DNA of 32,000 nt from positions 930,001-962,000 of the forward strand of contig NC_014034.1 in the NCBI RefSeq assembly GCF_000021865.1, in the 5' to 3' direction. This stretch comes from Rhodobacter capsulatus SB 1003 (lineage in GTDB: Bacteria; Pseudomonadota; Alphaproteobacteria; Rhodobacterales; Rhodobacteraceae). Below the pieces are notes generated by a model. It was not told the DNA's origin, searched no databases, and saw only the letters and a program-made list of their open reading frames with translations. A program made the translations under genes and the position numbers. How positions within the stretch are numbered: the first letter of the stretch is position 1; every line of letters begins with the position of its first letter. Positions 1 through 32,000 of the stretch are shown here, one piece after another.

Positions 1-777
1 CGGGCCGCCTGTCTGCGCCTGCCGGGCGAGGACGAGATCGCCGCGGCGCTGTTCGCGCGCGGCGACACCCCCGACCCCGAGGCGATCCGGGTGGCGCGGC
101 GCAAGCTGATGAAGATGCTGGCCACCCGTCACGGCGCGGCGCTGAGCCGGGTCTATGACAGCTGCGCGGTCGCGGGCCCCTACAGCCCCGACGCGGGGCC
201 CGCCGGGCGCCGGGCGCTGCGGCTGGCCACGCTCGCGCTGCTGACGACCGAGGATGGCGGCGCGCGGGCGGCGGCCCTGTTTGCGGAAGCGACGAACATG
301 ACCGAAAGCATCGGTGCGCTGAACCTGCTGGTGGCCGAGGGCAAGGGGCAGGGGCAGCTGGCCGGTTTCGCCGCGCGCTGGGCCGCCGATCCGCTGGTGA
401 TGGACAAGTGGCGGATGGCGCAGGGCGCGCTGACGCCCCCCGAAGACGCGGCCGAAACCGTGGCGCGGCTGGCGGCGGCACCGGAGTTCGACTGGAAGAA
501 CCCGAACCGCTTCCGCAGCCTTTTGGGCGGCTTTGCCGCCAACCATGCGGGCTTTCACCGCGCCGATGGCGCGGGCTATGCGCTTTACGCCGATTGGCTG
601 TTGCGCCTCGATCCGCTCAATCCGCAGACCGCGGCGCGGATGTCGACCGCGTTTGAGACCTGGCGGCGTTACGATGCCCCCCGTCAGGCCCATGCGAAAG
701 CGGCGCTGGCCCGGATCGCCGCCACCCCCGGCCTCAGCCGCGATCTTGGCGAGATGGTCGGGCGGCTTGCAGGCTGA
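1..777 (+). CDS. pepN: Aminopeptidase N, C-terminal part (5' end lies outside the window)
   Basis: Frame 1 is open from base 1 to TGA at 775-777. The translation (DPLVMDKWRMAQG..., NPNRFRSLLGGFAANHAGFHRADGAGY, LNPQTAARM) matches the conserved PepN (M1 family) C-terminal domain. Confidence 0.8.
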   Translation, partial: RAACLRLPGEDEIAAALFARGDTPDPEAIRVARRKLMKMLATRHGAALSRVYDSCAVAGPYSPDAGPAGRRALRLATLALLTTEDGGARAAALFAEATNMTESIGALNLLVAEGKGQGQLAGFAARWAADPLVMDKWRMAQGALTPPEDAAETVARLAAAPEFDWKNPNRFRSLLGGFAANHAGFHRADGAGYALYADWLLRLDPLNPQTAARMSTAFETWRRYDAPRQAHAKAALARIAATPGLSRDLGEMVGRLAG

Positions 778-804
778 AAGCGCCGGGGCGCTGCCCCGGA
801 CCCC

Positions 805-858
805 GGCGTATTTGCGCCAAGAAGAAGCTCCTCCGTTTCTTCTTGGCAAAAATACGCC
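805..858. repeat. 54-nt imperfect inverted repeat (22-nt arms, 20/22 complementary, 10-nt loop gctcctccgt), downstream of pepN
   Basis: The left arm ggcgtatttgcgccaagaagaa (805-826) pairs with the right arm ttcttcttggcaaaaatacgcc (837-858). A small GC hairpin, ccgggg-cgctg-ccccgg (783-799), lies just upstream. Confidence 0.6.
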
Positions 859-950
859 CTTTCGACCTTACACCCGCCGCGCGGGCGGGCCATCTTGCCC
901 CGCGCCACGCCCTGCCCTAGAAGGGCTCAAGCCGAGAAAGGGAACCCGCA

Positions 951-2468
951 ATGCTTGATCACCTTGCCTTCACCGCCCCCGAACCGAAAGTCATTGCCGG
1001 CGCGAAAAGCGACTGGGAACTGGTGATCGGGATGGAGGTGCACGCGCAGGTGGCCTCGAATGCGAAGCTGTTCTCGGGCGCCTCGACCATGTTCGGCAAT
1101 GAGCCCAATGCCAACGTCGCCTTTGTCGATGCGGCGATGCCGGGCATGCTGCCGGTGATCAACGAATTCTGCGTGGCGCAGGCCGTGCGCACCGGGCTGG
1201 CGCTGAAAGCCGGGATCAACCTGCGTTCGGCCTTTGACCGCAAGAACTACTTCTACCCCGACCTGCCGCAGGGCTATCAGATTTCGCAGCTCTACCACCC
1301 GATCGTGGGCGAGGGCGAGATCATCGTCGACATGGGGCCGGGCGTGGCGCGCAAGGTGCGGATCGAGCGGATCCACCTGGAACAGGATGCGGGCAAGTCG
1401 ATCCATGACATGGACCCGACCATGTCCTTCGTCGATTTCAACCGCACCGGTGTGGCGCTGATGGAAATCGTCTCGCGCCCCGACATTCGCGGCCCGGAAG
1501 AAGCGGCGGCCTATATCGCCAAGCTGCGGCAGATCCTGCGTTACATCGGCACCTGCGACGGCAACATGCAGAACGGCAACCTGCGCGCCGATGTGAACGT
1601 CTCGGTCTGCCGTCCGGGGCAATACGAGAAATATCAGGCGACCCAGGATTTCAGCCATCTGGGCACGCGCTGCGAGATCAAGAACATGAACTCGATGCGC
1701 TTCATCCAGCAGGCGATCGATTACGAAGCCCGCCGCCAGATCGCTATTCTGGAGGATGGCGGGTCGATCGTGCAGGAAACCCGGCTTTACGACCCGGACA
1801 AGGGCGAGACGCGGTCGATGCGCTCCAAGGAAGAGGCGCATGATTACCGCTATTTCCCCTGCCCGGACCTGCTGCCTTTGGAGATCGAACAGGCCTGGGT
1901 CGATGACATCGGCGCCACGATGCCGGAACTGCCCGATGAGAAAAAGGCCCGTTTCGTCAAGGATCTGGGGCTTTCCGAATATGACGCCTCGGTGCTGACG
2001 GCGGAAGTGGCCGATGCCGAATATTTCGAAGCCGTGGTGGCGGTGGCCGAAGATGGCAAGCTGGCCGCGAACTGGGTGATCAACGAGCTCTTCGGGCGCT
2101 TGAAGAAAGAGGGCCACGAGATCGGCCAAAGCCCGGTCAGCCCGGTGCAGCTGGGGGGGATCATCAAGCTGATCCGCTCGGGCGACATTTCGGGCAAGAT
2201 CGCCAAGGATCTGTTCGAGATCGTCTATACCGAGGGCGGCGACCCGGCGGCGATCGTCGAGGCCCGAGGCATGAAGCAGGTGACCGATCTGGGCGCGATC
2301 GAGGCGGCGGTCGATGAGATCATCGCCGCGAACCCCGCGCAGGTGGAGAAGGCGAAGGCCAATCCGAAGCTGGCGGGGTGGTTCGTCGGCCAGGTGATCA
2401 AGGCGTCTGGCGGCAAGGCCAACCCCGCCGCGGTCAACGAGATCGTGGCGCGGAAGCTCGGGTTGTAA
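951..2468 (+). CDS. gatB: Asp-tRNA(Asn)/Glu-tRNA(Gln) amidotransferase subunit B
   Basis: 505-aa ORF with typical GatB sequence ([29 protein letters not shown]-terminal GatB/YqeY tail). AAGGGAA lies upstream of the ATG. Confidence 0.95.
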
Positions 2469-2473
2469 GATTG

Positions 2474-2506
2474 AAAAGGCGCTCCTGCGGGGGCGCCTTT
2501 TGGTTT
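2474..2506. terminator. Bidirectional intrinsic terminator shared by gatB (+) and the AT-rich ORF (-)
   Basis: aaaaGGCGCtcctgcgggGGCGCCtttt is a GC stem flanked by an A-tract on the left and a T-tract on the right. It lies 6 nt after the gatB stop and about 25 nt after the minus-strand ORF stop. Confidence 0.7.
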
Positions 2507-2531
2507 CTGGGGGAAGTCGAGGCGGAGCTAT

Positions 2532-3668
2532 TTAGTTATCTGATTGCCGAATTAACTCTTCATAAAGAAGCGAAATGCCGATGATAGCTGTGATGTTGCC
2601 CCGCCTTCGCAATTCATCTGCGATTTTCTTTACGGAGGAATCAAAGGCGCTTCGATACGTGCGCGGGTTTTCCAGAAAGGCTCGTGAGTTGAAGTCGAAG
2701 AATATCAACTTGTGAAACTCACTCCGTTCTTCGGCCATAAGGGCTTCTTTGGTGATGGAGGTCGATGACTTCTCTATGTGTGAGTAGAAATAAAAGTCGG
2801 GAAAGCCAAGTCTATAATACTCCCTAATTCCGCCTAGAAATATAGGTGGTGATTTTTTATCATAGAAGTGAACCCCGAGTTCTTTTAAGCATTCACGGTT
2901 CAAGCTTTGTATGATGCGGTTAAGCCCATCTTGGTCGCTTTCGAGTTCAAGCAGGTCATTTCCTTCAATCGTGCCGGAAAAAGAAGCGGAGATAGAGTTC
3001 GGTCTATTCGCGACAAATCTACTTCTAAGCTGAAAGATCAACTTGTTGTCGGATGTTTCTGTCATTCCCACAACACCCATGTGCCAAGTCAAATCCTCAG
3101 ATCCGAGCTGCGGAAGCTGGTGGGAGTCATTGAGTAGTTTTCTGCGAAGCGTGGTTCCCTCTAATATGATGTCGGGAGAAAAGTGAGTCCTGAGTGAGTC
3201 GAAGTAACTACATCTAGAGAATGTTATCGAGATTTCATTATCATGGAATTCGATCTTGTTTATGCAAAATGGCTCGCCGTCGAATAAGTGATTCCGTTTT
3301 TTGCCAGATTTCCTTAAATCGTCCAGTAGTGGCTCCGTGAAACTCGATACTTTTCGGCTTAAAATTCGCTTTTCGTCATTCCATCGAAGGGTAATTCTCT
3401 TTGATTTACTTTCTGCTGGCGATATGAAGTGGCAAGCTGGTAGGTAATCCACTTTTCCACTGATGAATGTTTTGATGTGGTTTTCTTTCCCGTAGAACTT
3501 GAAAAGGTCTGTCTCGGATATAATCTCAGACTTGTTTTTAAATATTTCATTCCGGTCGCGAAAGCTTCTGAGGGGGCCAAGTCTAATTCCCTTGGAGAAT
3601 AAACCATCTAAAGTCTTTAAGATGGCCCATCTGACCGACGTTTCAGCAAAGAAAATCCAATCCAGCAT
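2532..3668 (-). CDS. Orphan 378-aa protein encoded in an AT-rich island. The C-terminal half resembles a degenerate Nudix fold. Function unknown.
   Basis: This is the only long ORF in the low-GC segment. ATG at 3668 (a TTG at 3683 is also possible) is preceded by GAGAG. Sequence features: GVVGMTETSDNKLIFQLRSR...SFSGTIEG...LNRECLKELGV, followed by beta-like segments. Codon usage is AT-rich, unlike every neighbouring gene. Confidence 0.85.
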   Translation of the reverse strand: MLDWIFFAETSVRWAILKTLDGLFSKGIRLGPLRSFRDRNEIFKNKSEIISETDLFKFYGKENHIKTFISGKVDYLPACHFISPAESKSKRITLRWNDEKRILSRKVSSFTEPLLDDLRKSGKKRNHLFDGEPFCINKIEFHDNEISITFSRCSYFDSLRTHFSPDIILEGTTLRRKLLNDSHQLPQLGSEDLTWHMGVVGMTETSDNKLIFQLRSRFVANRPNSISASFSGTIEGNDLLELESDQDGLNRIIQSLNRECLKELGVHFYDKKSPPIFLGGIREYYRLGFPDFYFYSHIEKSSTSITKEALMAEERSEFHKLIFFDFNSRAFLENPRTYRSAFDSSVKKIADELRRRGNITAIIGISLLYEELIRQSDN

Positions 3669-3903
3669 AGCGTTAACTCTCAACCTCTCTCGATCGTTCT
3701 TAATTTATTCTTTAGCCGCCTTGCTTTGCGTGTTGTTCGCCGATTCGGTTTGCTTTGTTTTGATGGGGTTAACGTTGTGAGCTTTTCGGCGGAAAACAGT
3801 ATCCTCGGTGAGATGTTTCTCAAAGGCGGTTTTGTGTCGCGTATTCCGCTTGCACCCAGCCCCCCCAGCCCCTACTTACCCGCAAAACCCAAGGGAGATT
3901 TGA

Positions 3904-4878
3904 ATGAGCGGCCTTCTCGCCCTTCTTGATGACGTGGCGGGGATCGCCAAGATTGCGGCCGCCTCGGTGGATGATGTCGCCGCGGGCGCCGCCAAGGCCG
4001 GGGCCAAGGCCGCGGGCGTGGTCATCGACGATGCCGCCGTCACGCCGCGCTATGTGCATGGGTTCGAGGCCAGCCGCGAATTGCCGATCGTGGGCAAGAT
4101 CGCGATGGGCTCGATCCGCAACAAGCTGGTGTTCCTTCTGCCCATTGCGCTGCTCTTCTCGGCCTTTGCGCCCTGGGTGATCACGCCGCTTCTGATGCTC
4201 GGCGGCGCTTATCTGTGTTTCGAGGGCGCGGAAAAGGTGTTTCACGTCCTTTTCCAGCATGCGCCCCATGCCGATGGCCATGTCGATCCGAATGATGATC
4301 CGGCGGGCGATCCGGCGCATCTGGAGCGCGAAAAGGTCTCGGGCGCGGTGAAGACCGATTTCATCCTTTCGGCCGAGATCATGACCATCGCCATGGCCTC
4401 GCTGCCCGCGGGGCAGCCGCTCTGGATGCAGACGCTGGCGCTGGCGGCGGTTGCGGTGGGGATCACCGTGCTGGTCTATGGCGGTGTCGCGCTGATCGTG
4501 AAGGCCGATGACGTCGGGCTGTGGCTGGCGCGCAGGGGCAAGATTGCGCCCATTCGCTGGGTCGGGCGCGGCCTGGTGCGAGCGATGCCGCCGCTGCTGA
4601 CGGCGCTCTCGATCCTGGGCACGGCGGCGATGATCTGGGTTGGCGGCTCGATCCTGCTGCATGGCGCGGCCGAACTCGGCTGGCCCGCCGCCTATGACGC
4701 GATCCATCATCTGGCCGAGGCGGCGGGGCATCTGTTGCCTGCGGGCGGCTTCACCGAATGGCTGGTGACGGCCGCCTGCGATGGCGTGCTGGGACTGATC
4801 TTCGGGCTGCTGCTGATCCCGCCGGCACTTTATGTCGTGGATCCGGCCTTGCGGCTGGTCGCCCGGCTGCGCGGCTGA
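3904..4878 (+). CDS. DUF808 family inner-membrane protein (YedI-like)
   Basis: 324-aa ORF with RBS AAGGGAGA. The N-terminus MSGLLALLDDVAGIAKIAAASVDDVA...VVIDDAAVTPRYV and the multiple hydrophobic segments are typical of DUF808/YedI. Confidence 0.85.
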   Translation: MSGLLALLDDVAGIAKIAAASVDDVAAGAAKAGAKAAGVVIDDAAVTPRYVHGFEASRELPIVGKIAMGSIRNKLVFLLPIALLFSAFAPWVITPLLMLGGAYLCFEGAEKVFHVLFQHAPHADGHVDPNDDPAGDPAHLEREKVSGAVKTDFILSAEIMTIAMASLPAGQPLWMQTLALAAVAVGITVLVYGGVALIVKADDVGLWLARRGKIAPIRWVGRGLVRAMPPLLTALSILGTAAMIWVGGSILLHGAAELGWPAAYDAIHHLAEAAGHLLPAGGFTEWLVTAACDGVLGLIFGLLLIPPALYVVDPALRLVARLRG

Positions 4879-5433
4879 TCAGACCGCCGTCGGCAGCGGC
4901 CGCGCCCCGGCGGGAACGCCGTTCAGCATCCGCAGCTTGCCCTGACGCTGCGGCGCGGGGCGGGGGGGCTGGGCCGGGCGCCCCTCGGGGCCGAGCGGTT
5001 CCGGATGCGCCATCAACAGCCCGTGCCGCGCCTTCAGCGCCGAAAGCGCCGCCGCCGTGCGCAGATCTTCCAGCGCCGCCAGGGTCTGGTGCAGCTGCGC
5101 CGAAAGTGCGCTCAGCTGCGGCTCGGGCAGGGTGTCGTGCCGGGTGCGCTGCGCCTGGGCGCGCAGGATGAATTCCGCCTGCATCGTCACCGCGGCCAGC
5201 ATCCGCATTTCGCCCACGGCGAGGTCAAGGTCTTCTTCCTGCAGCAAAAGCCAGCGTTCGCGCGCCTCGCCCGCATGGGCGACGACTTGCAGCGCCTTGT
5301 CGCGCACCGTCTCGATCTGCTGGCGCAATGCGGTCAGACGGGCGGCCCGGCGGGTGGCACCGGGCGTCAGCAGGTTGCGCATCCGCACCCAGAGGCTGGG
5401 GGGCTGCTCTTGGCCGTGGTCTTCGGGGGACAT
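4879..5433 (-). CDS. Hypothetical protein, 184 aa, Ala/Leu/Arg/Gln-rich and predicted helical
   Basis: High G/C at third codon positions in this frame. The internal ATG at 5433 is preceded by AAGGAAG. The N-terminal 93 aa of the track ORF look like non-coding read-through. I recognise no family. Confidence 0.7.
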   Translation of the reverse strand: MSPEDHGQEQPPSLWVRMRNLLTPGATRRAARLTALRQQIETVRDKALQVVAHAGEARERWLLLQEEDLDLAVGEMRMLAAVTMQAEFILRAQAQRTRHDTLPEPQLSALSAQLHQTLAALEDLRTAAALSALKARHGLLMAHPEPLGPEGRPAQPPRPAPQRQGKLRMLNGVPAGARPLPTAV

Positions 5434-5516
5434 CTCGATCTTCCTTTGCCTCGCGTTCGCCGGTGGGGGGTGGGCCCCCCGGCGTCTTCTTTTTCGCAAG
5501 ACTCGCGCAGGATTGG

Positions 5517-5532
5517 TTAAGATATGGTTAAC
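5517..5532. promoter_or_regulatory. Candidate CtrA box, TTAA-N7-TTAAC
   Basis: TTAAgatatggTTAAC lies about 85-100 nt upstream of the ATG at 5433. The minus strand also reads TTAACCAT (5524-5531). Confidence 0.5.
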
Positions 5533-5666
5533 AATCCCGGCGTCCCCCCGGAGCGGAGGAATTATCGGCTCCGGCGATGTCGATTTGCATCGCTCTGGCG
5601 CCGACCGGGCACTGGAACTTGTGCCACTGGTCTGCCCGGCCCGCACAGGCGGGCGGGGCCGTGCTG

Positions 5667-6278
5667 TCAGACGATGCGGCGACGCTCGATCTTTTCGATG
5701 ATCATCGCGCATTCCTCGACCAGATAGAAGAAATAGTCATGCTTGATGTCGAGCCCGTCCAGCATCAGGCTGGACATGAAGCGCAGCTTCGCCGTCGCCT
5801 CCAGGATCGAGGTCGGACGGTGGTCGAGGATGTCCTGCTCCGCCACGCCCATGCGGTAGCGGTAAAGCTTGATCATCTCTTCCAGATCCTCGATCGCCAC
5901 CATCTCGGGGCTGCAGGCCTTGAGCACGAAGCGGCGGTGCGCATTGGGCAGGCCCTCGGGCACGACGCGCTTGGCCAGATCGCTCAACTGCTTGAAATCC
6001 GGGAAAGACAGGTCGGTGATCGTCAGGCTGTCCCGGGCCACCATCTCGCCCGAATCCAGCGCGACCGTGTCGGTCTCGGCCTCGGTCTCGCGCTGCTTGG
6101 CGTAGAACTGCCGCGACAGGGTCTCCTGTTCGACGATCAGATCTTCCAGCAGATGTTCGAGATAGTCGTATTGCGCGATCTTCTCGGACAGGGCCAGGTG
6201 TTCCGTTTCCGCCGCCACGGCGACCGCAACCGGCTGGGCTTCTTTCATCTCGTGCTTCTTGCGGAACGTGAACGCCAT
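5667..6278 (-). CDS. Hypothetical acidic protein, 203 aa
   Basis: ATG at 6278 is preceded by GAGGAG. Third codon positions show the native high G/C. I recognise no family (MAFTFRKKHEMKEAQ...YFFYLVEECAMIIEKIERRRIV). Confidence 0.75.
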   Translation of the reverse strand: MAFTFRKKHEMKEAQPVAVAVAAETEHLALSEKIAQYDYLEHLLEDLIVEQETLSRQFYAKQRETEAETDTVALDSGEMVARDSLTITDLSFPDFKQLSDLAKRVVPEGLPNAHRRFVLKACSPEMVAIEDLEEMIKLYRYRMGVAEQDILDHRPTSILEATAKLRFMSSLMLDGLDIKHDYFFYLVEECAMIIEKIERRRIV

Positions 6279-6396
6279 GTTGGTTCTCCTCGGCTGGTCG
6301 GCACCCTTTGGGCACCTGTCTGATGAAGCCACTATCGGCGTCGGCTGCGGCATGAGTGAGGAAGCTTTTCGGAATTGTCGCCCAAAGTGGAAACAA

Positions 6397-6415
6397 ATGG
6401 TTAACGACGTGTTGA
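6397..6415. promoter_or_regulatory. Candidate CtrA half-site (TTAACCAT on the minus strand) with a near-full site TTAA-N7-TTGA
   Basis: The sequence is atggTTAAcgacgtgTTGA. It also contains the 7-bp inverted repeat acgacgt-gttg-acgtcgt. Confidence 0.35.
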
Positions 6416-6430
6416 CGTCGTCAAGAATCC

Positions 6431-6445
6431 TTAATGACTCCTTAA
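6431..6445. promoter_or_regulatory. Candidate CtrA box, TTAA-N7-TTAA
   Basis: TTAAtgactccTTAA is a perfect full-site spacing. It lies about 155 nt upstream of the ATG at 6278 in a locally AT-richer stretch. Confidence 0.45.
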
Positions 6446-6481
6446 TTCCCCGGCCAACCCCTTAAAACTTGGGGAAAACTG

Positions 6482-6489
6482 TTAACCAT
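6482..6489 (+). promoter_or_regulatory. Candidate CtrA 8-mer, TTAACCAT
   Basis: Exact TTAACCAT on the plus strand within the divergent intergenic region. Confidence 0.3.
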
Positions 6490-6854
6490 GCGGCAATAAT
6501 TCCGCTTTCGCGGCGGCACTGGTTGCGCGCGCTCAACCATCGGTCGGTGGCAATTGTGGCAAAATTGCGCGATCCGGGCCGCTTCGCCGCGATCCCGCCG
6601 CGGTTCGCCGCCCCGGGCCTCGGAGGCCGGGCAGGGGGGCTTGACGTGGCCGCGTTGACGATTCGCGCGGCGGGGCCGGGGCGGTCGTTCGCGTTGCGGA
6701 AACGCCGGGCAGTCGCCGGGCGTTTTCGCGCCGCAAGGCGCCTTTGCGTTCGGGCGCGCTTGATCTTCCGCAAGGAACGGGCCAGCTTCGTCGGATCGGG
6801 TCGGTCCGCTTCGGATCGCCCCGGCCAAGAACAGACAGGACAGGGAGTCCGCAT

Positions 6855-8453
6855 ATGACATCACTCCGCAGCCTTCGCCCGGTGGCCGCTTTCGCCGCCC
6901 TTCTTGCTTGTGTCGCGCCCGCCGCGCTTTTTGCGCAGACGCCCGCCGACACGCTGGTTCTGGCCGATGCGATCGACGACATCGTCTCGATCGATCCGGC
7001 CGAAGCCTTTGAATTCTCGGGCGCGGACCTGAACAACAACCTTTACGATTCGCTGGTGGAACTGGACCCCGCGAAACCCGGTGAGCTGGTGCCCGGTCTG
7101 GCCGAAAGCTGGTCGGTCGATGCCGATGGCGTCACCTATCGTTTCAAGATGCGCCCGGGCGTCACCTTCTCCAGCGGCAATCCGGTCACCGCCGAGGCCG
7201 CGGCCCAGTCGCTGCGCCGCGTCGTCAAGATGGACAAGACCCCGGCCTTCATCCTGACCCAGTTCGGGCTGACCAAGGACAATGTCGATCAGACCGTCAG
7301 CTTTGACGGCGACACGCTGATCCTGAAGACCGACAAGCCCTATGCGCCGACCTTCATCTACAACTGCCTGACCTCGACCCCCGCCTATATCGTCGATGTC
7401 AAGGCGGCGATGGAGCACGAGGTGAACGGCGACATGGGCAATGAATGGCTCAAGTCGCATTCCGAAGGCACCGGCGCCTATGTGCTGCGCTCCTTCAAGC
7501 CGAACGAGGGCTATATCCTGCAGGCCCGCGAGGGGCATTGGCGCGGCGATGCGCCGATCAAGAACGTGCTGATGCGCCATATCCCCGAGGGCGCGACGCA
7601 GCGGCTGCTGATCGAAAAGGGCGACATCGACATTGCCCGCGAAATGACGCCGACCGATATCGAGGGCGTCAGCGGCAATCCTGACATCGTGGTGCAAAAT
7701 GACGTCGGCGGGCAGATCTACTATCTGGCGATGAACCAGAAGGTGGCCGATCTGGCGAACCCGAAGGTGCTCGAGGCGATGCGCTGGGCGGTCGATTATC
7801 AGGGCATGGCCGACAGCATCCTGAAAGGCCAGTGGGTCGTGCATCAGGCCTTCCTGCCCAAGGGCTTCCTGGGGGCGCTGGACGACACGCCCTACAGCCT
7901 TGATCTGGAAAAGGCGAAAGCGGCCTTGGCCGAGTCCGGCGTGAAACTGCCGCTGGAAGTCAGCCTGACCGTGCGCAACAACCCCGAGCGGATGAACATC
8001 GCGCAATCGGTGCAGCATACGTTCGGGCAGATCGGCATCAACGTCACGCTGGATGTGGGCGACGGCAAGCAGGTGCTGGAGAAGTTCCGCGGCCGTCAGC
8101 ATCAGATCACCCTGCAGACCTGGGGGCCGGATTATCCCGACCCCCACACGAACGCCTCGACCTTCGCGGAAAACCCCGACAACTCGGACGAGGCCAAGGC
8201 GACGGGCTATCTGGCCTGGCGCACGGCCTGGGATCCGGGTGCGATGGGGGCGCAGGCCGAGGCCGCCGTGGCCGAGCCCGATGCCGCCAAACGCGCCGCG
8301 ATGTATGAAGACATGCAGCGCGTGCACCGCGACAGCTCGGCCTTCGTGACCATGTTCCAGATGGCGCGGCAGGATGCTTTGCGCGCCAATATCAAGGGCT
8401 TCCATGCTGGCGGTGCCACCGACCAGGCGAGCTACTGGACCGTGACCAAGTAA
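6855..8453 (+). CDS. ABC transporter substrate-binding protein, family 5 (peptide/nickel, DppA/OppA-like)
   Basis: ATG at 6855 follows GGGAG. A signal peptide is present (MTSLRSLRPVAAFAALLACVAPAALFAQT). The mature protein has typical SBP_bac_5 sequence. Confidence 0.9.
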   Translation: MTSLRSLRPVAAFAALLACVAPAALFAQTPADTLVLADAIDDIVSIDPAEAFEFSGADLNNNLYDSLVELDPAKPGELVPGLAESWSVDADGVTYRFKMRPGVTFSSGNPVTAEAAAQSLRRVVKMDKTPAFILTQFGLTKDNVDQTVSFDGDTLILKTDKPYAPTFIYNCLTSTPAYIVDVKAAMEHEVNGDMGNEWLKSHSEGTGAYVLRSFKPNEGYILQAREGHWRGDAPIKNVLMRHIPEGATQRLLIEKGDIDIAREMTPTDIEGVSGNPDIVVQNDVGGQIYYLAMNQKVADLANPKVLEAMRWAVDYQGMADSILKGQWVVHQAFLPKGFLGALDDTPYSLDLEKAKAALAESGVKLPLEVSLTVRNNPERMNIAQSVQHTFGQIGINVTLDVGDGKQVLEKFRGRQHQITLQTWGPDYPDPHTNASTFAENPDNSDEAKATGYLAWRTAWDPGAMGAQAEAAVAEPDAAKRAAMYEDMQRVHRDSSAFVTMFQMARQDALRANIKGFHAGGATDQASYWTVTK

Positions 8454-8459
8454 GACGAT

Positions 8460-8489
8460 CCCGCCGCCCGGGCCGATCCGGGCGGCGGG
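8460..8489 (+). promoter_or_regulatory. Intercistronic GC hairpin (12-bp perfect stem) between the binding-protein and permease genes
   Basis: cccgccgcccgg-gccgat-ccgggcggcggg. No T-tract follows. Confidence 0.55.
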
Positions 8490-8501
8490 GCTTCCCCCCC
8501 C

Positions 8502-9566
8502 ATGACCACGACCGAACCCTCCCCCGCTTCGTCCTCCCGTCTGCCTGCGCTCGCGCGCCATGCGGCCGGGGGTCTTCTCACCCTTGCCATCACGCTTCTG
8601 GGCCTTTTGCTCGTTACCTTCGTCATCGGCCGCGTCGTGCCGATTGACCCGGTGCTCTCGATCGTCGGCGAACGCGCCACCGAGGCGCAATATCAGGCCG
8701 TCCGCGAGGCGCTGGGTCTGGATCAACCGCTCTGGCAGCAGTTCTGGATTTACGTCCGTGACGCCGTGCAGGGCGATCTGGGCCAGTCGATCCGCACCCG
8801 CACCCCGGTGATCGAGGATGTCGCCCGCGTCTTCCCCGCCACGCTCGAACTGGCGACGCTCGGAACGCTGATCGGCGTCGCCCTGGGCGTGCCCGCAGGC
8901 GTTCTGGCCGCGACCCGCCCGGGCACGCTTTCCGATCAGATCGTGCGGCTGGTCGGCCTTGTCGGCTATTCGATGCCGGTCTTCTGGCTGGGCCTGATCG
9001 GTCTTCTGATCTTTTACGGCCAGCTTGGCTGGGTCGGCGGCCCCGGGCGGCTCGATGCGACCTACGAGATGATGCTGGAATTCAGCATGACCCGTTACAC
9101 CGGCGCCATATTGATCGACTCCGCGCTGAACGGCGCCTGGGACATCTTTGCCAATGCGATCTCCCACATCCTCCTGCCCGCGGGAATTCTGGGCTATGTC
9201 TCCATGGCTTACATCAGCCGCATGACGCGCAGCTTCATGATGACCGAACTGAGCCAGGAATATATCACCACCGCCCGGGTCAAGGGCATGCCGGAATGGC
9301 GGGTGATCTGGGTGCATGCGATGCGCAATGTCTCGGTGCCGCTGATCACTGTGATCGCGCTGTCCTACGCCTATCTGCTCGAAGGCTCGGTGCTGACCGA
9401 GACGATCTTCGCCTGGCCGGGCCTTGGCCTTTACATCACCGACGCGCTTTTTGCCGCCGACATGCCCGCCGTTCTGGGCGGCACCGTCGTCGTGGGCGTC
9501 GTCTTCGTCACGTTGAACATGGCTTCCGACATCCTTTACCGCCTTGTCGATCCGAGGGCCCGCTGA
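8502..9566 (+). CDS. Peptide ABC transporter permease (DppB/OppB-like)
   Basis: 354 aa with multiple TM segments and the BPD_transp_1 architecture typical of DppB (N-terminal ...VTFVIGRVVPIDPV). Confidence 0.9.
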   Translation: MTTTEPSPASSSRLPALARHAAGGLLTLAITLLGLLLVTFVIGRVVPIDPVLSIVGERATEAQYQAVREALGLDQPLWQQFWIYVRDAVQGDLGQSIRTRTPVIEDVARVFPATLELATLGTLIGVALGVPAGVLAATRPGTLSDQIVRLVGLVGYSMPVFWLGLIGLLIFYGQLGWVGGPGRLDATYEMMLEFSMTRYTGAILIDSALNGAWDIFANAISHILLPAGILGYVSMAYISRMTRSFMMTELSQEYITTARVKGMPEWRVIWVHAMRNVSVPLITVIALSYAYLLEGSVLTETIFAWPGLGLYITDALFAADMPAVLGGTVVVGVVFVTLNMASDILYRLVDPRAR

Positions 9567-10471
9567 TGACCGCGCTCACCCTTTGGCTGACCGATCCGAA
9601 CCCCAGCTCGCGCCGTCAGGCCCGGCTGGGCCAGGCCTGGCTTGCCTGGCTGCGCCTGCGCCGCAACCCCTTGGCGATGCTGGGTCTTTTCATCATCGCG
9701 GGGCTGTGCCTGACGGCCGCCGCGGCGCCGGTCTTTGCGCCGCAGGACCCTTTCGCGCAAAACCTGGCCGAGCGGCTTTTGCCCCCCGGCACGCCCGGGC
9801 ATTGGCTGGGCACCGATGATTTCGGCCGCGACATCTGGAGCCGGATCGTCCATGGCGCCCGCATCACGCTGGTCATCGTCGCCCTTGTCGCCGTCACCGC
9901 GCCGCTGATCGGGCTGTTGATCGGCACCGTCGCGGGCTATTTCGGCGGCTGGGTCGATAGCGTGCTGATGCGGATCACCGATATCTTCCTGGCTTTCCCG
10001 CGGCTTATCCTCGCGCTGGCGCTGGTTGCCGTGCTGGGGCCGGGGGTGCAGAACGCGGTTCTGGCCATCGCCCTGACCGCCTGGCCCCCCTATGCCCGCG
10101 TCGCGCGGGCGGAAACCCTGACCGTGCGCAATTCCGATTACATCGCCGCCGTGCGGCTGCAGGGCGCGGGGGCGGGGCGGATCATCTGGGGCCATGTCGT
10201 GCCGATGTGCCTGCCCTCGGTGATCATCCGCGTCACGCTGGACATGGCGGGGGTGATCCTGATCGCGGCGGGGCTGGGCTTCCTCGGCCTTGGCGTGCAG
10301 CCGCCGCTGCCCGAATGGGGGCTGATGATTTCCTCGGGCCGCAAATTCCTGTTCGAGCAATGGTGGGTGGCCACCATGCCCGGTCTGGCGATCTTTACCG
10401 TCTCGCTCGGCTTCAACCTTCTGGGGGATGGTCTGCGCGATGTCCTCGACCCGCGGAGTGCGTCGCGATGA
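9566..10471 (+). CDS. Peptide ABC transporter permease (DppC/OppC-like)
   Basis: The ATG overlaps the preceding stop (cTGATGa). The protein reads MTALTLWL...HWLGTDDFGRDIWSRIVHGARITL, a typical DppC N-terminal motif. Confidence 0.9.
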   Translation: MTALTLWLTDPNPSSRRQARLGQAWLAWLRLRRNPLAMLGLFIIAGLCLTAAAAPVFAPQDPFAQNLAERLLPPGTPGHWLGTDDFGRDIWSRIVHGARITLVIVALVAVTAPLIGLLIGTVAGYFGGWVDSVLMRITDIFLAFPRLILALALVAVLGPGVQNAVLAIALTAWPPYARVARAETLTVRNSDYIAAVRLQGAGAGRIIWGHVVPMCLPSVIIRVTLDMAGVILIAAGLGFLGLGVQPPLPEWGLMISSGRKFLFEQWWVATMPGLAIFTVSLGFNLLGDGLRDVLDPRSASR

Positions 10472-11301
10472 GCCTTTTGCAAATCGAAAACCTGCGCGTC
10501 ACCTTCGCGACCGAGACCGGCCCGGTCGAGGCCGTGCGCGGGGTCAGCTTTTCCTTGGGCCGGGAACGTCTGGGGATCGTCGGCGAAAGCGGTTCGGGGA
10601 AAACCATCACCGGGCGCTCGGTCTTGCGGCTGATCCGGCCGCCGGGGCGGATCGAGGCGGATCGGATGGACTTCGACGGCATCGACCTGCTGAAAGCCAA
10701 TGAAAAACAGATGCGTGCCCTGCGCGGCCCGCGGCTGGCGATGGTGATGCAGGACCCGAAATATTCGCTGAACCCCGTCATGCGGATCGGCGCGCAGCTG
10801 ACCGAGGGGCTCTTGCGCCGTGATCGCATCAGCCGGGCCGAGGCGCGCAAAAAGGCGATCTCGGCACTGGAAGCGGTGCAGATCCGCGACCCCGAACGGG
10901 TGATGGAGGCCTGGCCGCATGAGCTTTCGGGCGGCATGGGCCAGCGGGTGATGATCGCGATGATGCTGATCCCCGAGCCCGACCTGCTGATCGCCGATGA
11001 GCCGACTTCGGCCCTGGACGTGACGGTGCAGGCCGAGGTTCTGTCGATCCTTGACGATCTGGTGAAAAGCCGCGGCATGGGGCTGATCTTCATCAGCCAT
11101 GATCTGCGGCTGGTGGCGCGGTTTTGCGACCGGGTGCTGGTGATGTATCGCGGCCGCATCGTCGAGGAACTGGCGGCGCATGACCTGATGGCGGCGAAAC
11201 ATCCCTATACGCAGGGGCTTTTGAACTGCCTGCCGCGGATCGGGGGCCCGCGGGCGCCGCTGCCGGGGCTTGATCGCACGGGGGACTGGGCGCATGTCTG
11301 A
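10468..11301 (+). CDS. Peptide ABC transporter ATP-binding protein (DppD-like)
   Basis: The ATG overlaps the preceding stop (ATGA). Walker A GESGSGKT, signature LSGGMGQRV and Walker B LLIADEPTSALD are present. Confidence 0.9.
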   Translation: MSLLQIENLRVTFATETGPVEAVRGVSFSLGRERLGIVGESGSGKTITGRSVLRLIRPPGRIEADRMDFDGIDLLKANEKQMRALRGPRLAMVMQDPKYSLNPVMRIGAQLTEGLLRRDRISRAEARKKAISALEAVQIRDPERVMEAWPHELSGGMGQRVMIAMMLIPEPDLLIADEPTSALDVTVQAEVLSILDDLVKSRGMGLIFISHDLRLVARFCDRVLVMYRGRIVEELAAHDLMAAKHPYTQGLLNCLPRIGGPRAPLPGLDRTGDWAHV

Positions 11302-12069
11302 TCTGATCGAAATCGAGGATCTCTCGGTCACGTTTCGCGCGCATGGCCGCACCGTCCGCGCGGTCGAAGGCGTAAGTCTGCGCGTGCCCGCACAGGCAAG
11401 CTTCGGCCTTGTGGGCGAAAGCGGCTCTGGCAAATCCACCATCCTGCGGGCGATCTGCGGGTTGGCGCCGGTTTCGGGCGGCGCGATCCGGATTGGCGGG
11501 CAACCGCTGAAAGCGCCGCGCGACAAGGCCTTTGCCGCGCGCGTGCAGATGGTGTTTCAGGACCCCTATGCCAGCCTGCATCCGCGCCACACCATCGACC
11601 ACACGCTGTCGGAACCGCTGGCCATCCATGGCATCGGCGACACCGATGCGCGGGTGGTGCGGGCGCTGACCGATGTCGGCCTGCCGACCTCGTTCCGCTT
11701 TCGCTATCCGCACCAGCTCTCGGGCGGGCAGCGCCAGCGCGTCGCCATTGCCCGCGCGCTGATGCTGGAGCCGGAAATCCTGCTGCTCGATGAACCGACC
11801 TCGGCGCTGGATGCTTCGGTGCAGGCCGAGGTGCTCAATCTGCTCAACCGGTTGCGGGCGGAACGCGGGCTGACCTTCCTGATGGTCAGCCACGATCTGG
11901 CCGTCATCGATCACATGTGCGACCGCGTTCTGGTGATGCAGAACGGCCGCGCGGTCGAGGAACTGGCGCGTGACGACCTGTCCCACGCCCGGATGAAGAC
12001 GGCTTATGCGCAAAGCCTGTTCGCGGCCTCCGCGGACCGGATGCTGGACCCCGCCGGAAAGGAAACCCG

Positions 12070-12073
<4 letters not shown>
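11294..12073 (+). CDS. Peptide ABC transporter ATP-binding protein (DppF-like)
   Basis: The start overlaps the end of the upstream gene. Walker A GESGSGKST, signature LSGGQRQRV and Walker B LLLDEPTSALD are present. Confidence 0.9.
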
Positions 12074-13128
<1,055 letters not shown>

Positions 13129-13133
13129 GCCAA

Positions 13134-13163
13134 AGAAAAGCCCCGGGAAACCGGGGCTTTTTG
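13134..13163. terminator. Bidirectional intrinsic terminator between the convergent dipeptidase and helicase genes
   Basis: gaaaaGCCCCGGgaaaCCGGGGCttttt has a 7-bp GC stem and a GAAA loop, with an A-tract and a T-tract on either side. Confidence 0.8.
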
Positions 13164-13180
13164 CATTTCCGTGCGGCGGA

Positions 13181-14827
13181 TCAGCCTTCCGAGGGTTCCG
13201 TGACCGGGGTTTCCAGCTCGGCCTCGGGGGCCTCGTCGCTGTCCTTGTCCTCGATCACCGGCTTCGTGGTGCGAAACGACCGCAACAGGAAATCCGGCAC
13301 GTGATCGCCCATGCCGACGACGGCAGGCCCGCCATCGCGGCCACGACGGCTGTCGCGATAGGGTTCCGACCGGCGTTCGTCGCGGCGATCCTCGCGCGGG
13401 CCGTCCGGACGGATCGGCTCGGCGCGGTGGCTCTCCGACCGCGGGCCGTCATTCCGGCGCGGTTCCGAACGACGCGGCTCGGCCCGTTTCGCCTCGGGCA
13501 CCTCGACGATATGCGAGTCGTCTTCCTCGACGGCGACGATCACCGGGGCGCGGTCTTCGCGCGGCGGGCGTTTCTCGTCGCGACCCCGACCCGAGCGCGA
13601 CCGCGAGGAGCGCGATTTCGGCCCCTTGTCATCGTCATACTTGCGCGGCTCGCGATGCGCGGCTTCCGACAGCGAGAACCCTTCGGGCGGATCGGCGCGG
13701 GGAATTTCCTGCTTCACCAGGGCCTCGATCGCGGCCAGATATTTCGCATCCGCGGGCGTGCCGATCGAATAGGCCGTGCCCAGACGCCCGGCGCGGCCGG
13801 TGCGGCCGATGCGGTGGACGTAATCCTCGGCATGGCTGGGCAGGTCGTAGTTGAAGACATGGCTGACGGCCGGAATATCAAGGCCCCGCGCGGCGACATC
13901 CGAGGCGATCAGAAGCTGCAACGAGCCATCGCGGAACGCGTCCAGCGTCTTCGTGCGCAGGCTCTGGTCCAGATCGCCATGGATCGGCGCGGCGTTGAAC
14001 CCGTGCGTTTTCAGCGACTTCGCCACGATATCGACATCGGTCTTGCGGTTGCAGAAGATGATCGCGTTGGTGCAGGCCTCGCCCTCGGACTTGATGATCG
14101 CGCGCAGAAGTTCGCGTTTCGCCTTGGCCGACTGGTCGCGGCGCGGCGGCGTGATCTGGATCAGCTTTTGCGTGATCGTTTCCGAGGTCGTCGCCTGCCG
14201 CGCCACTTCGATGCGCGCGGGCGCATGCAGGAAGGTGTTGGTGATGCGCTCGATTTCCGGCGCCATCGTGGCACTGAAGAACAGCGTCTGCCGGGTGAAG
14301 GGGGTCAGCTGGAAGATCCGCTCGATATCCGGGATGAAGCCCATGTCGAGCATCCGGTCGGCCTCGTCGACCACCATGATCTGCACGCCGGTCAGCAAAA
14401 GCTTGCCGCGCTCGAAATGGTCCAGAAGCCGCCCGGGCGTGGCGATCAGCACGTCGACGCCGCGGTCGATCAGCTTGTCCTGTTCGCCAAAGGACACGCC
14501 GCCGATGAGCAGCGCCTTGGTCAGCCTGGTGTATTTCGCGTAGGTGTCGAAGTTCTCGGCCACCTGCGCCGCCAGTTCGCGGGTCGGGCAAAGCACGAGC
14601 GAACGCGGCATCCGCGCCCGGGCCCGGCCCGAGGACAGCATGGTGACCATCGGCAGGGTGAAGGAGGCGGTCTTGCCGGTGCCGGTCTGGGCGATGCCCA
14701 GCACGTCGCGGCCTTCGAGCGCGGGCGGAATGGCGCCGGCCTGGATCGGGGTGGGCGTTTCGTATCCGGCGTCCGCGATGGCACGCAGCACGGCAGGGTC
14801 AAGCTTGAGATCGGTAAACTTCGTCAT
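13181..14827 (-). CDS. DEAD-box ATP-dependent RNA helicase (RhlE-like) with an Arg/Asp/Glu/Pro-rich C-terminal tail
   Basis: Motifs seen: Q motif (TPTPIQ), AQTGTGKT, VVDEADRMLD, SAT, HRIGRTGRAG. The C-terminal roughly 150 aa are low complexity. Confidence 0.95.
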   Translation of the reverse strand: MTKFTDLKLDPAVLRAIADAGYETPTPIQAGAIPPALEGRDVLGIAQTGTGKTASFTLPMVTMLSSGRARARMPRSLVLCPTRELAAQVAENFDTYAKYTRLTKALLIGGVSFGEQDKLIDRGVDVLIATPGRLLDHFERGKLLLTGVQIMVVDEADRMLDMGFIPDIERIFQLTPFTRQTLFFSATMAPEIERITNTFLHAPARIEVARQATTSETITQKLIQITPPRRDQSAKAKRELLRAIIKSEGEACTNAIIFCNRKTDVDIVAKSLKTHGFNAAPIHGDLDQSLRTKTLDAFRDGSLQLLIASDVAARGLDIPAVSHVFNYDLPSHAEDYVHRIGRTGRAGRLGTAYSIGTPADAKYLAAIEALVKQEIPRADPPEGFSLSEAAHREPRKYDDDKGPKSRSSRSRSGRGRDEKRPPREDRAPVIVAVEEDDSHIVEVPEAKRAEPRRSEPRRNDGPRSESHRAEPIRPDGPREDRRDERRSEPYRDSRRGRDGGPAVVGMGDHVPDFLLRSFRTTKPVIEDKDSDEAPEAELETPVTEPSEG

Positions 14828-14948
14828 GGGCGTCCTGTGGCGCGTGGGGAGGCCCCGCGCGCGGGGTGGGGGGACGCGTTGAAACCGGGCGTCCCGTCTG
14901 CCCGCCGGATTGCGGGTGAGGTCGCGTTAGCGGAAAAATCGCGATCCG

Positions 14949-15758
14949 TCAATCTGAACGGGGTGCGACGCGCTTTCCCATCTTGCGCAAACGGAGCAAA
15001 AGCCCCCGGTTCGAGGTCTCGAAATCGGAAATCAGCGCCTCGGCCAGCTGCCCCATCGGCCCGGCGTCGTGGCTTTGCCGCCAGATCCGCGCCAGCAGAT
15101 TGCGCGGCAGATCGCCCGCGCGCAGGTCATAGGCCGAAAGCCCCATCATCAGCGGCCCGCGGTGCGGGCGGCGGTTCGGAAAGGGCTCCCAGGCGGCAAG
15201 GCCGGAAAAGCGCCGCTCGGTTTCGTAAAGCTTCACCAGCCCGAACATCAGCGCGATCTGCGCGCCAAGGCTGCGTTCGGCCTCGGTCCGGCCGTGATCG
15301 GCAAAGCATTGCGCCGCCGACACCCGCCAGCGCGTCGGCATTTCCCGCGCGAGGCGCGCGCCGTGTTCGTCCCAGATCCGGAAATAGAGGCTTCGCGCCG
15401 TCTCGGGCACCGCGGCGCGGCGCAGGACCATGACCAGCTGCGCATGCAGGAATTCAAGTTCGGTCGTGGCCGGGTCTTCGGCCGCCATCTTGCGGGCAAG
15501 ATTGCGCGCGCGGGCCGCAAAATCGGTAAAATCCTGCGCTTCCATCGCGCCTTCGGGCGGGATCAGCACCCGGTCGGCCAAAGCGGACAGGTCCAGATCG
15601 GCGGGCGGCAGGTCCCCCGGCGCATAGTCGAACGGGCGTTCGCGCGCCACGAGCCGTTCCCAGGCCATGCCCAGACCCAGACCAAGGCCGCTTTCGCCCG
15701 CGTCGAATTCGCCCCGCGCGGCCAGTGTCGGGCGGTGCCTGTCTTCGGGTTCGGTCAT
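14949..15758 (-). CDS. Hypothetical protein, 269 aa
   Basis: Balanced amino-acid composition and high G/C at third positions. ATG at 15758 is preceded by AAAGGGGG. The overlapping plus-strand ORF is Arg-rich junk. I recognise no family. Confidence 0.65.
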
Positions 15759-15885
15759 GCCGGGCCCCCTTTCGGGCGGCATTGAACCGGCTTCGCAAGC
15801 CAAGTGCAAGCGCCGGGGCGGGGCAAGAGTTGACGGCAGGGCGCCGCTCTGGCAGGGGTGGGGCAACGAAGGAAGCGATCAGATC

Positions 15886-17631
15886 ATGAACCTCTTTGCT
15901 GATGTGCGCGCGGTCGTGCTTGCCGCGCTGGATGCGATGGTGGCCGAAGGCGCGCTGCCTGCGGGCCTTGATACCCAGGCCGTGGCGGTCGAGCCGCCGC
16001 GCGATGCCGCCCATGGCGACATGGCGACGAATGCCGCGATGGTGCTGGCGAAACCCGCCGGAACGAACCCGCGCGCGCTGGCCGAGGGGCTGGTGGCGAA
16101 ACTTGCCGCCGATGCCCGGATCGTCTCGGCCGAGGTCGCCGGTCCGGGTTTCATCAACCTGCGGCTGGCGCCCGGGCTTTGGGCCGATGTGGTGCGTGCG
16201 GCGCTGACCGCGGGCAGCGATTTCGGCCGCTCGACGCTGGGCCGCGGCATCAAGGTCAACGTCGAATATGTGTCCGCGAACCCGACCGGGCCGATGCATG
16301 TGGGCCATACCCGCGGCGCGGTCTTTGGCGATGCTTTGGCCAGCCTGCTTGATTTCGCGGGCTACGATGTGACGCGCGAATATTACATCAACGACGGCGG
16401 CGCGCAGGTCGATGTGCTGGCGCGCTCGGCCTATGAACGCTACCGCGAGGCGAACGGGCTCGAACCCGAGATCCGTGAGGGGCTTTACCCGGGCGATTAC
16501 CTGATCCCGGTGGGCGAGGCGCTGAAGGAAAAATACGGTGCCAGCCTGATCGACAAGCCCGAAAGCGACTGGCTCGCCGAGGTGCGAGTTTTCGCGACCG
16601 AGGCGATGATGGCGATGATCCGCGAGGATCTGGCGCTGCTTGGCGTGAAGATGGACGTCTTCTATTCCGAGAAATCGCTTTACGGCACCGGCCAGATCGA
16701 GGCGGCGCTGCAACGGCTGCAGGATCTGGGCCTGATCTATGAAGGCGTGCTGGAGCCGCCGAAGGGGAAACTGCCCGAGGATTGGGAAGAACGCGAACAG
16801 ACACTGTTCCGCTCGACCAGCTATGGCGACGATGTCGACCGGCCGGTGAAGAAATCGGACGGCGCCTGGACCTATTTCGCCCCCGACATCGCCTATCACT
16901 GGACGAAGATCGAGCGCGGCTTCGATCAGCTGATCGACGTTTTCGGCGCCGATCACGGCGGTTACGTGAAGCGGATGAAGGCGGCCGTCGCGGCGCTTTC
17001 GGAAAACCGCGTGCCCTTGGACATCAAGCTCATCCAGCTGGTGAAGCTCTTCAAGAACGGCGAGCCCTTCAAGATGAGCAAGCGCGCGGGCACCTTTGTC
17101 ACCCTGCGCGACGTGGTCGAGCAGGCCGGGGCGGGCGTGACGCGTTTTCACATGCTGACGCGCAAGAACGATGCGCCCTTGGATTTCGACTTCGACAAGG
17201 TGCTGGAACAGTCCAAGGACAACCCGGTCTTTTACGTGCAATATGCCCATGCCCGGGTGGCGTCCGTGCTGCGCAAGGCGGTTGATCTGGGGATCGATGT
17301 CACCGATGCGGCGCTGGCCGCGGCCGATCTGGACCGCAACACCCACGAGGCCGAACGCGCGCTGGCGAAAAAGATCGCCGAATGGCCGCGTCAGGTCGAA
17401 ATCGCCGCCCGCGCGAACGAGCCGCATCGGGTCGCCTTCTTCCTGTATGAGATTGCCTCGGACCTGCATGCGCTGTGGAATCGCGGCAATGACGAGCCGT
17501 CGCTTCGCTTCCTTCAGGAAGGCGATCTGGCCGCCTCGTCGGCGAAAATCGCCCTTGCCCGGGCCTCGGCCGTTGTGATTTCGGCCGGTCTTGGTATTCT
17601 TGGCGTCACCCCGGCCGAAGAGATGCGCTAA
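15886..17631 (+). CDS. argS: Arginine--tRNA ligase
   Basis: ATG at 15886 follows [20 protein letters not shown] (HIGH-type motif), a KMSKR-type motif (FKMSKRAG) and a DALR anticodon-binding C-terminus are present. Confidence 0.95.
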
Positions 17632-17685
17632 GGCACCGCCGGGGGGCAGGGGCGAACCGGCCCGAAAACCGGAGATGGGGCGAGC

Positions 17686-18717
17686 ATGACCGATCCCGAC
17701 ACCCGCACTGGCGGGGGTTTTGGCAGGCAGGGCGGGGGCGACTATGGCCCCGGACTTGACATGCCTGCGCCCCAGTCCGCGCGCTGGGTGCAATGGGCGG
17801 GCGCGGCCGTTTCCGGGGCGCTGATCCTGGGCGTGATCATCTGGGGCTACCGGCTGGCCGTGCGCGACGTGTCGGGCGTGCCGGTGATCCGCGCGCTGGA
17901 AGGTCCGGCGCGGATGGCGCCTTCGGACCCGGGCGGCGATCTGGCGGCCCATGTCGGGCTGGCGGTGAACGAGGTGGCGGGCTCGGGTCTGGCTGCGCCG
18001 GGGCCAAGCCGGGTCGTGCTGGCACCGCCGCCGACGGGCCTGTCGGCCGATGATGCGCCGATGTCCGAACTCAAACCCCTGCCGCAGGTGGAAAATCCCG
18101 CCGATGCGGAAGAGCTGGCGATGGAGGGCCCGCCGGTGCCGGTGCCCGACAGCGCCTTGCCGCCGAAACCCGCGGTGACGGCGCCCGCCGCCGATCCGGC
18201 CGCAGAGCTGCCGACCGATCCCGAGCTGCCCGCAGAAACGGCCGCAGAAACGCCTGCCGAACCGCCCGTAGACCTTCCGCCCGCCGAGACCGCCGCAGCC
18301 GAACCGGTCGAACCGGTCGTTCCGGCCGATGTGCCCGGCGTGGTGAAATCGCCCCGTCCGCTGGCCCGGCCCGATCTTGACATCGAGGCCGAGGCCGCCG
18401 CGCAGGCGGTGGCGGCGGCGCTGGCGGGGCCCGAAACCGTCGAGATCAAGGCGGCCGATCTGCCCTCGGGCACGCGGGTGGTGCAACTGGGCGCCTTTGA
18501 CAGCCCCGAGGAGGCCCGGGCCGAATGGGGCCGGATCTCGGGCCGGTTCGAGGCGCTGATGGCGGGCAAGAAACGCATCGTGCAAGAGGCCGCCTCGGGC
18601 GGGCGCAGCTTCTGGCGGCTGCGGGTCTCGGGCTTCAAGGGGGTCGAGGAGGCGCGGCAATTCTGCGCCGCGCTGGTGGCCGAGGGGGCGAATTGCATTC
18701 CGACCGTGATCAAGTAA
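17686..18717 (+). CDS. SPOR domain-containing protein (one TM segment, Pro/Ala/Glu-rich linker, C-terminal SPOR domain)
   Basis: The C-terminus VVQLGAFDSPEEARAEWGRISGRFEALMAGKKRIVQEA...WRLRVSGFKGVEEARQFCAAL has the SPOR pattern. Confidence 0.85.
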   Translation: MTDPDTRTGGGFGRQGGGDYGPGLDMPAPQSARWVQWAGAAVSGALILGVIIWGYRLAVRDVSGVPVIRALEGPARMAPSDPGGDLAAHVGLAVNEVAGSGLAAPGPSRVVLAPPPTGLSADDAPMSELKPLPQVENPADAEELAMEGPPVPVPDSALPPKPAVTAPAADPAAELPTDPELPAETAAETPAEPPVDLPPAETAAAEPVEPVVPADVPGVVKSPRPLARPDLDIEAEAAAQAVAAALAGPETVEIKAADLPSGTRVVQLGAFDSPEEARAEWGRISGRFEALMAGKKRIVQEAASGGRSFWRLRVSGFKGVEEARQFCAALVAEGANCIPTVIK

Positions 18718-19715
18718 GCCCTTGCGGCGCCACGATTCTGGGCGTCGAGGGCACGGTGCTGGGCGCCGATGAGGCCGCGTTTCTGCGCGAGGCCGACCCC
18801 TGGGGGCTGATCCTGTTTGCCCGCAATGTCGAAAGCCCGGCGCAGCTTTCCCGCCTGACGTCCGATCTGCGCGCTGCCTTGGGCCGTGATGCGCCGATCT
18901 TTGTCGATCAGGAGGGCGGGCGGGTGCAGCGCCTGCGGCCGCCGCATTGGCGCGACTGGGCGCCGCCTTTGGACGACGCGCTGTTGCGCGGTCCGCGGGG
19001 GATGTGGCTGCGGGCGCGGCTGCAGGCGGCAGAGCTGCGCGCGGTGGGCATCGACGGCAATTGCGCACCCACCTGTGACATCGCGGGCCCCCGCACGCAT
19101 CCGTTTCTGCGCAACCGCTGCCTGGGCGAAACTGTTGCTGCGGTGGTGAAAAACGCCCGTGCGACGGCCGATGGCCTGCTTGCGGGCGGGGTGCTGCCGG
19201 TGCTCAAGCACATGCCGGGCCATGGCCGGGCCGAGGCCGACAGCCACAAGGATCTGCCCGTGGTCACGGCCGCGGCCGAGGATCTGCGCGCCCATGATTT
19301 CGCCCCTTTCGCGGCGCTGGCCGATCTGCCCCTGGGCATGACCGCGCATATCCGCTTCACCGCCTTTGACGCCGCGCCTGCCACGCAAAGCGCGAAGATG
19401 ATCGATCTGATCCGGCAGGAGATCGGCTTTGCCGGGCTTTTGATGACCGATGACATCGGGATGCAGGCGCTGTCGGGCAGCTATGCCGAGCGCGCGGCGG
19501 CCTCGCTTGCGGCGGGTTGCGATGTGATCCTGCATTGCAACGGCACGCGCGCCGAACTAGCGGAAACCGTGGCCGCGGCGGGGCGGATGACGCCCGCGGC
19601 CAGCCTGCGCGCTGCGGCGGCGCTTCGGTTCCGCCATGCCCCCGGCGCGGTTGACTTGGCGGCGCTGGCGGCGGAATTTGACGCCGCGGGCAGCGGCGGC
19701 GGGTCGGATGGCTGA
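18693..19715 (+). CDS. nagZ: Beta-N-acetylhexosaminidase (GH3, NagZ). Start codon uncertain.
   Basis: GH3 motifs are present (FVDQEGGRVQRL, LKHMPGHGRAEADSH, LLMTDDIGM). There is no in-frame ATG near the conserved N-terminus. Candidate starts are TTG at 18693, overlapping the SPOR gene by 25 nt, or GTG at 18756. Confidence 0.85.
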   Translation: MHSDRDQVSPCGATILGVEGTVLGADEAAFLREADPWGLILFARNVESPAQLSRLTSDLRAALGRDAPIFVDQEGGRVQRLRPPHWRDWAPPLDDALLRGPRGMWLRARLQAAELRAVGIDGNCAPTCDIAGPRTHPFLRNRCLGETVAAVVKNARATADGLLAGGVLPVLKHMPGHGRAEADSHKDLPVVTAAAEDLRAHDFAPFAALADLPLGMTAHIRFTAFDAAPATQSAKMIDLIRQEIGFAGLLMTDDIGMQALSGSYAERAAASLAAGCDVILHCNGTRAELAETVAAAGRMTPAASLRAAAALRFRHAPGAVDLAALAAEFDAAGSGGGSDG

Positions 19716-20511
19716 GGAAACGGCAAGCCTCTTTGAAAGCACGAGTGTCAGCGAACGGCTTGCGGCCGAGGCGCTGATTGTCGATGTCGACGGGTTCGAG
19801 GGGCCGCTCGATCTTTTGCTGACGCTGTCGCGCACGCAAAAGGTCGATCTGCGCCGCATCTCGGTTCTGGCGCTGGCCGAGCAATATCTGAAATTCGTCA
19901 ACGAGGCCAAGGCGCTGCGCATTGAACTCGCGGCCGATTATCTGGTGATGGCAGCCTGGCTGGCGTTTTTGAAATCGCGTCTGCTGCTGCCCCCCGAACC
20001 GGGCGAGGACGGCCCCTCGGCCGAGGATCTGGCGGCGCATCTGGCCTTCCAGCTGGAACGGCTTTCGGCGATGCGCGAGGCGGCGGCGACGCTGATGGGG
20101 CGCGATCAGCTGGGGCGCAACTTCTTTGCCCGCGGTTACAGCGAGACTGTCGAGCGGGTCCGCAAGGTGAAATATTCCGCGACGCTGCTGGAACTGATGC
20201 AGGCCTATGCGCGGATTCGCACCCGCGACGAATTCCGCCCCTATGCCTTTGATCGCAAGAACATCTTCACCATGGAAGAGGCGCTGGAACGGATGCGGCC
20301 GCTGATCGGCTATGCCGGGGCCTGGACCGATCTGACCGATTATCTGCCCGACGGCTGGGGGGCGGATCCGAAGCGGCGCCGATCTGCCACCGCGGCGACC
20401 TTTGCGGCGTCCTTGGAACTGGCGAAACAGGGCCATATCGAGATCCACCAGACCGAAACCTTCGCGCCGATCACCATCCGCGCCCGAACCACCCCGCGGA
20501 CCAGCACATGA
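19708..20511 (+). CDS. scpA: Segregation and condensation protein A
   Basis: The ATG overlaps the nagZ 3' end. VDGFEGPLDLLLTLSRTQKVDLRRISVLALAEQYL is the ScpA signature. Confidence 0.9.
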   Translation: MAEETASLFESTSVSERLAAEALIVDVDGFEGPLDLLLTLSRTQKVDLRRISVLALAEQYLKFVNEAKALRIELAADYLVMAAWLAFLKSRLLLPPEPGEDGPSAEDLAAHLAFQLERLSAMREAAATLMGRDQLGRNFFARGYSETVERVRKVKYSATLLELMQAYARIRTRDEFRPYAFDRKNIFTMEEALERMRPLIGYAGAWTDLTDYLPDGWGADPKRRRSATAATFAASLELAKQGHIEIHQTETFAPITIRARTTPRTST

Positions 20512-21149
20512 GTGACAGCCGTTACGATCCGACCGAAAAGTCGCTCTTCGATGCCCCGCCGCTTGCGGAACAGGAACGGATGATCGAGGCGATCCTGTTC
20601 GCCGCGGCCGAGCCGGTCAGCCTGCGCGAGATGCAGGACCGGATGCCGCATGGCTGCGATGCCGCCGAGGCGCTGGCCTATCTGCGCCGCCGCTACGAGG
20701 GGCGCGGCGTGCATCTGGTGAGGATCGGCGACGCCTGGGCCTTTCGCACCGCGCCCGATCTGGGCTTTCTGATGCAAAAGGAAACGGTGGAGCTGCGCAA
20801 GCTGAGCCGTGCCGCCATCGAAACCCTGGCGATCATCGCCTATCACCAGCCGGTGACGCGGGCGGAAATCGAGGAAATCCGGGGCGTTGCGGTTTCCCGC
20901 GGCACCATCGACCAGTTGCTGGAGCTGGAATGGATCCGGCTCGGGCGGCGGCGGATGACGCCCGGCCGTCCGGTGACCTTCATCGTGACCGAAACGTTCC
21001 TGGATCATTTCGGCCTTGAATCGGCGCGCGATCTGCCCGGGATCAAGGAGCTTCGGGCGGCGGGGCTGCTTGACAACCGGCCGATGCCGGGGGCCGAGGA
21101 CGAGGAGGCCGACATGGTGGGCCAAAGCGAGCTGTTCGAGGAGGAATGA
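20508..21149 (+). CDS. scpB: Segregation and condensation protein B
   Basis: ATGA overlap with the scpA stop. IEAILFAAAEPVSL... and ETLAIIAYHQPVTRAEIEEIRGV match the ScpB winged-helix repeats. Confidence 0.9.
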   Translation: MSDSRYDPTEKSLFDAPPLAEQERMIEAILFAAAEPVSLREMQDRMPHGCDAAEALAYLRRRYEGRGVHLVRIGDAWAFRTAPDLGFLMQKETVELRKLSRAAIETLAIIAYHQPVTRAEIEEIRGVAVSRGTIDQLLELEWIRLGRRRMTPGRPVTFIVTETFLDHFGLESARDLPGIKELRAAGLLDNRPMPGAEDEEADMVGQSELFEEE

Positions 21150-21150
21150 G

Positions 21151-21360
21151 ATGGATCCGACGAAGCTTTTGCAGATGGTCTGGACCATGATCCTGCGCCG
21201 TCTGCTGCGGATGGGTGTCGACAAGGGCATCGAGCTGGCCGCGGGCAAGGGCAAACCCGCGGCGCAGATGACCAAGGCCGAACGGAAGGCCGCGAAATCG
21301 GCGCGTCAGGCGGTCAAGCGCGCGCGGCAGGCGGCGGCGATCACCCGGCGGCTGCGCTGA
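21151..21360 (+). CDS. Small basic protein, 69 aa, unknown function
   Basis: The ATG lies 1 nt after the scpB stop and is preceded by GAGGAGGAA. Third codon positions are high in G/C. The N-terminus is hydrophobic or amphipathic and the C-terminus is Lys/Arg/Ala-rich. Confidence 0.6.
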   Translation: MDPTKLLQMVWTMILRRLLRMGVDKGIELAAGKGKPAAQMTKAERKAAKSARQAVKRARQAAAITRRLR

Positions 21361-21364
21361 GGCG

Positions 21365-22150
21365 CTACGCCCAATCCGGCTTGCGCTTTTCCAGGAAGGC
21401 CTGCACCCCCTCGGCGGTGTCGCGGAAAAGCATGTTTTCCACCATCACCGCGCCCGTGTGGGCATAGGCCGCGGCCGTCTCCATCCCGATCTGGTCGTAA
21501 AACGCCCGCTTGCCGACCCGGACCGCCGCGCCCAGTTTCGCCGCGATCGTCTCGGCCAGCGCCGATGTGGCTGCGTCCAGGCCCTCGTGGGGCACGGTGC
21601 GGTTGACCAGCCCGATCTCGCGCGCGCGGGCGGCATCGATGAACTCCCCGGTCGTCAGCATCTCGAAGGCGACCTTGCGCGGCACCACCCGGCTCAGCGC
21701 CACCATCGGCGTCGAGCAGAACAGCCCGATGTTCACCCCGTTGACGCCAAAGCGCGTGCCCTCGGCCGCGACGGCCAGATCGCAGCTGGCGACCAGCTGG
21801 CAGCCCGCGGCGGTGGCGATGCCATGCACCTCGGCGATCACCGGCTGCGGCAGGGCGGGGATCATCTGCATCACCGCGGCGCAGCGGGCGAAAAGATCGG
21901 CGAAATACGCCCGGCCCTTGTCCGGGGCCGCCCGCCCGGCCTGCATCTCGCGCAGGTCATGGCCCGCGCAAAAGGCCTTGCCCGCGCCTTTCAGCACCAC
22001 CACCTTCACGCCCGCATCCCCGGCCAGCGCCGCAAACCGCGCCGCCAGCGCCGCGAGCATCGCATCCGAGAGCGCATTCAGCGTCCCCGGGCTGTTCAGT
22101 GTCAGATGCGCGATGACGCCACGTTTTTCGATCTCGACAAGCTCGTTCAT
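21365..22150 (-). CDS. Enoyl-CoA hydratase/isomerase family protein (crotonase)
   Basis: Start MNELVEIEKRGVIAHLTLN with RBS GGGGAGGAA. KAFCAGHDLREM and GIATAAGCQLVASCDL match the crotonase fold. The remainder of the 853-aa track ORF is an artefact. Confidence 0.9.
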   Translation of the reverse strand: MNELVEIEKRGVIAHLTLNSPGTLNALSDAMLAALAARFAALAGDAGVKVVVLKGAGKAFCAGHDLREMQAGRAAPDKGRAYFADLFARCAAVMQMIPALPQPVIAEVHGIATAAGCQLVASCDLAVAAEGTRFGVNGVNIGLFCSTPMVALSRVVPRKVAFEMLTTGEFIDAARAREIGLVNRTVPHEGLDAATSALAETIAAKLGAAVRVGKRAFYDQIGMETAAAYAHTGAVMVENMLFRDTAEGVQAFLEKRKPDWA

Positions 22151-22204
22151 TGCAATTCCTCCCCGTGACCGGAAGCTTAGGCGCAGGAGAAGCCGGGAGG
22201 GAAG

Positions 22205-22621
22205 ATGCAACTGAAGATGGATGTGACGGCGCTGAACGCGTTCCTGCGCAGCGATTTCGCGCAGGTCGCCGGGATGTTCGAGGTGATCGAAGCGGGGGCG
22301 GAAACGGTGATCCGGCTGCGGGTCGATGACAGCCACCTGCGCCCGGGCGGCACGGTCTCGGGGCCGACGATGTTCGCGCTGGCCGATGTGGGCATCTATC
22401 TGGCGATCCTGAGCCGCATCGGCCCGGTGGCGCTGGCGGTGACCACGAATGCGACGATCGATTTCCTGCGCAAGCCGCTGGCCGGGATCGATCTTCTGGC
22501 GCGGGTGCGGGTGCTGAAACTGGGGCGCAATCTGGCGGTGGGCGATTGCCTGATCTTTTCCGAGGGGCAGGCGGAGCCGGTGGCGCGGGCCTCGATGACC
22601 TATTCGGTCCCGCCGCGCTGA
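22205..22621 (+). CDS. PaaI/YigI-type hotdog-fold thioesterase
   Basis: 138 aa with RBS GGGAGGGAAG. GGTVSGPTMFALADVG and NATIDFLRKP are typical PaaI family motifs. Confidence 0.8.
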   Translation: MQLKMDVTALNAFLRSDFAQVAGMFEVIEAGAETVIRLRVDDSHLRPGGTVSGPTMFALADVGIYLAILSRIGPVALAVTTNATIDFLRKPLAGIDLLARVRVLKLGRNLAVGDCLIFSEGQAEPVARASMTYSVPPR

Positions 22622-24087
22622 GGCGGCGCAAGCTCGAAGACCACCGGCGCCAGCAGCGTCACCGCGGCAAAGATCACCACGATGGCGATCAGGTCCATGC
22701 GCGCCCCCGCCCGGGCCATGTCGGCCAGCCGCAGGCCCTTCCAGGAAAAGGCGATCGCATTGGGCGGCGTGGCGGTGGGCAGGGTGAAGGCCATCGAGGC
22801 GCCAACCGCCACCGGCAGCATCAGCCAGGGCACGGCGAGGCCAAGCCCCGTCGCCACCGCCGCCGTCACCGGCAGGAAAGTCGCGGCGGCGGCGGTGTTC
22901 GAGGTCAGCTCGCTCAGAAACACGATCCCCGCCGCGACGATCAGCACCAGAAGCCACAGCGGCAGCGCCGCCAGACCGCGCGCAAGCCCCCCCACCGCCG
23001 CCGCAAGGCCAGAGCTTTCGAACCCCGCCGCCAGCGCCAGCCCGCCGCCAAACAGCAGCAAGATGCCCCAGGGCAGGGCGGGGGCGACGCTCCAGTCCAG
23101 CACGAAGCCGCGGCCCTGCCCGAGCGGGCAGGCGAAAAGCAGCAACGCCGCGGTGATCGCGATGCCGCTGTCCGACATCGGCAGGCCAAGCGGCACGCGC
23201 AGCACCCAGGCCAGCGCGGTCAGCACGAAGACCGTGGCCACGATCACCTCGCCCCGGCCGAACGGGCCAAGCGCCCGGGCTTCGGCGGTGATCAGCGCCC
23301 GCGCCGCGGTCAGATCCAGCCCGCCAAGGTCGAACAGCCAGCGGGTCAGCAGCACCAGCATGACCGGCAGCATCACTGCCACCACCGGCACGCCAAACAG
23401 CATCCATTGAAAGAAGCCGATCTCGATCCCGTGGCTTTCGGCCAGAATGCTGGCCAAGAGCGCATTCGGCGGCGTGCCGATCAGCGTGCCCACGCCGCCG
23501 ATCGAGGCCGACCAGGCGATGCCCAGCATCAGCGCCACGCCGAAGGCCCGCGCCCGTTCCCTCTCGGCATGGGTCTCGACGAAGACCACGACCGAGGTGG
23601 CGACGGTGACCATCATCATCGCCGCCGCGGTGTTCGAGATCCACATCGACAGAAAGGCGGTGGCAAGCGCGAAGCCCGAGATCAGGCCGCGTGCGGAATG
23701 TCCGGCGCGGGCGACGATGAACAGCGCGATGCGCCGGTGCAGCCCGTGGCGCTCCATCGCGGCGGCCAGAAGAAAGCCGCCAAGGAAAAGGAAAATCAGC
23801 GGGTTGCCGTAATGCGCCGTGACCGCGGCGATGGGCAGGATGCCCAGAAGCGGCATCACGGCGACGGGCAGGAGCGCGGTGGCGGCCAGCGGCACCACCT
23901 CGCTCAGCCACCAGATCACCATCCACAGCGTCAGCCCGGCCAGGCGCCAGGCCTCGGGCGGGAGATCCGCGGGCGCGGGCAGCGCCAGCACCGGCACAAG
24001 GCAGAGCGGCCCCGCCAGAAGCCCGATGCGCCGTCCCGCCGGCAGCGTCTTGCCCGGTGCCGATCCGCTCGCCTGCCGCTCCGTCAT
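22600..24087 (-). CDS. DASS/SLC13 family anion (sulfate/di- or tricarboxylate) permease
   Basis: 495 aa with RBS GGGAGAG. It has many TM segments, the N-terminal LWMVIWWLSEVVPLAATALLP, and two SNTAAA motifs characteristic of SLC13/DASS. Confidence 0.85.
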   Translation of the reverse strand: MTERQASGSAPGKTLPAGRRIGLLAGPLCLVPVLALPAPADLPPEAWRLAGLTLWMVIWWLSEVVPLAATALLPVAVMPLLGILPIAAVTAHYGNPLIFLFLGGFLLAAAMERHGLHRRIALFIVARAGHSARGLISGFALATAFLSMWISNTAAAMMMVTVATSVVVFVETHAERERARAFGVALMLGIAWSASIGGVGTLIGTPPNALLASILAESHGIEIGFFQWMLFGVPVVAVMLPVMLVLLTRWLFDLGGLDLTAARALITAEARALGPFGRGEVIVATVFVLTALAWVLRVPLGLPMSDSGIAITAALLLFACPLGQGRGFVLDWSVAPALPWGILLLFGGGLALAAGFESSGLAAAVGGLARGLAALPLWLLVLIVAAGIVFLSELTSNTAAAATFLPVTAAVATGLGLAVPWLMLPVAVGASMAFTLPTATPPNAIAFSWKGLRLADMARAGARMDLIAIVVIFAAVTLLAPVVFELAPPQRGGTE

Positions 24088-24176
24088 GTGCTCTCCCGCG
24101 TTCCGGTTGCCGCGCCCCAGCCTAGCACGGGGCGGCGGCGGCGGGGGCGCGACCGATTGCGCGGCCGGACCAGAAT

Positions 24177-24195
24177 CACTTTGGCGCCCAAAGTG
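24177..24195. promoter_or_regulatory. Palindrome CACTTTGG-cgc-CCAAAGTG in the DASS/rplM divergent region (candidate operator)
   Basis: 8-bp perfect arms with a 3-nt spacer, 90-108 nt upstream of the DASS start. Two AT-rich palindromes follow immediately (24197-24210 and 24224-24236). Confidence 0.4.
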
Positions 24196-24327
24196 GGGTA
24201 TTTTAATACCTATTTTTCAAGCCATTGATTTTCAATGAAATAAATCGCATCAACGCGCTTGCTTTGGGATCGGAAAGCGCGGATAAGCCCGCATCCAGTT
24301 TCCCAACCCTTCAAAGGGCGATCGACA

Positions 24328-24792
24328 ATGAAAACCTATACCGCGAAACCGGCGGAGATCGAGAAGAAGTGGATCCTGATCGACGCCGAAGGCGTCGTTC
24401 TGGGCCGCCTCGCCACGATCGTTGCCATGCGCCTGCGTGGCAAGCACAAGCCGACCTTCACCCCCCACATGGACATGGGTGACAACGTCATCATCATCAA
24501 CGCCGACAAGGTGCAGATGACCGGTGCCAAGCGCGAAGACAAGCGCTACTACTGGCACACGAACCACCCGGGCGGGATCAAGTTCCGCACCGCGCGTCAG
24601 GTTCTGGAAGGCGCGCATCCCGAGCGCGTGGTGATCAAGGCCGTCGAACGCATGATCTCGCGCAACCGTCTGGGCCGCGCGCAGATGTCGAACCTGCGCG
24701 TCTACGCCGGGGCCGCCCATCCGCATGAAGCCCAACAGCCCGAAGTTCTGGACGTGAAAGTCCTGAACAAGAAGAACACCCGGAGCGCCTGA
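24328..24792 (+). CDS. rplM: 50S ribosomal protein L13
   Basis: [30 protein letters not shown]... is a canonical L13 sequence. Confidence 0.97.
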
Positions 24793-24794
24793 TC

Positions 24795-25283
24795 ATGTCC
24801 GATATCAAATCCCTCGACGATCTGAAGTCGGCCGTTTCGGGCACCCCGGCCGCGGCCGTGGCCGCTGTGGTGGAGCGCACCCCGGTGCGTGACGCCCAAG
24901 GCCGCGCCTATGCCACCGGCAAGCGCAAGAACGCCGTGGCCCGCGTCTGGGTCAAGCCCGGCACCGGCAAGATCACCGTGAACGGCAAGGAAATGCCGGT
25001 CTATTTCGCCCGTCCGGTGCTGCAGCTGATCGTGAACCAGCCCTTTGGCGTCGCGGGCGTCGAAGGCCAGTATGACGTGATGGCGACGGTGGTCGGCGGC
25101 GGTCTTTCGGGTCAGGCCGGTGCGGTCAAGCACGGCATCTCGAAAGCGCTGCAACTGCACGAGCCGTCGCTGCGCGCCGCGCTGAAAGCCGCCGGTTTCC
25201 TGACCCGCGACTCGCGCGTGGTCGAACGGAAGAAATACGGCAAGGCGAAAGCCCGTCGCTCGTTCCAGTTCTCGAAACGCTGA
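24795..25283 (+). CDS. rpsI: 30S ribosomal protein S9
   Basis: [30 protein letters not shown] and the C-terminal RRSFQFSKR are canonical S9 sequence. Confidence 0.97.
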
Positions 25284-25307
25284 TCGTTTCGAAACAATCC
25301 GTTTCCA

Positions 25308-25338
25308 GGCGGCCCCCGACCGGGGCCGCCTTTTTGTT
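25308..25338 (+). terminator. Intrinsic terminator of rplM-rpsI
   Basis: GGCGGCCCC-cgacc-GGGGCCGCC is followed by tttttgttt. Confidence 0.85.
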
Positions 25339-25410
25339 TCCGCCCCCTGCCGTCCCGTGTTACGGGGTTAACGATTGGTAATCAGAGTTGGCAATCACGG
25401 TGGGGTGGTC

Positions 25411-26487
25411 ATGCGTATTTCCTTTTTCTCTTCGATGATGCCTGCGGGGGGCGATGCTCTCGAGGCGCGGATGGACGCGATCCGCTCGGTGGCGCAATCG
25501 GCGCTTGCGGCGGCGGCGGTCGCGCCGAAATGGGGCACTGCCGCGGCGGACCGGATCTTCGGGGGCGAGCTGGGCGAGCATATCTATGGCCGGGCCGGGG
25601 CGGATACGATCTTTGCCGGGGCCGGCAACGATCTGCTGCGCGGCGGCGATGGCGATGACGTGCTGTTTGGCGATACCGGGGCGGATGTGCTTTGGGGCGA
25701 TCTCGGGGCCGACAATCTGGCGGGCGGCAGGGGCAACGACATGCTGCATGGCGGCTGCGGCGCCGACCGGCTGTTCGGCGATTTCGGCAATGACACGCTG
25801 GAGGGCGGGGCGCAGGCGGACCAGTTGACGGGGGGCGATGGCCGTGACGTGCTGCTGGGCGGCGAGGGCAACGATCTTCTGCTCGGGGGGGATGGCGCCG
25901 ACAGCCTGACCGGAGGGGCGGGCAACGACCGGAGCCGGGGCGGCGAGGGCAACGACTTGCTGAGCGATGACGGCACCGATGCGGATGCCGACCTGCTCTG
26001 CGGCGATGCGGGCAACGATACGCTGGTGGGTGGCAATGGCGCGGATTCGCTTTACGGCGGCAGCGGCAATGACGTGATCCGCGACACCTGGGTACAAGAC
26101 GCCTCGGGGCTTCTGGTGGCCGATGATGCGGCGCGGATCGATGCGGGCGAAGGCGATGACACGATCTTCGCCTCGGGCGCGGATACGATTGTCACCGGCG
26201 CGGGGGAAGATGTGATCGTGATCGGGGCGGCGGGCGACACCGCGCTGGCGACCAGCGCCGCGGTGACGGTGACCGATTTCCTAGTCGGGACCGATTCCTT
26301 TCAGTTCGACCTGTCGGATGGCGGCGTCGAGGATGCGCTGACCCTGTCGGTGCGCACTGCGGGGAACAATACGATCATCGTCGTCACCGATGCCGAGGGC
26401 GCCAGCCATGATGCGGTGACGCTGATCGGCGTGACCGCCTCGCTGGATCAGCTGCTGGATGCCTATCTGCTTTACGATCTGATCTGA
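25411..26487 (+). CDS. RTX-type calcium-binding repeat protein (hemolysin-type GGxGxDxUx nonapeptides)
   Basis: About 17-20 consecutive nonapeptides (GAGNDLLRGGDGDDVLFGDTGADVLWG...) are followed by a non-repeat C-terminal region of about 85 aa. The start is ATG 25411 or TTG 25375. Confidence 0.85.
   Translation: MRISFFSSMMPAGGDALEARMDAIRSVAQSALAAAAVAPKWGTAAADRIFGGELGEHIYGRAGADTIFAGAGNDLLRGGDGDDVLFGDTGADVLWGDLGADNLAGGRGNDMLHGGCGADRLFGDFGNDTLEGGAQADQLTGGDGRDVLLGGEGNDLLLGGDGADSLTGGAGNDRSRGGEGNDLLSDDGTDADADLLCGDAGNDTLVGGNGADSLYGGSGNDVIRDTWVQDASGLLVADDAARIDAGEGDDTIFASGADTIVTGAGEDVIVIGAAGDTALATSAAVTVTDFLVGTDSFQFDLSDGGVEDALTLSVRTAGNNTIIVVTDAEGASHDAVTLIGVTASLDQLLDAYLLYDLI
25549..26226 (+). repeat. 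Degenerate 27-nt coding periodicity (RTX nonapeptide array)
   Basis: The repeats are visible at protein level. The DNA copies have diverged, so this is not a non-coding tandem repeat. Confidence 0.7.
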
Positions 26488-26549
26488 GCCGAGCCGCCGC
26501 GGCCGGAGGGCGCCCGTCCCGCAAGGGGCGGGTGTGCTGGTTCACCCGT

Positions 26550-27179
26550 TCAGCCGGTGGTGCTCCAGACCCGGTGCAAAAGCCCCGCCGCCAGCGTCAG
26601 CATCATCGCGCCGATCAGCAGATCCAGCACCCGCCAGGCCAGCGGCCGGGCAAAGAGCGGTGCCAGAAACCGGGCGCCGAAGCCGAGCGCGGTGAACCAC
26701 AGCAGGCTGGCCAGCCCCGCGCCGAGGACAAAGGCCGGATGCGCCCCCGCGGGCTGCGCCGCGCCGACCGAGCCCACCAGCAGCACCGTATCCAGATAGA
26801 CATGCGGGTTGAGTAGCGTGAAACCTGCCACCCGCGCCAGCGCCCCCGCGCGCGTCAGCGCCGCGCCGCCCGGTTCGGTGTCCAGCCGCTCGGTCCGCAG
26901 CGCCCGGCGCAGGGCCGAAATCCCGTACCAGCCCAGAAACACCGCGCCCCCCAGCGACAGCGCTGTGACCAGCCGCGGCGCCGTGCCCAGCACCGCGCCC
27001 AGGCCCGCCACCCCGGCCGCGATCAGCGCCAGATCGCAAGCCGCGCAAAAGGCGACGACAAGCCCCACATGTTCGCGGCGCACCCCCTGGCGCAGCACGA
27101 AGGCATTCTGCGCGCCGATCGCGACGATGAGGCCAAGGGAGAGGGCGAAACCGGTGAGGAGGGGGGCAAGCTGGGTCAT
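26550..27179 (-). CDS. argO: LysE family arginine/basic amino-acid exporter
   Basis: 209 aa with RBS AAGGAAG. GAQNAFVLRQGVRREH is close to E. coli ArgO. It is divergent from an ArgP-type regulator gene. Confidence 0.85.
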   Translation of the reverse strand: MTQLAPLLTGFALSLGLIVAIGAQNAFVLRQGVRREHVGLVVAFCAACDLALIAAGVAGLGAVLGTAPRLVTALSLGGAVFLGWYGISALRRALRTERLDTEPGGAALTRAGALARVAGFTLLNPHVYLDTVLLVGSVGAAQPAGAHPAFVLGAGLASLLWFTALGFGARFLAPLFARPLAWRVLDLLIGAMMLTLAAGLLHRVWSTTG

Positions 27180-27250
27180 CGGGCTTCCTTGCCAGCCGGG
27201 CTTGGTGTAGTCAAATTCAGGATGCTAAAGCAGATGAAGGGGGGCTTAAG

Positions 27251-28180
27251 ATGCTCGACTATCCCTTGCTGGCGGCCCTGGCCGCGGTGATCCGCGAAGG
27301 CGGGTTCGAGCGGGCGGCGGCGCGGCTGGGGGTGACGCCCTCGGCGGTGTCGCAGCGCATCCGCGCGCTGGAGGAACGGGTGGGGGCGGCGCTGGTGGTG
27401 CGCAGCCAGCCGCCGGTGCCGACCGAGGCGGGGGCGCGGCTTTGCGCCCATGTCGAGCGGGTGCGGCTGCTGGAAGGGGAGCTGGCGGCCGATCTGCCTG
27501 CGCTCGCCGGGCCGGGGCCGGGGGCGCCTGCGCTGCCGGTTGCGGTGAATGCGGATTCGCTGGGCAGCTGGTTCCTGCCCGCGGCGGCGCGGTTTTCCGA
27601 GGCGACCGGGGCGCTGTTGCATCTGCTGCTGGATGACGAGGACCATACCGCGGCGCGGCTGCGCTCGGGCGAGGTTTTGGCGGCGGTGACGGCGGATCCG
27701 GCGGCGGTGCCCGGGTGCCGGACCCGGCCGCTCGGTGCGCTGCGCTATGTCGCCTGTGCCAGCCCCGCCTTCATGGCGCGGCATTTCCCGCAAGGGGTCA
27801 CCGCCGCGGCGCTGGCCCGGGCGCCGGTGCTGCAATTCGACCGCAAGGACGGGCTGCAGGCGCGCTGGCTGCGCCGCCATCTGGATCTGCCGCTGGCGGC
27901 GCCGACGCATCAGGTGCCCTCGACGCAGGGGTTTCTGGACGCCAGCCTGCTGGGGCTGGGCTGGGCGCTGCATCCCGTGCCGCTGGCCGCCGCGCCCCTG
28001 GCCGCGGGGCGGCTGGTCGAGCTTTTGCCCGGCGCGGCGCTGGAGGTGCCGCTGCACTGGCAGCATGCGCGGCTGGGGGCGCGGCTGCTGGAGGCGCTGA
28101 CGCGCGAGGTCGCCGCCGAGGCCCGGCGTTCCTTGATCGCGCCCGACGCGGGAATCGCTGGTCTTGCGGGAGAGGGCTGA
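27251..28180 (+). CDS. argP: LysR-family transcriptional regulator, ArgP/IciA type
   Basis: The N-terminal HTH region LAAVIREGGFERAAARLGVTPSAVSQRIRALEERVG closely resembles ArgP. Confidence 0.85.
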   Translation: MLDYPLLAALAAVIREGGFERAAARLGVTPSAVSQRIRALEERVGAALVVRSQPPVPTEAGARLCAHVERVRLLEGELAADLPALAGPGPGAPALPVAVNADSLGSWFLPAAARFSEATGALLHLLLDDEDHTAARLRSGEVLAAVTADPAAVPGCRTRPLGALRYVACASPAFMARHFPQGVTAAALARAPVLQFDRKDGLQARWLRRHLDLPLAAPTHQVPSTQGFLDASLLGLGWALHPVPLAAAPLAAGRLVELLPGAALEVPLHWQHARLGARLLEALTREVAAEARRSLIAPDAGIAGLAGEG

Positions 28181-28181
28181 T

Positions 28182-28198
28182 ATACTCCCCCGCAGTAT
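28182..28198. promoter_or_regulatory. Candidate FrmR/RcnR type-1 operator: ATACT-CCCCCGC-AGTAT
   Basis: AT-rich 5-bp inverted arms flank a 7-nt C/G tract. The site lies 19 nt upstream of the frmR ATG and directly after the argP stop. Confidence 0.6.
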
Positions 28199-28216
28199 GG
28201 TCCGGGGGAGACGCCG

Positions 28217-28483
28217 ATGCCGAACAACCCCGAGGACAAGAAGCGCATTCTGGCGCGGGTGAAGCGGATCACCGGCCAGTGCGAGGCGCTCTCGCGCGCG
28301 TTGGAAAGCGGATCGGACTGCGGTCCGATCCTGCAGCAGATCGCCGCCGTGCGCGGTGCCGTGAACGGGCTGATGGCCGAGGTGCTGGAGGCCCATATCC
28401 GCGACGAATTCGGCCCGCCCGAGGGAGAGGGCGGCGCCAGAACCGGGGAATTGCTGGCGCTGGTGCGCAGCTATCTCAAATAG
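28217..28483 (+). CDS. frmR: CsoR/RcnR/FrmR family transcriptional repressor (likely formaldehyde-responsive)
   Basis: 88 aa. RILARVKRITGQCEALSRALE...ILQQIAAVRGAVNGLMAEVLEAHI matches the DUF156 family. It lies directly upstream of adhC-fghA. Confidence 0.85.
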   Translation: MPNNPEDKKRILARVKRITGQCEALSRALESGSDCGPILQQIAAVRGAVNGLMAEVLEAHIRDEFGPPEGEGGARTGELLALVRSYLK

Positions 28484-29611
<1,128 letters not shown>

Positions 29612-29618
29612 GGCCGCG

Positions 29619-30449
29619 ATGGAACGTCTTGAAACGCACGGGTGTTTCGGCGGCACGCAGGAGGTGTGGAAACACGCCTCCGCCACGCTGGGCTGCGAGA
29701 TGCGCTTTGGCCTTTACACCCCGGCGCATGACCCGGGGGAGCGGCTGCCGGTGGTCTACTGGCTCTCGGGCCTGACCTGCAACGAGCAGAATTTCATCAC
29801 CAAGGCGGGGGCGCAGGCCCATGCGGCGCGGCATCGGGTGATCGTCGTCGCCCCCGACACCAGCCCCCGCGGCGAGGGGGTGGCCGATGATCCGGCCTAT
29901 GATCTGGGGCAGGGGGCGGGGTTTTATCTGAACGCCACTCAGGCGCCGTGGGCGGCCCATTACCGGATGCATGATTATGTCGTGACCGAATTGCCCGCGC
30001 TGATCGAGGCGGAATTCGCGGCCTCCGACCGGCGTTCGATCATGGGGCATTCGATGGGCGGGCATGGTGCGCTGGTCGCGGCCTTGCGCCATCCGGGGCG
30101 CTACCGGGCCGTCTCGGCCTTTGCGCCGATCGTCGCGCCCGCGCAGGTGCCCTGGGGGGAAAAGGCGTTCTCGGCCTATCTGGGGCCCGACCGGACGGCC
30201 TGGGCGGAATGGGATGCGACGGCGCTTCTGGCAGGGGCGGCGGAACGGTTGCCGATCCTGATCGATCAGGGCGAGGCGGACAGTTTCCTGGAAGACCAGC
30301 TGAAGCCCTGGATCCTGACCGAGGAAGCGGCGCGGCTTGGCCATCCGGTGACGCTGCGCCGTCATCCGGGCCATGACCACAGCTATTACTTCATCGCCAG
30401 CTTTCTGGCCGATCACTTCGCCCATCACGCCGCCGCGCTGCAGGGCTGA
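29619..30449 (+). CDS. fghA: S-formylglutathione hydrolase (esterase D)
   Basis: 276 aa. [27 protein letters not shown] and the C-terminal HDHSYYFI are typical of FghA/FrmB. Confidence 0.93.
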
Positions 30450-30460
30450 GCCCGAAACGG

Positions 30461-30492
30461 AAAAAACCCCGCGGCGGACCGCGGGGCCTTTC
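30461..30492. terminator. Bidirectional intrinsic terminator between fghA (+) and the BI-1 gene (-)
   Basis: aaaaaaCCCCGCGG-cgga-CCGCGGGGccttt. Confidence 0.75.
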
Positions 30493-30518
30493 CCGGAGGT
30501 TGGTTCGGGTCGTTCAGA

Positions 30519-31235
30519 TCATTCGCGATTGCCAAGGAACTGCAGCAGGAACATGAACAGGTTCAGGAAGTCCATGTAGAGCTGCAGCGCGCCAAGGATC
30601 GCGGCCTTGCCCAGGAAATCGGCATCCGATTGGGCCAGTTGCAGATAGGTGTTCTTGATGTTCTGCGTGTCATAGGCGGTCAGACCTGCAAACAGCAGCA
30701 CACCGATCACCGAGATCGCGAATTGCAGCGCCGACGAGGCGATGAAGATGTTCAGCAGCGAGGCGACGATCAGGCCGATCAGACCCATCATCAGGAACGA
30801 GCCGAAAGCCGAGAGGTTGCGCTTCGTTGTGTAGCCGTAAAGCGAGAGCGCCGCGAAGGCGATGGCGGTGATCAGGAAGGTCTGCGCGATCGAGACGCCG
30901 GTGTAGACCTTGAAGATGAAGCTCAGCGACAGGCCCATCAGCGCCGAATAGCCGAAGAAGACCATCTGCGCGGTCGAGGTCTGCATCTTGTGGATCAGCG
31001 CCGAGAAGGCGAAGACCACGACGAGGGGGGCAAACATCACCACCCATTTCAGCGGCGTGCCGAAGATCGCGGCCAGAAGCTGGTCGTTCAGGCTGACGCC
31101 GAAGGCGACCGCGCCGGTGACGATCATCGCCACCGACATCAGGCCATAGACCTTGTTCATATGGGTCCGCAGACCCTCGTCGATGTAACTCGCACGGCCA
31201 GCCGCGGTGCTGTGCATCGTGTTGTAATTAGCCAT
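30519..31235 (-). CDS. Bax inhibitor-1/YccA family membrane protein
   Basis: ATG at 31235 follows GGAGA. MANYNT...YIDEGLRTHMNKVYGLM, seven hydrophobic segments and AYDTQNIK...LYMDFLNLF are typical of BI-1/YccA. Confidence 0.9.
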   Translation of the reverse strand: MANYNTMHSTAAGRASYIDEGLRTHMNKVYGLMSVAMIVTGAVAFGVSLNDQLLAAIFGTPLKWVVMFAPLVVVFAFSALIHKMQTSTAQMVFFGYSALMGLSLSFIFKVYTGVSIAQTFLITAIAFAALSLYGYTTKRNLSAFGSFLMMGLIGLIVASLLNIFIASSALQFAISVIGVLLFAGLTAYDTQNIKNTYLQLAQSDADFLGKAAILGALQLYMDFLNLFMFLLQFLGNRE

Positions 31236-31332
31236 GTGGTTGTCTCCAGTCTCATGCAGCGACACGCGCGAGGGTGCCGCCGTCGGGTCCGATATCGGAA
31301 AGGACCCTGCGGGTTTCAAGAACCGGGGGGCA

Positions 31333-31355
31333 GAAAAAACATCCCCGGCGCGGGG
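31333..31355 (-). terminator. Weak intrinsic terminator after the quinone oxidoreductase gene
   Basis: The minus strand reads CCCCG-cgc-CGGGG followed by atgttttttc. The stem is only 5 bp. Confidence 0.4.
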
Positions 31356-31356
31356 C

Positions 31357-32000
31357 TCACCCCATCGTGACGACGATCTTGCCGGTGGAACGGCGGGTGC
31401 GCAACATCTCCAGCGCCGCGGCGGTCTGCGACAGGGGGAAGCGGGCCGAGATATGCGGATGCAGCCGGCCTTCGGCGGCAAGGGCGAAAAGTTCCGTCAT
31501 CGAACGGCGCAGCGCCGCCGGGTCGAGATCCAGATAGCCGCCCCAGTAAAGCCCATGGATTTCAAGGTTTTTCACCAAAGCATGGTTGAGCTTCAGCACC
31601 GGCGGTGCCCCCGCGGCAAAGCCGATGACCAGAAAGCGCCCGCCCGGTTTCAGCGCCGCGAAAGCCGCCTCGCCCAAGCTGCCGCCGACCGCGTCATAGA
31701 CGACATCGGCGCCGCCAAGCGCCTTCAGCGCGGCTTTCAGATCGGGGGTTTCGGCATCCAGCGTCTCGGCCGCGCCCGCCTGCGCGGCGACGGCGCATTT
31801 TTCCGCCCCGCGCGCGACGGCGATCACCCGCGCCCCCAGCCGCGCGCCGATCTCGACCGCGGTCAGCCCGACGCCGCCCGCCGCGCCCAGCACCACCAGC
31901 GTCTCGCCCGCGCGCAGCCGCCCGCGCAGGGTCAGCGCCAGATGCGAGGTCCCATAGGCGATCTGGAAGGCCGCGGCGGTGTCGAAATCCAGACTGTCGG
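31357..32000 (-). CDS. NADPH:quinone oxidoreductase / zinc-type ADH superfamily protein (N-terminus outside the window)
   Basis: The frame stays open to the window edge (...AYGTSHLALTLRGRLRAGETLVVLGAAGGVGL...). It has a Rossmann GAAGGVG motif and a C-terminal STGKIVV. Confidence 0.85.
   Translation of the reverse strand, partial: DSLDFDTAAAFQIAYGTSHLALTLRGRLRAGETLVVLGAAGGVGLTAVEIGARLGARVIAVARGAEKCAVAAQAGAAETLDAETPDLKAALKALGGADVVYDAVGGSLGEAAFAALKPGGRFLVIGFAAGAPPVLKLNHALVKNLEIHGLYWGGYLDLDPAALRRSMTELFALAAEGRLHPHISARFPLSQTAAALEMLRTRRSTGKIVVTMG

Follow-up and report, generated by a model that had tools for sequence, protein, structure and literature searches.

NUDT22 stands apart among human Nudix enzymes as a 'unique fold' outlier, and its biological role has been explored only recently. 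We know of no NUDT22 fusions to immunity-type domains such as those found in the bacterial proteins described below. NUDT22 also lies apart phylogenetically from the rest of the human Nudix enzymes (PMC5688067), and it is a hydrolase of UDP-glucose and UDP-galactose (PMC10101856). Nudix domains have also been placed among the putative ADPr/NAD+-directed effectors of biological conflict systems (Kaur et al. 2020, PMC7159879), and EADs generally come paired with effector domains (PMC8195603). Both of these papers name Nudix generically and describe no NUDT22-like family, and no NUDT22-like bacterial defence family is described in the literature and curated libraries that we searched. Here we describe a candidate for such a family, encoded by a single gene that occupies a site of gene turnover in Rhodobacter.

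We analysed a window of 32,000 nucleotides from Rhodobacter capsulatus SB 1003. Between gatB and a gene for a DUF808 membrane protein lies orf378, the product of which is annotated as a 'hypothetical protein' (ADE84607.1) and has 378 amino acids when translated from ATG; an alternative TTG start five codons upstream would give 383 amino acids, and the alignment of homologues favours ATG. We found no mention of ADE84607 or WP_013066586 in the literature. The features of the locus, in window coordinates, are as follows.

951–2468, plus strand: gatB, which encodes subunit B of the Asp/Glu-tRNA amidotransferase and forms the conserved flank on the left (exact-match locus L003, with Pfam GatB_N and GatB_Yqey).
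2474–2501, unstranded: intrinsic terminator of gatB, a G+C-rich hairpin with an A-run and a T-run on either side (MFE); left boundary of the slot.
2514–3845, unstranded: exchangeable cassette, an AT-rich segment specific to the cargo (43.5% G+C) and delimited by comparative alignment.
2532–3668, minus strand: coding sequence of orf378, a NUDT22-like two-domain Nudix protein (ORF list; ADE84607.1 / WP_013066586.1).
2848–2861, minus strand: A-run GATAAAAAATCACC at codon 270, with one additional A in a second R. capsulatus lineage (P0007 sequence; loci L087 and L088; nucleotide alignment).
3669–3845, minus strand: AT-rich region of 177 nt upstream of orf378, presumed to serve as its promoter and 5′ UTR (from the sequence).
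3846–3903, plus strand: conserved C-rich block (62% G+C) with the DUF808 RBS; right boundary of the slot.
3904–4878, plus strand: gene for the DUF808 membrane protein (Pfam PF05661), which forms the conserved flank on the right.

A first-pass annotation of the window had noted an abrupt change in base composition at 2507–3800 and attributed it to the recent horizontal acquisition of one gene. The change is borne out by windowed computation: the interval has a G+C content of 43.6%, compared with a mean of 66.9% for the remaining 1,294-nt windows (sd 2.7, minimum 61.1; z = −8.6), and it is the sole low-G+C block across 32 kb. The 60-nt lines that had been counted by hand were reproduced (38.3% for 2761–2820, 36.7% for 3181–3240 and 63.3% for the gatB line at 2341–2400), and the proposed edges were nearly correct, with alignment to relatives moving the cargo-specific segment to about 2514–3845. 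This segment contains one long ORF, as claimed, and its codon usage is unlike that of its neighbours (G+C by codon position, 0.43/0.37/0.49; GC3 of 0.49 compared with 0.848 for gatB and 0.825 for the DUF808 gene). There is no second credible ORF in the cargo segment, and so no adjacent cognate partner gene of the kind expected for a toxin–antitoxin or two-gene abortive-infection pair. The bidirectional gatB terminator suggested earlier is a real hairpin (−24.2 kcal/mol, z = −3.6 on the plus strand; −16.2 kcal/mol, z = −2.3 on the minus strand) with a T-run 3′ of it on both strands; its reuse by orf378 from the opposite strand is plausible.

To compare this junction across the genus, a test that had been set beforehand, we reached Rhodobacter relatives through the 90% gatB cluster. 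The flanks are conserved throughout (amino acid identity of 93–99% for GatB in all compared relatives and 71–95% for the DUF808 protein), and the content between them is polymorphic. The slot holds orf378 in R. capsulatus and R. maris; R. viridis (L099/L100) and a near-capsulatus MAG (L103/L104) carry unrelated AT-rich single genes, which encode proteins of about 473 and 229 amino acids, respectively; and in one relative (L101/L102) the slot is empty, with a gatB–DUF808 junction of 114 bp. Three unrelated cargos therefore occur, and each occupied slot holds a single gene. No known defence family is matched by any of them; for the R. viridis and L103 cargos, searches of Pfam, PADLOC and PDB sequences gave no match. 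Genomes with differing cargo diverge just past the terminator and a G-run on the left and realign at the C-rich block on the right. Whatever the cargo, R. capsulatus, R. viridis and L103 all keep both the terminator hairpin and the C-rich block, and the hairpin is also conserved in R. maris. Some genomes have a G-run at the left edge of the slot and a C-run at the right. In the relative with the empty slot, Bac_transf and Wzy_C genes lie within 6 kb of it.

These observations establish that the gatB–DUF808 junction is a cargo-turnover hotspot and that the AT-rich segment is a horizontally acquired single-gene insertion, as its foreign composition and its presence/absence polymorphism both support. 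Alignment of the slot boundaries revealed no convincing target-site duplications, inverted repeats, or att-like or other recombination sites. The window contains no tRNA or tmRNA, positions 1–8000 contain no Rfam family, and the Pfam-annotated genes up to 10 kb away on either side include no integrase or transposase; the earlier statement that mobility genes and tRNAs are lacking thus stands for tRNAs across the window and for integrases and transposases within those genes. An integrase-mediated island or integron cassette was rejected on the same grounds, together with the lack of a boundary duplication or shared repeat. The slot resembles core-gene variable or defence hotspots, which are exchanged through homologous recombination in their flanks, in its conserved flanks, sharp edges, unrelated AT-rich cargos and empty allele, and in having no integrase, tRNA or target duplication. 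It differs from them in that it takes a single gene and in that no cargo matches a known defence family; that it deserves the name of defence hotspot is something we infer.

The insertion is not recent, contrary to the first-pass reading. Between SB1003 and L087, a member of a second R. capsulatus lineage (L087, L088), the island differs by about 5.7%, the same as its flanks, and dS is 0.195 for orf378 compared with 0.185–0.219 for the flanks; orf378 therefore predates that split. It has evolved under purifying selection (omega of 0.117 in the same comparison). In the second lineage, a +1 A insertion in the run at codon 270 shifts the frame and splits the gene into ORFs of 281 and 110 amino acids, and in the sister of that lineage orf378 has been replaced. 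The gene was thus ancestral to three R. capsulatus-level lineages; one of them later acquired the frameshift and the sister of that one a replacement, so the gene is dispensable. Disruption in related strains, which had been named in advance as evidence against an acquired functional gene, is in this sense partly found; however, dispensability is normal for accessory and defence genes and is not a refutation. The R. maris copy has a separate history. At four-fold sites it differs from the R. capsulatus gene by 0.705, compared with 0.32–0.43 for the flanks, and this excess indicates a separate capture or replacement in the same slot. Simple vertical orthology was rejected, as synonymous divergence between the species is several-fold deeper than in the flanks and closer relatives have other cargo or none.

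The frameshifted allele and the replacement in its sister would also be expected if orf378 were a decaying passenger, a functionless remnant of an old transfer that SB 1003 retains incidentally. Substitutions at several family-invariant positions (see below) point in the same direction, as does the lack of a recognisable sigma-70-type promoter upstream of the gene: a promoter scan of the minus strand of 3669–3845, a region that is about 95% conserved in L087 and cannot be aligned with R. maris, found no sigma-70-like promoter. We consider decay very improbable given the omega of 0.117 with dS equal to that of the flanks, a between-species pN of 0.27 compared with saturated pS, the intact frame with the exact protein present on 142 contigs, and the confident structural model.

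That model, computed with AF2 from an alignment of 101 family sequences, has a pLDDT of 90.6 and a pTM of 0.87; a model from a 3-sequence alignment (pLDDT of 40) was discarded. Foldseek aligns it to the NUDT22 structures 5R50, 5LOU, 5LOR and 5LF9 (E = 7e-16 to 1e-14) over about 316 columns with TM scores of 0.67–0.72, normalised to the target, whereas the matches to other proteins cover the Nudix domain only (about 150 residues). The 101-sequence family profile also finds NUDT22 (E = 4.2e-12), with profile positions 89–335 aligned to NUDT22 residues 13–261 across both domains; a 3-sequence profile gave a marginal match (E = 0.15). Together, the predicted structure and the profile show orf378 to be a prokaryotic homologue of human NUDT22, with the following parts.

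3594–3662, minus strand: N-terminal amphipathic helix, residues 3–25 (DSSP on the AF2 model).
3099–3521, minus strand: N-terminal beta-rich domain, residues ~50–190, counterpart of the NUDT22-specific N-terminal domain (Foldseek and profile alignment).
2649–3098, minus strand: Nudix-fold domain, residues ~191–340 (Foldseek matches to many Nudix domains besides NUDT22).
2871–2927, minus strand: Nudix-box helix, residues 248–266, ...NRECLKELGV (family column counts; aligns with LQEICDEV of NUDT22).
2538–2666, minus strand: C-terminal helical hairpin, residues 335–377, extra relative to NUDT22 (DSSP, H335–356 and H359–377).

Identity to NUDT22 is just 18–19%, but the two share a beta-rich N-terminal domain joined to a Nudix-fold domain, a series of motifs (Y-x-D-[FY]-L-x-T-N, L-R, L-G-V, R-S-x-x-V-A-x-x-P-G, L-L-G-x-x-R and E-S) and a non-canonical Nudix box, which in NUDT22 (Q-E-x-x-D-E) keeps the Glu equivalents of E259 and E263 in the HMM alignment. 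Carter et al. in 2018 reportedly identified these two NUDT22 box glutamates as metal ligands. Residues Y59, Y155, T161, D166 and R175 of the beta-rich domain are invariant or near-invariant in the family. The bacterial protein differs in its extra N-terminal amphipathic helix, which is followed by a low-confidence linker (residues 28–37, by pLDDT), and in its C-terminal hairpin, before which, near position 335, the profile alignment to NUDT22 stops. A further difference is that it comes from bacteria, where its gene moves horizontally and occupies a variable slot in single copy. By analogy with NUDT22, the substrate of orf378 may be UDP-sugar-like.

Canonical Nudix hydrolases (PF00293; for example MutT, RppH, NudC, ADP-ribose pyrophosphatases and GDP-mannose mannosyl hydrolase) share with orf378 the alpha/beta/alpha fold and the R-E-x-x-x-E helix, and the sandwich is recovered in Foldseek matches to dozens of solved and viral Nudix domains (probability 0.8–1.0). 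In contrast to these enzymes, orf378 has no match to Pfam NUDIX (PF00293) even at E ≤ 1, carries the additional NUDT22-type domain and departs from the canonical box G-x5-E-x7-R-E-U-x-E-E-x-G-U: it reads R258-E259-C-L-K262-E263-L-G265-V, with expanded spacing of the upstream Gly and Glu. R258, E259 and E263 are retained and the first Glu of the EE pair is replaced by K262, where NUDT22 has Asp and most bacterial members have Glu. A Pfam DUF7309 match (E = 0.035, below threshold) and weak PHROG matches were rejected as noise.

The first-pass annotation recognised no established family for the full-length protein. No Pfam, NCBIfam or PADLOC model covers it, so that much stands; but the structure comparison proposed at the time (AF2 and Foldseek) gave a match to NUDT22 over both domains (E = 7e-16), and the family is large. 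Word-indexed searches greatly understated its size, with at least 2 matches, and made orf378 look like a near-orphan, an artefact, as exhaustive HMMER searches found at least 1,207 representatives at the level of 50%-identity clusters. Pfam NUDIX matches 20 of 101 members at E ≤ 0.01 (best E = 1.5e-6), and the R. maris protein is listed in UniRef as 'Nudix hydrolase domain-containing'. Within the alignment of these members (A2, n = 101), E263 is present in all 101, E259 in 97 and R258 in 92, and position 262 is occupied by Glu in 74, Asp in 6 and Lys in 4. The family consensus is R-E-x-x-E-E-L-G, with R-E-x-x-[ED]-E intact in 73 of the 101. E259, E263, E317 and many Arg are near-invariant family-wide, which, with the intact box in 73 members, argues for a family of working enzymes. 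Near-invariant residues are substituted in the Rhodobacter proteins (E262K, which lies in the Nudix box, together with N162H, N195W and G287L), and catalysis in them may be altered or weakened.

Fusion partners point to a setting of biological conflict for the family. Family members are joined to TIR_2, SIR2_2, HEPN_Swt1, CHAT, HD-CE, PRTase-CE, nitrilase, EAD11 and Cro/C1-type HTH domains, and the N-terminal helix of orf378 occupies the position at which others have a TIR, SIR2, HEPN, CHAT, EAD11 or HTH domain or a TM-like helix (alignment A3). The earlier suggestion of an accessory, defence-type function thus gains support at family level from the TIR, SIR2, HEPN, CHAT, HD-CE, PRTase-CE, EAD11 and HTH fusions. 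NTP-dependent conflict systems use the same EAD11, TIR, SIR2, HEPN, CHAT, HD-CE and PRTase-CE vocabulary, whereas orf378 itself is solo, with no EAD, NTPase partner or operon. PADLOC-DB v2 has no family for orf378; among the 101 relatives the core module is unmatched and only fused HTH and nitrilase parts match. A tblastn search of 50,697 phage records with the family member P0026 and a search of IMG/VR viral contigs with alignment A3 both found no match; the family is therefore a host-side one. A metagenome scan recovered 5 loci.

Sensor–effector proteins typically combine an unchanging C-terminal module with an N-terminal head that varies, as members of this family do, and the subclade module, being short of full catalytic competence (K262), could instead be a receptor for a nucleotide-linked ligand, binding of which would make the protein oligomerise or attack the membrane by way of its N-terminal helix; in other members the module would likewise activate the N-terminal TIR, SIR2, HEPN or CHAT domain. 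Inactive Nudix binding modules exist, NrtR being one and TIRR, which is among the Foldseek matches, another. Position 262 is non-acidic across the closest subclade, and the closest relatives (P0018, P0019 and P0021) have TM-like N-terminal helices. However, E259, E263 and E317 vary little or not at all and the acidic box is full in 73 of 101 members, residues that degenerate sensors usually lose; the helix of orf378 is amphipathic, with a hydropathy maximum of 0.78 and hence no TM helix; and EAD11 fusions suggest an effector role. A switch from enzyme to sensor that paired loss of the acid at 262 with a TM-like N-terminal helix was rejected, as the two do not correlate (Fisher p = 0.5). We judge a ligand sensor improbable.

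Genomic context bears on both the conflict role and a different one. Seven loci have sufficient flanks (R. capsulatus/R. maris, L092, L095, L096, L097, L105 and L106), and at none of them is there a recognisable defence island or conserved partner gene. One of the seven is on a 13.5-kb plasmid beside a TaqI-like restriction–modification enzyme, one has HicA 4.4 kb from the family gene and the remaining ones have housekeeping or NDP-sugar neighbours, a sample (n = 7) far too small for an enrichment test. In addition, on the short contig L090 the family gene is beside an IS256-like transposase. The G+C content of the family gene is below that of its flanks in 7 of 8 host contexts, by 8–23 points in 6. 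Nucleotide-sugar enzymes adjoin the gene at three of the seven loci: L096 has two UDPG/GDP-mannose dehydrogenases 92 nt downstream on the same strand, followed by APS kinase, a NusG-like gene, an ABC exporter and an epimerase; L092 has a DegT/DnrJ/EryC1 NDP-sugar aminotransferase immediately downstream; and L095 has an NDP-sugar epimerase/dehydratase just upstream.

These neighbours fit the proposed substrate and fit a role in polysaccharide metabolism equally well. As NDP-sugar pyrophosphatases, orf378 and the other solo members could tune or proof-read the pools of nucleotide sugars for variable surface polysaccharides (capsule or O-antigen), with any effects on phages or GTAs arising indirectly through receptor chemistry. 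Capsule and O-antigen loci are AT-rich, horizontally exchanged and strain-variable. The neighbours at L092, L095 and L096, the Bac_transf and Wzy_C genes near the empty slot in L101, and hydrolysis of UDP-glucose and UDP-galactose by NUDT22 (PMC10101856) all favour such a role. It sits less well with the flanks of orf378 in R. capsulatus and R. maris, which have no polysaccharide genes, and with the four of seven loci that lack NDP-sugar neighbours, and it leaves the TIR, SIR2, HEPN, CHAT, EAD11 and HTH fusions unexplained. A surface-polysaccharide role for orf378 is a serious rival, although we think it rather unlikely.

The explanation that we favour, tentatively, is that orf378 is a horizontally acquired, stand-alone NDP-X (UDP-sugar-like) pyrophosphatase that serves as an accessory conflict effector in a turnover slot. 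The cargo of the slot would most likely be swapped through homologous recombination between the conserved sequences on either side. A nucleoside-diphosphate-linked metabolite, either UDP-sugar-like or of the ADP-ribose/NAD type, is predicted to bind in the cleft that separates the two core domains, and the Nudix helix (E259 and E263, with E317 nearby in sequence) would cleave the pyrophosphate bond of this metabolite. From what is seen across the family, the protein would act against phages or mobile elements, probably with no dedicated partner gene, by removing a nucleotide-linked metabolite that the invader needs or signals with. Support for a conflict role comes from the immunity-type fusions, the low G+C content in 7 of 8 contexts, the plasmid and IS256 neighbours and the lack of matches in the phage and viral collections. 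Counting against it are the lack of a PADLOC match, the lack of a defence island at the seven loci, the E262K, N162H, N195W and G287L substitutions, and dispensability.

A bolder proposal, which we regard as possible but doubtful, is that the NUDT22-like module represents a new, widespread family of nucleotide-directed immune effectors, solo or fused to TIR, SIR2, HEPN, CHAT or EAD, that hydrolyse a UDP-sugar- or ADP-ribose-type metabolite on which phages or GTAs depend; human NUDT22 would have descended from it, and the slot would be a single-gene exchange point. RcGTA could shuffle the cargo, because 1.3 kb plus flanks fits one ~4-kb RcGTA particle. R. capsulatus is a classic gene-transfer-agent model, so GTA-mediated exchange of accessory genes is directly testable here. 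With three unrelated cargos and one empty, one frameshifted and one replaced allele among close relatives, the slot offers a small, clean model of core-gene cassette exchange with no mobility gene. The persistence of orf378 at about 23 points under the G+C content of its host, through at least ~5.7% divergence (~0.2 synonymous substitutions per site), needs explaining. Metabolite-directed defence at present includes depletion of NAD+, dNTPs and ATP. If the solo proteins protect against phage, they would constitute a new single-gene defence family that acts on nucleotide-linked metabolites. More broadly, NUDT22 gains a prokaryotic context of more than 1,200 sequence clusters, with fusions that point to biological conflict.

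Across the junction between gatB and the DUF808 gene, G+C content falls from 0.665 at 2301–2500 to 0.39–0.48 over 2501–3800 and recovers to 0.62–0.68 by 3801–4100 (200-nt windows). The segment 2507–3800 has 43.6% G+C, compared with a mean of 66.9% (sd 2.7, minimum 61.1) for every other window of that length (1,294 nt) in the 32 kb (z = −8.6). The abrupt step in composition claimed by the first-pass annotation is thus real and sharp, and its three hand-counted lines were reproduced (38.3%, 36.7% and 63.3% G+C). As it had also stated, the block holds one credible open reading frame, referred to here as orf378, with a GC3 of 0.49 (gatB, 0.848; DUF808, 0.825). The features of the island are as follows.

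2474–2501, hairpin after gatB, −24.2 kcal/mol, z −3.6; the other strand also folds and is followed by a T-run
about 2514–3845, cargo-specific DNA, from junction comparison among relatives
2532–3668, minus strand, orf378 coding sequence, 378 aa from ATG, a start backed by homologue alignment

The proposal that the gatB terminator is used from both strands holds for the hairpin, which forms on both; termination in both directions is plausible. A tRNA scan bore out the absence of tRNAs from the window, no Rfam family was found in its first 8 kb, and the claimed lack of an integrase or transposase stands for annotated genes up to 10 kb either side of the island. The only other G+C dips below 0.54 (300-nt windows), at about 6201–6500 and 24151–24500, are short and intergenic-looking.

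We obtained the corresponding junctions of relatives through the 90%-identity clusters of gatB and DUF808 and ranked them by amino acid identity to SB 1003.

Contents of the gatB–DUF808 slot in relatives (identities to SB 1003)
R. capsulatus lineage L087: gatB 99.4%, DUF808 95.1%; orf378 with one additional A
Metagenome-assembled genome (MAG) L103/L104: gatB 99.0%, DUF808 95.1%; unrelated 229-aa gene, opposite strand, 46% G+C
R. viridis (L099/L100): gatB 98.2%, DUF808 92.0%; unrelated gene of about 473 aa, 45% G+C
MAG L101/L102: gatB 94.5%, DUF808 78.8%; empty slot, 114-bp junction, 60% G+C
R. maris (L001): gatB 92.9%, DUF808 71.3%; orf378 homologue, 63% amino acid identity, 42% G+C

This presence/absence polymorphism, in which the junction holds orf378, unrelated genes or nothing, shows the slot to be a hotspot of cargo turnover. 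Together with the foreign composition, it supports the horizontal insertion proposed by the first-pass annotation, and the island is very probably horizontally transferred cargo in a variable slot. The gatB terminator and a G-run form the left edge of all occupied alleles, and a C-rich block of about 60 nt upstream of DUF808 forms the right edge in the capsulatus/viridis group; at these edges the junction comparison revealed neither target duplications nor att-like repeats, and no mobility gene. Given such sharp edges in conserved flanks, homologous recombination within the flanks would be the simplest mechanism by which cassettes are swapped. Particles of the R. capsulatus gene-transfer agent (RcGTA) carry about 4 kb of DNA each, and we speculate that the 1.3-kb cargo with its flanks would fit into one of them.

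Neither alternative cargo has a match in Pfam, PADLOC or the PDB (by sequence for the R. viridis gene). The R. viridis gene (L100:6660–8078; the same gene in L099) lies on the gatB strand, and its 'KRCDIVHGEE' stretch resembles, by eye only, an R-x4-H HEPN-type motif. The 229-aa gene (L103:7774–8460; the same in L104) has flanks just 1.7–2.8% diverged from those of the orf378-carrying L087 lineage, and this replacement is very recent. Variability extends to the right-hand side of the slot, because different genes follow DUF808 and SB 1003–R. viridis divergence rises to 0.18–0.36 just past it: two genes in R. capsulatus and L103 (window 4879–6400; 184 and 203 aa, about 58–62% G+C, no Pfam match) are replaced by DUF218 in R. 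maris and a lipA-like radical SAM gene in L101.

Within R. capsulatus, orf378 has been inherited vertically. Divergence between SB 1003 and L087 is uniform (4–8%) through island and flanks, and dS is 0.195 for orf378, 0.219 for gatB and 0.185 for DUF808. Flank divergence gives the tree (SB1003,(L087,L103)), with 1.7–2.8% between L087 and L103 and about 5.5–5.8% between each and SB 1003; with the slot contents, this places orf378 in the ancestor of all three, with later frameshifting in L087 and replacement in its sister L103. The acquisition therefore predates their split and is not recent on the species scale, contrary to the first-pass annotation. The frameshift is an extra A within or beside an A-run (window 2848–2861, codon 270; A6 then T in SB 1003, A8 in the frameshifted lineage) that leaves ORFs of 281 and 110 aa on nine contigs (WP_146707220.1 and others; L087:6001–7138, L088:892–2029); it may represent fixed decay or slippage-prone on/off switching. 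This loss and the replacement in L103 are what a decaying passenger would leave behind; however, orf378 is under purifying selection (ω = 0.117, SB 1003 versus L087) and so functional, which makes that explanation very improbable. The gene is thus selectively maintained yet dispensable.

The history of the R. maris copy differs. Four-fold-site difference from R. capsulatus is 0.705 for orf378 versus 0.322 for gatB and 0.426 for DUF808 (pS 0.87 versus 0.41–0.47 in the flanks), and as synonymous rates equal those of the flanks within the species, the two copies split several-fold earlier than their hosts, a rough fold-difference given saturation and only 78 four-fold sites. This divergence, and other or no cargo in closer relatives, argue against simple orthology and indicate that the slot captured the gene separately in R. 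maris or that an allele was replaced there.

The orf378 protein is identical to ADE84607.1/WP_013066586.1, annotated as a hypothetical protein, and its exact sequence is present on 142 contigs. Curated libraries yielded only a sub-threshold Pfam match (DUF7309) and nothing meaningful in NCBIfam, PADLOC or PHROGs. A word-indexed search found two homologues, which suggested a near-orphan. An exhaustive HMMER search overturned that reading: it recovered 1,207 representatives at E ≤ 1e-3, of which 414 also passed E ≤ 1e-10 and 53 passed E ≤ 1e-30, and the majority are 340–400 aa long. The 90%-identity cluster containing orf378 is an artefact, represented by an unrelated 54-aa Rubrobacteraceae peptide and mixing many such peptides with R. 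capsulatus proteins; this probably explains both its absence among the homologues and the initial orphan appearance.

An AlphaFold2 model (101-sequence alignment; pLDDT 90.6, pTM 0.87) matched human NUDT22, a UDP-glucose/UDP-galactose pyrophosphatase, in the six top Foldseek hits against the PDB (E 7e-16 to 1e-14, target-normalised TM 0.67–0.72). The alignment covers about 316 columns at 18–19% identity and spans the NUDT22-specific N-terminal domain as well as the Nudix domain; other matches cover only the generic Nudix domain (about 150 residues, E ≥ 3e-6). The family profile also finds the NUDT22 sequence (E 4.2e-12, profile 89–335 to NUDT22 13–261), and orf378 is almost certainly a NUDT22-like Nudix homologue with the two-domain fold. 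Unlike NUDT22, it has an N-terminal amphipathic helix (aa 3–25) with a flexible linker and a C-terminal helical hairpin (aa 335–377). NUDT22 is the outlier of the human Nudix family and lacks a conventional Nudix box (PMC5688067); it splits UDP-glucose into UMP and glucose-1-phosphate (PMC10101856). In the literature searched, NUDT22-like proteins of bacteria are not described as a family; this family is unnamed, and only in that sense undescribed, as the first-pass annotation had it.

Residue conservation speaks for an enzymatically active family. Y59, R175, G198, R215 and E263 are invariant in 101 members, R282 and R286 each occur in 99, E259 in 97, E317 in 95 and R258 in 92, and 73 members keep the complete R-E-x-x-[ED]-E box. 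Its form in orf378 is RECLKE and in R. maris RECIKE (R-E-C-[LI]-K-E), and both proteins depart at three more near-invariant positions (N162H, N195W and G287L). K262 may weaken catalysis, and the closest relatives also have no acidic residue at this position, as a catalytically impaired ligand sensor would; we consider such a sensor improbable, as orf378 keeps the two glutamates it shares with the active human enzyme (Q-E-I-C-D-E). We lean slightly towards an active NDP-X hydrolase.

The fusion partners in the family are domains from the repertoire of prokaryotic conflict systems:

N-terminal TIR_2: P0047, P0062
N-terminal SIR2_2: P0104
N-terminal HEPN_Swt1: P0052
N-terminal CHAT: P0138
N-terminal HD-CE: P0103, P0164
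N-terminal PRTase-CE: P0107
N-terminal nitrilase-like: one member by PADLOC nitrilase-type models, probably P0023 (nitrilase-like N terminus by eye)
N-terminal EAD11: three members
N-terminal Cro/C1-type HTH: four members
C-terminal GT4 glycosyltransferase: P0127

By definition, EADs come coupled to effectors (PMC8195603), and Nudix domains have been mentioned as putative ADPr/NAD+-directed effectors (PMC7159879). Solo members such as orf378 occur alone, in neighbourhoods unrelated to one another, and no partner gene is conserved. None of the contexts inspected is a recognisable defence island, which speaks against a simple defence reading. In 7 of 8 contexts the G+C of the gene is lower than that of its surroundings, by 8–23 points in 6. 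One copy is carried by a 13.5-kb Arthrobacter plasmid and has a TaqI-like restriction-modification enzyme as its neighbour, and another adjoins an IS256-like transposase. Only two of 72,556 plasmid records matched, and searches of 50,697 phage genomes with P0026 and of IMG/VR with alignment A3 recovered no relative. The nearest metagenomic relatives of orf378 (L089, L090, L002, L091 and L093) have 36–44% G+C, with flanks of about 60–63% in L089 and L090 from short flanking sequence; AT-richness appears to be a trait that this gene lineage keeps in G+C-rich hosts and not the signature of a single low-GC donor. In L094, a 526-aa ORF directly downstream of the family member (567–2144) has, by eye, an N-terminal H-A-E ... 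P-C-x-x-(x)-C zinc motif like that of cytidine/deoxycytidylate deaminases; it could act as a partner that modifies nucleotides, or be a defence-type gene in its own right.

Of the seven loci whose flanking sequence was long enough, three have nucleotide-sugar enzymes next to the family gene: L096 has two UDP-glucose/GDP-mannose dehydrogenases, L092 a DegT-type aminotransferase and L095 an epimerase/dehydratase. These neighbours support an NDP-sugar substrate and are consistent with a surface-polysaccharide-linked NDP-sugar enzyme, a serious rival that we hold less likely than the reading that follows. We tentatively propose a conflict or defence role, in which the two core domains of orf378 would bind a nucleoside-diphosphate-linked metabolite between them and the protein would cleave the pyrophosphate bond of that metabolite, as an accessory conflict function requiring no partner gene. 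Within the NUDT22-type Nudix fold, the family forms a branch that is prokaryotic, mobile and associated with conflict, and the finding would carry more weight were a defence phenotype to be demonstrated, or an exchange of cassettes by the GTA.
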